Source: an uncultured Candidatus Binatia bacterium (GTDB taxonomy: Bacteria > Desulfobacterota > Binatia > UBA9968 > JAJDTQ01). Taken from it: a stretch of DNA of 64,000 bases. Location of the stretch: contig OZ219754.1 of the NCBI GenBank assembly GCA_964291295.2, positions 2,688,001-2,752,000 of the forward strand, in the 5' to 3' direction. Shown one piece after another: positions 1-64,000 of the stretch (position 1 is the first letter of the stretch; every line of letters starts with the position of its first letter). The notes under the pieces were generated by a model. It did not search any database. It saw only the letters and a program-made list of their open reading frames with translations, and was not told the DNA's origin. A program made the translations under genes and the position numbers.

Positions 1-1413
1 GGCGACCTGTTCTCGCTGGTCCACATGAAGGGCGAGGGAAAGACCCGGGCTCTCAACGCGAGCGGACCGGCACCCGGCAGGGCCGCCATCGAGGCCTTCA
101 GGAGCCGTGGCCTGGATGCCGTCCCCACCGCCGGACCCCTGAGCATCGCGATCCCCGGAGCGGTGGACGGATGGCTGGAGCTGCACCGGCGGTACGGCAC
201 CGTGGAGCTGACCGAGATCTGCGCCGACGCCGTCACGCTGGCCCGGGAGGGCTTTCCCCTCTATTTCTCCCTGGCCCGGTCCATTGCGGCGTGGGCGCCC
301 TCGTCGCCCGACATCCACCGGTATTTCCGGGCGCCGCTGGAGGAGCTGAAGCCCGGCAGGCTGTTGCGGCAGCCGGAGCTGGCGGCGGTGCTGGAGGCCA
401 TTGTCCGGGACGGACGGGACGGCTTCTACGGCGGCGGCGTGGGCGCGCGCCTGTGCGCCGGCATCAGGGCGCAGGGGGGATTGCTGGAGGAACGGGATCT
501 GGAGGGCGGCTTCGCCGAGTGGCTGGAACCGCTGAGTACCGACTACAGGGGTTACCGGATCCTGGAGCAGCCGCCGGTCTCCCAGGGTTTCATGGTCCTG
601 ACCATGATGAATCTGCTGGCGGGTTACGACTGCAAGGCGTTGAGCCGGACGGAGCGGGTCCACGTGATGGTGGAGGCCAAGAAGATCGCCTTCGAGGACC
701 GCATCCGGTATCTGGACGACCCGCGCTTCGGCAATCCGCAGGTTCAGCGCCTGATCGGGAAGGAGTACGCCGACGAGCGCCGCGCCGATATCGTCGATAC
801 CGCCAGGCCGCCGTCATCCTCCCTTGCGGCCGCCGGCGCCGACACCACCTATCTGTGTGTCGCGGACGGTGACGGCAACGTCGTCTCGCTCATCCAGAGC
901 GTCTTTTCGGTGTTCGGGTCGCGCGTCGTGGCGGGAGACACCGGCATCGTCATGAACAACCGCCTGTGCAGCGCCATGCTGGATCCCGAAAGCGCCAATG
1001 CCCTGAAGCCGGGCAAGCGGCCCGCCCACACCCTCAACTCCTACATGGTGTTCCACAACGGCGAATTTCTGGCGGTGGGGGGCACTCCGGGGGCGGACGA
1101 CCAGCCTCAGACCAACGTTCAGGTGCTGCACAACCTGCTGGACCTCGGAATGGACCCCCAGCGTGCGCTCGAGGCGCCGCGCTGGAGTCACGTGCCCGGC
1201 ACCCCGCCCAACGTCGGATATCCGGAGCTGCTGCGGCTGGAGACGGGCTTCCCGGACGAGGTGGTGCAGGGCCTGGCCGCCAAGGGTCACCCGGTGAAAG
1301 TGGTGGAGCCCTGGTCCTTCGGGGGCGCCGCGCTCATTGTCAGAGACCCGCGCAGCGCGACCCTCATGGCTGCCGCCGACCCGCGCCGGGACGGATACGC
1401 GCTGGGCTGGTAG
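1..1413 (+). CDS. ggt: Gamma-glutamyltransferase family protein (5' end outside window)
   Basis: Frame is open from base 1 (GDLFSLVH...). GGT motifs: IPGAVDGW, nucleophile Thr in DTTYLCVADGDGN, PGKRPAHT, GTPGADDQPQ, AADPRRDG. Confidence 0.9.
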   Translation, partial: GDLFSLVHMKGEGKTRALNASGPAPGRAAIEAFRSRGLDAVPTAGPLSIAIPGAVDGWLELHRRYGTVELTEICADAVTLAREGFPLYFSLARSIAAWAPSSPDIHRYFRAPLEELKPGRLLRQPELAAVLEAIVRDGRDGFYGGGVGARLCAGIRAQGGLLEERDLEGGFAEWLEPLSTDYRGYRILEQPPVSQGFMVLTMMNLLAGYDCKALSRTERVHVMVEAKKIAFEDRIRYLDDPRFGNPQVQRLIGKEYADERRADIVDTARPPSSSLAAAGADTTYLCVADGDGNVVSLIQSVFSVFGSRVVAGDTGIVMNNRLCSAMLDPESANALKPGKRPAHTLNSYMVFHNGEFLAVGGTPGADDQPQTNVQVLHNLLDLGMDPQRALEAPRWSHVPGTPPNVGYPELLRLETGFPDEVVQGLAAKGHPVKVVEPWSFGGAALIVRDPRSATLMAAADPRRDGYALGW

Positions 1414-1486
1414 GCGTGCGTGCCATGGCATTCCGGGCCCGGCCCGGAATGTTTCGGCCAGGTCGGCGCGGTACGGGAGACGGATC

Positions 1487-2311
1487 GTGAGCAGGGACTG
1501 TCAGCATCGAACGCTTCGGGTCGGCGGCATCGAGACCCACTACCTGGAGGCCGGAGAGGGACCCGACCTGGTGCTGCTCCATGGTGGCGAGTACGGCGCC
1601 TCCGCCGAGGCCACGTGGGGTGAGGCCATGGACAGGCTGGCGGAGACCTTTCACGTCATCGCCCCGGACATGCTGGGTTACGGCGCCACCGCCAAGATAT
1701 ACAGTTTCTCGGACCCTTCGGGGTTCCGAATGACGCACCTGGCGCAGCTCATGGAGGTGGTGGGCGTGGGGGAAGCCTTCTACATGGGCAACTCGGCCGG
1801 TGGCGGCATGCTGCTGCGAAGCGCGGTGCGCAATCCCTCGCCCCTGAACATGAAGAAGATGGTGACCATCTGCGGCAATGCCGGGGTGTTCAAGAGCGAG
1901 TCCCAAGCCGATGTCGAAGACTACGACCCCAGCCCGGAGAACATGCGCAGGCTCCTCAGGCTGCTGTTCCACGACGAGAAGTGGCTCACCCCGGAGTGCG
2001 TGGAGGCGCGTTATGCCGACTCGATACGGCCCGGGGCCTGGGAGGCTCTGTCGGCCGCCCGCCTGAAGCGTCCCGGATACGAGCGCGGCTCGACCCTCGA
2101 AACCTTCGTGCGACAACTTGAGACGGTACGCGTGCCGCTGCTCATCGTTTCCTGTGACCACGACCCACTCAATCAACCGGACTGGGACAAGCGGCTGCAG
2201 CGCATCGTTCCGGGCTCCAGGGTGTACCGTTTCCGGGACTCGGCCCATGAGCCCCAGATCGAGGAGCGGGACACCTTTGTCCGGATCGTGACCGACTTCC
2301 TCCTGTCTTGA
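1487..2311 (+). CDS. Alpha/beta fold hydrolase
   Basis: LVLLHGG oxyanion motif, APDMLGYG, GNSAGG nucleophile elbow, AHEPQIE; GTG start after GGAGA. Confidence 0.88.
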   Translation: MSRDCQHRTLRVGGIETHYLEAGEGPDLVLLHGGEYGASAEATWGEAMDRLAETFHVIAPDMLGYGATAKIYSFSDPSGFRMTHLAQLMEVVGVGEAFYMGNSAGGGMLLRSAVRNPSPLNMKKMVTICGNAGVFKSESQADVEDYDPSPENMRRLLRLLFHDEKWLTPECVEARYADSIRPGAWEALSAARLKRPGYERGSTLETFVRQLETVRVPLLIVSCDHDPLNQPDWDKRLQRIVPGSRVYRFRDSAHEPQIEERDTFVRIVTDFLLS

Positions 2312-2336
2312 CATCCGCGGCAGGCGGGACTAACTT
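2308..2336 (+). promoter_or_regulatory. Putative sigma70 promoter for the DUF1178 gene
   Basis: TTGACA-17 bp-TAACTT, ending 27 bp before ATG 2364. Confidence 0.5.
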
Positions 2337-2363
2337 CGACAATGGTTGCCAAGGGGTACCGGG

Positions 2364-2789
2364 ATGGTCATATACGATCTCGCCTGTGACAGTGAACACC
2401 GTTTCGAGGGGTGGTTTTCCGGATCGGAGAACTACCAGGAGCAGCTCGCGCAAGACCGCATCGCCTGCCCGGTGTGCGGCTCCACGGCCATCACCCGGCT
2501 CCCGCACCGTTGCGCCGTGCACAGCAGGACGGAGCCTCCGTCACGACGGCCCCAACCCTCCATGCCCACGCCGGAGCAGTTCAGGGAAGCGCTGTTCCGG
2601 GTCCATCACTACGTACGGAACAACTTCGAGGATGTCGGGCATCACTTCGCCCGGGAAGCCCGCCGCATTCACGACGGGGAAGCGGACGAACGGCCCATCC
2701 ACGGCACCGCCACCGCCGAGGAACGTGAATCCCTCCACGACGACGGCATCCGTTACCTGACCCTGCCCAAGCCCGAGCTCGACAGCTGA
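2364..2789 (+). CDS. DUF1178 family zinc-ribbon protein
   Basis: MVIYDLACDSEHRFEGWF...CPVCGS; EDVG..FAREARRIH.GE..ERPIHG.AT signature. Confidence 0.88.
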   Translation: MVIYDLACDSEHRFEGWFSGSENYQEQLAQDRIACPVCGSTAITRLPHRCAVHSRTEPPSRRPQPSMPTPEQFREALFRVHHYVRNNFEDVGHHFAREARRIHDGEADERPIHGTATAEERESLHDDGIRYLTLPKPELDS

Positions 2790-2900
2790 ACCCCGCCCCG
2801 GGCGTCGTTCACCAACTCCGTCCGGTTCATGGTCCTGTCCGTGATCCGGTATCCAGGCTGTGATTGACAACGCGCCGACCTGTCTGTTAGCCGGTGCCCC

Positions 2901-3377
2901 ATGGACGCACGCGAAATCCGCCATGTGATGGGACACTTCGCCACCGGCGTGACCATCGTCACCACCAGGGACAAGGATGGACTGCCCACCGGAATCACCG
3001 CCAACGCCTTCTCGTCCCTTTCCTTGAATCCGCCGCTGGTGCTGGTCTGCATCGACAAGAAGGCCAACTGTTACGACTGCTTCGAGGACTCCGGCGTGTT
3101 CGCCGTCAACCTGCTCGGCGAGCACCAGGAGCATCTCGCCAACCGCTTCGCCACCAAGGGCATCGAGAAGTTCCGGGACGCCGCCTGGCACATGAGCGGC
3201 AACGGCATTCCGGTGCTGGAGGAGACCCTCGGGCACATCGAGTGCACGGTCAGCCAAGGCTACGACGGCGGCGACCATACCATCTATCTCGGCGCGGTTC
3301 TCCAGGCACAGGCCGTGGGCGGCCGCCCGCTGCTTTTCTTCAAGGGCAAGTATCAGAGGCTTCCCGGAGCGGCCTGA
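2901..3377 (+). CDS. Flavin reductase (HpaC/RutF-like)
   Basis: FATGVTIVTT, TANAFSSLSLNPPLVLVC, GGDHTIYLG. Confidence 0.92.
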   Translation: MDAREIRHVMGHFATGVTIVTTRDKDGLPTGITANAFSSLSLNPPLVLVCIDKKANCYDCFEDSGVFAVNLLGEHQEHLANRFATKGIEKFRDAAWHMSGNGIPVLEETLGHIECTVSQGYDGGDHTIYLGAVLQAQAVGGRPLLFFKGKYQRLPGAA

Positions 3378-3393
3378 TGGATCCGGCGGGACT

Positions 3394-4962
3394 TCACCGC
3401 AGCGTGATGTCCACGTCCCGGGCGCCGGGGGTCACGGGATTCCCTTCGTGGGCGCCGGCCGGTTCGCCGGCCTCCCGGGTCAAAGGGTCGCCGTCCCGGT
3501 CCAGCCTCGCGCTGACATCCACGGGCCCTTCGAACTCCGCCCCCGGTATCATGACGTCGCCTGAACCCAGAGAGAAGGAGACCGGGAACGTCGGCCGGGC
3601 GATCCGTTTCACCGCCAACGGGGGGCCGGCGGCGGCCCCGGCCGTTCTGGCGACGATGTAGAGAGTGGCGGGTTCACCCGCCTGCGTGGCGCGGCCGGGG
3701 TCCATCCGCACCGTCCCCTCGATGCGCGGCCCGGCCGTCGCCTCGGGCGCCGGCTCCGCGCCGATGCCGGCGATGATCTCCCGGACGGCGTTTCGCCGCT
3801 CTCCTTCGGGCAGCAGCCGCTCAAGCTGACGGAGATATTCCCGGGCTCCGTCCAGGTCGCGACCCTCCTGGTGGAGGATCATCCCCTTGGCCCACAGAGC
3901 GAGAGGCAGATTCGGGGTCCGCGACAACGCCCGGTCCAGTGCCTCCAGGGCGGCGTCGACATGGCCGGCCCGGGCCAGGACCATTCCCATGTAGGCGTTG
4001 GCGAGAGGGTGGCCGGGGTCCTGGTTCAACACCGTGCGGAAGGCCTCGATGGCGTTCCTGAAGTCCTCGCGCTGGTACGCTTCCTGTCCCCGGCGCAAGG
4101 CCGCGGCAGGTTCCTCCGAGACCATCGAGGGGCTGACGCCGCCGGGGCCGGTGCCGGTGAGAAAATCACCGGTGATGCTGTCGCGGGTCGAAGTGCGGGG
4201 ACGGAGTGACTGCCCCAACAGCAGTCCCAGGGTGACGCCGCCGGCCAGCAGCAGCGCGGCTCCCACCGGCAGCGCCCAGCGCCGTCTGGCCCTCCGGGGT
4301 GCGGTCACAGCGGTCGCGGCGGATTCCGGGGCCGGGGGGACGCCCGCCGCCGCGAGGCTGCGCGCGGCCTGATGTTCGTAGCGCTCCCTGAGGGATTCGT
4401 AGTCGGCCCGGGACAGCTTGCCCGCCTGGTGGTCGAACTCGAGTTCGCGAAGGTTCCGGTAGATGCGGGTCCGCTCGTCCTCCGGCGGGTCCTGGAGAGG
4501 GGGATGGCGAATATCGGCGGCCGACGCCTCGGTGCGGACCCGTTCCAGCAGCGCCGGATCCGGTGGTTCGCCGGGATCGTCCCTCACCCGGCCGCTCCAG
4601 CGCCGCAGGAACCATGCCGCAAGGGCCAGACCGGCCAGCAGGCCGGCGAAGGGCAGAATCCACAGGACGAGACTGAAGCCGTGGGCCGGCGGTGCCAGCA
4701 ACACCCACTCGCCGTATTTCGAGACGAAGTAGGAGCGGATCTCGTCCGGTGTCCTGCCAGCCTCCAGCTGTTCCCGTACAATGCCGCGCATCTGCACGGC
4801 CATCTCGGCCGGCGAGTCGGCCACCGACAGGTTCTGGCACACCACGCAACGGAGTTCCGACGCAATGGCGCGGACGCGGTCTTCCAGCGCCTGGTCCGCA
4901 TGCGAACTGGGGCAAAGGATGAGGAGAAGTCCCCAAACCGCTTTGAAAAAAAGGTTTCTCAT
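3394..4962 (-). CDS. ccmH: Cytochrome c biogenesis protein, CcmH fused to CcmI/CycH (TPR and C-terminal domain)
   Basis: LRCVVCQNLSVADS, YGEWVLLAPP, LRELEFDHQAGKLS, TPR region, PPLAVKR...FPVSFSL...SARLDRDGD; last gene of ccm operon. Confidence 0.88.
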   Translation of the reverse strand: MRNLFFKAVWGLLLILCPSSHADQALEDRVRAIASELRCVVCQNLSVADSPAEMAVQMRGIVREQLEAGRTPDEIRSYFVSKYGEWVLLAPPAHGFSLVLWILPFAGLLAGLALAAWFLRRWSGRVRDDPGEPPDPALLERVRTEASAADIRHPPLQDPPEDERTRIYRNLRELEFDHQAGKLSRADYESLRERYEHQAARSLAAAGVPPAPESAATAVTAPRRARRRWALPVGAALLLAGGVTLGLLLGQSLRPRTSTRDSITGDFLTGTGPGGVSPSMVSEEPAAALRRGQEAYQREDFRNAIEAFRTVLNQDPGHPLANAYMGMVLARAGHVDAALEALDRALSRTPNLPLALWAKGMILHQEGRDLDGAREYLRQLERLLPEGERRNAVREIIAGIGAEPAPEATAGPRIEGTVRMDPGRATQAGEPATLYIVARTAGAAAGPPLAVKRIARPTFPVSFSLGSGDVMIPGAEFEGPVDVSARLDRDGDPLTREAGEPAGAHEGNPVTPGARDVDITLR

Positions 4963-5528
4963 CGTATGGACTGGTGTTCGCCGCGGCCGCTGCCAGTGCT
5001 TGCAAGGTCGCGTCGGGCTTCCTGCAACTTGGCCGCCAGGACCGCCGGCGGGATCGCGCCGACGTGCTTGTAGGTGATCCGTCCGGCCGGACTCACGAAG
5101 AAGGTTTCCGGAATGCCCCACACGCCGTAGTCCACCGATACCCGGCCTTCGGGATCCCGGCCGTTCGCAAAGGTGATGCCGAACTCGTCGATGAATTCGA
5201 GTGCGTCCGCCTTCCTGTCCTGGATGTTGATGCCCAGAAAGAGCACGTCGTCACCCTGGCGCTGCCAGGCAGATTCCAGGTCACGGGCCTCTTCGCGGCA
5301 GGGCAGACACCACGAGGCCCAGAAGCCCAGCAGAACGGTCTTGCCGCGGAGCTCGGACAGCCGCACCGTCTCGCCGTTGAACATCTCCAGGGAGAAGTCG
5401 GGGGCGGCGCGGCCCACCAGGGGCGAGGGGATATAGCGGGGATCCCGATGGAAGCCGTAACCCAGCAGGATCACCAGGAGTGCCACCCCGACAAGGGTGA
5501 GCAGCAGCCTTTGCGCCGCGGTACCCAT
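4959..5528 (-). CDS. ccmG: Thiol:disulfide oxidoreductase DsbE/CcmG (TlpA family)
   Basis: N-terminal TM, SPLVGRAAPDF, FWASWCLPC, YGVWGIPETF. Confidence 0.9.
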   Translation of the reverse strand: MGTAAQRLLLTLVGVALLVILLGYGFHRDPRYIPSPLVGRAAPDFSLEMFNGETVRLSELRGKTVLLGFWASWCLPCREEARDLESAWQRQGDDVLFLGINIQDRKADALEFIDEFGITFANGRDPEGRVSVDYGVWGIPETFFVSPAGRITYKHVGAIPPAVLAAKLQEARRDLASTGSGRGEHQSIR

Positions 5529-5531
5529 CCC

Positions 5532-7486
<1,955 letters not shown>

Positions 7487-7490
<4 letters not shown>

Positions 7491-7918
7491 AGGGCGCGTG
7501 CGGGCACGAAGCTCCGTTTCGCGGCGGGGTCTTCGCCTTCCCGGTGCGGGCTGTATTCCTCGGCGTGCTTGGCCATCACGGTTGAAGCCTTGAAGGTGCC
7601 GTCCGCGCCGAGCCGCCCCTCCACCACCGCGCCCTTGCCCTCGGAGAAGAGGTCCGGCGGCACGCCCTGGTAGTACACCGCGACGGACTCCCGGCCGTCG
7701 GAGATCTCGAAGCGAAACGTGCGCTGCGAGATATCCTTGCGGAGAGACCCGGGCAGCACCATGCCCCCGATGCGAAGAAAGCGGTCGGGCGCCGGTGTCT
7801 CGGCCCGCAGTTCGGAAGGCGTCACGAAATAGACCACGGCCTCCTGCATGGCGCCATGGATGAGATAGGACAGGCCGCCGGCGATGATCAGGCCGCCGAT
7901 GAGATACCTGGGCTTCAT
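7487..7918 (-). CDS. ccmE: Heme chaperone CcmE
   Basis: YFVTPSE, RIGGMV, PPDLFSEG, AKHAEEY (HxxxY heme-binding motif). Confidence 0.95.
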
Positions 7919-8061
7919 GGACGGTCACCCCCCGCTTCGTTCGAGACCCGGGCCAGCCGCATGGCGGCGCTTCGAATCCGCCGTTTCAACGACACCGCAT
8001 AGATGAGGATGCTGCACCAGACAATACCGTAGGCCAGCAGAACGAAACCCCAGTGTCCCAT
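7915..8061 (-). CDS. ccmD: Heme exporter protein CcmD (48 aa, absent from ORF track)
   Basis: Translated by hand: MGHWGFVLLAYGIVWCSILIYAVSLKRRIRSAAMRLARVSNEAGGDRP. One TM with AYG motif plus basic tail; between ccmC and ccmE with ATGA overlap. Confidence 0.85.
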   Translation of the reverse strand: MGHWGFVLLAYGIVWCSILIYAVSLKRRIRSAAMRLARVSNEAGGDRP

Positions 8062-8065
8062 GAAA

Positions 8066-8767
8066 TCATGCTCCCTGAACACGCCCTTGCGCCGCGTTGT
8101 CGAGGCGGCTGCGGCGCACCTGGTCTTCCACCTCGCCGAGATGGATGCGCAGCGACAACAGATAGAAGAACAACAGCAGGAAAGCCAGGAAATTGACTCC
8201 CAACGGCCACAGGAAGGCCGGATCGATGTTGTCCCACGGCGCCCGGTCGGGACGCATGATGGACGGCGGCTGGTGCAGCGTGCGCCACCAGTACACCGAC
8301 ATGTGTATCAGCGGGATGTCCAGGAAGCCGATGATGCCCAGGATCGCCCCGGACACGGCCGCGCGCCTCGGATCCTCGATGAGGGCGCGGAGCAGCAGGT
8401 AACCGGCGAATATCAGCAACAGGACGACGGTGAGGGTCAGGCGGGCATCCCAGGTCCACCACACGCCCCACGTGGGCTTCCCCCAGATGGATCCCTCCAC
8501 GATGGTCAGGGCGGTGAACAGCACGCCGATCTCGGCGGCCGAGTGGGCGAGGATGTCGTCGCGGCGCTCGCCCTTCCACAGATAGAGGCAGCTCCCCACG
8601 AACACGATGAAGAACGACAGATAAGCCACCAGGATGCTGGGGATGTGGAGGTACATGATCCGCTGGCTGTCGCCCTGCCGTGCGTCCGGCGGCGCCTCCA
8701 CGAGACCCCAGTACAGTCCGGTGACGACAAGGATGAGTGCCAGCGTGCCGAGAATTCGTCGAGACAT
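8066..8767 (-). CDS. ccmC: Heme exporter / cytochrome c biogenesis protein CcmC
   Basis: RIMYLHIPS, WGKPTWGVWWTWDARLT, SVYWWRTLHQP. Confidence 0.95.
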   Translation of the reverse strand: MSRRILGTLALILVVTGLYWGLVEAPPDARQGDSQRIMYLHIPSILVAYLSFFIVFVGSCLYLWKGERRDDILAHSAAEIGVLFTALTIVEGSIWGKPTWGVWWTWDARLTLTVVLLLIFAGYLLLRALIEDPRRAAVSGAILGIIGFLDIPLIHMSVYWWRTLHQPPSIMRPDRAPWDNIDPAFLWPLGVNFLAFLLLFFYLLSLRIHLGEVEDQVRRSRLDNAAQGRVQGA

Positions 8768-8881
8768 GGCGTCGAGACATGGATCAGTGAATGGACCGCA
8801 CCAATGCGGGAACGGCCACGACCGCAAGCGAACCGTCTCCGATGATGATAGCATTGCCCGGCGGCGGTCCCCAAACAGACG

Positions 8882-9562
8882 TCAACCTTCCAACACCCAC
8901 TCCAGCAGCAGGAAGCCGGCGGTGACGAAGATCAGATCGAACCCCACCAGCAGGCGAAACCACGGCGCCAGGTCGGAAGCGGGGCCGGCCCCGAGGATGA
9001 TCTGCAGGGTGCGAACGGTGCCCAGGACCACCGGGATCATGAGCGGAAACAGCAGCACCGGCAGCAGCAGCGCCCGCGCCCGCGCCTGCAACGTCATGGC
9101 CGCGAAGAGAACGCCCACCACGCAGAAGCCCAAGGTGCCGAGCAGGGTGTAGAGGAGCAGGTCGGGCAGGTGACGCCAGAGATCCAGCCGAAACAGGATG
9201 CCGAACAGCGGCAGCACGAGAACTTCCAGCAGGGCCATGAGCGAGAAGCTGAAGACGACCTTGGCGAGGTAATAAGCGCCCCGGTCCAGGGGCGCCAGCC
9301 GAAGCGCATCCAGGCAGCCGTTCTCACGGTCGCCCTGAAACAGTTGGCCGAGGGCCAGGGTGCCGCTGAACATGAAGGCCAGCCACAACAGGCCGGGCGC
9401 CATGCGCGAGACGTTGTCGCTCGAGACCTCGAAGGCGAAGGCGAACAGGAAGAGCAGCGAGAGGCCGAAGAAGAACATCGACAACAGGTTCTCGCGGCGG
9501 CGCGTCTCCAGCAGGAGATCCTTCCAGAGCAGCCAGTAAAACTGTCTCAAGGTGTCCGTCAA
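8882..9562 (-). CDS. ccmB: Heme exporter permease CcmB
   Basis: WKDLLLETRRRE, PGLLWLA, DRENGCLD, LLPVLLFPLMIPV; TTG start overlaps ccmA stop. Confidence 0.92.
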   Translation of the reverse strand: MTDTLRQFYWLLWKDLLLETRRRENLLSMFFFGLSLLFLFAFAFEVSSDNVSRMAPGLLWLAFMFSGTLALGQLFQGDRENGCLDALRLAPLDRGAYYLAKVVFSFSLMALLEVLVLPLFGILFRLDLWRHLPDLLLYTLLGTLGFCVVGVLFAAMTLQARARALLLPVLLFPLMIPVVLGTVRTLQIILGAGPASDLAPWFRLLVGFDLIFVTAGFLLLEWVLEG

Positions 9563-10284
9563 CGCACGCCGCCTGCGTCCGGGGAGGAGAGGAGGCCGTC
9601 GAAAGCGGCATGGAAACTGTTCCAGGGTTCCTGTCGGGGTTCGTCGAAGACGATCCGTCCCCGGTTCAGGATCACGGCCCTGGAACAAAGCCCGAGGATC
9701 CGCGAAACGTCGTGCGTCGCCAGCACCACGATACCGCCGGCGGCACAGAGGGAGTGCAGGAAACGGTTCAGGATGTCCACGCCCGAGGGGTCCAGCGCAC
9801 CGTAGGGTTCGTCCACCAGCAGCAGTCCCGGATTCACCAGCCGCCACTTGGCGATGGCCAGCCGGCAGCGCATGCCCAGCGACAGGGTCGACGCGTACTC
9901 GCCGGCCCGTGCGTGCAAGCCCACCTCGTTCAGGACCTCCGTCCGTTCCTCCGTGGTGACGTCCCTGCGATACAGGGCGGCGAAGAACCGGAGATTCTCG
10001 CTGACCGTCAGGTTGTCGTAGAGATGAGCGCCCGAGGCGAGAAACCCGATCCTGCCCCGGAGCGGGGAGTTGCCGTAGGAAAGCGAGCGTCCGAACAGTT
10101 CGATGGTGCCCGTGGTGGGGTAGGCCAAGGCCGCCAGAAGCCGCAACAGCGTGGTCTTTCCGGCGCCGTTGGGCCCCAGCAGCGCCACCCATTCGCCGGC
10201 GGCGATCTCCAGCCGCAACTCTCTCAGGGCCCACAGGAACCCGTACACCTTCGACACGCTTTCCATCCGCACACTCACGATCAT
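9559..10284 (-). CDS. ccmA: Heme ABC exporter ATP-binding protein CcmA
   Basis: Walker A GPNGAGKTT, LSLGM signature, LLVDEP; first gene of ccm operon. Confidence 0.9.
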   Translation of the reverse strand: MIVSVRMESVSKVYGFLWALRELRLEIAAGEWVALLGPNGAGKTTLLRLLAALAYPTTGTIELFGRSLSYGNSPLRGRIGFLASGAHLYDNLTVSENLRFFAALYRRDVTTEERTEVLNEVGLHARAGEYASTLSLGMRCRLAIAKWRLVNPGLLLVDEPYGALDPSGVDILNRFLHSLCAAGGIVVLATHDVSRILGLCSRAVILNRGRIVFDEPRQEPWNSFHAAFDGLLSSPDAGGVR

Positions 10285-10646
10285 GGTCCGGGTACGGAAC
10301 GATACGGAACACCTTGTGAGTAATTTGACGAAATACTCTGATGAACGTCGTGATGAGTCCTGCGCCCCGGCGGCCGCCGGAAGCTTCCCGATTCCCCAAT
10401 ATAGCGCGTTCCGCCGGAAATGGCATCCGAAGGGGGCATCATGCCCGCGCCGGAGCGCTCCCTTGACTCACCACCGGAGATTGGCTAAGCACTATCCTGT
10501 CACGACTGCACGTATCGCCTGAACCGGGTGGGCTGGCTCGACGGCTCCGCGCGGGTCCATGCGAGTCCATGTCCGGTCTCGGGATCTCCGGGACCGGATC
10601 GGTCTTCAGGCCATTTCACGGATCAGAGGAGGATCAGGGACGAATC

Positions 10647-11909
10647 ATGGCGAGCTATCTACACGTCAAAGTGCCGTCCGAAGGGGCGAAGGTTTCGCTC
10701 TCCGACGGCGGACTGCAGGTTCCCGACAAGCCCATCATTCCGTTCATCGAAGGCGATGGCATCGGGGTGGATATATGGGCGGCCGCGGTGCGGGTGCTGG
10801 ACGGAGCCGTGGCCAAGGCCTACGGCGGCAAGAAGAAGATCGCATGGATGGAGGTCTACGCGGGCGAGAAGGCGGCGGCGGTCTACGGCGACGACTGCCC
10901 GCCGAGCCTGCTGCCGCAGGAGACCGTGGACGTCATCCGCGAGTACCTGGTGGCCATCAAGGGTCCCCTGACCACCCCGGTGGGCGAGGGCTTCCGCAGT
11001 CTCAACGTGACCTTGCGCCAGGTTCTCGACCTGTACGTCTGCCTCCGGCCGGTGCGTTACTTCAAGGGCGTTCCGTCGCCGGTGGTGCGGCCCCATCTGG
11101 TGGACATGGTGATCTTCCGCGAGAATACCGAAGACATCTACGCCGGCATCGAGTGGGAAACGGGCACCGCCGAAGCGGAGAGGATGGTCCGCTTCCTGCG
11201 GGACGAGATGGGAGTCAAGAGCATCCGTTTTCCCGCCACCGCCAGCATCGGCATCAAGCCGATTTCCATCGAGGGTTCGGAGCGGCTGATCCGCGCGGCC
11301 ATCCGCTACGCTCTGGACCACAACCGCCGCAACGTCACGCTGGTACACAAGGGCAACATACAGAAGTACACCGAGGGCGCCTTCATGCGCTGGGGCTACG
11401 CCCTCGCCAAGCGGGAGTTCGGCGACAAGGTCGTTTCCTGGGAGGAATGCGGCGGCAAACCGGCGGACGGCCAGATCCTCATCAAGGACGCCATCACCGA
11501 CGCCTTTCTGCAGCAGATCCTGACGCGCCCCGACGAGTTCGACGTGATCCCGACCATGAACCTCACCGGCGATCTCATCTCGGACGCGCTGGCGGCCCAG
11601 GTGGGCGGCATCGGCATCGCGCCGGGAGGCAACATCAACTACGATACGGGCCACGCGCTGTTCGAGGCCACCCACGGGACCGCGCCCAAGTACGCCGGCC
11701 AGGACAAGGTCAACCCGGGTTCGGTGATCCTTTCCGGCGAGATGATGCTGCGCCACCTCGGCTGGGACGAGGCCGCCGACCTGGTGATTCGGGGGCTTGA
11801 GGAAACCATAGCCCGGAAGACCGTCACCTACGATTTCGAACGCCTCATGACCGGTGCCACGCTGTTGAAGTGCTCGGAGTTCGGTGACGCCATCGTGGCG
11901 AACATGTAA
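10647..11909 (+). CDS. icd: NADP-dependent isocitrate dehydrogenase
   Basis: [48 protein letters not shown]. Confidence 0.97.
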
Positions 11910-11917
11910 GGCGCATC

Positions 11918-12868
11918 ATGGCTGTTTCGAGACGCAGGATCGCATTGATCGGAGGCGGCAACATCGGCGGCACCATGGCGCACCTGTGCGCCCTGAAGAA
12001 GCTGGGGGACGTGATCCTCTTCGATGTGGTCGACGGATTGCCGCAGGGCAAGGCCCTGGACCTGCTCCAGTCCGCGCCCGTCGAGGGCTTCGACGCCGAC
12101 ATCGTCGGCACCACCCGCTACCAGGACATCGCCGGTGCCGACGTCTGCATCGTCACCGCCGGCATCGCGCGCAAGCCGGGCATGAGCCGCGATGATCTTC
12201 TGGGCACCAACGCCAGGATCATGACCCAGGTGTCGGAAAACATCAGAGAGTACGCACCCGACGCCTTCGTCATCGTCATCACCAACCCGCTGGACGCCAT
12301 GGTGACGCTGTGCCAGCGGGTCACCGGCTTTCCCAGGCACCAGGTGGTGGGACAGTCGGGGATCCTGGACTCTTCGCGCTATCGCACCTTCATCGCCCGG
12401 GAGCTGAACCGGTCGGTGGAGAGCGTCACGGCCATGGTGCTGGGCGGCCACGGCGACGACATGGTGCCGGTGCGGAGCACCTGCCAGGTGGCGGGCGTGC
12501 CGGTGGACCGTCTCATCTCATCCGGGCGGCTGGACGAGATCGAGCAGCGCGTGCGCATGGCCGGCGGCGAGATCGTCTCGCTGCTGAAGACCGGCTCGGC
12601 GTTCTACGCCCCGGCCTCGGCCGCGGTGCGCATGGCCGAAGCCTACCTGCTGGACAAGAAGGAAATTCTGCCTTGCGCGGCCCTGCTCGAAGGCGAATAC
12701 GGCGTCCAGGGATACTACTTCTGCGTGCCGGTGCTGCTGGGTGCCGGCGGCGTGGAGAAGGTCATCGAGATCGATCTGGCCGCCGGAGAAAAGGCCCGGT
12801 TCGACGAATCCCTTTCCCACGTCCGGGAGAGCGTGACGGCCATGGACCGGGTGCTGGGGGAAGCGTAG
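11918..12868 (+). CDS. mdh: Malate dehydrogenase (LDH-like)
   Basis: [36 protein letters not shown]. Confidence 0.96.
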
Positions 12869-12943
12869 GCGGCACGCCGGTGCCTCCCGTGCCTGCGAAC
12901 CCCGCCCGGTAAGCGTCGGACGACCGTCCACGAATGACGTCGA

Positions 12944-14119
12944 ATGAATATCCACGAATATCAGGCAAAGCAGTGGCTGGCGGGCTTCGGCGTGCCCGTC
13001 CCCGGCGGACAGGTAGCGGCCACAGCCGGCGAGGCGCGGGCCGCGGCGCAGGCCATCGGGTTTCCCTGTGTCGTCAAGGCCCAGATCCACGCGGGCGGCC
13101 GGGGCAAGGCCGGCGGCGTCAGGGTCGTGCAGACGGCCGGGGAGGCGGAGGCCTTTGCGGAGGGATTGCTGGGAAAACCGCTGGTGACACACCAGACCGG
13201 TCCGGAAGGGAGGGTGGTCCGGCGCGTATGGATCGAAGAGGCATCCCGGATCGCCCGGGAGCTCTATTGCAGCCTGGTCATGGATCCAGCGGCTGGAAAA
13301 CCGGCCATCATCACCTGCCGCGAGGGGGGGATGGAGATCGAGGAGGTGGCGAAGAAGACCCCGGACGCGGTCATCGTCGAGCTGGTGGATCCGCTGATAG
13401 GGGTGGCGTCTTTCCAGATCCGCCGGGTGGGGACCCGGCTGGGACTTTCGGGCAAGGAGATCGGCGCCTTCGGGGCTCTCCTCAAGGCCCTGTACCGTGT
13501 TTTCCTGAAATCTGACTGCATGCAACTGGAAGTGAATCCGCTGGCGCAACTTGATGACGGCCGTTTTTTCGTGCTGGATGCCAAGATGAACTTCGACGGC
13601 AATGCGCTGTTTCGCCAGCGGCGGGTGGCCGAGTTCCGGGACGTTCACGAGGAGGATCCCAAGGAGGTCGAGGCCGCGAATCTGGGAATCTCCTACGTCG
13701 CCCTGGACGGCGACATCGGCTGCATGGTCAACGGCGCGGGCTTGGCCATGGGTACCATGGACATCATTCGACAGTACGGCGGCCGGCCCGCAAACTTTCT
13801 CGACGTGGGCGGCGGTGCCAGCAGGGAGATGGTGGGGAAGGCCTTCCACCTGCTGCTCTCGGACCACAAGGTGCGCGGCGTGCTGGTGAACATCTTCGGC
13901 GGCATCATGCGCTGTGACGTCATCGCCGCCGGCATCATCGACGCCGCCAGGGAGACGGGCGTCGCCGTGCCGCTGGTGGTACGGCTTCAGGGCACCAATG
14001 TGGAGCAGGGGAGGAAACTCCTGTCGGAGTCCGGCCTGCGCATCGTCGCCGCCGACACCATCGCGGACGCGGCGGAGAAGGTCGTGCGGGCGGTGCGGTC
14101 GGAAGAGGGACGGGCATGA
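12944..14119 (+). CDS. sucC: Succinyl-CoA synthetase beta subunit
   Basis: [42 protein letters not shown]. Confidence 0.97.
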
Positions 14120-14985
14120 GCATCCTGGTGGATTCCGAGACCCGGGTGCTGACCCAGGGCATCACCGGCGCCACGGGCCAGTTCCATACCCGGACTTGCA
14201 AGGAGTACGGCACCCGGATGGTAGCCGGCGTCACCCCCGGAAAGGGCGGCACTGCCTTCGAGAACATTCCGGTGTTCGACAGCGTGGCGGAGGCGGTGCG
14301 GGAGACCGCGCCCGACGCCAGCGTCATCTACGTGCCGCCTCCCTTTGCGGCCGACGCCATGGAGGAATCCGCCGACGCGGAAATCCCCTTGGTCATCTGT
14401 ATCACCGAAGGGGTGCCGGTCCAGGACATGATGAGGGTGAAACGCTATCTGGATGAGCGCGGCACGGTGCTGCTGGGGCCGAACTGCCCCGGCGTGATCA
14501 CCCCCGGAGAGTGCAAGATCGGCATCATGCCCGGACACATCCACAAGCGCGGCGGCATCGGCGTGGTGTCCCGCAGCGGAACGTTGACCTACGAGGCGGT
14601 GGATCAGCTCACGCGGCTGGGCATGGGACAGTCCACCTGCGTCGGCATTGGCGGCGACCCGATCCGCGGCCTTGACTTCATCGACGTGCTCCAGCGCTTC
14701 AACGACGACGACGAGACCGAGGCGGTGGTGCTGATCGGCGAGATCGGCGGCAGCGCCGAGCAGGATGCCGCGGCCTGGATCTCGGCGCACATGAAAAAGC
14801 CGGTGGCGGGTTTCATCGTGGGCCAGACCGCCCCTCCGGGCAAGCGCATGGGCCATGCCGGCGCCATCATATCCGGAGGCAGGGGGACCGCGGCGGAAAA
14901 GGTCGAGGCGCTGCGGGCGGCGGGGGTTCGGATGGCGCCTTCCCCTGCGGACATCGGACAGACCATGAAAGAGATGTCAGGATAA
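14116..14985 (+). CDS. sucD: Succinyl-CoA synthetase alpha subunit
   Basis: [27 protein letters not shown]. Confidence 0.97.
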
Positions 14986-14990
14986 CCGGT

Positions 14991-15416
14991 ATGGAGCGAA
15001 CACTGTCGATCATCAAGCCGGAAGCCGTCGGCCGGGGCCTGATCGGGGACATTGTCAGCCGCTTCGAGCGCGCGGGGCTCAAGGTGGTGGCGGCAAAGTT
15101 GACCCGGTTGGACAAGCGGCGCGCGGAGTCCTTCTACGACGTGCACCGGGAGCGGCCGTTCTATGACAGCCTGACCGCCTACATGTGCACCGGCCCCATC
15201 TTCATATCGGTCCTCGAGGGCGACGGCGCCATCACCCGGAACCGCGAGATCATGGGCGCGACGGACCCGGCAAACGCGGCCGCGGGAACCATTCGAAAGG
15301 ACTGGGGCACCAACGTGGAGGCCAATGCGGTGCACGGATCCGACAGCCCGGAAACCGCCGCGGCCGAGATTGCGTTCTTCTTCACTCCCGACGAGATCCA
15401 GTCGCCCGGGTCGTAG
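14991..15416 (+). CDS. ndk: Nucleoside diphosphate kinase
   Basis: [21 protein letters not shown]. Confidence 0.97.
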
Positions 15417-15441
15417 GATCCGTGCCGCTGAAGGCCGGCAA

Positions 15442-16560
15442 GTGTCATTTTCCGGCGGCGATTCACCCGATGCCCGGCGGCCGGTGGAGGGTCTGAGCCA
15501 CGGCGAGCTTGGCGCGTGGCTGCATGCCCGCGGCGCGCCCGCCTATCGGACCGGCCAGATTCGACGATGGCTGTACCGCAGGTGCGCGGCCTCGTTCGAG
15601 GAGATGACCGATCTTCCCGGGGAACTTCGGCAGGCGTTGTCCCGGGATTTCGTCGTCGGCAGCCTGGTGGCCCGGCAGCGGCAGCGGTCCGCAGACGGTT
15701 CGGTCAAGTATCTTTTTCGTCTGCGCGACGGGGCCGTCGTGGAGACGGTCCGCATACCGGAGCCGGACCGGGTCACGCTGTGCGTATCGACGCAGGCGGG
15801 GTGCGGCTTGGGTTGCGTTTTCTGCGCCACCGGCCGCATGGGACTGAAGCGCAATCTCACCCGGGCCGAAATCGTGGGCCAAGTCCTGGAAGTGCAGCGC
15901 GGCTGCCCGGAGGGAGCATGCATCTCCAATCTGGTCTTCATGGGCATGGGCGAGCCGCTGGCCAACTACGAGGCCACCTGCGGGGCGCTGGACGCCATCA
16001 CGGACGCCGGCAGCGGCATGGGCATTTCGCCCCGCCGGATCACCGTTTCCACCGCCGGCCTGGTGCCGCAGATGCGCCGGCTCATGGCGGAGACCCGGGT
16101 GAATCTGGCCGTCTCGCTCCATTCGGTGCGGGATGAGGTGCGCTCGACGCTGATGCCCATCAATCGGAAGTACCCCGTCTCGGAATTGCTGGAATGCTGC
16201 CGTTCCCTGCCCGTGCCCCGGCGCAAGCGCATCACCTTCGAGTATCTGCTGATGGACGGCGTGAACGATGGCGCCGCGGACGCGGCGGAACTGGCGGAGC
16301 GGATTCGCGGCATCCGTTGCAAGGTGAACCTGATACCGTTCAATCCTCATGACGGAAGCCGGTACCGCCGGCCGCCGGACCGTGTCGTCCAGCGGTTCGC
16401 GGAGACTCTGCGCGCGCAGCGGGTCCAGGCCCACGTGCGCCGGCCCCGGGGCGAAGACATCCAGGCGGCCTGCGGGCAGTTGTACCATTCCGCAGGTTCC
16501 GGGGTCGCCCCCGCAGCCAGACCGGACCCGCCGGCCCCCCGGCTCGCGGAAGCCCCGTAG
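15442..16560 (+). CDS. rlmN: 23S rRNA (A2503) / tRNA methyltransferase RlmN
   Basis: CVSTQAGCGLGCVFCATG radical SAM motif, FMGMGEP, DIQAACGQL; start codon approximate. Confidence 0.94.
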   Translation: MSFSGGDSPDARRPVEGLSHGELGAWLHARGAPAYRTGQIRRWLYRRCAASFEEMTDLPGELRQALSRDFVVGSLVARQRQRSADGSVKYLFRLRDGAVVETVRIPEPDRVTLCVSTQAGCGLGCVFCATGRMGLKRNLTRAEIVGQVLEVQRGCPEGACISNLVFMGMGEPLANYEATCGALDAITDAGSGMGISPRRITVSTAGLVPQMRRLMAETRVNLAVSLHSVRDEVRSTLMPINRKYPVSELLECCRSLPVPRRKRITFEYLLMDGVNDGAADAAELAERIRGIRCKVNLIPFNPHDGSRYRRPPDRVVQRFAETLRAQRVQAHVRRPRGEDIQAACGQLYHSAGSGVAPAARPDPPAPRLAEAP

Positions 16561-16580
16561 TGAGGCAAGGACGGACGAAG

Positions 16581-17444
16581 ATGGAACAGCAAACGATTCT
16601 GGGCGTCATCGGTGGTACCGGTCTCTACGAAATGGAAGGATTGAGCGGGGTGCGCGAGGTGGAAGTGGAAACGCCCTTCGGCAAACCCTCCGGTGCCTTC
16701 GTGGTCGGTTCGCTGGGCGATGTCGCCCTGGTCTTTCTGCCGCGTCACGGCAAGGGCCATCGGCTCCTGCCCACCGAGGTCAACAACCGCGCCAACATCT
16801 TCGGCATGAAGAAGCTGGGGGTCGGACGGATCCTGTCGGTGAGTGCGGTGGGCAGCCTCAGGGAGGAGATCGAGCCCGGCCACATGGTGCTGCCGGACCA
16901 GTTCATCGACCGCACCAGCCGGCGCCCCGGCACTTTCTTCGGTGACGGCATCGTCGCCCACGTGCAGTTCGCGGACCCCTTCTGCAACCACCTGAGGGCG
17001 GCAGTGGCGGACGTCGCGTCCGGGCAGGCCATCAAGGTGCACGGTCGCGGCACCTACGTGTGCATGGAGGGACCGCAGTTCTCCACCCGCGCGGAGTCCG
17101 CGCTTCATCGGAGCTGGGGTGCGGACGTCATCGGCATGACCAACCTCCAGGAAGCCAGGCTGGCCCGGGAGGCGGAGATCTGCTTCGCCACCATGGCCAT
17201 GGCCACGGACTACGACTGCTGGAACGAAGCCGCTGGCGACGTGGACATCGAGGAAGTCGTGGCAGTGCTGCGGCAGAACGCCGACGTGGCCAGACGGATC
17301 ATTCGCGGTACCGCCGAGCGCCTGTCACCGGAGCGCGCCTGTCCGTGCGCCACGGCGCTGGCAACGGCCATCGTCACGGACCGCTCGCTGATCCCGGAGG
17401 CCGCCCGGGAGCGGCTGGGGCCGCTGGTGGACAAGTATCTCTGA
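16581..17444 (+). CDS. mtnP: S-methyl-5'-thioadenosine phosphorylase
   Basis: IGGTG, LPRHG..H, MEGPQFSTRAES, IGMTN, TDYDCW. Confidence 0.93.
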   Translation: MEQQTILGVIGGTGLYEMEGLSGVREVEVETPFGKPSGAFVVGSLGDVALVFLPRHGKGHRLLPTEVNNRANIFGMKKLGVGRILSVSAVGSLREEIEPGHMVLPDQFIDRTSRRPGTFFGDGIVAHVQFADPFCNHLRAAVADVASGQAIKVHGRGTYVCMEGPQFSTRAESALHRSWGADVIGMTNLQEARLAREAEICFATMAMATDYDCWNEAAGDVDIEEVVAVLRQNADVARRIIRGTAERLSPERACPCATALATAIVTDRSLIPEAARERLGPLVDKYL

Positions 17445-17480
17445 CCCGTTTCCGGCGCTCGGACCGGACTTTGGAGGATC

Positions 17481-18392
17481 GTGGCGATGACTGTTCTGGT
17501 GGTGGGTTCGATGGCCTTCGACTCCATCGAGACGCCCCACGGCCGTGCCGAACGGGTTCTGGGCGGATCGGCGGCATACTTCGCCTTGGCTGCCGCGTTC
17601 TTCGCGCCGGTTCGCATCGCCGGCGTCGTGGGTCGGGACTTTCCCCCGGACCACCTGACCGCGCTGTCACGCAGCGGCGTGGACCTGGAAGGATTGCAAC
17701 GCGCCGAAGGCAAGACGTTCTTCTGGCATGGCCGCTACCACGAGGACCTGAACGTGCGCGACACCCTGGAGGTCCAACTCAACGTGTTGCAGGACTTTGT
17801 CCCGCGCCTGCCCGCCGGCTACGAGGACACGGAGTACGCCTTTCTCGGCAACATGGCTCCGGCGGCCCAACTGGACGTCCTGGCGCGGCTGAAGCGGCCG
17901 CGTCTGGTGGCCTGCGACACCATGGACCACTGGATCCGGGAAAACCCGGCGGAGTTGAGGAAGGTGCTGGAGCGGGTCGAGAGCGTGGTCATCAACGACT
18001 CGGAAGCGCGCATGCTGAGCGGCCATCACAATATCGTTCGCGCCGCCCGGGCCATTCTCAAGATGGGGCCGCGGGTGGTGCTCATCAAGCGCGGCGAATA
18101 CGGCGTGTTCCAGTTCTCGGACGAATCGAGCTTTGTCGTTCCGGCCTATCCGCTGGAGGAGGTGCGGGATCCCACCGGCGCCGGCGACTCCTTTGCCGGG
18201 GCGTTCATGGGGCGCCTGGCCGCCGGCGAGGCCGCGGACGAGCGGGCGCTGCGGCGCGCCATCGTGTACGGCAATGTCACCGCCTCCTTCACGGTGGAGG
18301 ACTTCGGGCCACGGCGCCTGATTGCGCTGGAACGGGGAGAGATCGAGGAGCGTTACCGGCGCTTCGTGGAGTTGACCCGATTCCAGGACTGA
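17481..18392 (+). CDS. PfkB family carbohydrate/nucleoside kinase
   Basis: VVGSMAFDSIETP, LGGSA, DPTGAGDSFAG. Confidence 0.9.
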   Translation: MAMTVLVVGSMAFDSIETPHGRAERVLGGSAAYFALAAAFFAPVRIAGVVGRDFPPDHLTALSRSGVDLEGLQRAEGKTFFWHGRYHEDLNVRDTLEVQLNVLQDFVPRLPAGYEDTEYAFLGNMAPAAQLDVLARLKRPRLVACDTMDHWIRENPAELRKVLERVESVVINDSEARMLSGHHNIVRAARAILKMGPRVVLIKRGEYGVFQFSDESSFVVPAYPLEEVRDPTGAGDSFAGAFMGRLAAGEAADERALRRAIVYGNVTASFTVEDFGPRRLIALERGEIEERYRRFVELTRFQD

Positions 18393-18417
18393 CCTCCCGT
18401 ACGACGAAGCTGAGACG

Positions 18418-19714
18418 ATGAACATCGCCATGGTCGGTACCGGTTACGTGGGGCTGGTGACCGGGAGTTGCTTTGCGGAGACCGGCAACGAGGTCGTCTG
18501 CGTGGATGTCGACGAGGCGAAGGTCGGACAACTCCGGCAGGGCCGCGTTCCGTTCCACGAGCGCAGGCTCGAGGAGTTGATCCAGCGCAACACCCGGGAG
18601 GGCAGGCTGTCCTTCTCCACCGACCTCGCCGCCGCGGTTCGGGGTGCGGAAACCATCTTCATCGCGGTGGGCACGCCCCAGGCGTCGGCCGGCGGGGCCG
18701 ATCTGAGCCAGGTCTACAGGGTGGCCGAAGAGATCGCCCGGAGCATGAACGGCGCCAAGATCGTGGTGACCAAGAGTACGGTTCCCGTAGGCACCGCAGC
18801 ACGGGTCCGGGAGATCATACAGGCCGGCACCGAACATCCGGTGGCGGTGGTGTCGAATCCCGAGTTCCTGAAGGAGGGGACAGCGGTAGAGGACTTCATG
18901 AAACCCGACCGGGTGGTGCTGGGGGGCGAGGAGGCGAGTTCGCTGGAACGCCTCAAGAGCCTGTACGCGCCTTTCGTGCGCCGGGGCAATCCCATCATTT
19001 TCACGGACTCCCGCAGCGCCGAGATGAGCAAGTACGCCGCCAACGCCATGCTCGCCACCCGGATTTCCTTCATCAACGAGACCGCGCGGCTGTGCGAGAA
19101 GGAGGGGGCGGACGTCGAGCAGGTACGGCGCATCATGGGCCTCGACCACCGCATCGGACCCCATTTCATCTTTCCCGGAGTCGGGTTCGGCGGTTCCTGC
19201 CTGCCCAAGGATATCCGGGCCATGATCGCCATGGGCGGGGCGGAACTCGCGATGCCCCTGCTCCAGGCCGTGGACCGGGTCAACGAGACGCAGAAACGCC
19301 TGCTGCTGGAAAGGGTCGCAGGGCATTTCGGCGACCGGTTGGCGGATTGCACTCTGGCAGTGTGGGGCATGGCCTTCAAGGCGGGCACCGACGACATGCG
19401 TGAAGCCCCGGCCATCCCGCTCATCGACGGATTGCTGGAGGCGGGCGCCCGCCTGCGCGTCTTCGATCCCGAGGCCATGAAGGAGGCGCGAAAGCGCTAT
19501 GGAGACCGGATCGAATATGGCTCCAGCAACTACGAGGTCGCCATGGGCGCCGACGCGCTGCTGATCCTGACGGAATGGAACGAGTTTCGCAGCCCCGATC
19601 TCCCGCGCCTGAAGGAGCTGCTGCGGCAACCGATCCTCTTCGACGGGCGCAACCTCTACGATCCGGCGGTGATGCGGCGGTACGGCTTCATCCATTATTC
19701 CATGGGGCGGGGTC

Positions 19715-19722
<8 letters not shown>
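18418..19722 (+). CDS. ugd: UDP-glucose 6-dehydrogenase
   Basis: [36 protein letters not shown]. Confidence 0.94.
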
Positions 19723-21508
<1,786 letters not shown>

Positions 21509-21594
21509 TTTCAAAGTCGCCGGTTGAAGTGCTAAGTTCAGGGGCGGGTTCGAACCCGCCGGCGTCACAACATCAGGTCAAGGAACCCCCGCAC

Positions 21595-22257
21595 GTGGCC
21601 AGATTCGGGAAGTCCGGAAAGTCCGTCTTTCGCGAGTATGCGGAAGCCATCGTCGTCGCACTCGTGGCCGCGCTGTTCCTGCGCGCCTTCGTGGTGCAGG
21701 CGTTCAAGATCCCGTCAGGGTCCATGATCCCCACGCTGGCCATAGGCGATCACATCCTGGTCAACAAGCTGTCCTACGGCGTGCGGCTTCCGGACGTCAA
21801 CTGGGTGCCGTTTGCCGGCTGTATCGATCTGTCCCGGGGCTCCCACGTGATGGAATGGGACACGCCGGAGCGCGGCGACGTGATCGTGTTCGTCTATCCC
21901 CGAGACCGTTGCAAGGACTTCATCAAGCGGGTGGTGGCGGTGCCGGGCGACGAGGTGCGCATCCGGGACAAGGATCTCTATATCAACGGCAAGAAGGTGG
22001 AGGACGCCCACGCCCATTTCGAGGAGCAGGGAACGACTTTGGGGGTGGGGCACGTCCGGGACAATCTCGGCCCTGTGACGGTGCCGGAGGGGCACGTGTT
22101 CGTCATGGGCGACAACCGGGACCGCAGTTTCGACAGCCGCTTCTGGGGCTTCGTGCCCATCAACGATGTCCGCGGCCGCGCCTTTGTCAAGTACTGGTCC
22201 TGGGACTCGGAAAACAACCGGTTGCGCTGGTGGCGCATCGGCGGTCTTATCCATTGA
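21595..22257 (+). CDS. lepB: Signal peptidase I
   Basis: [13 protein letters not shown] (catalytic Ser), FIKRV (catalytic Lys), [15 protein letters not shown]; GTG start after AAGGA. Confidence 0.95.
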
Positions 22258-22282
22258 GCAGGCCGGCGGGCCGTTCCATCTC

Positions 22283-23401
22283 ATGAAAGCCATCCTTACC
22301 CTGGCGGACGGAACCTCGTTTGCCGGTCGATCCTTCGGCAGCGAGGGAGAGGCCGAGGGAGAGGTCGTCTTCAACACCAGCATGACCGGATACCAGGAGA
22401 TCCTCACCGATCCGTCCTACGAGGGCCAGCTCGTCACCATGACCTGTCCCGAGATCGGCAACGTCGGCGTCAACCCGGAGGACGATGAGGCACGGCGTCC
22501 GTACGTCAAGGGCTTCATCGTCAAGGAGTATTGCCCGCTGCCCAGCAGTTGGCGCGCCACCCGGGCACTGCACGACTACATGCGGGAACACGGCATCGTG
22601 GGCCTGGAGGGTGTAGACACGCGTTCCCTGGTAACTCACATCCGCGAGCGCGGCGCCCAGCAAGGGATCATCTCCACGGTGGGCCCGGACGAGTCGGAAC
22701 GGGTCGAACGGGCGCGACGGCTCGAAGGACTCGAAGGCAGGGATCTCGTGAAAAACGTCACCTGCCGCGCGCCCTACCACTGGCACCAGGGAAGCTGGCG
22801 CGCGGGAGGCGGCTTCGGTGCGGGCGGGGAGGCGGCGTTTCACGTCGTGGCCTACGATTACGGCATGAAGTTCAACATCCTTCGAGGTCTGGTGGAAGCC
22901 GGTTGCAAGGTCACGGTGGTGCCGGCATGGACCCCGGCCGCCGACGTGCTGGCGCTCAAGCCGGACGGGGTCTTCCTCTCCAACGGTCCGGGCGACCCCG
23001 CGGCGGTTCCCTACGCCAAGGACAACGTGCGGCGGCTCATCGGCCGGTGCCCGATCTTCGGCATCTGCCTGGGACATCAGATCCTGGGGCTGGCCATGGG
23101 CGGGCGCACTTTCAAGCTCAAGTTCGGCCATCACGGCGGCAACCATCCGGTCATGGACCTCACCACCGAAAAGGTGGAGATCACCACCCAGAACCACGGC
23201 TTCGCGGTGGACGCGGATTCTCTCGGCGGCGCGATGGAGGTGACCCACGTGAATCTCAACGACCGCACCGTTGAGGGGATCCGGCACCGCGAACTGCCGA
23301 TCTTCTCGGTCCAGTATCATCCCGAGGCGGCCCCCGGCCCCCACGACGCATGGTACCTTTTCTCCCGTTTCCGCGGCCTGATGGCCGACCCGGGGACCTG
23401 A
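22283..23401 (+). CDS. carA: Carbamoyl-phosphate synthase small chain
   Basis: [33 protein letters not shown]. Confidence 0.97.
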
Positions 23402-23402
23402 G

Positions 23403-26612
<3,210 letters not shown>

Positions 26613-26614
26613 GA

Positions 26615-28870
26615 ATGTCGGAACGCGGCCGTGCGGGCGGCCGTCACACCGTCGTTCCCGTCGTGACACTTTCCTATCAAGCCACGCCCCTCGATCCCGC
26701 CGACTGCCGCAAGGCACTGGCGTGCCGCCTGGATGTTCTGAAGGGCATCGGCCCCGTACGGGCGGCCCAGCTGTCCGGGCGCGGCCTCACCACCGTCGAG
26801 GATCTGCTCTACCACCTGCCTTTCCGATACCAGGACCGCCGTCATGTGGCCGCCATTGCCGCCGCGGCGGCGGGGGAGAGCGGCACGTTCGTCGGACAGG
26901 TCAAGACGCTGCGATACGGGCGGACTCGCGGCGGGCGCCGCTTTCTTTCGGGCATGCTGGTCGACGGCGCCGGCGGCAGCCTGGAGCTGGTCTGGTTCAA
27001 CCCGGCTCGCCATGTGGCGGAGAGGCTGCGGGCGGGCCAGCGCCTGTCCGTTTACGGCCGGGTCGTGCCCGGACGCGGCGCACGGCTGAGCATGCCGCAC
27101 CCGGAGTTCGATATCCTCGACGAGGGAACGGCGCCGCAGCTCGAGGTGCGGCCGGTATACGAAAAGCCGGGTGACGTCTCCCAAGCCAGCCTGCGCGGGT
27201 GGGTGGCGCAGGCGCTGGAGCGATTCGGCGGGTTCCTGCCCAGCTTCCTGCCCCCGGCGGTGGCGCGGCAGCGGGGCCTCATCAGTCTGGCACAGGCCCT
27301 GAAGATTCTCCATCGACCGTCCTCCACCAACGGCGGCGGCCGCTCCGGCGTGGAAGGCGTGCCGGCTCCGGATGTCACGGACGGGGAGTGTTCCCTGGCT
27401 CGCCGCTCCCTGGTGTTCGACGAGTTCTTTTACTTTCAGCTGGCGCTGGCGCTGCGGCGGCGGCAACGCCTGGGCCGCGCCGGTTTCCGCTCGCCGCCCG
27501 GGGCCGGGGCGTGGAGCCGCAGGATGCGGGATCTGCTCCCCTACCGCCTCACCGGCGGTCAGGAACGCGTACTGCGGGAGATCTACTCGGACATGGAGTC
27601 ACCGAGTCCCATGCGCCGCCTGCTGCAAGGGGACGTGGGCTCCGGCAAGACGGTGATCGCGTGGCTCGCGGCCCTGCGGGCCATGGAGAACGGCCGCCAG
27701 GCCTTGCTGCTGGCCCCCACGGAGTTGCTTGCAGAGCAGCACTACGAAAGGCTCCGGCCCTACGCGGACCGGCTGGGCCTGCGTGCGGCGCTGCTTGCCG
27801 GCTCTCTTCCCGCGGCCGCGCGGAAAGAGGTCACCGCGCGCATCGGCGACGGCGAGATGGATTTTGTCGTGGGTACGCATGCGCTCATGCAGGAGGGCGT
27901 ATCCATCCCGCGCATGGGGCTGGGCATCGTGGATGAGCAGCACCGCTTCGGCGTGGGTCAGCGCAGCGCCTTCGCCCGTTTGCCCTTGCGGGAGGCGGCG
28001 CCGGGCGTCGCCACGCTCGAGCCGGACCTGCTGCTCATGAGCGCCACCCCCATTCCCCGCAGTCTGGCCATGGTCCTGTCCGGCGACCTGGAAGTGTCGC
28101 TGCTGGATGAGGCGCCGCCGAACCGGACACTGGTGCGCACGATGGTGGTACAGGAGGAGCGAAGACGGGCGGTTTACGAGCGGCTTCGCACCGCGGTGGC
28201 GGCGGGGCGGCAGGCATACTTGGTCTATCCGCTGGTCGAGGAGTCCCGCAAGATGCCCTTGGCGGCGGCCGAGAGCATGGCGCGGGAACTCTCCCGCTCG
28301 GTCATGCGGGGTCTTCGCCTGGGTGTGGTCCACGGCCAGATGCATGCCGGAGAACGCGACCAGGTGATGCGGCGTTTCCGGCAGGGGGAGATCCAGATCC
28401 TGGTGGCCACCACCGTCATCGAGGTGGGCATCGACGTTCCCGGCGCCACACTCATGGTGGTCGAACACGCCGAACGGTTCGGGCTTGCGCAACTGCACCA
28501 GCTCCGGGGCAGGGTGGGACGGGGCCGGGACGAATCCTGCTGCGTCCTGATCCACCACGGCTCCCGGGAGGCGGTGTCTCGACGCCGCCTGGAGATCCTG
28601 GAACGGACCGCCGACGGCTTCGAGGTGGCCGAGGCCGACCTGCGGTTCCGCGGCGCCGGAGAGCTCCTCGGGACGCGCCAAGCGGGTTCTCAGGGGTTCC
28701 GGGTGGCGCATCTCGTGCGGGATCATGCGGTGCTGAGGGATGCCCGGCGCGCCGCCCGGGAATGGCTTTCTCGCGATCCGGACTTGAGGGGCGAGGCCTC
28801 GCGGCACATTCGGAAAGAGCTGCAATTCCGGTGGGGCGAGGGCATGCCGCTGGACACCCGGGCAGATTGA
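26615..28870 (+). CDS. recG: ATP-dependent DNA helicase RecG
   Basis: LQGDVGSGKT, DEQHRFG, MSATPIPR, QLHQLRGRVGRG, TRG motif; start approximate. Confidence 0.95.
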   Translation: MSERGRAGGRHTVVPVVTLSYQATPLDPADCRKALACRLDVLKGIGPVRAAQLSGRGLTTVEDLLYHLPFRYQDRRHVAAIAAAAAGESGTFVGQVKTLRYGRTRGGRRFLSGMLVDGAGGSLELVWFNPARHVAERLRAGQRLSVYGRVVPGRGARLSMPHPEFDILDEGTAPQLEVRPVYEKPGDVSQASLRGWVAQALERFGGFLPSFLPPAVARQRGLISLAQALKILHRPSSTNGGGRSGVEGVPAPDVTDGECSLARRSLVFDEFFYFQLALALRRRQRLGRAGFRSPPGAGAWSRRMRDLLPYRLTGGQERVLREIYSDMESPSPMRRLLQGDVGSGKTVIAWLAALRAMENGRQALLLAPTELLAEQHYERLRPYADRLGLRAALLAGSLPAAARKEVTARIGDGEMDFVVGTHALMQEGVSIPRMGLGIVDEQHRFGVGQRSAFARLPLREAAPGVATLEPDLLLMSATPIPRSLAMVLSGDLEVSLLDEAPPNRTLVRTMVVQEERRRAVYERLRTAVAAGRQAYLVYPLVEESRKMPLAAAESMARELSRSVMRGLRLGVVHGQMHAGERDQVMRRFRQGEIQILVATTVIEVGIDVPGATLMVVEHAERFGLAQLHQLRGRVGRGRDESCCVLIHHGSREAVSRRRLEILERTADGFEVAEADLRFRGAGELLGTRQAGSQGFRVAHLVRDHAVLRDARRAAREWLSRDPDLRGEASRHIRKELQFRWGEGMPLDTRAD

Positions 28871-29014
28871 ACGGAAAGAACCGGGCGCGTCGCATCGCTG
28901 GCCGCCGCCGGCGCCTCCGTGCCGGTGAAGGCGGACACGAACCCTGCCGGCGTCACCCCTGATTTGCGCCCGCAAGGCCAATGGCGTAGAAACAGAACCC
29001 CAGAGGCGCCGCAC

Positions 29015-30193
29015 GTGGAATTCAACCGCATCAAGAGACTGCCGCCCTACGTCTTCAATACCATCAACGACCTCAAGCAGAAGGCGCGGAAGAGGGGAGA
29101 GGACATCGTCGACTTCAGCATGGGAAATCCGGACATGGCGACGCCGGCTCCCATCGTCGACAAGCTGGTGGAGGCGGTGCGAAAACCGCAGAACCACCGC
29201 TACTCCGTGTCGCGCGGCATCTACAAGCTCAGAGTGGCCATCGCCGACTGGTACCAGCGGCGGTACGGGGTGGCCATCGATGCGGATGAAGAGGCCATCG
29301 TCACCATGGGTTCCAAGGAGGGGCTCGCGCACCTGGTGCTGTCCATGATCGATCCGGGCGACGTGGTGCTGTGCCCGAGTCCCACCTATCCCATCCACCA
29401 GTACTCGGTGGTCATCGCTGGCGGCGACCTGCGCAGCATTCCGCTGGCTTCCAGCGAAGGCTTCATGGAACACCTCGAGGAAGCCATCAAGCAGACTTGG
29501 CCGCGGCCCAAGCTGCTGATCCTGAACTTTCCCCACAACCCCACGGCCGAGGTGGTGGAACTTGATTTCTTCGAGCGCATCGTGAGCTTCGCCAAGGCCC
29601 ACGAAATCCTGGTGATCCACGATCTGGCGTACGCGGACCTTACCTTCGACGGCTACGAGCCTCCCAGTTTCCTGCAGGTGCCCGGTGCCAAGGACGTGGG
29701 CGTGGAGTTCTTCACCTTGTCCAAGAGCTACAACATGCCGGGTTGGCGGGTGGGTTTCGCGGTGGGCAACGCGACCATGATCCACGCGCTGGCGCGCCTC
29801 AAGAGCTATCTGGACTACGGCATATTCCAGCCCATCCAGATCGCCGCCATCCATGCGCTGAACAACGCGGACGATGATGTGCGCGCTGTTTCCGAGACCT
29901 ACCGAAACCGGAGGGATGCCTTGGTGGACGGGCTCGCCCGGGTCCACTGGGCGATCCGGAAGCCGCGGGCCACCATGTTCGTGTGGGCCGAAATTCCGGC
30001 TCCCTACAGATCCATGGGCTCGGTGGAATTTTCCAAGCTCCTTCTCAACGAGGCCAGGGTCGCGGTGTCTCCCGGCATCGGCTTCGGCCAGTACGGCGAC
30101 CAGCACGTGCGCTTTGCCCTGATCGAAAACGAGCATCGCACCCGACAGGCGGTGCGCACCATTCGCAAGGCCATGGGCGTCCTGCCCGAATGA
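29015..30193 (+). CDS. Class I PLP aminotransferase (AlaC / LL-DAP aminotransferase-like)
   Basis: [39 protein letters not shown]; upstream of hom. Confidence 0.88.
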
Positions 30194-30203
30194 CCCTCGC
30201 GCC

Positions 30204-31580
30204 ATGGCATCCCGGGTCCACATCGGCATTCTCGGCGCCGGTACCGTGGGCGGTGCGGTCCACGACCTGATTGCGGGCGGCCATCTGGCGCGCTTCGGCG
30301 TCGATGCCGAAGTCGTGAAGGTGTTCACGCGTACCCCCCGGGGAAAGCCGCGCTACGAGACCTCACCGGAACTGTTTACCACCGACCCGGCGGAGGTCAC
30401 CCGTCACGCCGATGTGGATATCGTGGTGGAGGTATTGAGCGCCGGCGGAGCCGAGGATCTTCGGACTCAAAAGGCATGGGTCCTGGACTCGCTTCGCCAC
30501 GGCAAGTCCGTGGCCACCGCCAACAAGGCGCTGCTGGTGGCCCACGGTGCCGAGATCTGGACCACCGCCCGGGAATGCGGCCGGGCGGTCCGCTTCGAAG
30601 CCTGCGTCGCGGGGGGGATTCCCGTCGTCGGCCCGCTGACCCAGAGCCTCGGTGCCGAACGGCCCGCGGCCATCTACGGGCTGCTCAACGGTACCTGCAA
30701 CTTCGTTCTGACGGAAATGGCCCGGCGCGGCAGGTCGTACGAGGACGCGTTGAAGGCGGCCCAGGCCTTGGGCTACGCCGAGGCCGACCCGGAGGCGGAC
30801 GTGAGTGGCCGCGATGCCGAGGCCAAGCTGCTGCTGCTGTCGTCCATCACCTTTGGCGCGAACCTGAAGCCGGGGACCATTCACCGCAAGGGCATTGAGC
30901 GCATCCATGCCATCGACTTCCTGTACGCCGCCAGAAAGGGCCGCGGCACCATCAAGTCCGTGGCATTGGCGCGGAGTGCCGGCGGTGTGCTGGAGGCCAT
31001 GGTGACGCCCATGATGGTGCCCGGACACCATCCCATCGCGGGCATCGACGGCGTGACCAACGCGGTTTTCTTCAAGGGCCGGGTGAGCGACGGTGGAGCG
31101 AAGGACGCCGGTGACTGGGACTATCTGTTCGCGGGTCCGGGGGCGGGCGGCGGCGCCACCGCGGTGGCGGTGCTGGGCGATGTCCACGAACTGGTGGCGC
31201 GTTCGGGCGATACGCCCTTTTTGCCGGTGGAGAGCATCGTCTCCGGGGTGGAGTCGGTGCGTCCGGAAGACGAGTTGAGCGCGTCCTTCTACGTGCGCTT
31301 CGTGGTGAGGGACCAGAGCGGCATTGTCGGCGAGCTTTGCCAGATTTTCGGGGAGAAGCAGATCAACGTCTCCGAAGTCTGGCAACTCCGGCATACCCGG
31401 GAAGAGCTGAAGTCGCTTGTAGCGTCGGGGAAAGGCGGCGGCGCACCCGACGGGATCCTTCCGTTCGTGATCACCCTGGAAGAGACCCGTGTCGGCCAAC
31501 TCCGCCAAGCCCTGGGACGCATCGTGGAAAAGGACTTTCTGCTGGCGGAACCCTTCTGGCTGCCCATATGGCGGGTCTGA
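30204..31580 (+). CDS. hom: Homoserine dehydrogenase with ACT domain
   Basis: GAGTVG, TANKA, FEACVAGGIP, LNGTCNF, LGYAEADP, GPGAGG. Confidence 0.93.
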   Translation: MASRVHIGILGAGTVGGAVHDLIAGGHLARFGVDAEVVKVFTRTPRGKPRYETSPELFTTDPAEVTRHADVDIVVEVLSAGGAEDLRTQKAWVLDSLRHGKSVATANKALLVAHGAEIWTTARECGRAVRFEACVAGGIPVVGPLTQSLGAERPAAIYGLLNGTCNFVLTEMARRGRSYEDALKAAQALGYAEADPEADVSGRDAEAKLLLLSSITFGANLKPGTIHRKGIERIHAIDFLYAARKGRGTIKSVALARSAGGVLEAMVTPMMVPGHHPIAGIDGVTNAVFFKGRVSDGGAKDAGDWDYLFAGPGAGGGATAVAVLGDVHELVARSGDTPFLPVESIVSGVESVRPEDELSASFYVRFVVRDQSGIVGELCQIFGEKQINVSEVWQLRHTREELKSLVASGKGGGAPDGILPFVITLEETRVGQLRQALGRIVEKDFLLAEPFWLPIWRV

Positions 31581-31634
31581 CCAGGCGTCCCGCACCCGGA
31601 TACGGGGGCGAGCCGGGCTTTCGAGGGAAGGCCC

Positions 31635-32309
31635 ATGGCTGACCGCGGCCATCGGGCGGCGCTGGTGGCGGTACGGGACAGCCGCCGCTTCGGTCTTCAG
31701 GTGCTGTCGCGGTCCGTGGCCGCCGGCGCGGTCACCCTGTCTTTTCCCGGGGACCGTATCGACCGCGAAGACCACGCGGCGGCGACCTTGCGGCGCTGCC
31801 ACCACGCGGCGGAAGACAGGGCGCGCCGGTTGCCCGGACACGGGCTGACCCCGGCGTATGCCGTGGGTTGTCGCGTTGCCGCGGCAAGAGTGCTGCTGGC
31901 CACCACGGGCATTCTGTTTGTCGTCGAGGGAGGGCGGCCGGTTCCCGCGGGACGGAGGGTACTGCCGCGGGAGCGTCGAGCCGTGAGCGGAAGCGGACTG
32001 GAATTCACGAATTTTCTGGTTCGGGAGCAACTGCACTGCGATCTGGGCCGAATGTTCTTCTTCACCCAATGGGCGGACTCCCGTTCCGGCGGCGCCACCT
32101 GGTTCTTTCTCGTCAAGCTCCCGGATGACCTCCGCGTTGCCGGCGCCGCCTGGTGCGTTCCGGACAGGGCGTTGCTCCGCTGGCGCGAGGGTGGGCTCTC
32201 CCTGGATTTCGAAACCTTCGCGTGTCTGCGGATCCTGACGGATTTTTCCTCCTGTGACAGTCTCCTGTCCGAATACCGGCTCCGCGAGACGCCCCACACC
32301 CGGCCATGA
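31635..32309 (+). CDS. Hypothetical protein, degenerate NUDIX (NUDT19-like) fold
   Basis: Layout ALVAVRD...LQVL...SFPG..IDRED...AAARV...TGIL...WFFLV.LP...AL..W..G.L resembles NUDT19-like hydrolases but lacks the Nudix-box glutamates. Confidence 0.5.
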   Translation: MADRGHRAALVAVRDSRRFGLQVLSRSVAAGAVTLSFPGDRIDREDHAAATLRRCHHAAEDRARRLPGHGLTPAYAVGCRVAAARVLLATTGILFVVEGGRPVPAGRRVLPRERRAVSGSGLEFTNFLVREQLHCDLGRMFFFTQWADSRSGGATWFFLVKLPDDLRVAGAAWCVPDRALLRWREGGLSLDFETFACLRILTDFSSCDSLLSEYRLRETPHTRP

Positions 32310-33274
32310 CGACAGAATTGACCGTCGCACTGGAGCGCCATGACCGGCACTTGCCGTTCTTCATGGGAATGATCACCCCCCCGGACGGTATCACCCTGAA
32401 GGTGCTCGAGGTCGGCATGGCGCCGCCCCGGCGCGACGGCATCGACCCTCACCCACGCTTCTGGCGCGGGGACGAGAGCGACATCTGCGAGATGTCGCTC
32501 TCATCCTGCCTGACGGCCAAGAGCCGTGCCCCGGCTACACGGCGACGCCGGTGTTCCCGCGCCGCCTGTTCAGCCAGAACCACATGTTCGTCAACACCGC
32601 TGCCGGTATCGACGAGCCCGCCGGCCTGATCGGCCGGAAAGTCTGCTGCCGCAGTTTCCAGACCACCATGTCGGTGCTGGCCAAGGGCGACCTCGCGTTC
32701 GAGTACGGCGTTCCTTGGCAGGAACTCGACTGACAGACCATGAGCGCGGAGCTTGTCGACTGGCCGGGCCGCGCGGCGGCCGCTCTGATCCGCATCGACG
32801 AACCCGGCGCCCCGGACGCACTGATCAGGGGCGACCTCGCCGTGATGATCCATCCGCATCCGCCGGCAAGGCTGTTGGAGGGGCTGCGCGAGGGATCCGT
32901 TCGCCGGCTGTTCCCCGACACCAGGGAAGAATGTGCCCGCTATTTCAGGAAGTATGGCGATTATCCCATCATGCACGTGCTGGTCTTCAGGCAGGAGACC
33001 GCCGACCGTCACCCGGAACTGCCGCGCGCTCATGGCCATGTGGGAGGATTCCAGGGCGCAGGCGGCAGGATTCCATGAAGACCCGGGCTATTCGGAACTG
33101 GCCTTCGCGCGCAATGACTTCGAGGAGGAGCAGGCCCTGTTCGGGGCCGACATCTGGCCGTCGGGCGTCGCCGCCGACCGCGCCGGCCTCGAACGCTTCA
33201 TGAATTACCTGGCCGGCATCGATGCCCCCTGTCCGGTGGAGGACCTCTTTCACCCGAGCGTGCCGGATACCTGA
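32306..33274 (+). pseudogene. 4,5-dihydroxyphthalate decarboxylase (PhtD)-like / ABC substrate-binding-fold pseudogene
   Basis: Family motifs (DICEMSLSS, PVFPRRLFSQ, YPIMH, IWPSG..A.R..LERF, VEDLF) lie in segments separated by frameshifts near 32525 and 33025, plus an in-frame TGA at 32731. Confidence 0.8.
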
Positions 33275-33509
33275 ATCCACGTTACCCGGATGACCCGCCG
33301 TCATGGCGGGGAGACGACCGGCCGGATTGCCATTCCCACGCGGCGCCACAGCAGCCCCCCCGACCGGCCACTGGCGGCGCGGGTGATGGCGAAACACCCC
33401 GAACTGTGTGATACTGCGTCTGTTCCGCTGAGAAACGCGGAACAGCGGCCATCGTCCCTTGGGTTGATCGTCCCTTGGCCTTTTGTCATTTCGCGAAGTG
33501 ACCCGTGCC

Positions 33510-34847
33510 ATGAAACTCTACGTGCAAACCTACGGCTGCCAGATGAATCAGCTCGATTCGGCGCGGATCGTGCAGTTCATGAAGTCTGCGGACTATGAAC
33601 CCACCGACCGCGTGGAAGAGGCCGATCTTATCATACTCAATACCTGCAGCGTGCGGGACAAGGCGGAGCAGAAGGTTTACAGTGCGCTGGGAAGATGGCG
33701 TCCGCTCAAGGAAGAGAAGGGGGTCATCCTCGGGGTGGGCGGCTGTGTCGCCCAGCAGGAAGGGGAGGCGTTGCTCCGCCGGGCACCGTATCTGGATCTC
33801 GTATTCGGCACCCACAACATGCACAAGCTGCCGCAGATGGTCGCGGAGGCACGGGAGGCGTCCCGGCGCCCGGTGGAGACGGCCTTCTACCGCGACCCGT
33901 TCCATCTCGAGGATCCGGCGGGGCTTCCCGAGGCCAATGGGGCCAAGGCTTGGGTCACCATCATGCAGGGGTGCAACAAGGTCTGCAGCTTCTGCATCGT
34001 CCCCCGGGTGCGTGGGCGCGAGGTGAGCCGCCCCAGCGACAACATCGTCCGGGACGTGGAGGCACTGGTTCGGCGCGGGGCCAAGGAGGTCCTGCTGCTG
34101 GGGCAGAACGTCAACTCCTATGGCCAGACGATGGAAGGGGAGCGCTCTTTCCCGGAGTTGCTGGAACGGATCAATCAGGTTCCCGGGATCCGGCGGATCC
34201 GCTTCACCACATCCCATCCGCAGGACCTTTCGCCGGAGCTGGTGGACGCCTTCGTCCGGCTTGAGCACCTGTGCGAGCACCTTCATCTGCCGCTTCAATC
34301 CGGCTCCGATGCGGTGCTGGCGCGCATGCGCCGCGGCTACGGGCTGGGCGAGTACATGGAACGGGTCCGGGCGCTGCGAAAGCGGCGGCCGGAGGTGGCC
34401 ATCACGACGGACATGATCGTCGGATTCCCGGGCGAGACCGAGGCGGAGTTCGAGGAAACGCTGTCCGTCGTCCGGGAGATCGAGTACGACGACATGTTCG
34501 TCTTTGCCTATTCGCCGCGTCCCCGTACGGTGGCGGCCAGGGTCTACCGGGATGACGTTCCCGACCAGGTCAAGGGCGAGCGTTGCCGGAGACTGCAGGA
34601 GCTGCAAAAGGGCATCTCCCTCCGCAAGAACCGGAACCTGATCGGCGGGAAACAGGAGATTCTGGTGGAAGGGCCGTCCAGGCTGGGCGGGGATCAACTC
34701 ATGGGCCGGACCCGAACCAACCGGATCGTCAACTTCACACCTGACGAAACCACCGTCCCGGCGGAGATGGCTCGGGTGCGCGTGGTCGGCGCCACGCCCA
34801 ACTCGCTGGTGGGCGAGGCTATCGGAGCAAGGGAGGCCATCCAATGA
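33510..34847 (+). CDS. miaB: tRNA-2-methylthio-N6-dimethylallyladenosine synthase
   Basis: TYGCQMN, NTCSVRDKAEQK, GCVAQ, GCNKVCSFCIVP, TRAM domain. Confidence 0.96.
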   Translation: MKLYVQTYGCQMNQLDSARIVQFMKSADYEPTDRVEEADLIILNTCSVRDKAEQKVYSALGRWRPLKEEKGVILGVGGCVAQQEGEALLRRAPYLDLVFGTHNMHKLPQMVAEAREASRRPVETAFYRDPFHLEDPAGLPEANGAKAWVTIMQGCNKVCSFCIVPRVRGREVSRPSDNIVRDVEALVRRGAKEVLLLGQNVNSYGQTMEGERSFPELLERINQVPGIRRIRFTTSHPQDLSPELVDAFVRLEHLCEHLHLPLQSGSDAVLARMRRGYGLGEYMERVRALRKRRPEVAITTDMIVGFPGETEAEFEETLSVVREIEYDDMFVFAYSPRPRTVAARVYRDDVPDQVKGERCRRLQELQKGISLRKNRNLIGGKQEILVEGPSRLGGDQLMGRTRTNRIVNFTPDETTVPAEMARVRVVGATPNSLVGEAIGAREAIQ

Positions 34848-35359
34848 AGGATCCTGATGCTATTGAAATGACCGTGGCCGGGCTGACGCTCGATCAGGTT
34901 ACCCGGACGCCCATCGTGGTATTGAAGGATTCCGAGAACAAGTTGCAGCTTCCGATCTGGATCGGGCTGCTTGAGGCCACGGCCATGGCCACGGAAATCG
35001 AAGGTATCCGGATGGCGCGCCCCATGACCCACGACCTGTTCAAGAACGTGCTGTCCGAACTGGGCGGGACGGTGAAGCGGGTTGCCATCACGGAACTCAA
35101 GGAAAACACCTACTACGCGGTGATCACGCTGGCGGTGGGCGACCGCGAGGTGGCCATGGATTCGCGCCCCAGCGATGCCATCGCCATGGCGCTGCGCAGC
35201 AAGACTCCCATCTACGTGGCCAAGGAAGTACTGGAGCAGTCGAGCGTGCTGCAACAGGCGGAAGAGGGGAAAGACCCGAACTTCTCCAATGTCTCCAAGG
35301 AGAAATGGGGGGAGATCCTCGACAAGATGTCCCCCGAGGACTTCAAGTACAAGATGTAA
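34844..35359 (+). CDS. Bifunctional nuclease family protein (DUF151)
   Basis: LPIWIGLLEA, RPMTHDL, DSRPSDAIAMALR. Confidence 0.92.
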   Translation: MKDPDAIEMTVAGLTLDQVTRTPIVVLKDSENKLQLPIWIGLLEATAMATEIEGIRMARPMTHDLFKNVLSELGGTVKRVAITELKENTYYAVITLAVGDREVAMDSRPSDAIAMALRSKTPIYVAKEVLEQSSVLQQAEEGKDPNFSNVSKEKWGEILDKMSPEDFKYKM

Positions 35360-35383
35360 GGCAGGTTGGGAGATTTCGGCGCC

Positions 35384-36082
35384 ATGGCCTCGGCGAAAAA
35401 GCGTATTCTGCGAAGGGACATCCGTCAGCCGGACCGGTTCATGGTGTGGACCGGCCGATTCCTGGATCTGCTCAGGGCTTACCGGGCGCAGTTGATCTAT
35501 GCGGGTGCCGCGGCGGTGGCGGTGGCGGTGGCCGTGGGTGGCTGGCAGTACTACCGCACCTACCAGCGGGATCTTGCGTTCCGGCACTACGACCAGGGAC
35601 TGCAGGAGTATCGGGAAGGCCGCTACGACGCGGCCGTCGAGACATTCCGCAGTCTCAAGGACCGTGGCGTGGCGCCCTACGACGTTCTTGCCGAACTCTA
35701 CATCGCCAACAGCTTCCTTGCACTCGACCAGCCGGCCAACGCCGTGACGACGCTCGGCGGCTCCGCGGTCGCCGGCCGGGAGGGTTTTCTCAAGCAGGTG
35801 GCGCTCGTGGCCCTCGGTCTGGCCCAGGAAATGAACGGCTCGTGCGAAGAGGCGGTGCAGTCCCTCGACCGTGCTCTGGAGCACCCGGGGCCTTTGCGCC
35901 AGGAAGCCATGCTCGGCAAGGCCCGCTGCAACACCCGGTTGGGCAAGACGCAAGACGCGGTGGACACTTACAAGGCCTATCTCAAGGAATTTCCCGAGGG
36001 CGAGACCGTCGAGGTCGCGTTGCGGATGCAACGGCTGGAAGCCGAATCGGGAAACTCGCCGTCACCGGCCGCGCAGCAATAG
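35384..36082 (+). CDS. Membrane-anchored TPR protein (YfgM-like)
   Basis: Basic N-terminus with PDRF, single TM, several TPR-like helices. Confidence 0.7.
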   Translation: MASAKKRILRRDIRQPDRFMVWTGRFLDLLRAYRAQLIYAGAAAVAVAVAVGGWQYYRTYQRDLAFRHYDQGLQEYREGRYDAAVETFRSLKDRGVAPYDVLAELYIANSFLALDQPANAVTTLGGSAVAGREGFLKQVALVALGLAQEMNGSCEEAVQSLDRALEHPGPLRQEAMLGKARCNTRLGKTQDAVDTYKAYLKEFPEGETVEVALRMQRLEAESGNSPSPAAQQ

Positions 36083-36211
36083 CCGCGGCCAACCTCCAGG
36101 ACAGGACAAGAACCGGATTCGAGGCGCACCATTGGGGTTTGCCCGGCGTGCCTCCGGAGCCTGCCGGCTGCCTCTCGGGCGCCCCAACCCGCGATCGACA
36201 TCCGACACCAA

Positions 36212-36239
36212 ACGTCCGATAATGTATATTATGTCAACT
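36212..36239 (+). other. dif: dif site (XerC/XerD chromosome dimer resolution site)
   Basis: ACGTCCGATAA-TGTATA-TTATGTCAACT versus E. coli dif GGTGCGCATAA-TGTATA-TTATGTTAAAT. Intergenic, AT-rich in a GC-rich context, at the switch from + to - strand genes. Confidence 0.88.
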
Positions 36240-36497
36240 ACTGGAGGTGTGGCCGGCACGCATGGGGGCGTTCCGGTCCGGCAGCGTTCGAGGCCTGACT
36301 TCTCGTGGGGAATCCGGTTTGGCCGCCGGCCCCCCTTCCCCGGACCTGACGGCGGATGGGGCACGCGCTGAAAGGTTGCGGCAGCCCTTGAGGTCGGAGA
36401 TGCCTGCCAAGCGGGGCGCCTGTCCGTGAGGGTACCGCGGCCGAGGCTGGTGCGGCTGAGAGGGTTGGTTGAATTGGCTGAACTGGCAGCGGCGAAC

Positions 36498-37535
36498 CTA
36501 CCGCTCCACCGGCAACTCCGCGTCGTTCCATGCCAGCAGGCCGCCGGCCAGATTGGAGACGTCGGTGAAGCCGGAGCGGCCCAGGATGGCCGCGGCGGTC
36601 GCACTGCGCATGCCGGCACGGCAGAGGGTCACCACCGGGCCTTTCTTGTGCTCGTCGATCTCCTCCAGGCGCGTTACAAGCTCCCGGAGCGGGATGAGCA
36701 CACTGCCGGGCAGGTGGCCGAGCTCGCCCGAGTATTCGGCAGGCTCGCGCACGTCCACCAGCAGCGGCCGGGTGTCCGAAGCCAGCAGGCGCCGGAGCCC
36801 CTGGATGTCGATTTCCCGAACCTTCTTGAGCTCGCTCCAATCCGGAAAGCTGATCTGGCCGCTGCCGAGGGCGGACTGGTTGGGCTGCAGGACCTCCTGG
36901 ATATTCTGCGGCGGCGAGAGCTGGAGGTTGTTCATCAGGTCGATGTATTCCTGCCGGGTTCGGTTGGCGAGGCGCGGGTTGCCCTGCCTTTCCCGGCCGA
37001 TGGTGGATGTGGTGTTGCCGCGGTAGTCGTGGCCTGGGCGAACGATGGTTCCGTCCGGCAGCGTAAAGAGCTTCCGGGTGACGGCGTCGAACTGGGCACC
37101 GGCGTCGCCGCCCGCGAAGTCGGTACGTCCGGAGCCGCCGATGAACAGGGTGTCACCGGTGAGCACGTTCCCTTCCACCAGCAGGCTCATGCCGTCCGGG
37201 GTGTGTCCGGGGGTATGCAGGACGCGAATCCTGAGATCTCCGACTTGAATCTCGTCGTCCTCCTCCAGGTGCATGTCGACGGCCGGACTCGGCGCCCACT
37301 TCTGCATGGCGAATCGCGACCCCACCAGAAAGCGCAATTGCGGGCAGCCGCTGAGATGATCGGCGTGGGTATGGGTATCGATGACCAGATCCAGCGTGAG
37401 GCGGTGGTAGGCCAGCACCGCGAGATATCGGTCCACATGGGCGTGGAGGGGATCCACCAGGATAGCGTGTCCCCTGCCCTCATCGCCGATCAGGTAGGTC
37501 TTGCAGCTTTCACCGTTGAGTTCGCTCAGGATCAT
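36498..37535 (-). CDS. Persulfide dioxygenase (MBL fold, ETHE1-like) fused to rhodanese
   Basis: THTHADHLSG, HTPGHT, GRTDF, PGHDY; C-terminal LVDVRE...GHLPGS...CRAGMRS...LAGGLLAW. Confidence 0.92.
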   Translation of the reverse strand: MILSELNGESCKTYLIGDEGRGHAILVDPLHAHVDRYLAVLAYHRLTLDLVIDTHTHADHLSGCPQLRFLVGSRFAMQKWAPSPAVDMHLEEDDEIQVGDLRIRVLHTPGHTPDGMSLLVEGNVLTGDTLFIGGSGRTDFAGGDAGAQFDAVTRKLFTLPDGTIVRPGHDYRGNTTSTIGRERQGNPRLANRTRQEYIDLMNNLQLSPPQNIQEVLQPNQSALGSGQISFPDWSELKKVREIDIQGLRRLLASDTRPLLVDVREPAEYSGELGHLPGSVLIPLRELVTRLEEIDEHKKGPVVTLCRAGMRSATAAAILGRSGFTDVSNLAGGLLAWNDAELPVER

Positions 37536-37556
37536 GGAGACCGGGTCGAAAGGGCA

Positions 37557-38714
37557 TCAGAAATAACGCCAGAGCCACCATTTCTCGAACAGGAGCTTGC
37601 TCCAGTAGATCATTCGGGATGGGCCCCAGGAACGTGAGTCGGTGGCGCCGAAGGGGGGCCATCCCTGAGGGTATATGGTGCGGTTGGCGGCGGCGCGTCC
37701 CGCGCCGCAGGCGAGCAGTCATATCGTGTGCAGGTGCAGGGTCGACAACTCTCCTTCTCCGGTGATCTCCGCCACGAGATTGTCCGCCACCACGTCGGCT
37801 TCCTGGTGCGCCACGCCGCCGGCCTTGGAGGCGGGCATGTCGGCGCAGTCGCCGATGGCGTAGACATTTTCCCACTTGGTCTCCAGGGTATCGTAGTCCA
37901 CCTGGATGCCGGTCTCCCGTTCCGCCAGCCCGCATTCGTAGAGCACTCTGGAGGGGCGGTGCGGCGGTACCATGAACAGGAGGTCGTAGGAAAGCTCGTA
38001 GCCGTAGAGGCCGTGGACCCGCTGCTTCTCGGCGTCGATGGACTGCACGATGAAGTCGTAGTGGATGGAGACGTTGCGTTTCCTGCTCTGGGAGTCCATC
38101 CACACCAATGGCAGGTGTTCCTCGCCGGCGGGCTCGGGCTCCGGGGTGAAGTATTGCAGGGCCACCAGGTCGCGGATGTTGCGTTCCTTGAAATAACTAT
38201 CCAGCATCCACTGGGCTTCATAGGGTGCGGGCGGGCAACGGTAGGGGCCCTGCGGCACACCCACCAGCACGCGTCCTTCGCGGAAATGGTCGAGGGTGGT
38301 CCTGAGCCGCAGGGCGGCGTCCATTTCCCAGGGATGGTGCGCCCCTTCGGCGAAGCCGGGAAGCAGGTCGGGTCTGACCTCAAGACCCAGGGAGACGATC
38401 AGGTAGTCATAGGGGATGGCGGTACTTTCGAGAACCACCTGCCGGCGGCCGGGATCGATCCCCAGGATCTCCGCCTGGAGCACCCGGAGGTTGCGCTTTT
38501 CCAGACGCTTGAGCTTTCGCGTGATATCCTCGGGGCGGCGTTGCCCCACCATCACGAACAGGAAAGCCGGCATGTAGACGTGGTCGGCCCGGCGGTCGAT
38601 GAGGATGATGTCGTGGTCCGCTCCCAGCGCGCGGCCGAGCTTGGTGGCCGCGACGATGCCGCCGCTGCCGCCGCCGAGTACGACGATCTGTTTGCGTCCG
38701 TTGTGGTAATGCAT
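37557..38714 (-). CDS. sqr: Sulfide:quinone oxidoreductase (type III/FCSD-like), predicted selenoprotein with UGA332=Sec (385 aa by readthrough)
   Basis: GGGSGG FAD motif, YRCPPAPYE (first catalytic Cys), YAIGDC, SKAGGVA. After TGA 37719-37721 the frame continues LLACGAGRAA...PSRMIYWSKLLFEKWWLWRYF* to 37557. Confidence 0.8.
37690..37708 (-). promoter_or_regulatory. Putative bacterial SECIS hairpin
   Basis: mRNA UGA-cugcucgccu-GCGGCGCG-GGA-CGCGCCGC: perfect 8-bp stem with a G-containing apical loop 18 nt after the UGA. Confidence 0.6.
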
Positions 38715-38732
38715 CCCTGATGGCCGCCTTCC

Positions 38733-38942
38733 TCAGGAGGCCGTCCGCTGCCGCCGCCGCGCGCGCAGGGCCAGACCTTTCAGGCTGCGCATGCGCCGGT
38801 CCCGCCACATGCGCTGCTCCTGCCGTCCTTCGTCGGTCAGTTCCGATTCGAACCGCGAAGTGCCCCGGATCAGGAGCAGCACCAGGAAATCGGAACATCC
38901 CTTGAGCTGCTCCGCCATCCACGTGAAGAGTCCGCCGGACAT
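38733..38942 (-). CDS. Small hypothetical protein (69 aa)
   Basis: MSGGLFTWMAEQLKGCSDFLVLLLIRG...; GC-rich third codon positions; fills the gap between the dapA-like gene and sqr on the same strand. Confidence 0.55.
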   Translation of the reverse strand: MSGGLFTWMAEQLKGCSDFLVLLLIRGTSRFESELTDEGRQEQRMWRDRRMRSLKGLALRARRRQRTAS

Positions 38943-38955
38943 CACAAACCGTCCA

Positions 38956-39921
38956 CTAGCGAAGGAACGTGTCTTCGTGGGAGAGCTGGATCGCCGCCTG
39001 GTCAAAGGCCGCTTCGTCCGGCTCACCGTCTCCCAGGATGCCGATCTGACTCAGAAACTGCCCGATCTGGACATGATCCCTGGGACTTACCGGAGCATAG
39101 GGCCGGGCCGGGTCGCCGATATCCACCCCGAAGTGCTTCAGTGCCGACTTCATGATCGGCGGCAGCCCGTAGGCGCCCCATTTCCCCGGGAAGAGCGTAA
39201 AGCAGCGCTGCCAGTAGCGCGCCTTGTCGATGTCCCCCTCCCGGAACGCCCTCGCCACCCTGGCGCCGATGCGGGTGCCCGGAGGCGGCATGGTGGCCCC
39301 GGCACCGCCCATCATGAGGGTGGTCAGCAGCGGCTGCATGGTGGTGAAGTAGCTGGCCTTGCCGGCCAGGTGCACCTGCTCGATGAGTCGCGTGATCTTG
39401 GTGATGTCCCGCGAACTTTCCTTGAAGTAGTCGACTTTTTCCAGTTCGCTCAGCCGCACGAAGGCATCCAGCGGCGGATCGGCGCCGGGGCCGGGATTGT
39501 GGTAGGCGACGATGGGCAGCGGGCTGACCGACGCCACCTCGGTGAAGAACTGCACCAGGTCGGCGATGGTGGGCTGCCCGCCCCACGGACGGATGGGCAT
39601 CAGCACCTGGATGAGGTCGCCGCCCGCGGCGGCGGCATGGTCCGCCAGTTCGAGAACGGTGTCGATGGAATGGCTGGACGCCCCGAGAATGACCGGCACG
39701 CGCTTGTTGACGATTTCGGTGGCGCGCCGCATGACGTCCTTGCGTTCCTGGAGGGACAGCACGGTGTATTCCGAGGCTTCGACGGCGGCCACGGAGATGG
39801 CATCGCAGTCGGCCACGAGAAATTCGATCTCCCGGGCCAGCGCATTGTAGTCAACTTTCCCGTCGTCCGTGAAGGGCGTAAGCGCCGCTCCTATGATTCC
39901 ACTGATGGGCTTCGCCAGCAT
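38956..39921 (-). CDS. Dihydrodipicolinate synthase family (class I aldolase) protein
   Basis: ALTPFTDDGKVD, LSLQER, YHNP, Schiff-base Lys in YFKESS. Confidence 0.88.
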   Translation of the reverse strand: MLAKPISGIIGAALTPFTDDGKVDYNALAREIEFLVADCDAISVAAVEASEYTVLSLQERKDVMRRATEIVNKRVPVILGASSHSIDTVLELADHAAAAGGDLIQVLMPIRPWGGQPTIADLVQFFTEVASVSPLPIVAYHNPGPGADPPLDAFVRLSELEKVDYFKESSRDITKITRLIEQVHLAGKASYFTTMQPLLTTLMMGGAGATMPPPGTRIGARVARAFREGDIDKARYWQRCFTLFPGKWGAYGLPPIMKSALKHFGVDIGDPARPYAPVSPRDHVQIGQFLSQIGILGDGEPDEAAFDQAAIQLSHEDTFLR

Positions 39922-39992
39922 CCATCACCTCTCGGGGATTGAGTCGGGACAACCGATGGTCATGTGTTCCGGGGAATGGACCCGAATCGCCG

Positions 39993-40643
39993 TTAGATCT
40001 CGGCGACGATTCTGGCATGGGCGGCGTCGCTTCCCCGCACCTTCAGGGGCAGCGCCATGATACGGCTTTTCCGTCCCGCGATGGCCCCCAGATTGGTTAC
40101 GTTCTCGGCGATCAGGATGTCGTTTCCCAGCAGGGTCCGATGTACCGGGAAGGCAAATCCCTTGGGCCGCAAGGGGGTCGGCAGATCCACCGTGATACAG
40201 TCGATGCCGAACAGCTTCACCCCGCGCGCCACGATCCATTCCGCCGCATCGACGGACAGATAGGGGTGCATGTTGTATGTTTCGCTTTCGAATTTCTCGT
40301 CCCATCCGGTATGCAGCATGAGGATGTCTCCCCGCTCGACGGGGACTCCCGAGCCTTCGAGGTCGGCAGCCGTGACCTCCTCCCCCCCGCTCTTCTCCAC
40401 GGAGATGACGACACCCGGACCGACGAACGCATCAAGGGATAGTTCCTCGATGGACTTGCCGTCGGGTATGATGTGAACCGGCGCGTCCACGTGAGTTCCG
40501 GCATGACACGGCAGGGTGATCTCGGTGACATTGAGGGGATGGCCCTTGCCGAGGTCGAAGAACCGCTGCACGTGCACGTCCGGAAGCACGGGGATCTTGG
40601 GCATGCCGTCGTAGATTATCCGTGAAAGATCGATCATGGACAT
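39993..40643 (-). CDS. Cyclase family metal-dependent hydrolase (kynurenine formamidase-like)
   Basis: IDLS, HAGTHVDAPVH, GID, VHRTLLG, IAENVTNL. Confidence 0.92.
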   Translation of the reverse strand: MSMIDLSRIIYDGMPKIPVLPDVHVQRFFDLGKGHPLNVTEITLPCHAGTHVDAPVHIIPDGKSIEELSLDAFVGPGVVISVEKSGGEEVTAADLEGSGVPVERGDILMLHTGWDEKFESETYNMHPYLSVDAAEWIVARGVKLFGIDCITVDLPTPLRPKGFAFPVHRTLLGNDILIAENVTNLGAIAGRKSRIMALPLKVRGSDAAHARIVAEI

Positions 40644-40678
40644 GGTGGTGTTCCTGAGGGGTCCGGGCGCCCGCGCTC

Positions 40679-41419
40679 TCAGGTGCGGTGCCAGGCGGCG
40701 TAGATGGCATCCTTGTCGACGAAGGCTCTCCGGATGCCGTCGAAGGCCAGCCAGAACTGGTCCAGGGTCTTCTGCACCGACTGTCGCACCAAGTCCTGCT
40801 GCTGGTCGGTGACGGCGTACTTCCGCACCGCTTCGGGCCCCACCTTCATGTGCTCTTCGTCCACTCCCATGTGAAGCGTCCAGTAGCGGATGTCGTCGCT
40901 TTCCCGGTCGAAGCCGTAATGGGTCGTCAGTCCGGTGACGATGCGGCTCATGCGCTCGCTGGCGGTGCCTTCCAGGCAGAACCCCTGGCAGGCATACAGT
41001 TCCAGCCACGAGCGCTGGTACATCAGCAACTCGCGCCAATCGAGAAACGCCGATGTCTCGGGCAGCGGCCGGACCGAGTCCAGTTCCTCCTTGGACTCGA
41101 AACCGCAGGCCATCGCGAATCTGATGAAAAGGCCCCGGTGGCTGTCGGTGCCGGAGATCTCGCCGGTGCCCTCCTCCACGACATTCTCGATCCACATCCT
41201 CTCCAGCTCGGCGTCGTCGGGACAGCGCCCCAGCATGGCCGCGATGGGCTTGGGGAAGGGCTTGGGGAAAAAAAGATAGAACTGCCCCACGAACCCCTTC
41301 AGCGCCTCCCGGTCGATCTCTCCCCGTTCGATCATCCCGATCATCGGATTGTCCTTGGAGTGCTTGGCGCGAACCGTGTCCATTATTTCGCTTACAAACG
41401 CATCACCGGCAAGAGGCAT
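40679..41419 (-). CDS. Heme-oxygenase-like diiron enzyme (CADD/PqqC/TenA-like fold)
   Basis: ENVVEEGTG...SH, CLEG and YWTLHMGVDEEH form the HDO iron-ligand pattern. Confidence 0.82.
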   Translation of the reverse strand: MPLAGDAFVSEIMDTVRAKHSKDNPMIGMIERGEIDREALKGFVGQFYLFFPKPFPKPIAAMLGRCPDDAELERMWIENVVEEGTGEISGTDSHRGLFIRFAMACGFESKEELDSVRPLPETSAFLDWRELLMYQRSWLELYACQGFCLEGTASERMSRIVTGLTTHYGFDRESDDIRYWTLHMGVDEEHMKVGPEAVRKYAVTDQQQDLVRQSVQKTLDQFWLAFDGIRRAFVDKDAIYAAWHRT

Positions 41420-41620
41420 GAATCGGCTCCTATGAAATCGGCTCCCCGAGTCGGCTCCCCGAGTCTTTCGGGGATTTCCGGTAAAGGCCATCCCTGTACC
41501 GACACGGCGGTGCCGGCAACGCGGGTGGATGTCCTTCACCGCAATGGAAACGGTTGCTTGAGTGGGACTGGTTACTTGAAAGCCCGATGAATGGCAAATG
41601 GCGCCGCTGCTTCCGGACCG

Positions 41621-42643
41621 TCAGGCGAGTCCGTAGAAGCGTCGGGCGTTGTCCCCCAGTATGTTCTGCTTGTCTTCCCGGGAAATGTCGCTCCGCTCCC
41701 AGATCAACGAACCGGATTCCGGCCAACTCATGTCCCAGTGGGGATAGTCCGACGCATACATGATCGTCTCGGAGCCGATCTCCCCCACGACGTAGCCGAT
41801 GGTTTTCTCGTCGGGCTCGCAACCGTAGAACACATTCCTGCTGGCGAGATAGCGGCTGGGCTCCTGCCTGCATTCGGGGGCCTCCACCGCCCCGCGCTTC
41901 TCCCACTCCTCGTCCATGCGGTCCGACCAGTAGGGGATCCAGCCGCAGCCGATCTCGAGAAAACCGAGCTTCAACTCCGGAAACATCTCCGGAATGCCGC
42001 CAAAGATCATCGCCGTGAGCTGGCGCAGCACCGGGAACGGGTGGCCGGTGGTGTGAATGGAGATGAACTGGTCGAAGATCTCGCTGCCCGGCTCGTCGCC
42101 GCCAAAGGCGTGGACGGCCAGCGGGGTGCCGAGCCGCTGCGCCTCCTCGTAGAGCGGATAATACTCGGGAGCGCCCAGGTTCCTGCCATGGCCCTGGGCC
42201 GCCAGCATGCCGCCTGCCAGTCCGAGTTCCGCGATCGCATGGCGCAGTTCCCCGGGCGCAGCCGCCGGGGCGTTGACGGGCAGGTTCGCCACCGCCTTGA
42301 GCCGGGGAGACGCCTTGCAATAGTCGGCGATGAATTCGTTGTAGGCCCGGCACAATTGCGTCTGGTAGCCGGGCTCGCGAATGCGGCCGATGCCCAGCCC
42401 GCTCGTCGGGTACATGACCGCGGTGTGGATCTCCTGAGTGTCCATGGCGGCAAGACGCTCCTCATGCCGTATGCCCGCGTGTCCGAGTGTCCCGCCAAGG
42501 TTGCGGTCATAGGTTTCCCGCGGAATGAACGGCGGCCGCCGGTTCCGGAAAGCCTCGCCCAGGAACGGCTTCACCAGGTCATCGTTGTCCCTCGCGTGGG
42601 CGTCGGCGTCGATCACCTTGACAGTCGGGTCGATCTTTCCCAT
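41621..42643 (-). CDS. Amidohydrolase family protein (Amidohydro_2)
   Basis: IDADAH, RAYN, PLAVH, LEIGCGW, ASDYPHWD, ILGDNARRFY. Confidence 0.92.
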   Translation of the reverse strand: MGKIDPTVKVIDADAHARDNDDLVKPFLGEAFRNRRPPFIPRETYDRNLGGTLGHAGIRHEERLAAMDTQEIHTAVMYPTSGLGIGRIREPGYQTQLCRAYNEFIADYCKASPRLKAVANLPVNAPAAAPGELRHAIAELGLAGGMLAAQGHGRNLGAPEYYPLYEEAQRLGTPLAVHAFGGDEPGSEIFDQFISIHTTGHPFPVLRQLTAMIFGGIPEMFPELKLGFLEIGCGWIPYWSDRMDEEWEKRGAVEAPECRQEPSRYLASRNVFYGCEPDEKTIGYVVGEIGSETIMYASDYPHWDMSWPESGSLIWERSDISREDKQNILGDNARRFYGLA

Positions 42644-42837
42644 GTTCGTCTCCCTCGGTGGTCTTGTGGCGCACGTGATCCAACACACTACCAGTTCCGG
42701 TCCCGGATGCAAGCCATCCGGCTCCGTTCGCCGCCCCGGTTCCCGCTCCGAAACCGTGACCGCCCCCGCCTCGCGCCATTCGTCCGGGCTCCACCGCCGC
42801 TCTGGAATGGAAGCGGCTTTTCTGCGATTCTTCCACC

Positions 42838-45087
42838 ATGGCGAAGTCGACGAACCGCATGACCCTGGACGTCATCGGTCAACCGACGCCGGCCCTTGAG
42901 GGTGCGGCGAAGGTTACCGCGGACGCGCGTTACCTTGAGGACCTCCAACTCCCGGGCCTGCTCCACGGCAGGATCTGCCGGAGTCCCCTGCCCCACGCCA
43001 GGGTTCTCGCCATCGACACCTCCCGAGCCGAGCGCCTGCCCGGGGTGATCGCGGTCATCACCGCCCGGGACATGCCCGACATCCGATTCAGCTTCGTCCC
43101 GGAACTGGCCGACAAGGTGCCGCTGTGCGCACCGGGGCGCACGGTTCGCTACGCCGGCGACGAGGTGGCGGCCGTGGCCGCGCTCGACGAACGCACCGCC
43201 GAGGAGGCCGTGCGCGTCATCAAGGTTTCGTATCAGCCCCTGGAGCCGGTGCTGGATGTGAAGACCGCGCTGTCGCCGAACTCTCCCCAAGTCCACGGCG
43301 GCGGCAATCTGGCGTACGAGGTGCACAAGGCCGAGGGCGACCTCGAGGCGGCCTGGTCCGGCTGCGACATGGTGGTGGAGGAGGAGTTCGAAACCGCGCG
43401 GCAGTCGCACGCGGTCATGGAGACGCGCGGGTGCATCGCCCACTGGGCTGCCGCCGGCCGGCTCACGGTCTGGCACCAGACACAGGCACCGCACACGCTG
43501 CGCGGCGAGGTGGCCCGGAGCCTGGGCATTCCCGAGCGGATGGTGCGGGTGATCCAGCCGGAAACCGGCGGCGGTTTCGGCTCCCGGCTGGTGATGAACG
43601 TCATGGTGCCCATCGCCGCGGTACTCTCCCGGAAGGCGGGGCGCCCGGTGCGCATCGTCAACACCCGGGACGAGGAGTTTCGCTGCGCCGGGGCCCGCTA
43701 CGCCTATCGCTTCAGACTCAGGCTGGGCTGCACCCGGGACGGCGTCATCCGCGCCAAGAGCCTTGATGTCGTCGGCGACAACGGTGCCTACAACGACAAG
43801 GGTGTCTCCACCATCAATTTCATCACCATGACCTTCTTCTCGAGCTATGACCGGCACCGACCCGCCGCCTCCGTGGACGCCCGGCTGGTCTACACCAACA
43901 AGCCGCCCGGGGGCGCCTTCCGGGGCTTTGGCCACGCCGAGGAGACCTTCGCCTTTGAATCCACCCTGGAGACCATGGCCGGGCGCCTGGGCCTGGATCC
44001 GGTGGCGATGCGCATGGAGAACCTGCGGCGCCCGGGCGAGCGCACCTGCGTGGAGCGCGCCGCCGGGCTGATGCGTCCGGCGGCAAAACCCGCCGCGCGC
44101 ACCGGCATCGGCATGGCGGTGTTGTCCGAAACCGGCGCCGGCCTGCGCTATTACCGGCAGAACTCCACCGAGGCCATGGTCAAGGTTGAGCGGGACGGCA
44201 CCGTGAGCATCATCGCCGCCGTCGCCGACACCGGCACCGGCACCCGCACGGTGATGGCCCAGATCGCGGCCGAGCAGCTCGGCGTGCGGGTGGACCGGAT
44301 CCGCATCGTCCACAACGACACCGACGTGATCCCCTACGACCTCGGCACCTGGGCCAGCCGCACCACCTACGTCTGCGGCAACGCCGTGGCCGCGGCCGCC
44401 GCCGACGCGCGCCGGCGGCTGGCGGCGGTGGCCGCCGGCATGCTCGGGGCCGCCCCGGAGACGCTGGCGTTTGGCGGCGAGCGGGTGACGTGCACGGTGG
44501 AGCCCGGCGGCGGGGTGGGTTTCGACGAGGTCGTGCGGGAGGCTTATGACCGGCAGGGCCTTCTCGTCATCGGCAAGGGCGCCTTCGTGGACCCGGAGGC
44601 CACCCGCTTCGTTCCCAACGACCACGAGGCGGCGGCGCCGGTGGTCGCCTCCTGCTGCCACGTGGCCGAGGTGCGGGTGGACACGGAGACCGGCGCGGTG
44701 GAGCTGCTGCGCTACCTGGCGGTACACGACGTCGGCAAGGCCCTCAACCCACTGGGCATACAGGGTCAGATAGAGGGCGGCGTCGCCCAGGGGATCGGTT
44801 TCGCGCTGTATGAAGAGCTGGCGCTGGACGGCGGTCAGGTGCTGAATCCGAACCTGGTGGACTACCGGCTCCCCACCTTCGGCACCGTGCCCGGGCGCCT
44901 GGACTCCGTGCTCGTCGAAGGCGACCCCTCCGAGGGCCCCTACGGCGCCAAGGGCATCGGCGAACTGCCGTTCGGGCCGGCCGCCCCCGCCATCGCCAAC
45001 GCCATCCACAACGCGGTCGGGGTGCGCCCGAGGGCCTTGCCCATGACGCCGGAGCGGGTTCTCCGGGCGTTGAAGGGACAGGGGTAG
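42838..45087 (+). CDS. Xanthine dehydrogenase family molybdopterin-binding (large) subunit
   Basis: RSPLPHA, VRYAGD, GGGFGSR, AFRGFG, GQIEGG..QGIG, AKGIGE. Confidence 0.92.
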   Translation: MAKSTNRMTLDVIGQPTPALEGAAKVTADARYLEDLQLPGLLHGRICRSPLPHARVLAIDTSRAERLPGVIAVITARDMPDIRFSFVPELADKVPLCAPGRTVRYAGDEVAAVAALDERTAEEAVRVIKVSYQPLEPVLDVKTALSPNSPQVHGGGNLAYEVHKAEGDLEAAWSGCDMVVEEEFETARQSHAVMETRGCIAHWAAAGRLTVWHQTQAPHTLRGEVARSLGIPERMVRVIQPETGGGFGSRLVMNVMVPIAAVLSRKAGRPVRIVNTRDEEFRCAGARYAYRFRLRLGCTRDGVIRAKSLDVVGDNGAYNDKGVSTINFITMTFFSSYDRHRPAASVDARLVYTNKPPGGAFRGFGHAEETFAFESTLETMAGRLGLDPVAMRMENLRRPGERTCVERAAGLMRPAAKPAARTGIGMAVLSETGAGLRYYRQNSTEAMVKVERDGTVSIIAAVADTGTGTRTVMAQIAAEQLGVRVDRIRIVHNDTDVIPYDLGTWASRTTYVCGNAVAAAAADARRRLAAVAAGMLGAAPETLAFGGERVTCTVEPGGGVGFDEVVREAYDRQGLLVIGKGAFVDPEATRFVPNDHEAAAPVVASCCHVAEVRVDTETGAVELLRYLAVHDVGKALNPLGIQGQIEGGVAQGIGFALYEELALDGGQVLNPNLVDYRLPTFGTVPGRLDSVLVEGDPSEGPYGAKGIGELPFGPAAPAIANAIHNAVGVRPRALPMTPERVLRALKGQG

Positions 45088-45178
45088 GCGGTGTCTTCGG
45101 CCTTGATGCATTACTGTCCGTGGCGAGCCGCCTCGAACCCGCTTGCCACGCATGCCCCGGCGACGGTGGCGAGTAACC

Positions 45179-46168
45179 ATGCGTGATCTGCCCATACGAT
45201 GGGGCCTCAGTCTCCCCAACCGCGGTGTGCTTTTCGGCCTCACGACCGTGGCGGACCTCTTCAGGTCGGCGGCACTGGCCGAGGAGTGCGGCGCCTTCGA
45301 GTCGGTGTGGGTGGGCGACAGCTTCATTCACAAGCCGCGCCTGGACTCCATCGTCATGCTGTCGAACCTCGCGGCGCGCACCCGGCGGGTGCGGCTGGGC
45401 ACCATCTGCATGGCCACCTTTCCGTTGCGCCATCCGGTGGAACTGGCGATCCAGTGGGCCAGCCTGGACCAGGTGTCCGGAGGCCGTACGGTCCTGGGCG
45501 CGTGCATCGGCGGCGGCCATGAGCCCGAACTCCGGGCATTCGGACAGACTTCCAAGGAGCGGGTGCCGCGGCTGGAGGAAGGCGTGGCGTTGTTGCGCGC
45601 GCTGTGGGGCGGCGAACCGGTGCATTACCACGGACGTTTCTACACGCTGGAGGACTGCGACATCCTGCCCAAGCCGGTGCAACGGCCCTGCCCCATCTGG
45701 ATCGCGGTGAATCCGCGCCAGCCCATGGCCGGTAGTCCCCGGGTCAGGCGCGCGCTGGAGCGGGCCGTGCGGTTGGGCGATGGCTACATGACGGACGCGG
45801 TGGCGCCGGACGAGTTCCGCCGCCGCTGGGACTTCATGCAGGAGACCGCGCGCCGGCAGGGCCGCGACCTCGCCGGCTTCGAGACCTGCATTCACGGCAT
45901 GATCAACATCAACGAGGACAAGCGGGCGGCCCGGGAGGAGTCGCGGCACTACTTCCGGGAGTACTACACGCCCTCCTGGCCCACCGAGGACGTGATCGAC
46001 ATCTGGCTGGCGCACGGAGCGCCGGACGAGTGCGCGGCGCTCATCCGGGAGTGGCTGGACATGGGCATCACCACGCCGGTGCTGCGCTTTACCGGGCACG
46101 ACCAGCCGGCGCAGATCCGCCGTTTCATCGAGGAGGTGCTGCCGCTCCTCCAGGAGAAGGTCCCATGA
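45179..46168 (+). CDS. LLM class (luciferase-like) flavin/F420-dependent oxidoreductase
   Basis: FESVWVGDS, RHPVELA, LDQVSGGR, PKPVQRP.PIW. Confidence 0.9.
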   Translation: MRDLPIRWGLSLPNRGVLFGLTTVADLFRSAALAEECGAFESVWVGDSFIHKPRLDSIVMLSNLAARTRRVRLGTICMATFPLRHPVELAIQWASLDQVSGGRTVLGACIGGGHEPELRAFGQTSKERVPRLEEGVALLRALWGGEPVHYHGRFYTLEDCDILPKPVQRPCPIWIAVNPRQPMAGSPRVRRALERAVRLGDGYMTDAVAPDEFRRRWDFMQETARRQGRDLAGFETCIHGMININEDKRAAREESRHYFREYYTPSWPTEDVIDIWLAHGAPDECAALIREWLDMGITTPVLRFTGHDQPAQIRRFIEEVLPLLQEKVP

Positions 46169-47550
46169 ATCCGAACCTGCGAGATTTCCTGCGCGTCGTC
46201 CGGGAGACAGGGCCCGACAACTACGTCGAGGTGACGAAGCCGCTGGATCCCCGCCTGGAGATCAGCATCCTGCAGCACAAGCTCGCCGCCGAGGGACGCA
46301 ATCCGGTGATCTACTGTCCCGAGATCAAGGGCAGCCCGCTGCCGCTGGTCACCAACCTCTTCGGCTCTTTCGAACTTCTGGCCTGGGGACTGGGCTGCGA
46401 CCCGCGCGCCATGACCCGGGTGGATATCTACGACGTGCTGCGCGGGAAGCTGGCACAGCGGGAAGCGCCGGTGTGGGTGGACGAGGACAAGGCGCCGGTC
46501 AAGGAGAAGAAGCTCATCGGCGACGCCGTGGACCTGAGCGTACTGCCCATCATCCACAACTCGAAACTCGATGCCGGGAAGTACATCGGCGCCGGTTTCA
46601 TGATCGCCCGATGGCCGGACACCGGCGTCCCCAACGCCGGCATCTACCGCCATCTGGTCATGGGGCGGAACCGGCTCGGCTGCATGATCAATCCCGGCAA
46701 CGACGGCGCCTACATCGCTCGGCGCTGCGCCGAACTGGGGCGGCCCATGGAGGTGGCGCTGGCCATCGGCCACCACTCCGCGGTGCTGCAGGCGTCCCAG
46801 GGCAAGGGGATCGTGGAGTTCGACCTCATGGGCGGCTATCTCGGCGAATCGCTGGAGGTGGTCCGGGGCGAGACCGTGGATGTGCCGGTGCCGGCCCAGG
46901 CGGAGATCGTCATCGAGGGGACCATCGACGCCACCACCCTGTCCACCGACGGCCCCTACGCCGAGTACCTGGGCTACTACGGGGTCGGCGACAAGCCTTG
47001 CTATGTCATCGACGTGAGCGCCATCACCATGCGCCGGGACGCCATCTACCATCACCTGGACTCGGCCCACATCGAGCACAACCTGGCGCCCAACGTGAGC
47101 GCCGAGATGAGCATGTACGACCGCTTGCGATCCCAGTTCCCCACCGTCAAGGGGGTGAACGTCATGGGCTGGCTGGGCACTTACGTGTCGTTGCAGCAGC
47201 GGGTTCCCGGCGAAGGCCGGCAGGCCGGACTGGTGGCGGTGTCCACGGACAACTACGGCAAGACCGTGGTGGTGGTGGACGACGACGTGGACATCTACAG
47301 CGAGCGGGAGGTGGCCTGGGCCATCAGCACCCGCATGGTCGCGGACCGGGATCTGCTGATCCTGCCCGGGGTCAAGGGCGCGCACCTCGATCCGGTGTCG
47401 TACAACGAGGCGCGCACGGGCCGGGGCCCCATGACCACGCACCTCGTCATCGACGCCACACGTCCGGTGGAGACGGAGTTCGAGAAGAAGATCGAGCCGG
47501 ACCCGGAGTTGTGGCAGGCCATGGATCTGAGAGAATACCTGAAACCCTGA
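46165..47550 (+). CDS. UbiD family (prFMN-dependent) decarboxylase
   Basis: DAGKYI, NAGIYR, VPAQAEIVIEG, DGPYAEYLGYY, VVVVDDDVD, LDP, IDAT. Confidence 0.92.
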   Translation: MNPNLRDFLRVVRETGPDNYVEVTKPLDPRLEISILQHKLAAEGRNPVIYCPEIKGSPLPLVTNLFGSFELLAWGLGCDPRAMTRVDIYDVLRGKLAQREAPVWVDEDKAPVKEKKLIGDAVDLSVLPIIHNSKLDAGKYIGAGFMIARWPDTGVPNAGIYRHLVMGRNRLGCMINPGNDGAYIARRCAELGRPMEVALAIGHHSAVLQASQGKGIVEFDLMGGYLGESLEVVRGETVDVPVPAQAEIVIEGTIDATTLSTDGPYAEYLGYYGVGDKPCYVIDVSAITMRRDAIYHHLDSAHIEHNLAPNVSAEMSMYDRLRSQFPTVKGVNVMGWLGTYVSLQQRVPGEGRQAGLVAVSTDNYGKTVVVVDDDVDIYSEREVAWAISTRMVADRDLLILPGVKGAHLDPVSYNEARTGRGPMTTHLVIDATRPVETEFEKKIEPDPELWQAMDLREYLKP

Positions 47551-47566
47551 CGTGCCATTGGTGCCA

Positions 47567-47595
47567 TTGACAAAGATACGGGCACTGACTACTAT
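47567..47595 (+). promoter_or_regulatory. Near-consensus sigma70 promoter for the ABC transporter operon
   Basis: TTGACA-17 bp-TACTAT, about 100 bp upstream of the RBS GGGAGG / ATG 47695. Confidence 0.65.
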
Positions 47596-47694
47596 TCGTC
47601 GTTCTCCGCGTTCGTGGAGTGGCGGGGTTCGTGAAACAACGGTGCTCTCATTGCCGGTCCGAACCGCCGGCGCCCAATTCAAGGGAGGCAGACA

Positions 47695-48687
47695 ATGCGA
47701 CGCTATACATGGATGGTTCTGATGGCGACAGCGCTGGTGAGCTTCCTGGCCTTCGAGGCCGCGGCCAAGGATCTCCACAAGGTCAAGGTCACCGCCGGCC
47801 GTAACAGCATCATCTCGATGCTCTACCTGGCGGGCGAGATGGCGGGTATCTTCGAGAAGAACGGCATCGATGCCGACGTGGACGTGCGCCCCTTCAAGGG
47901 ACACATGGCCGCGCTGCCCGCCAAGGAAGTGCCCTGCTCTTCGTACGCGGGAACCGCCGCCATCGCCAGGATCACCAAGGGGCTCGATTTCGTCATCGTC
48001 GGAGGCGGACTCACCGTGATGCAGGAGGTCTTCGTCAAGAAGGACAGCCCGATCCAGTCCATCGGCGATCTCAGGGGCAAGAAGTTCGGCACCTGGTCCA
48101 CCGGCGCCGGTGCCTTCAAAGCCACCCGGGCAGTCATCATGGACGGTCACGGCATGGACGTCCTCGACAAGAAGGACGCCGAACTGGTCCAGGCCGCGGC
48201 ACCGGCGCTGCTGGCATTGCTGGGTCGCGGCGACGTGGACTCCATGTTCAACATCAGTTCGCTGACCATCAGGGCGGCGTCGCAGCCCGACATGTACCGG
48301 TCGGTGTTCGCACCCAACGACTACTGGAAGAAGAAGACCGGACAGGCCATCGTGTGGTCCGCGCCGCTGGTCTGCTGGCGGGAGTGGGTGGACGCGGATC
48401 GGGAGCGGGCGAAGAACTTCTCGAACGCGGTCATGGAGTCCATGCGCTGGCTGAGGAACCCCGCGAATTTCGACCGGGCCGAGGCGAAGTTCGCCAAGGT
48501 GACCGGCATCAAGAACAAGGCCGAAGCCGGCGTCTACCGGGACTGGCTGCAGAAGGACAAGATCTTCCTGGCCAAGTGGGACAAGAAGACCGTGGACCAT
48601 CAATGGGATTTTCTGGAAATGGCCAAGCGGCGGGGTGTTCTGGACTTCGTTCCGGACAAGAAGAAGCACGGGCTGATCCTCAACTGA
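47695..48687 (+). CDS. ABC transporter substrate-binding protein (SsuA/NMT1/TauA-like)
   Basis: Signal peptide, GIFEKNGID, SPIQSIGDLRGKK; followed by NitT/TauT-type permeases and ATPase. Confidence 0.85.
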   Translation: MRRYTWMVLMATALVSFLAFEAAAKDLHKVKVTAGRNSIISMLYLAGEMAGIFEKNGIDADVDVRPFKGHMAALPAKEVPCSSYAGTAAIARITKGLDFVIVGGGLTVMQEVFVKKDSPIQSIGDLRGKKFGTWSTGAGAFKATRAVIMDGHGMDVLDKKDAELVQAAAPALLALLGRGDVDSMFNISSLTIRAASQPDMYRSVFAPNDYWKKKTGQAIVWSAPLVCWREWVDADRERAKNFSNAVMESMRWLRNPANFDRAEAKFAKVTGIKNKAEAGVYRDWLQKDKIFLAKWDKKTVDHQWDFLEMAKRRGVLDFVPDKKKHGLILN

Positions 48688-48784
48688 TCGACGTCAAGGC
48701 GTCCGGGACCTCGATACGGCGTTGGCCGTCCTGGGCCGACTCGAGGTTCCGGCCCCTTCACACCCATTCCCGACAGGCTCCCCC

Positions 48785-49549
48785 ATGATCAAGGGCAGAC
48801 CCGGTCTTCTCCCCGGGGTTCTTACGTTCATTGCTTTCCTGGTTCTGTGGCAGCTGGTTTCGTTGCTGTTCCTGCCGGCCTTCCTCCCCGGGCCGCGGGA
48901 GCTCATTGCGAGGCTCCTGACGGTCTATTCGGAACCCGGCAGCTACGCGGTCGTCTGGGATACCCTCCGCCGGATCATCCTGGGCCTTTCCGCCTCCATG
49001 GTCATCGGCGGTGGGGCCGGGCTGATCATGGGACTGCACCGGCACGTGGAGGCCTTCCTGGACGGCTGGATCATGGTGCTGCTCACGTTCCCGGCGGTCT
49101 GCTGGGCCTTTCTGGCCGTCCTCTGGTTCGGACTCTCCGACGTCGGGCCGGTCTTCACCACGGTGCTCATCGTCTTTCCCTTCGTGGCCCTCAACGTCTG
49201 GGAAGGGACCAAGGCCATCGACAGGGAAGTCATCGACATGGCCAAGGTCTACAAGGCGGACCGGCGTCTGATCATCCGAAAGGTGGTGGTGCCGCAGCTC
49301 CTGCCCTATCTGTTCTCGTCGATGCGGATCGCGCTCTCGCTGTCCTGGAAGATCGTGCTGGTGGGGGAGGCCTTTGCCGTGGGCAGCGGGGTCGGCCAGA
49401 TGCTGATGATTCATTTCGAGGATACCAGTGTCGATCTGATGCTGGCCTGGGGAGTCAGCTTCATGGTCTTCATGGTCCTGGTCGACGTGCTGCTGTTCCG
49501 GTCGTGGGAGAGACGTGCATTCCGGTGGCGGCACCAGGTGGCCACCTGA
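48785..49549 (+). CDS. ABC transporter permease (SsuC/TauC-like)
   Basis: Multiple TMs, LPGP, EAA-like loop (DMAKVYKA), SWKIVLVGE. Confidence 0.88.
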   Translation: MIKGRPGLLPGVLTFIAFLVLWQLVSLLFLPAFLPGPRELIARLLTVYSEPGSYAVVWDTLRRIILGLSASMVIGGGAGLIMGLHRHVEAFLDGWIMVLLTFPAVCWAFLAVLWFGLSDVGPVFTTVLIVFPFVALNVWEGTKAIDREVIDMAKVYKADRRLIIRKVVVPQLLPYLFSSMRIALSLSWKIVLVGEAFAVGSGVGQMLMIHFEDTSVDLMLAWGVSFMVFMVLVDVLLFRSWERRAFRWRHQVAT

Positions 49550-49588
49550 TCCTCAAACAGATCCTCAAATAGTATACGGGTGTCGTTC

Positions 49589-50364
<776 letters not shown>

Positions 50365-50368
<4 letters not shown>

Positions 50369-51141
50369 AGATGCGTCTCTACATGCGTCTGGCATCCATG
50401 GTGGCGCTGGTGGGGTGCTGGTGGCTCGCCTCCCTGTTCACCTCGCCGGAGGTGTTGCCCAACCCGGCGCGGATCGCGCGGACCATGGGCCGGATCCTCA
50501 CGGAGCCGGGTCCCGAAGGCAACTCGGCCTTCTTTCACATCGGCATCACGTTGCTCCGCATCACCATCGCGTTCGCGGCCGCCATGATGGCCGGCATCGC
50601 CATCGGTCTGGCCATGGGACTCCGCAAGACCGTGGAGCATTCGCTCATGAGCCTGATTCCGCTGTTCCTGACCATCCCCACCCTGCTGATGGTCTTTCTG
50701 GCGGTGCTCTGGTTCGGCTTCAGTGAAACCGGGAGCCTGGTGGCGGTGATGGCGGTGGTCACGCCCTTCGTCACGGTGAACATGGCGGAAGGCACCAAGG
50801 CCATGGACAAGAGCCTGATGGACATGGCCAAGTCGTTCAAGGCCGGCAGGAGAATGCTGGTCTGGAAGGTCTACATCCCTCAGCTCATGCCCTATCTGAT
50901 GTCGGCGTTCCGGTACGCCTTCGGCATGACCTGGAAGGTCGTCGCCCTGGCCGAGACCTTCGGCATCAAGTTCGGCATCGGCTACATGTTCTTCTTCTGG
51001 TTCGAGAGCTTCGACATGGAGCAGGTGCTGGCCTGGATACTGCTCTTCGTGATCCTGATGCTGATCATCGAGTATGGCGTCATCGCCCGCTTCGAGCAGC
51101 GCGCCTTCGCCTGGCGCCGTTCCTTCTCCACCGCCCTCTGA
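50365..51141 (+). CDS. ABC transporter permease (second)
   Basis: Multiple TMs, DMAKSFKA, WKVVALAE; paralog of the first permease. Confidence 0.88.
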
Positions 51142-51145
51142 CCCG

Positions 51146-51457
51146 CTAACGGCGGTGGGCCTGGATCTCCGCTCTGGAAAACGGCCCGGCCCCCATCACT
51201 TGGTGCAGTTCCCATTCGATGAGTTCGAAACTGCAGAAGCCGGCCGCGGTATAGGGATCGCTGCCGGCAACCGCCTCCGCCTCGGCCCGCGAGTCCGCGC
51301 GAATGAGGTAGATGCCGTACTTGCGGTCCGGTGTCGGTCCGGACATGACAATCCTGCCGGCGTCGTGCTGCCGCTTCATCCAGGACAAATGGTCGTCCAG
51401 CGTCACGTTCCACTCTTCCCGGGGCTTGACCGCACTCCTCAGTGCAATGAACCACAT
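51146..51457 (-). CDS. YciI family protein
   Basis: H at LDDHLSW, SGP, DPY motif. Confidence 0.85.
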   Translation of the reverse strand: MWFIALRSAVKPREEWNVTLDDHLSWMKRQHDAGRIVMSGPTPDRKYGIYLIRADSRAEAEAVAGSDPYTAAGFCSFELIEWELHQVMGAGPFSRAEIQAHRR

Positions 51458-51479
51458 GCGCGTCCCTCCCTGCCATGCC

Positions 51480-52316
51480 CTATCGGGCGGCGCAGATATC
51501 CCACCAGTTCCGGTCGAGGTCGCTGAAGACGAAGGAGACCTCGCCGTTGTCCTGCCGCAGATCCTGGACCTCGCCGATCCCCATCTCCCTGCCCGAGGTC
51601 CGGAATGCCCGGTGCGCGTCCACCACCTCCCGCTCCGTTTCCACCTGCAGGGTGAAGCGGTTCAGCGACGACACATGATGGCGCGTGCGGCCCGGCAGGA
51701 CCACCACGTACCAGGGTGTCTCGGGGTGCTTGATGTACACCGAGGACCGGCCGCCGCCGAGGATCTCCAGCCCCAGCACCTCGCTGTAGAACCGGGTGCT
51801 GGCCGCCTTGTCGTCACATTCCCGGGTGCCATGGCTCAGCGCCTGCGGCAGGTAGCCGCGCCCGGGAAACCGCTCCTCCGGCATTCTCTCGCGCCACGGG
51901 TTGATGGCATTCCGCTGCCCCCGCTCCACCGCCTCACGATCATAGTACTCGATCTCCCAGTCGTTGCCGCCGGGCTCCCGGAAGTAGACCGAATGGGCGA
52001 AGTGGTTTTCGTGAGGACGGCTGACGCGCTTGAGCTTGTAGCGCTCCTTCCGGGTTTGCAGGTATTCGTAGGCCGCGTTCACCTCGTCCATGGTTTCGAC
52101 CCGCACGCCGTAATGATGAAGGTGCGGCTTGTCCACCGCCTCGGGAGCACCCTCGTGCACCACCAGTTCCCAATCGGTATTGGGGTGCTTGACCGTGGCC
52201 TGCCCTGTTCCTTGCCCCACCATCTCCAACGCCAACAGGTCGGTGAGCACCGGCAGGGTGTCGTCCAGGGACTTGCATTCGTAGTGGCCGCGTTTCAGTG
52301 CGATGGGCGTGATCAT
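51480..52316 (-). CDS. Two-domain VOC (glyoxalase/dioxygenase superfamily) protein
   Basis: GHYEC...HHYG...YFREPGGNDWEIE; second domain SHGT...FYSEVLGLE...DLDRNWWD. Confidence 0.85.
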   Translation of the reverse strand: MITPIALKRGHYECKSLDDTLPVLTDLLALEMVGQGTGQATVKHPNTDWELVVHEGAPEAVDKPHLHHYGVRVETMDEVNAAYEYLQTRKERYKLKRVSRPHENHFAHSVYFREPGGNDWEIEYYDREAVERGQRNAINPWRERMPEERFPGRGYLPQALSHGTRECDDKAASTRFYSEVLGLEILGGGRSSVYIKHPETPWYVVVLPGRTRHHVSSLNRFTLQVETEREVVDAHRAFRTSGREMGIGEVQDLRQDNGEVSFVFSDLDRNWWDICAAR

Positions 52317-52604
52317 CTCGACGTTCCTCCCGGAATGGAGCTTTGGCGTGCCCTGCAACCTAACCGATTCGGACCTGTTGTTGAAGCGCCGTGCACACCG
52401 CCATCCGGCCCTGCCCCGGAATCCCCTCCTTCCCTCCATCCCTCCTTCCTTCTTTCCTCTCCCTTCCGGTCTCGGGGCTGAACGGGTTTCGGACGTCGCA
52501 GCGCAGGCAGTGGTTTTCAACTCGCTTCCGGTTCGTTCCTTGACTTGTCCGGTCCGGCCCGATTATTCATGACCGCGATTCCCGCCAACGGAAGGGTCCC
52601 GCCC

Positions 52605-54587
52605 ATGTTGAGACAGCTGATTGTGTGTCGCCGAGAGATGTTCGCCGGCGGTCACGAGTTCGAGCCCACCGGGGCTTACGAGATCATCGCCGGCCAGGCC
52701 TTGGGAGAGGTGCTTCCGGACGACCCCCGGAACGCCGGCATCGTCCATCTCGACAAGGCGCCGCGCAACCAGCGTGGTGCCGTCGCGTACCGCTGTGACT
52801 TCCACACGCTGCGCCCCCGGGACGCCCGCAAAGGCAATGGCCGCGTACTCTACGAGGCGCCCAACCGCGGCGGCAAACGGGCCATGATGTTCCTCAACGA
52901 TGCGCCGGAGTGCAACGACCCGGTGAGCCTGGAGCACGCGGGAAACGGTTTTCTCATGCGGCGGGGCTACACCTGGCTCACATCGGGTTGGCAGGGAGAC
53001 CTCATTCCCTGGAAGGACGGGATGGTGCTGGAGGTTCCCGTCGCCACCGAACGCGACCACCCCATTCAGCGCCGAGTGCGGACCGAGATCTGCGTCACCC
53101 GTCCCGGTGTCCGTTGCCAGCCCTTGAGCGGCCATCCCAGGGTCCGGAGCTACCCGGCCGCCACCCGGGATGCGGAGCTGACGGTGCGGATGCGGTCGTA
53201 CGGTGAGCGGACGGTGGTGCCCGCCGCGCAGTGGAGCTTTGCCGTCGAAGAGGCTGGCGCCGCCGGTAACGGAACGCCCGGGATCGTGCCGAGCCCCCGC
53301 CACCTCCACCTGCCCGGCGGTTTCATTCCGGGGGCCATCTACGAACTGGTGTACACCGCGCGGGACCCGCTGGTGCTGGGACTGGGGTTTGCCGCGGTAC
53401 GTGACCTGGTCTCCTTTATGCGCTACGGGCAGGAGGACGGTGCCGCCAGCCCCTTGACCGGCGGTCCGGATATCGAAAAAGCTTATGCTTGGGGTCGTTC
53501 CCAGAGTGGGCGCTTTCTGCGGGATATGGTCTACCAGGGATTCAACGAGGACGAACAGGGCCGGCAGGTGTTCGACGCCATCGCACCCCACGCTTCCGGG
53601 GGCGGCCGCATCTTCCTCAACTACGAGTTCGCCCGGCCGGTCACCTCGTGCCAGCAGCATACCAACCAGCTTGAGCCCGAGCTCTTCCCCTTCGCCTACA
53701 ATGTCATGGAAGATCCCCAGACAGGCCGGAACGACGGCATCCTCAAGCGCCCCGCCACCGACCCGCTGGTGCTCCATACCCAGACTTCCACCGAGTACTG
53801 GCAGAAACGGGGAGCCCTGGCTCACACCGACGGCCGGGGAAACGATATCCCCCTGCCCGGCCGGGTACGCATGTACCTGGTTGCGAGCACGCAACACAAC
53901 GCTCCGTACGGCACCCGGGCCGCGCGGGCGAAGAGCCGGCACCCGAGCAATCCCCTGAGCATCGGCCCGGTCCTCCGCGCGTTGATCGTGGCCATGGACC
54001 GCTGGGCCACGGATGGGACCCCCCCGCCCCCCAGCCGCATCCCGCGAACCGCCGGCGGCACGCAGGTTACCCCCGAGAGCCTGCGAACCGGGTTCCCGGC
54101 CATCCCCGGGGCGCGCTGCACCGGGCTTCACAACCGCCAGCTCTTCCTCGACTACGGCGGAGGGGTGGCCCGGGGCATCATCGACTCCCGCCCCAAGGCT
54201 CCAGCCGACCATGCGGGATACACGATCCTGGTCCCGGCGGTGGATGCCGACGGCAACGACGTCGCGGGGATCCGCCTTCCCCGGGTCAACGTTCCCCTTG
54301 CCACCTTCACGGGATGGAACCTGCAGTCCGGTGAGCTGGCCGAGGGCGAACTGGCGGGCCTGCTGGGATCCTCCGTGCCCTTTCCCCGGACCCGGAGGGA
54401 ACGCAAGACCGGCGGCGACCCACGCCTGGCGCTCGAAGAAAGATACGTCAATCTGGATGACTACCTCGGACAGGTGCGCGGGAAGATCGGCGCCCTCGTG
54501 GAAGCCCGCTACCTGCTCGCCGAAGACGCCGAAGCGATGCTGGCGGATTGCCGGCGGGCATATCTGGACGCGGTGGCCTTGTCCTGA
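52605..54587 (+). CDS. Alpha/beta hydrolase domain protein (tannase-like, uncharacterised)
   Basis: NRGG, GWQGD, LGLGFAAVRD, GRSQSG nucleophile elbow, EYW, DADGN...GIRLP, TGWN, DPRLALEERY. Confidence 0.8.
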   Translation: MLRQLIVCRREMFAGGHEFEPTGAYEIIAGQALGEVLPDDPRNAGIVHLDKAPRNQRGAVAYRCDFHTLRPRDARKGNGRVLYEAPNRGGKRAMMFLNDAPECNDPVSLEHAGNGFLMRRGYTWLTSGWQGDLIPWKDGMVLEVPVATERDHPIQRRVRTEICVTRPGVRCQPLSGHPRVRSYPAATRDAELTVRMRSYGERTVVPAAQWSFAVEEAGAAGNGTPGIVPSPRHLHLPGGFIPGAIYELVYTARDPLVLGLGFAAVRDLVSFMRYGQEDGAASPLTGGPDIEKAYAWGRSQSGRFLRDMVYQGFNEDEQGRQVFDAIAPHASGGGRIFLNYEFARPVTSCQQHTNQLEPELFPFAYNVMEDPQTGRNDGILKRPATDPLVLHTQTSTEYWQKRGALAHTDGRGNDIPLPGRVRMYLVASTQHNAPYGTRAARAKSRHPSNPLSIGPVLRALIVAMDRWATDGTPPPPSRIPRTAGGTQVTPESLRTGFPAIPGARCTGLHNRQLFLDYGGGVARGIIDSRPKAPADHAGYTILVPAVDADGNDVAGIRLPRVNVPLATFTGWNLQSGELAEGELAGLLGSSVPFPRTRRERKTGGDPRLALEERYVNLDDYLGQVRGKIGALVEARYLLAEDAEAMLADCRRAYLDAVALS

Positions 54588-54664
54588 CGACCGGGAGCGC
54601 GTGTGCCGGCGGAACCCCCTGTCGAAGAGGGAAAGGCGCGCTGCCGCCCTCTCCGCCAAGGGAG

Positions 54665-54738
54665 TGCCCCCGGCGAGACTCGAACTCACGACACCAGGAT
54701 TAGGAATCCTGTGCTCTATCCTGCTGAGCTACGGGGGC
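54665..54738 (-). tRNA. tRNA-Arg(CCT)
   Basis: GCCCCCG acceptor stem, D arm TAGCTCAGCAGGATAGAGC, anticodon arm CAGGA-TTCCTAA-TCCTG, T loop GTTCGAGTC; CCA not encoded. Confidence 0.95.
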
Positions 54739-54879
54739 GTATCGGGGAGGTTTCTCCGGCGGCTTCGGCGCCGGGCGGGCAGGGACGGTTCCTGAAGCCG
54801 CGTGGTGGCTTTCTGACACGACCGCTGACGGCTTGTCAAACGAAAAAGCATCGTCCGAGAACCATCGGGGACTTGTCCG

Positions 54880-55503
54880 CTACGGGTCCGGAGGCACCCT
54901 CATGCCGCGCTGCACCGCGGGGCGGTTGCCGATGGCGTCGAACCAGCGCCGGACCTGCGGGAACTCGGCCAGATCCACCTTGTGCCGCTCGTGCCGGCCC
55001 ACCCAGGGGTAGGTGGCGATGTCCGCGACCGAATACGCACCGGCGAGGCAGTCGTGGTCGGTGAGGCGTTTCTCCATCACTCCGTAGAGTCGACGGGCTT
55101 CGTTTCCGTAACGATCGATGGCGTAGGGAATCTGCTCCCGGGCTCCCATGAAATGGTGCGCCTGTCCGAACATGGGGCCGACTCCGCCCATCTGGAACAT
55201 GAGCCACTGCATGACGTCGTAGCGGGCGCGGGTCTCCCGGGGCAGGAACCGGCCGCCGGCCTTGTCCGAAAGGTACAGCAGGATGGCGCCGGACTCGAAC
55301 AGGCTGTACGGGCCGCCGCCCGGACCGTCCCGGTCAACGATGGCCGGTATCTTGTTGTTGGGACTGATGGCCAGGAAGTCGCTCGCGAACTGTTCGCCCT
55401 TGCCGATATCGACGGGGTGGACCGTGTAGGGCAGCTCCAGCTCTTCCAGCATTATGGAGACCTTGCGGCCGTTGGGGGTTCTCCAGGTGTAGAGATCGAT
55501 CAT
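54880..55503 (-). CDS. Glutathione S-transferase (YfcG-like disulfide reductase)
   Basis: MIDLYTWRTPNG, SPNNKIPAI, FESGAIL, QWLMFQMGGVGPMFGQ. Confidence 0.92.
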   Translation of the reverse strand: MIDLYTWRTPNGRKVSIMLEELELPYTVHPVDIGKGEQFASDFLAISPNNKIPAIVDRDGPGGGPYSLFESGAILLYLSDKAGGRFLPRETRARYDVMQWLMFQMGGVGPMFGQAHHFMGAREQIPYAIDRYGNEARRLYGVMEKRLTDHDCLAGAYSVADIATYPWVGRHERHKVDLAEFPQVRRWFDAIGNRPAVQRGMRVPPDP

Positions 55504-55621
55504 GGTGCCTCCCGGGTCAGTCTTGTCACCCATCCCTAGACGGCAGTCCCCTTTTCGTCCCGGAAATTTCGTCCCGGAAATCTGACCAGGACTCGCGAGG
55601 GTGCCCGGGGCTGGACGGCCG

Positions 55622-56230
55622 TTACAACTTGATGTCCAGTTCCTTCAGCAGCGCCGCCGCGTCGGACCTGAAACCCTCGTCGATATGCTGATAGAGGCTT
55701 TTGCCCTTGGTGTCCGCGTCGACGATGAAAGGGCCCAGTCCGTCCACCTCCACGATCCACATGGCCTCGGGCCGGCCCAGATCCGGCCATGCGCGGTCGA
55801 TGACCCGGACCACCCGCGAAGCGTACTCGTTGTAGTTGCCCGCGCACACCAGATGGACGCAGCCGGACCGCCTGCAGAACTCCTCCAGGCCTTCCAGCAT
55901 TCCCTTGCCGATGATCACCTTGAGCCCCAACAATTCAACCGCCTTCTCGATCTTTTCGCGTCCCGCGAGCCAACTCGGCATGGGCACCATGGCGACCATC
56001 TCGGCGTGTTCCGGCCCCTCCCTGACCAGCGGGCCGCTATGAAACACCGTCTCGGCGCCGAGCTCCTTCAGGCGGGTGCGGACGCCCTCCCCTCCCCGGG
56101 GATCAAGGAGACGGTCATAGGTCAGCGACCTGCAGGTAAACAGGCAGCCGCTGAGAGTGACCGTGTCCCCGGCGTCGAGACGTCCCAGGGCTTCGTCGGT
56201 TATCGGCCGCGTCAGATGGCGTTCCTTCAT
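55622..56230 (-). CDS. Fe-S hydro-lyase beta subunit (class I fumarase C-terminal / TtdB-like)
   Basis: GDTVTLSG..FTCR, FHSGP, IIGKG, DLGRPEAMW, GPFIV..DTKGKSLY. Confidence 0.88.
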   Translation of the reverse strand: MKERHLTRPITDEALGRLDAGDTVTLSGCLFTCRSLTYDRLLDPRGGEGVRTRLKELGAETVFHSGPLVREGPEHAEMVAMVPMPSWLAGREKIEKAVELLGLKVIIGKGMLEGLEEFCRRSGCVHLVCAGNYNEYASRVVRVIDRAWPDLGRPEAMWIVEVDGLGPFIVDADTKGKSLYQHIDEGFRSDAAALLKELDIKL

Positions 56231-56280
56231 TTCCTTCTCCCGGGTCAGCGCGTCGCTGCGGCGGCAAGGGGATTCCCGGA

Positions 56281-57213
56281 TCAGGCCTGCGGCTCCCGGG
56301 TCATCCAGCTCGACAGCGGCAGGCTCTCAACCCGCCCGTCCGCATACATGCGGACCGTAGTCCGGCGCATGGCGGCGCACTGGAGGTAGACCGCCACAGG
56401 CAGGGTGGCCATGTGGCAGTAGGCCATCTCCACGTGGACATCGAAGGCCGAGGTGGAGCCGCCCATGCCCATGGGGCCAAGCTTCAGACGGAGGATGTCA
56501 TCCATGAGCTGGTCTTCCAGCCGGGCCAGCTCCGGATCGGGGTTGCGGTCCGCCACCGGCCTCAGGATCGCCGCCTCCTTTGCCATGCGGGTGCAGGTCT
56601 CGAAGGTGCCGCCCAGTCCTACGCCCACCAAGTTGGGCGAGCAGGTGGCGCCGAGACGCACCAGGTTGATGGTGGATTCCACCACGAATTTCCGCACGCC
56701 CTTCTCACCGGCGGTGGGCGGCAGCACGGTGAACCGGCTGCCCACCAGTTCCGGCCCGCCGCCCACGGCGACATTGGTGATCTCCAGGTAGTCTGCATCC
56801 GGCACGACCCGAACCTTGATGTCGGGGCAGCCGGGGCCCTGGTTGGTGTTGGGGTTGTGGCGCGTCAGCGGATGAACGGCATTGGGGCGCAGCGGGATGT
56901 CGGAGGTGACCTGGGCGCTCACCTCGCGCAATGTCCGTTCCAGCGCCCGGCAACCCCCTTCGATCTCCGGGATCATGGCGGTGCCCAGGCCGACGTAGTA
57001 GGTCAGCAGCCCGGTGTCGGCGCAAAAGGGCACGCCGCGGGCCGAGGCGGTGGCCACCGCGTCCAGGTTGGCCTTGAGGTGGGCCTTTCCCAGCCCGCTG
57101 CTCTCCCGGTCGTGCCGGTCCTGCATAAAGGACTTGAAGTCTTCAGGCAGATCATACTGATTTGCCTTCCATAATGCCGTGACCGTGTGCGCGATCGCTT
57201 CCTGGCTCAGCAT
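56281..57213 (-). CDS. Fe-S hydro-lyase alpha subunit (class I fumarase N-terminal / TtdA-like)
   Basis: PFCADTG, PLRPNAV, GGGPE, TCSP..VGVGLGG, GPMGMGG, CHMATLPV...QC. Confidence 0.88.
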   Translation of the reverse strand: MLSQEAIAHTVTALWKANQYDLPEDFKSFMQDRHDRESSGLGKAHLKANLDAVATASARGVPFCADTGLLTYYVGLGTAMIPEIEGGCRALERTLREVSAQVTSDIPLRPNAVHPLTRHNPNTNQGPGCPDIKVRVVPDADYLEITNVAVGGGPELVGSRFTVLPPTAGEKGVRKFVVESTINLVRLGATCSPNLVGVGLGGTFETCTRMAKEAAILRPVADRNPDPELARLEDQLMDDILRLKLGPMGMGGSTSAFDVHVEMAYCHMATLPVAVYLQCAAMRRTTVRMYADGRVESLPLSSWMTREPQA

Positions 57214-57327
57214 CCTGCACACCTTTCACCTGTGGTGGTACCTGTCGGCCCCCAACCATTGTATCTGTCCGTCCCCGACCCTTTGCACGTACAACACGAA
57301 ACCGCGACAGGCAAACGTTCCTCATTC

Positions 57328-57356
57328 TTGACAATCCTCATGCCGTCTTGCATTGT
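57328..57356 (+). promoter_or_regulatory. Putative sigma70 promoter for the tctC-like gene
   Basis: TTGACA-17 bp-CATTGT, upstream of the AAGGAG RBS and ATG 57400. Confidence 0.4.
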
Positions 57357-57399
57357 CTGTGGCTTCGAACAACGATCCGGCCCGAAAAGGAGACACACC

Positions 57400-58428
57400 A
57401 TGGTGCGAACACTCGCCGCCGTGATGACGGCGGGCATTGTCTTGGGGCTCGCGTCGGGACCCGCGTGGAGCGTGGCGGATTTCTACAAGGGCAAGACCAT
57501 TCGCTTCATCGTCGGCGCCTCGCCCGGCGGCGGCTATGACACCTATACCCGTACCGCGGCGCGCCACATCCGCAAGCACTTTCCCGGCAAACCGACTCCG
57601 GTGGTGCAGAACCTGACCGGGGCGGGCGGCCTCGTGGTTGCCAACTACCTTTACAACAAGGTGCGGCCCGACGGCCTCACCGTTGGCGTCTGGAACAACG
57701 TGTTCCTCCTGCACGAGGCGCTGGGCTCCCGGCGCGTGAACTTCCAGGGTCGGAACTTCGGCTGGATCGGTGCGCCGGTGACCGGGTGGCCGAGTTGCGC
57801 GGTCATGGGATTTACCGGCCTCAAGAACTGGGACGACGTGTTGAAGCGGGAGAAGCCGCTGAAGACGGGGTCGGCCGGGGGAACCGGCACCACCCTGCCC
57901 ACGATCCTCAATATCGCTTCCGGAAAGAACCTCTTCGACATCATCCCCGGCTACACGGGCACGTCCAAGGTGCGGCTGGCCATGCAGGCCAGGGAGTTGG
58001 ATGGCGTCTGCATGTCGTTCGAGGCCATGCGGGTGACGGCGCGTTCCATGCTCGATGCCGAGGGTGACGACAAGCTGATCCCGATCCTGGTGCACGGCAA
58101 TCCGCCGGACCCGGAAGTCAGGGGGGTGCCGCGGGTGACGGATCTGGTCAAGGGCAAGGACAACGTCGCCATGCTCACTGCCTGGGCGGTGCAGTACAAC
58201 TTCCAGCGGCCGCTGACACTCCCACCAGGCACTCCCCGGGACCGGGTGGTGGCTTGGCGCAAGGCCTATGCCGCGACCCTTGAGGATCCCGCCTTTCTGG
58301 CAGACGCCCGGAAGTCGAAACTGAACGTCGAGTACGTGTCCGGGGAGGATAGCGAGCAGTACGTCGAGACGATCCTGTCCATGTCTCCGGAGACCAGGGA
58401 ACGTCTCAAGTGGATGCTGCCCAGGTGA
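57400..58428 (+). CDS. Tripartite tricarboxylate transporter substrate-binding protein (TctC/Bug)
   Basis: Signal peptide, FYKGKTI, PGGGYD, QNLTGAGG, PDGLT, GYTG, PPGTP. Confidence 0.88.
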   Translation: MVRTLAAVMTAGIVLGLASGPAWSVADFYKGKTIRFIVGASPGGGYDTYTRTAARHIRKHFPGKPTPVVQNLTGAGGLVVANYLYNKVRPDGLTVGVWNNVFLLHEALGSRRVNFQGRNFGWIGAPVTGWPSCAVMGFTGLKNWDDVLKREKPLKTGSAGGTGTTLPTILNIASGKNLFDIIPGYTGTSKVRLAMQARELDGVCMSFEAMRVTARSMLDAEGDDKLIPILVHGNPPDPEVRGVPRVTDLVKGKDNVAMLTAWAVQYNFQRPLTLPPGTPRDRVVAWRKAYAATLEDPAFLADARKSKLNVEYVSGEDSEQYVETILSMSPETRERLKWMLPR

Positions 58429-58536
58429 GAACCTGCAGGTCCTGATCGAAGCCGATGCCCGTTGCCGCCCCTTTTCGGAACCGGACGACGGTGAGCGCGA
58501 CGTGCCCCCTGCGGTCCCATGAAATCCGACAGGGCG

Positions 58537-59505
58537 TCAGAGCGGATGGTTCTCCAGCCATTCCAGGTAGTGGCGCAGTCCGCTCTGGATGTCATATTGT
58601 GGAACGAAACCGAGATCTTTCCTTGCCCGCGTCATCGACAGGGGCCCCCGCAGGCTGTCGCGGAAGAACGGCGACAAGGTCCCGCCCTCTTTGAGGCGGA
58701 AGCGGAAACCCGGACGGATTCGCACCAGCGCCGAAAGGATATCGGAGAAACGGAGATTCTCGCCGCAACTCACGTTGTAGACACGGTGGCGCAGCTTCGC
58801 CTTGCGGAGCGCCAGCACCACGCAGCGGGCGGTATCGGAGACATGGGTGAGGTCGCGCACGAGATCGTCCGCCAACTCGACTTCGTCGCCGTTCAGCGCG
58901 GCCCGACACCAGTGGAACACCGGCGACATGACGGTGCGCAGCGGATTGGGACGTTCCAGCGGACCGTAGGGCGCGGAGAGGCGCAGGATGACCCCATCCA
59001 TGCCGAACAGCTGGAGGTAACGGGCCACCACCTCTTCCGCCGCGCGCTTGGTGATGCCATAGATGTCCCGGGGCCGGAGCGGCGTCTCCTCCTGCAGGGG
59101 GACGCCCGGGTCGGTGCCGCCGTAGACGCTGGCCGAACTCAGTTGAACGAATCGCTGGACCCCGGCCCGACGGGCGGCTTCCAGGACCGTGGCGGTGCCG
59201 CCAACGTTGACCAGCACCGCCTGCCGCGCCGCCTCCGGTTCCAGATCGCCAATGGCGGTGACCGCGGCCCCGTGGACCACCCGGTCGACGCCGTACCACT
59301 CCAGGACCGCGCACAGCGTATCCCGATCCAGGACGTCGGCCTTGACACAGGCAACCCGTTCCCGGAGCGGCCCGAGGAACTCCCCGGCGAGTTCGCCCAG
59401 TTCTCCCTCGGCGGACAGGGCCACTACCGACTCCCCCGACCCGGCCAACCGGGCCGTTACGTGAACTCCGACAAAGCCGGTGCCGCCGGTGACCAGTACG
59501 CTCAT
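58537..59505 (-). CDS. NAD-dependent epimerase/dehydratase (extended SDR)
   Basis: VTGGTGFVG, SSASVYG, YGITK (YxxxK), YGP. Confidence 0.9.
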   Translation of the reverse strand: MSVLVTGGTGFVGVHVTARLAGSGESVVALSAEGELGELAGEFLGPLRERVACVKADVLDRDTLCAVLEWYGVDRVVHGAAVTAIGDLEPEAARQAVLVNVGGTATVLEAARRAGVQRFVQLSSASVYGGTDPGVPLQEETPLRPRDIYGITKRAAEEVVARYLQLFGMDGVILRLSAPYGPLERPNPLRTVMSPVFHWCRAALNGDEVELADDLVRDLTHVSDTARCVVLALRKAKLRHRVYNVSCGENLRFSDILSALVRIRPGFRFRLKEGGTLSPFFRDSLRGPLSMTRARKDLGFVPQYDIQSGLRHYLEWLENHPL

Positions 59506-59639
59506 CGGCCGGTCCGCTCACCCGCGGCATGGCCTCCGGCGATCATGCCGCGGTCATGCGCCACCCAGGCCGCACCTCCGCTTGCATCTCCGCAGCCCAC
59601 CACGACGATAGCGGTTTTGGGATCCCGGGATGATGTCAT
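59502..59639 (-). pseudogene. Remnant of an FAD-dependent oxidoreductase (N- and C-termini joined by internal deletion)
   Basis: 45-aa ORF MTSSRDPKTAIVVVGCGDASGGAAWVAHDRG-MIAGGHAAGERTGR. Its first part resembles VLVIGFGFAGGVAAVVAADSG and its end resembles RIAGRNAAG of the 61735-63240 protein. Confidence 0.6.
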
Positions 59640-59665
59640 GTCCGATCTCGACGCGCAGGGAGAGG

Positions 59666-61714
59666 TCAGGCGAGGCCGAGCCGGACGAACAGCTCTCCCG
59701 GGGGAAAGGGCAGGCGCAGTCCATAGTCGAAGAGGCCGAAGAAGAAGATCCAGGCCACCGCGGCGAGTGCGACGCTGATGCCCCACTTCTCGCCGGCCCC
59801 CAGCCTGAGATAGGCGACGGTGGCCACCGCCGACGCGATGATGAAGCCGAGAAGCCAGATGATGAGGAAGAAGCCTGCGGTCCAGGCGACGATGGCCGCG
59901 GTGCGGCGGCGCAGCGACGCACGCTCCGCCGCCATGGCGGCGGCCGCCGCCGGTGCCGGTGCACGGAATTCCTGAAACAACGCCAGACTCGCCAGCGCCA
60001 GACTCGGCAACCCCACGGCCAAGGGGAACAGCGCGGCCTGCTTCTCCATGGCACCGAAACCGTAGAGCGCCTCGCAGACCACATAGACAAAGATGGCCAC
60101 GAACATTCCGGCGAAAAGCGCGCGTTCCGTTCCGGACGCTTCTCCCGCTCCCTCCGGGCCGTCGACCGGTGCTTTCTGCTCTTCTTCTTCCCTGCTTCGG
60201 GTTTGCCTGCGCGCCTGCCACAGCGGGTAGAGCAACGCTCCGGCGATCATGAGCCCGATGACGATCACCCCGGGCCGTGTCACCCAGCTCATGCCGTAGA
60301 TCCTGGTGGTGAGAAACAGGTTGTTGTCGGCGATCCCCCCCAGCACGAGCCCGAGCAGCAAGGGAGGGCGTTGCCAGTCGCTGCGGAGCATCAACCAGCC
60401 CAGCGCGCCGAACAGCAGCACCACGATCATGTCGCCGAAGCTGTTCTTGACCGCGAAGCCGCCCAGGAAAATGAGCAGCAGCAGGAACGGTATGAGATAG
60501 GTGCCCTTGACAAAGGTGATCCTGGCCAACTGCTTGAGAAAGAGGAAGCAGACCGCCACCGTGACGATATTGGAGAGGACGATGATCCAGACGAAGGAAA
60601 ACGTGAGGCTCAGGTGCTTTTGAGGGTCCAACAGGTCTGGGCCGGGGACGATACCCTGGATGATGAACGCCCCCAGCAGGATCGCCATACCCACGCTGCC
60701 GGGCACACCGAAGGCGATGGTGGGAACCAGCGAGCCTCCCTCCTTGGAGTTGTTGGCGGCGCCGGGTCCCAGCACCCCTTCCACGGCCCCTTGGCCGAAG
60801 CGGGTCTGGTCCGGGCCGCTCTGGACCGCGTGGGCGTAGGCCACCCATTGGGCCGGGCCGCCCCCAAGACCCGGGATGAGCCCGATGTAGGTACCGATGG
60901 CGCTGCAGCGGAGCACCAGCTTCCAGTGCCGGAAGGTGTCCCGGACCCCTTGCATCACCCCGCCCAGGGCACCGGACGTGTCGCGGGCGATGCTGCTCCC
61001 CCGAGTCCCGAGCTCGATGATCTCCGGGATGGCGAAAAGCCCCACGGTCACGGCCACCAGGGAAAGGCCGTCCCACAGGAACAGGACGTTGTCGCTGCCC
61101 AGGACCGGCTCCAGGGTGTAGCGCGATACGCTGGTGATGGCGTCGAGTCCCACCATGGCCAGCACCAGGCCGAAGCCGCCGGCGGTGAGACCCTTGGCCA
61201 GATTGCCGCCGCTCAGGGACGCCAGGAAAGTGATACCCAGGAGGCTGAGCATCAAGAACTCGGGCGCGCCGATGGAGAGCACCAGCGGCTGGACGATGGG
61301 GATGGCCAGGGCCAGCGCGAAGGCGCCGAAAACGGCTCCCACCAAGGAACTCATGAGCGCGGCGCCCAGGGCGCGTCCGGCCTCGCCGCGCTTGGCCATG
61401 GCGTGACCATCGACGATGGTGGCGGCGGTGATGCCTTCGCCCGGAACCCCGAACAACACCGAGGTGATGTCGCCGGTGGTGGCGGTAACCGCGTGGCTAC
61501 CCAGCAGAAACGCGAAGGCCGTGGTGGGGTCCATCCTGTAGATGAACGGCAGCATCAGGGCCAGCGTGGTGGCACCTCCGAGCCCTGGCAGGATGCCCAC
61601 GGCAAAGCCGATGGCGATGCCGATCAACATGAACAGGAAGGGGTCCTGCCCGGCTGCGGAGAAAGGCAGTACGGCCGTCAGGCCGGCGGCCAGGGAGCCG
61701 AAGTAGTCGAGCAT
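59666..61714 (-). CDS. Tripartite tricarboxylate transporter permease TctA fused to a TctB-like domain
   Basis: GILPGLG, SVLFGVPG, AANNSKEGGSLVPTIAFGVPG; extra ~170-aa C-terminal 4-TM domain ending LRLPFPPG. Confidence 0.9.
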   Translation of the reverse strand: MLDYFGSLAAGLTAVLPFSAAGQDPFLFMLIGIAIGFAVGILPGLGGATTLALMLPFIYRMDPTTAFAFLLGSHAVTATTGDITSVLFGVPGEGITAATIVDGHAMAKRGEAGRALGAALMSSLVGAVFGAFALALAIPIVQPLVLSIGAPEFLMLSLLGITFLASLSGGNLAKGLTAGGFGLVLAMVGLDAITSVSRYTLEPVLGSDNVLFLWDGLSLVAVTVGLFAIPEIIELGTRGSSIARDTSGALGGVMQGVRDTFRHWKLVLRCSAIGTYIGLIPGLGGGPAQWVAYAHAVQSGPDQTRFGQGAVEGVLGPGAANNSKEGGSLVPTIAFGVPGSVGMAILLGAFIIQGIVPGPDLLDPQKHLSLTFSFVWIIVLSNIVTVAVCFLFLKQLARITFVKGTYLIPFLLLLIFLGGFAVKNSFGDMIVVLLFGALGWLMLRSDWQRPPLLLGLVLGGIADNNLFLTTRIYGMSWVTRPGVIVIGLMIAGALLYPLWQARRQTRSREEEEQKAPVDGPEGAGEASGTERALFAGMFVAIFVYVVCEALYGFGAMEKQAALFPLAVGLPSLALASLALFQEFRAPAPAAAAAMAAERASLRRRTAAIVAWTAGFFLIIWLLGFIIASAVATVAYLRLGAGEKWGISVALAAVAWIFFFGLFDYGLRLPFPPGELFVRLGLA

Positions 61715-61734
61715 GGCCTACGCGGCGCCGGGCC

Positions 61735-63240
61735 TCACCATGGTTCGAGGCCGGCCGCGTTGCGGCCGGCGATGCGGCCGGTGACGAAGCACTCGGTGAT
61801 GTTGCCCGCTTCCAGGTAGAGGTGGCCGAAGGAGGAGCCGCATTCCCCCGCGGAGAAGAGCCGCCGGATGGGCTCATGGCGCACGTCCATGACGTGCTGT
61901 TGGGCATCGTGAACCGGTCCGCCCTGGGTGTTGGAGACGATGGGCCACACCTCCATCAGGTAGAACGGCGGGGTGTCGATGGACAGGCGCGTGCCCGGGA
62001 GCCGGTGGTAGCGGTCCGTTCCCCCGCTGGCGCACACCCGGTTCCACTCCGCCACCGTGGCCGCCAGGGTTGCGGCGTCGGCCGGGATCATGGCGGCGAT
62101 GCCCCGGAGATCGTCGGCCTTCCTGATCCAGCCCCGTTCCACCTCCGCCAGGTTGTCCTCGCTCCAGTCGTAGGAAACGTTCTCGTCGTGCACCGTCGGC
62201 TGCCCCACCGGGCCGAGCTTGCGACCTTTCTCGTCGAACACCAGATAGGCGGGGATGCGGGGAAACTCCTGCTTGTCGGCGTCGTAGAACTCCAGTGCCC
62301 GGTGACCGGTGTCCTGCACCGCCGGCGGGTACTCGTTCATGAATCGCCGTCCGTACTTGTCCACCGCGATCCAGGGCATGATCCAGTCGTCCTTGCGCGG
62401 TCCCCTGAAGCAGTGCCGGAAGGCCAGCGGGAACTCGGGGTACTTGAAGCCGTAGCTGCCGTGGAAATGCCACATGTGCCACATCGAGGCCCCCACCTCC
62501 TGGGCCATGGTGATGCCGTCGCCGGTGTTGCCGGTGAACAGGGTGTACACTGGCATGGCCTCGAAATAGTTGCGCTTCATCTCGTCGTTGTTCTCGAAGC
62601 CGCCACAGGCCAGGATCACCCCACGCCGCGCCTTGATGGCGACTTCCCGCCCCCCGTGCTCGGCCACCAGCCCGACGATGCCGTGGTCCGGATGCCGTAT
62701 CAGCCGTCTGGCCGGCGTGGCCAAACGCACCGCAATGCCGGGGCGGGCTTCGACGTTGTCCAGCAGGACCTTGAAAAGACGCGCCCCTCCGCGCAGGCCC
62801 TTGGCCCATTCGAACCCCTGGTAGCCTTCCATGGGCGCGATCTTGAAGCCGTCCAGCCCCTCTCCGCCGGGGAAGGGATAGGTGCCGCCGTTCCGCTGCT
62901 CTTCCAGCTCGAACGGGGTTTCCTTCACCAGCGCCTTCACGAAGTCCTTCATCTCCGTCATGCCCTTGGCCAGGGCCCGGAGCACGTCGTCCGGAGTGCG
63001 GCCCGCGTTGGTATGGCGCAGGTATTCGAAGGCCTTGTTCTCGTCCATGGCGGTGGCGATGCCGCCGCCCGCGAGGATCGAGATGCCACCCGGGTTGGCC
63101 ATCTTCTCCACGATGGTGGCTTCGGCCCCGGAGTCCGCCGCCACCACCGCGGCCACGCCCCCGGCAAAGCCGAAGCCGATCACCAGCACATCCGTCTCGA
63201 CGTCCCAGAGGACCGGAAGACCCTTATCCAACGTGTCCAA
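61735..63240 (-). CDS. FAD-dependent oxidoreductase (3-ketosteroid dehydrogenase / flavocytochrome c / TcuA-like)
   Basis: DVLVIGFGFAG, GVILACGGFE, NTGDG, TQGGP, LFSAGE, GRIAG; TTG start after GGGAGAG. Confidence 0.88.
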   Translation of the reverse strand: MDTLDKGLPVLWDVETDVLVIGFGFAGGVAAVVAADSGAEATIVEKMANPGGISILAGGGIATAMDENKAFEYLRHTNAGRTPDDVLRALAKGMTEMKDFVKALVKETPFELEEQRNGGTYPFPGGEGLDGFKIAPMEGYQGFEWAKGLRGGARLFKVLLDNVEARPGIAVRLATPARRLIRHPDHGIVGLVAEHGGREVAIKARRGVILACGGFENNDEMKRNYFEAMPVYTLFTGNTGDGITMAQEVGASMWHMWHFHGSYGFKYPEFPLAFRHCFRGPRKDDWIMPWIAVDKYGRRFMNEYPPAVQDTGHRALEFYDADKQEFPRIPAYLVFDEKGRKLGPVGQPTVHDENVSYDWSEDNLAEVERGWIRKADDLRGIAAMIPADAATLAATVAEWNRVCASGGTDRYHRLPGTRLSIDTPPFYLMEVWPIVSNTQGGPVHDAQQHVMDVRHEPIRRLFSAGECGSSFGHLYLEAGNITECFVTGRIAGRNAAGLEPW

Positions 63241-63391
63241 GGTTTCTCTCCCTTCAAACCGGATGCAACCGAGCCTGCTGGCCGCTCGGGCGAGCCGCTT
63301 CGGCGCTGCCGGGATGATACCTGTGGCAGCGCCGGCCAGGATGTGGCCGCGCGCGAGCACTCCGACACCGCCAGGCACGCTCCGGGATGTA

Positions 63392-63477
63392 TGGCTCCGG
63401 AGTTGTGGCTCCGGAGTTGTGGCTCCGGAGTTGTGGCTCCGGAGTTGTGGCTCCGGAGTTACCGCTCCGGAGTTGTG
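63392..63477. repeat. 14-bp tandem repeat (TGGCTCCGGAGTTG), about 6 copies
   Basis: Four perfect copies and two degenerate ones; each contains the palindrome CTCCGGAG; no spacers. Confidence 0.95.
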
Positions 63478-63553
63478 AAAATCGGCGGCAACTCCCGCGC
63501 GAGCGCCGATACACCGGCTAACAAGGCCGGCTTTCCCCTGTCAACCGGCGGGG

Positions 63554-64000
63554 CTACCGCAGCCGTTCAGGCAACGGCATTTCCAGCAGTTCCCGGCGTT
63601 CGGTGAGACCCGCGGCCCGTCCTCGGTACGGCAGGATCCCGAGATGCTCCAGGAACCGGCCCGGCAGGGAATCCGCCGGGAACCCGGCCGCCAGTTTCCC
63701 GTGTTCGGCAATGGCTTCGGCAAAGAGCCGCAGCGTGGATTTCCGGCGTGGAAACAGGCGCAGCCGAATGGCGGCGTCCGGTGCGAGGCTGGCGGCCTCG
63801 CGGGCCGCTCGCAGTGTCGCGGCATAGCCGCCCAGTTCATCCACCAGTCCGTGCTCCCTGGCGTCGACGCCGCTCCAGACCCGTCCCTTGGCCACCACCC
63901 GCACCTCCTCCGGTGACAGCCCTCGGCCCTGCGCCACCTTGGACACGAAGTCTTCGTAGACGACGTCGAGCAGATGGTCCAGCCGTTTGCGCTGTTCGGG
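63554..64000 (-). CDS. sppA: Signal peptide peptidase SppA (3' portion; 5' end outside window)
   Basis: YEDFVSKVAQGRGL...VAKGRVWSGVDA...GLVDELGG. Confidence 0.88.
   Translation of the reverse strand, partial: PEQRKRLDHLLDVVYEDFVSKVAQGRGLSPEEVRVVAKGRVWSGVDAREHGLVDELGGYAATLRAAREAASLAPDAAIRLRLFPRRKSTLRLFAEAIAEHGKLAAGFPADSLPGRFLEHLGILPYRGRAAGLTERRELLEMPLPERLR

Follow-up and report, generated by a model that had tools for sequence, protein, structure and literature searches.

A probable selenocysteine-containing enzyme of the sulfide:quinone oxidoreductase fold, encoded across an in-frame UGA in an uncultured Binatia bacterium

Introduction

In a 64,000-nt stretch of DNA from an uncultured Candidatus Binatia bacterium (contig OZ219754.1, positions 2,688,001 to 2,752,000; hereafter the window), an open reading frame resembling sulfide:quinone oxidoreductase (SQR) ends at a TGA, and the same frame remains open well beyond it. 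The locus raises the question of whether this TGA terminates a truncated protein or encodes selenocysteine (Sec) at a catalytic position and, in the second case, what kind of enzyme is made.

An earlier note, made from the letters of this DNA, proposed a Sec-containing SQR and stated that no biochemically characterised example was known. Our literature searches likewise turned up neither a Sec-SQR with biochemical characterisation nor a description of the clade studied here. The idea itself, however, is not new. In 2025, deep-Sep predicted such an enzyme in Desulfosediminicola (PMC12013277), and it has been curated as NCBIfam NF049943 ("type III SQR, selenoprotein subtype"). A review lists a selenoprotein SQR with the motif HxxU (PMC13188914).

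Results

Reading frame and coordinates

All features described here lie on the minus strand. The open reading frame (38714..37722) begins with an ATG at 38714 and yields 331 residues ending in LHLHTI at the TGA at 37721-37719. Beyond this codon the frame stays open for 53 codons (LLACGAGRAAANRTIYPQGWPPFGATDSRSWGPSRMIYWSKLLFEKWWLWRYF) until a second TGA at 37559-37557, and after a gap of 21 nt the next gene begins with an ATG at 37535; the coordinates proposed earlier for the open frame and its end were thereby confirmed. The full coding sequence (37557..38714) would specify 385 residues followed by the true stop, the internal UGA (37719..37721) being residue U332 in the motif H-T-I-U. Contigs from three DNA runs of one study covered the gene and showed no alternative base, either at 37719-37721 or within the hairpin described below, although one of these runs may be the source of the assembly and they do not count as independent support.

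Fold, redox residues and homologues

The read-through protein carries the domains Pyr_redox_2 (Pfam, E 3.9e-21) and FCSD_central. Its N-terminal FAD-binding motif GGGSGG (Rossmann GxGxxG; residues 14-19, 38658..38675) has G14, G16, G18 and G19 invariant among 47 sequences. The first redox cysteine, Cys160 (codon 38235..38237), sits in the invariant CPPAP motif, within the YRCPPAPYE segment where it had been placed before; C160, P161, A163 and P164 are invariant or nearly so in the same 47 sequences. At the second redox position, the column of U332 holds cysteine in all 20 homologues without a stop, in the paralogue encoded by this genome and in P0006, a contiguous 385-residue orthologue. P0006 (Cys) and P0009 (Asn) are the two non-Sec members of the clade. 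Alignment to human SQOR with phmmer placed U332 on Cys379 (YTSCPLV) and C160 on Cys201 (VKCAGAP), so that U332 does align with the catalytic cysteine. An SQR is expected to have one redox position in CPxAP and a second close to the C terminus; here these are C160 and U332. A UxxxC redox motif, which had also been suggested for this site, was rejected, because C336 is cysteine in only 39% of 77 orthologues and is otherwise Tyr, Phe, Leu or Met.

Residues 367-384 (MIYWSKLLFEKWWLWRYF; 37563..37616) correspond to a Trp-rich C-terminal helix, a presumed monotopic membrane anchor, which is made only upon read-through of the UGA. In the 47 sequences, which cover Sec and Cys clades, K373 does not vary, and conservation of F376 and W382 reaches 90% or more. 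The AlphaFold model of the read-through protein (pLDDT 91.9) predicted a helix over the same residues. The top Foldseek matches were human SQOR (TM 0.86), Aquifex SQR (0.84) and Acidithiobacillus ferrooxidans SQR (0.82-0.85), with lower matches to FCSD (0.80-0.83) and NDH-2 (about 0.73).

Human SQOR, a type II enzyme (PDB 6oi5, 8dhk), was the best match among solved structures by sequence (E 5e-31) as well as by fold, and its Cys201-S-S-S-Cys379 trisulfide joins the two residues with which C160 and U332 are aligned. It differs in its low identity (about 21%), in having Cys and not Sec, in being mitochondrial and in having no small partner protein. The SQRs of Aquifex aeolicus (3hyv) and A. ferrooxidans (3t2z and others), as well as the flavoprotein subunits of flavocytochrome c sulfide dehydrogenase (FCSD; 1fcd, 3vrd, 5n1t), are likewise two-dinucleotide-fold flavoproteins with both redox cysteine positions, and the Aquifex match spans residues 8-383, including the C-terminal helical region; however, all of these are Cys enzymes, matched with weaker E-values of 1e-13 to 1e-26. 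FCSD is a soluble periplasmic enzyme that pairs with a cytochrome c subunit. The Sec-SQR has the predicted membrane-type helix at its C terminus, and a scan of its neighbour genes gave no cytochrome c domain. From the modelled fold and the motifs we infer SQR function.

Gene neighbourhood and the physiological reaction

Upstream of the Sec-SQR gene lies a small conserved ORF (38736..38918), encoding about 61 aa when read from its ATG, with its stop at 38733-38735, 18 nt ahead of the SQR start codon; its frame is open up to 39026 and the true start is uncertain. Matches to it were found by tblastn in 78 of the 81 unique loci of the clade. Seven loci carry it as an in-frame fusion at the N-terminal end of the SQR, a form that occurs in loci labelled Acidobacteriota. 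The small protein had no match in Pfam or NCBIfam and 35 representatives among 1.84 billion proteins. The TGA that stops the small ORF shares its frame with the start of the SQR gene in the window and was considered as a second recoded codon. This was rejected, because relatives often separate the two genes by a length that breaks the frame, and use TAG or TAA as the stop.

Directly upstream of these two is a DHDPS-family (class I aldolase-like) gene (38956..39921; Pfam DHDPS, E 2.8e-32), which scored below every NCBIfam cut-off. Of the 81 unique loci, 76 have it upstream in the same orientation, among them loci labelled Acidobacteriota and every one of the 75 for which 1 kb or more of upstream sequence is available. 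Cyclase-family and TenA/haem-oxygenase-like genes belong to the same strand run. These invariable neighbours (DHDPS-like, small protein, cyclase-family and TenA/haem-oxygenase-like) are not sulfur-oxidation genes, and a search of the flanks of about 1.5 kb around members of the NF049943 clade and of the nearest Cys clade found none of them. The gene downstream (36498..37535) encodes a metallo-beta-lactamase-fold and rhodanese fusion (Pfam Lactamase_B and Rhodanese; persulfide dioxygenase/sulfurtransferase-like), whose best NCBIfam match, Blh (bifunctional sulfur transferase/dioxygenase), was partial and below cut-off. It is adjacent only in the group of 88-94% identity, which is one genus and accounts for 44 of 109 loci, not deduplicated. 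A promoter and terminator scan of 36300-39200 yielded nothing above shuffle expectation.

This gene order bears on the reaction that the enzyme catalyses in the cell. A genuine selenoprotein of SQR fold might serve a purpose other than sulfide detoxification. Its partners would be the small subunit and the DHDPS-like, cyclase and TenA-like genes, and it might act on a different compound of sulfur or selenium, or else reduce or oxidise (per)sulfide or selenide as part of an unknown pathway. The constancy of the DHDPS-like gene and the small ORF, the fusions of the latter, the cyclase and TenA/haem-oxygenase-like genes in the same run, the lack of such neighbours in the flanks of the other two clades and a weak match to TIGR03169, a flavoprotein family named from its link to SelD, all speak for such a role. 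Against it, the enzyme is SQR-type in both catalytic residues, in its fold and in its C-terminal helix, a persulfide dioxygenase-rhodanese gene follows in this genus, and a gene order shared among relatives need not imply a shared pathway. We regard a reaction of this other kind as rather unlikely, though credible.

Recoding of the UGA

Turning to the codon itself, 103 of the 109 orthologous loci, at 63-94% identity, have a TGA at the position of U332 together with a stop exactly 54 codons later. These 103 reduce to 81 unique sequences, with submitter labels from several phyla; the other six are interrupted by a contig end or a frameshift, and no locus that reaches the TGA site has a sense codon at it. 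A match with one TGA was present in 36 of 41 related genomes, and the codon is therefore not private to this assembly. Among relatives, the stop that closes the tail is of any of the three kinds (TGA, TAG, TAA). The median pN/pS over 76 pairs was 0.17 downstream of the TGA versus 0.27 upstream; the 53 downstream codons are conserved and, as judged from these substitution ratios, the predicted tail is under purifying selection. The codon of Ile331, immediately before the UGA, was AUA in 71 of 71 sequences, whereas at the other Ile positions of these genes AUA makes up 84 of 1497 codons.

The presence of selABCD in the genome, which had been named as a check on the Sec reading, was borne out. 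The genes selA, selB and selD are adjacent at C1:687733-691807, with scores of 503 (SelA), 365 (SelB) and 374 bits (SelD), all above cut-off, and selD has one in-frame TGA of its own. A tRNA-Sec(UCA) of the canonical 8/5 type (8-bp acceptor, 5-bp T stem) is encoded at C1:3122135-3122229. A second "tRNA-SeC" reported by aragorn at C1:3567074-3567173 (complement) was disregarded on account of its poor cloverleaf.

After a spacer of 11 nt (37718-37708), the UGA is followed by a SECIS-like hairpin (37691..37707), with a stem of C-GGCGC (37707-37702) and GCGCC-G (37696-37691) and the loop GGGAC (37701-37697). The earlier note had described a perfect stem with a GGA loop. An 8-bp stem of that kind does exist in the window (GCGGCGCG at 37708-37701, GGA at 37700-37698, CGCGCCGC at 37697-37690; 10 nt after the UGA), but the consensus across relatives (alifold) is a 6-bp GC stem with a 5-nt NGGNC loop. 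Stem cells were paired in 448 of 450 cases (99.6%) with 0 compensatory changes, and a shuffle control for stem pairing was uninformative, given how little the columns of the stem vary. The third positions of G337, R340 and A341 had entropies of 0.17, 0.10 and 0.29 bits, the three lowest of the synonymous sites (113 conserved four-fold columns were compared, mean 1.48 bits), and the only changes at these positions were from C to U, which keep G-U pairs.

Folded as a single sequence, the hairpin had z = -0.69, and 43 of 200 shuffles of this GC-rich DNA folded as well; an Rfam scan of 36000-42000 with E up to 1 gave no match. It is the conservation across relatives that lifts the hairpin above chance. 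P0006 and P0009 do not have the G-A-G-R residues that encode the stem. The stem-encoded residues G337 and A341 are also conserved in Cys-type relatives, and constraint on RNA can hence only partly be separated from constraint on protein. Support for the candidate hairpin is synonymous-site constraint, without covariation. The minimal bacterial SECIS of E. coli fdhF is a 17-nt upper stem-loop placed 11 nt after the UGA. The present hairpin agrees with it in length, in starting 11 nt after the UGA and in having G in the first loop positions, but differs in that no bulged U or lower stem is conserved in the clade and in its NGGNC loop.

The UGA could also be read through without Sec, by a near-cognate tRNA (Trp or Cys) or under a reassigned code. 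The base after it is C in 79 of 81 sequences, and UGA followed by C is a leaky context in E. coli. However, TGA is the true stop of the same gene in many relatives, beside TAG and TAA, so the code is not reassigned; moreover, the genome has the complete Sec machinery, the recoded position is that of a redox Cys, and the hairpin stands at the spacing expected for SelB. We consider read-through of this type improbable. The reading of the TGA as a real stop, with a truncated or decaying 331-residue SQR ahead of it and a remnant or separate small gene behind it, matches the gene callers, which, as had been anticipated for annotation pipelines, give 117 of the best 120 database homologues as 329-359-residue proteins ending at the Sec codon, but it is exceedingly improbable: a nonsense mutation, which the earlier note had allowed as a recent change from TGC or TGT, would not persist at one codon in 81 unique sequences down to 63% identity, the next 53 codons are in frame and selected with the stop always exactly 54 codons on, a 331-residue product would have neither the second catalytic residue nor the membrane helix, the Cys orthologue P0006 is contiguous, and the tail has no start codon context of its own.

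We therefore hold it to be very likely that the locus encodes a 385-residue, FAD-dependent, membrane-anchored enzyme of SQR fold in which the C-terminal redox Cys is an encoded selenocysteine. The identity of residue 332 as Sec, as first suggested, is supported by the conserved UGA, the coding tail, the Cys alignment and the Sec machinery.

Relation to the curated selenoprotein SQR

Both the present clade and NF049943 have an H-x-x-U motif at the C-terminal catalytic Cys (HTIU here, HATU or HAVU there), a conserved CPxAP cysteine, Cys-type homologues and the same fold family. They differ in sequence (identity about 32%), in the length of the tail (53 residues here, about 93 there) and in the hairpin. 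In NF049943 the latter has an 8-bp CGAGAAGG stem and a GGUC loop and lies 17 nt after the UGA, as compared with the 6-bp GC stem, NGGNC loop and 11 nt of the present clade. The present protein scored 256.8 bits against NF049943 and did not reach the cut-off of 525, whereas members of the NF049943 clade score 652-669 bits (L049 663.7, L053 652.5). In the phylogenetic tree, Cys-type lineages lie between the two groups, and forcing all Sec forms together cost 575 lnL units (AU p 2e-5), with a constraint group that was chosen after the tree was seen. Based on this sequence phylogeny, the present clade is probably a Sec-bearing lineage separate from NF049943, and its Cys-to-Sec exchange probably a second, independent case.

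Discussion

The proposed mechanism begins with the insertion of Sec. SelB carrying Sec-tRNA(Sec) would bind the 17-nt GC hairpin 11 nt after the UGA. For the Sec position, the mechanism is modelled on that of human SQOR as set out in PMC11039317. By homology with that enzyme, Cys160 and Sec332 would bridge a sulfane sulfur beside the FAD, and this bridge would be opened by sulfide. An acceptor would receive the outgoing persulfide from the residue at the Sec position; the selenolate would then attack the Cys160-persulfide-flavin adduct, regenerating the bridge and leaving FADH2 for quinone reduction. The Trp-rich helix, produced only by read-through, would anchor the enzyme in the membrane. 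Sec is a better nucleophile and leaving group than Cys and has a lower pKa, and for this reason it would be expected to speed the exchange steps. In this genus, the gene 21 nt downstream encodes the persulfide-dioxygenase/rhodanese fusion, which would receive the product.

A broader proposal can be made tentatively. The clade may represent a second, independently recoded Sec lineage of the SQR superfamily that possesses a dedicated partner of about 60 residues, sometimes fused, and a conserved cassette (amidohydrolase, TenA/haem-oxygenase-like, cyclase and DHDPS-like), and whose chemistry is not classical sulfide detoxification. The small protein, which belongs to no known family, is a candidate subunit.

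As a selenoprotein, the enzyme is a new branch of a type that has already been catalogued and not a new kind, and the only curated selenoprotein model for SQR, NF049943, does not reach it. Recognition of the Sec codon corrects a systematic annotation error, in which truncated calls lose the membrane helix along with the second catalytic residue. The putative hairpin offers a clear example of an RNA signal inside a conserved Gly-Ala-Gly-Arg-Ala peptide. Finally, the natural Cys (P0006) and Asn (P0009) variants provide a comparison for the role of selenium in persulfide and trisulfide chemistry at the flavin.

Conservation of the in-frame TGA

The minus-strand gene for the SQR-fold protein starts with the ATG at 38714 and, read conventionally, ends at the TGA at 37721–37719 after 331 aa, with the C-terminal end ...LHLHTI. 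Past this codon, the frame stays open for 53 codons and closes at a TGA at 37559–37557, 21 nt ahead of the ATG (37535) of the downstream gene. These features, including the 21-bp gap, had been described in an earlier note and were confirmed, as was the perfect stem with a GGA loop ten nt past the UGA (GCGGCGCG-GGA-CGCGCCGC, 37708–37690).

By six-frame search, 36 of 41 related genomes (the window's own counted) contain a full-length match interrupted by exactly one TGA; they belong to ten genera in three families of a single order, at 67–94% identity. In the other five genomes (one of them 76% complete) there was no orthologue at threshold, or nothing beyond a fragment or distant paralogue. After loci from named MAG records were added, the clade set comprised 109 genomic loci at ≥60% identity, or 81 unique sequences after deduplication; many genomes had been returned by both tools. 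In 103 of the 109 loci, a TGA occupies the homologous codon and a stop follows exactly 54 codons on. This terminal stop is TGA, TAG or TAA, and because it can be TGA, the same codon also serves as an ordinary stop in these organisms. At locus L130 the TGA is present and the contig ends shortly after, three loci stop short of the TGA site, and at L132 and L145 the SQR match falls into two alignment pieces, probably through frameshift errors. The match at L136 is likewise split in two, with an assembly frameshift probable. No sense codon was found at the Sec site among the 109 loci. The expectation that related genomes would share the TGA was thus borne out, and the codon is not private to the window's assembly.

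Around the UGA (window 37716–37724, minus strand), the 5' codon is AUA in all 71 Ile-bearing orthologues, though the same genes otherwise use AUA least for Ile (84 of 1497). The 3' codon is mostly CUG, and its first base is C in 79 of 81 sequences. Together this is a local context constraint on the recoded codon.

Among the best 120 homologues in a large protein database, 117 end at H-x-[ILV], i.e. at the Sec codon, under the names "NAD(P)/FAD-dependent oxidoreductase" or "sulfide:quinone oxidoreductase". The exceptions are one frameshifted entry, P0006, which is a 385-aa orthologue with Cys at the Sec position of the sort the earlier note had sought, and P0009, a 383-aa variant with Asn at that position (HDLNFIS). 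P0009 also has CPPALYE where others have CPPAPYE, and may for these two reasons be a non-catalytic derivative.

Selenocysteine machinery

The genes for SelA, SelB and SelD, each scoring above its curated cut-off, adjoin outside the window at G000:C1:687733-691807 of the same genome. Aragorn further identified a tRNA-Sec(UCA) whose acceptor, D and T stems have 8, 6 and 5 bp and whose variable arm is long, so that the search for selA, selB, selC and selD recovered all three proteins and the tRNA. Because selD also carries an in-frame TGA, at an N-terminal ...AAG-U-AAK... site, the genome has at least two predicted selenoprotein genes. A second Aragorn tRNA-SeC at G000:C1:3567074-3567173 (complement) has poorly paired stems; it is probably a false positive and was set aside.

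Position of U332 and coding of the tail

In phmmer comparisons against PDB sequences, U332 (entered as C) aligned to the Cys of YTSCPLV in human SQOR, and C160 of YRCPPAP to the Cys of VKCAGAP. These two human residues, Cys379 and Cys201, are described as the two ends of an active-site trisulfide (PMC11039317). When 56 sequences were aligned, every one of the 20 stop-free homologues had Cys in the Sec column, as did the genome's own paralogue, which is 23% identical. The predicted correspondence of U332 to the catalytic Cys therefore holds. The AlphaFold model, for which 47 sequences were aligned, had a mean pLDDT of 91.9, and its top PDB structure matches were SQRs (human, TM 0.86; Aquifex, 0.84; A. 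ferrooxidans, 0.82–0.85), followed by FCSD (0.80–0.83) and NDH-2 (~0.73).

The median pN/pS was 0.17 for codons 333–385 and 0.27 for codons 1–331 (76 pairwise comparisons against the window). Tail residues are kept even in Cys-type relatives at ~30% identity, with K373 invariant and F376 and W382 conserved at ≥90%; both results support the claim that the 53 downstream codons are conserved. Two strands and a terminal helix (367–384) are predicted in the tail with high confidence. We conclude that the gene is a genuine and conserved one, that it encodes a selenoprotein with the SQR fold and Sec at the predicted C-terminal catalytic position, and that its UGA is very probably read through as Sec.

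SECIS-like hairpin

Across the 81 unique sequences, RNAalifold gave a single consensus element starting 11 nt 3' of the UGA, with a 6-bp stem (C-GGCGC/GCGCC-G) and a 5-nt loop (NGGNC); where the first loop base is G, as in the window, the stem has 7 bp and the loop 3 nt. Of 450 stem cells, 448 pair and two are unpaired; there are 14 one-sided, wobble-compatible differences and no compensatory change in any stem pair. The window hairpin by itself folds no better than shuffles, and with compensatory changes absent, the argument for hairpin function has to come from elsewhere. Codons spanned by the stem are G337-A338-G339-R340-A341. Over 113 conserved four-fold-degenerate columns (mean third-position entropy 1.48 bits), the lowest values belong to R340 (0.10 bit), G337 (0.17) and A341 (0.29), exactly the three third positions paired in the stem. 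Substitutions there are C to U only, which preserves G-U pairs, and the two loop third positions are free to vary (1.67 and 1.24 bits). In the non-Sec members, G-A-G-R is replaced by E-P-G-K (P0006) or G-P-G-H (P0009), residues incapable of encoding the stem. G337 and A341 are conserved in distant Cys-type relatives as well, so protein constraint contributes at the stem codons, and for this reason the hairpin is considered a likely, not a proven, SECIS. The earlier note had proposed to look for a covarying hairpin; a conserved stem with the lowest synonymous entropy was found, covariation was not.

Relation to NF049943

A Sec-SQR is not new as a kind, since the NCBIfam family NF049943 (type III SQR, selenoprotein subtype) is already curated and appears in a 2026 review (PMC13188914) with the motif HxxU, credited there to the deep-Sep paper. 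The window protein shares the motif, as HTIU, but its 256.8 bits fall short of the 525-bit cut-off. L049 and L053, two loci with Sec in a different family of the phylum, score 664 and 653 bits, and their Cys paralogues score as highly. The hairpins also differ, that of NF049943 having an 8-bp CGAGAAGG/CCUUCUCG stem and a GGUC loop 17 nt past the UGA.

On the maximum-likelihood tree, one side holds the window clade (25 representatives), which encloses P0006 and has P0009 next to it; the other holds six Cys proteins (38–41% identity), L058 on a longer branch, and the NF049943 group, whose Sec forms sit inside groups of Cys forms. Forcing all Sec forms, a group named after the tree was seen, into a single clade lowered the log-likelihood by 575 units (AU p = 2e-5), and no fewer than five changes between Sec and non-Sec are required. 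We read the window clade as a second recoding at this catalytic Cys, probably an independent one, with the direction of change depending on how the tree is rooted.

Gene neighbourhood and function

The gene 21 nt downstream encodes a metallo-beta-lactamase-fold and rhodanese fusion, whose best NCBIfam match, Blh sulfur transferase/dioxygenase, is partial and below cut-off. This neighbour fits a route from SQR to a persulfide dioxygenase and rhodanese. The adjacency is confined to loci at 88–94% identity, 44 of the 109 before deduplication, and clade-wide conservation lies on the upstream side. There, 76 of 81 unique loci carry a same-strand DHDPS-like gene (38956–39921, minus strand), which is syntenic across the whole clade; they include all 75 with ≥1 kb of upstream sequence, Acidobacteriota-labelled loci among them. 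This gene is the SQR-proximal member of a same-strand run (38956–42712) that extends upstream through a cyclase-family (arylformamidase-like) gene (39993–40640), mostly syntenic across the clade, a TenA/haem-oxygenase-like iron enzyme gene (40679–41539) and an amidohydrolase_2 gene (41621–42712).

Between the DHDPS-like gene and the Sec-SQR lies a minus-strand ORF of ~61 aa (38736–38918, open frame up to 39026) with the consensus SD..L...L..TS.F..ELT..G..EQ..WR.QRLRNL.GL. It was found in 78 of 81 unique loci, the remaining three having 0–2 nt of upstream sequence. It matched nothing in Pfam or NCBIfam, and a set of 1.84 billion proteins contained only 35 representatives of it; its true start is uncertain, as many database versions add ~27 N-terminal residues. 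In seven loci (L120, L125, L127, L128, L129, L137 and L148), all but L125 labelled Acidobacteriota or Acidobacteria, it is fused in frame to the SQR N terminus, which we take as evidence that the two putative products act together. Neither this ORF nor the DHDPS-like, cyclase, TenA-like or amidohydrolase gene was found in the ~1.5-kb flanks of NF049943 or the nearest Cys-type loci.

Orthologues at 64–70% identity also occur in MAGs labelled Verrucomicrobiia, Chloroflexota and Acidobacteriota (L094, L107 and L126; Acidobacteriota-labelled L120, L127–L129, L137, L139, L140, L143, L148 and L149). The Acidobacteriota-labelled loci form a separate, well-supported subclade with the fused architecture. 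The other-phylum labels suggest either that the DHDPS-like gene and the SQR were transferred horizontally together, or that the bins are mislabelled.

The literature searched for characterised Sec-SQRs yielded no biochemical work on any of them. We consider SQR activity the probable function. A physiological reaction other than simple sulfide detoxification is rather unlikely; we retain it because of the conserved upstream context of DHDPS-like gene, small ORF, cyclase, TenA-like and amidohydrolase genes. The branch is a new, uncurated and systematically mis-annotated one of a kind already predicted, distinguished by a hairpin of its own and by a candidate small subunit.
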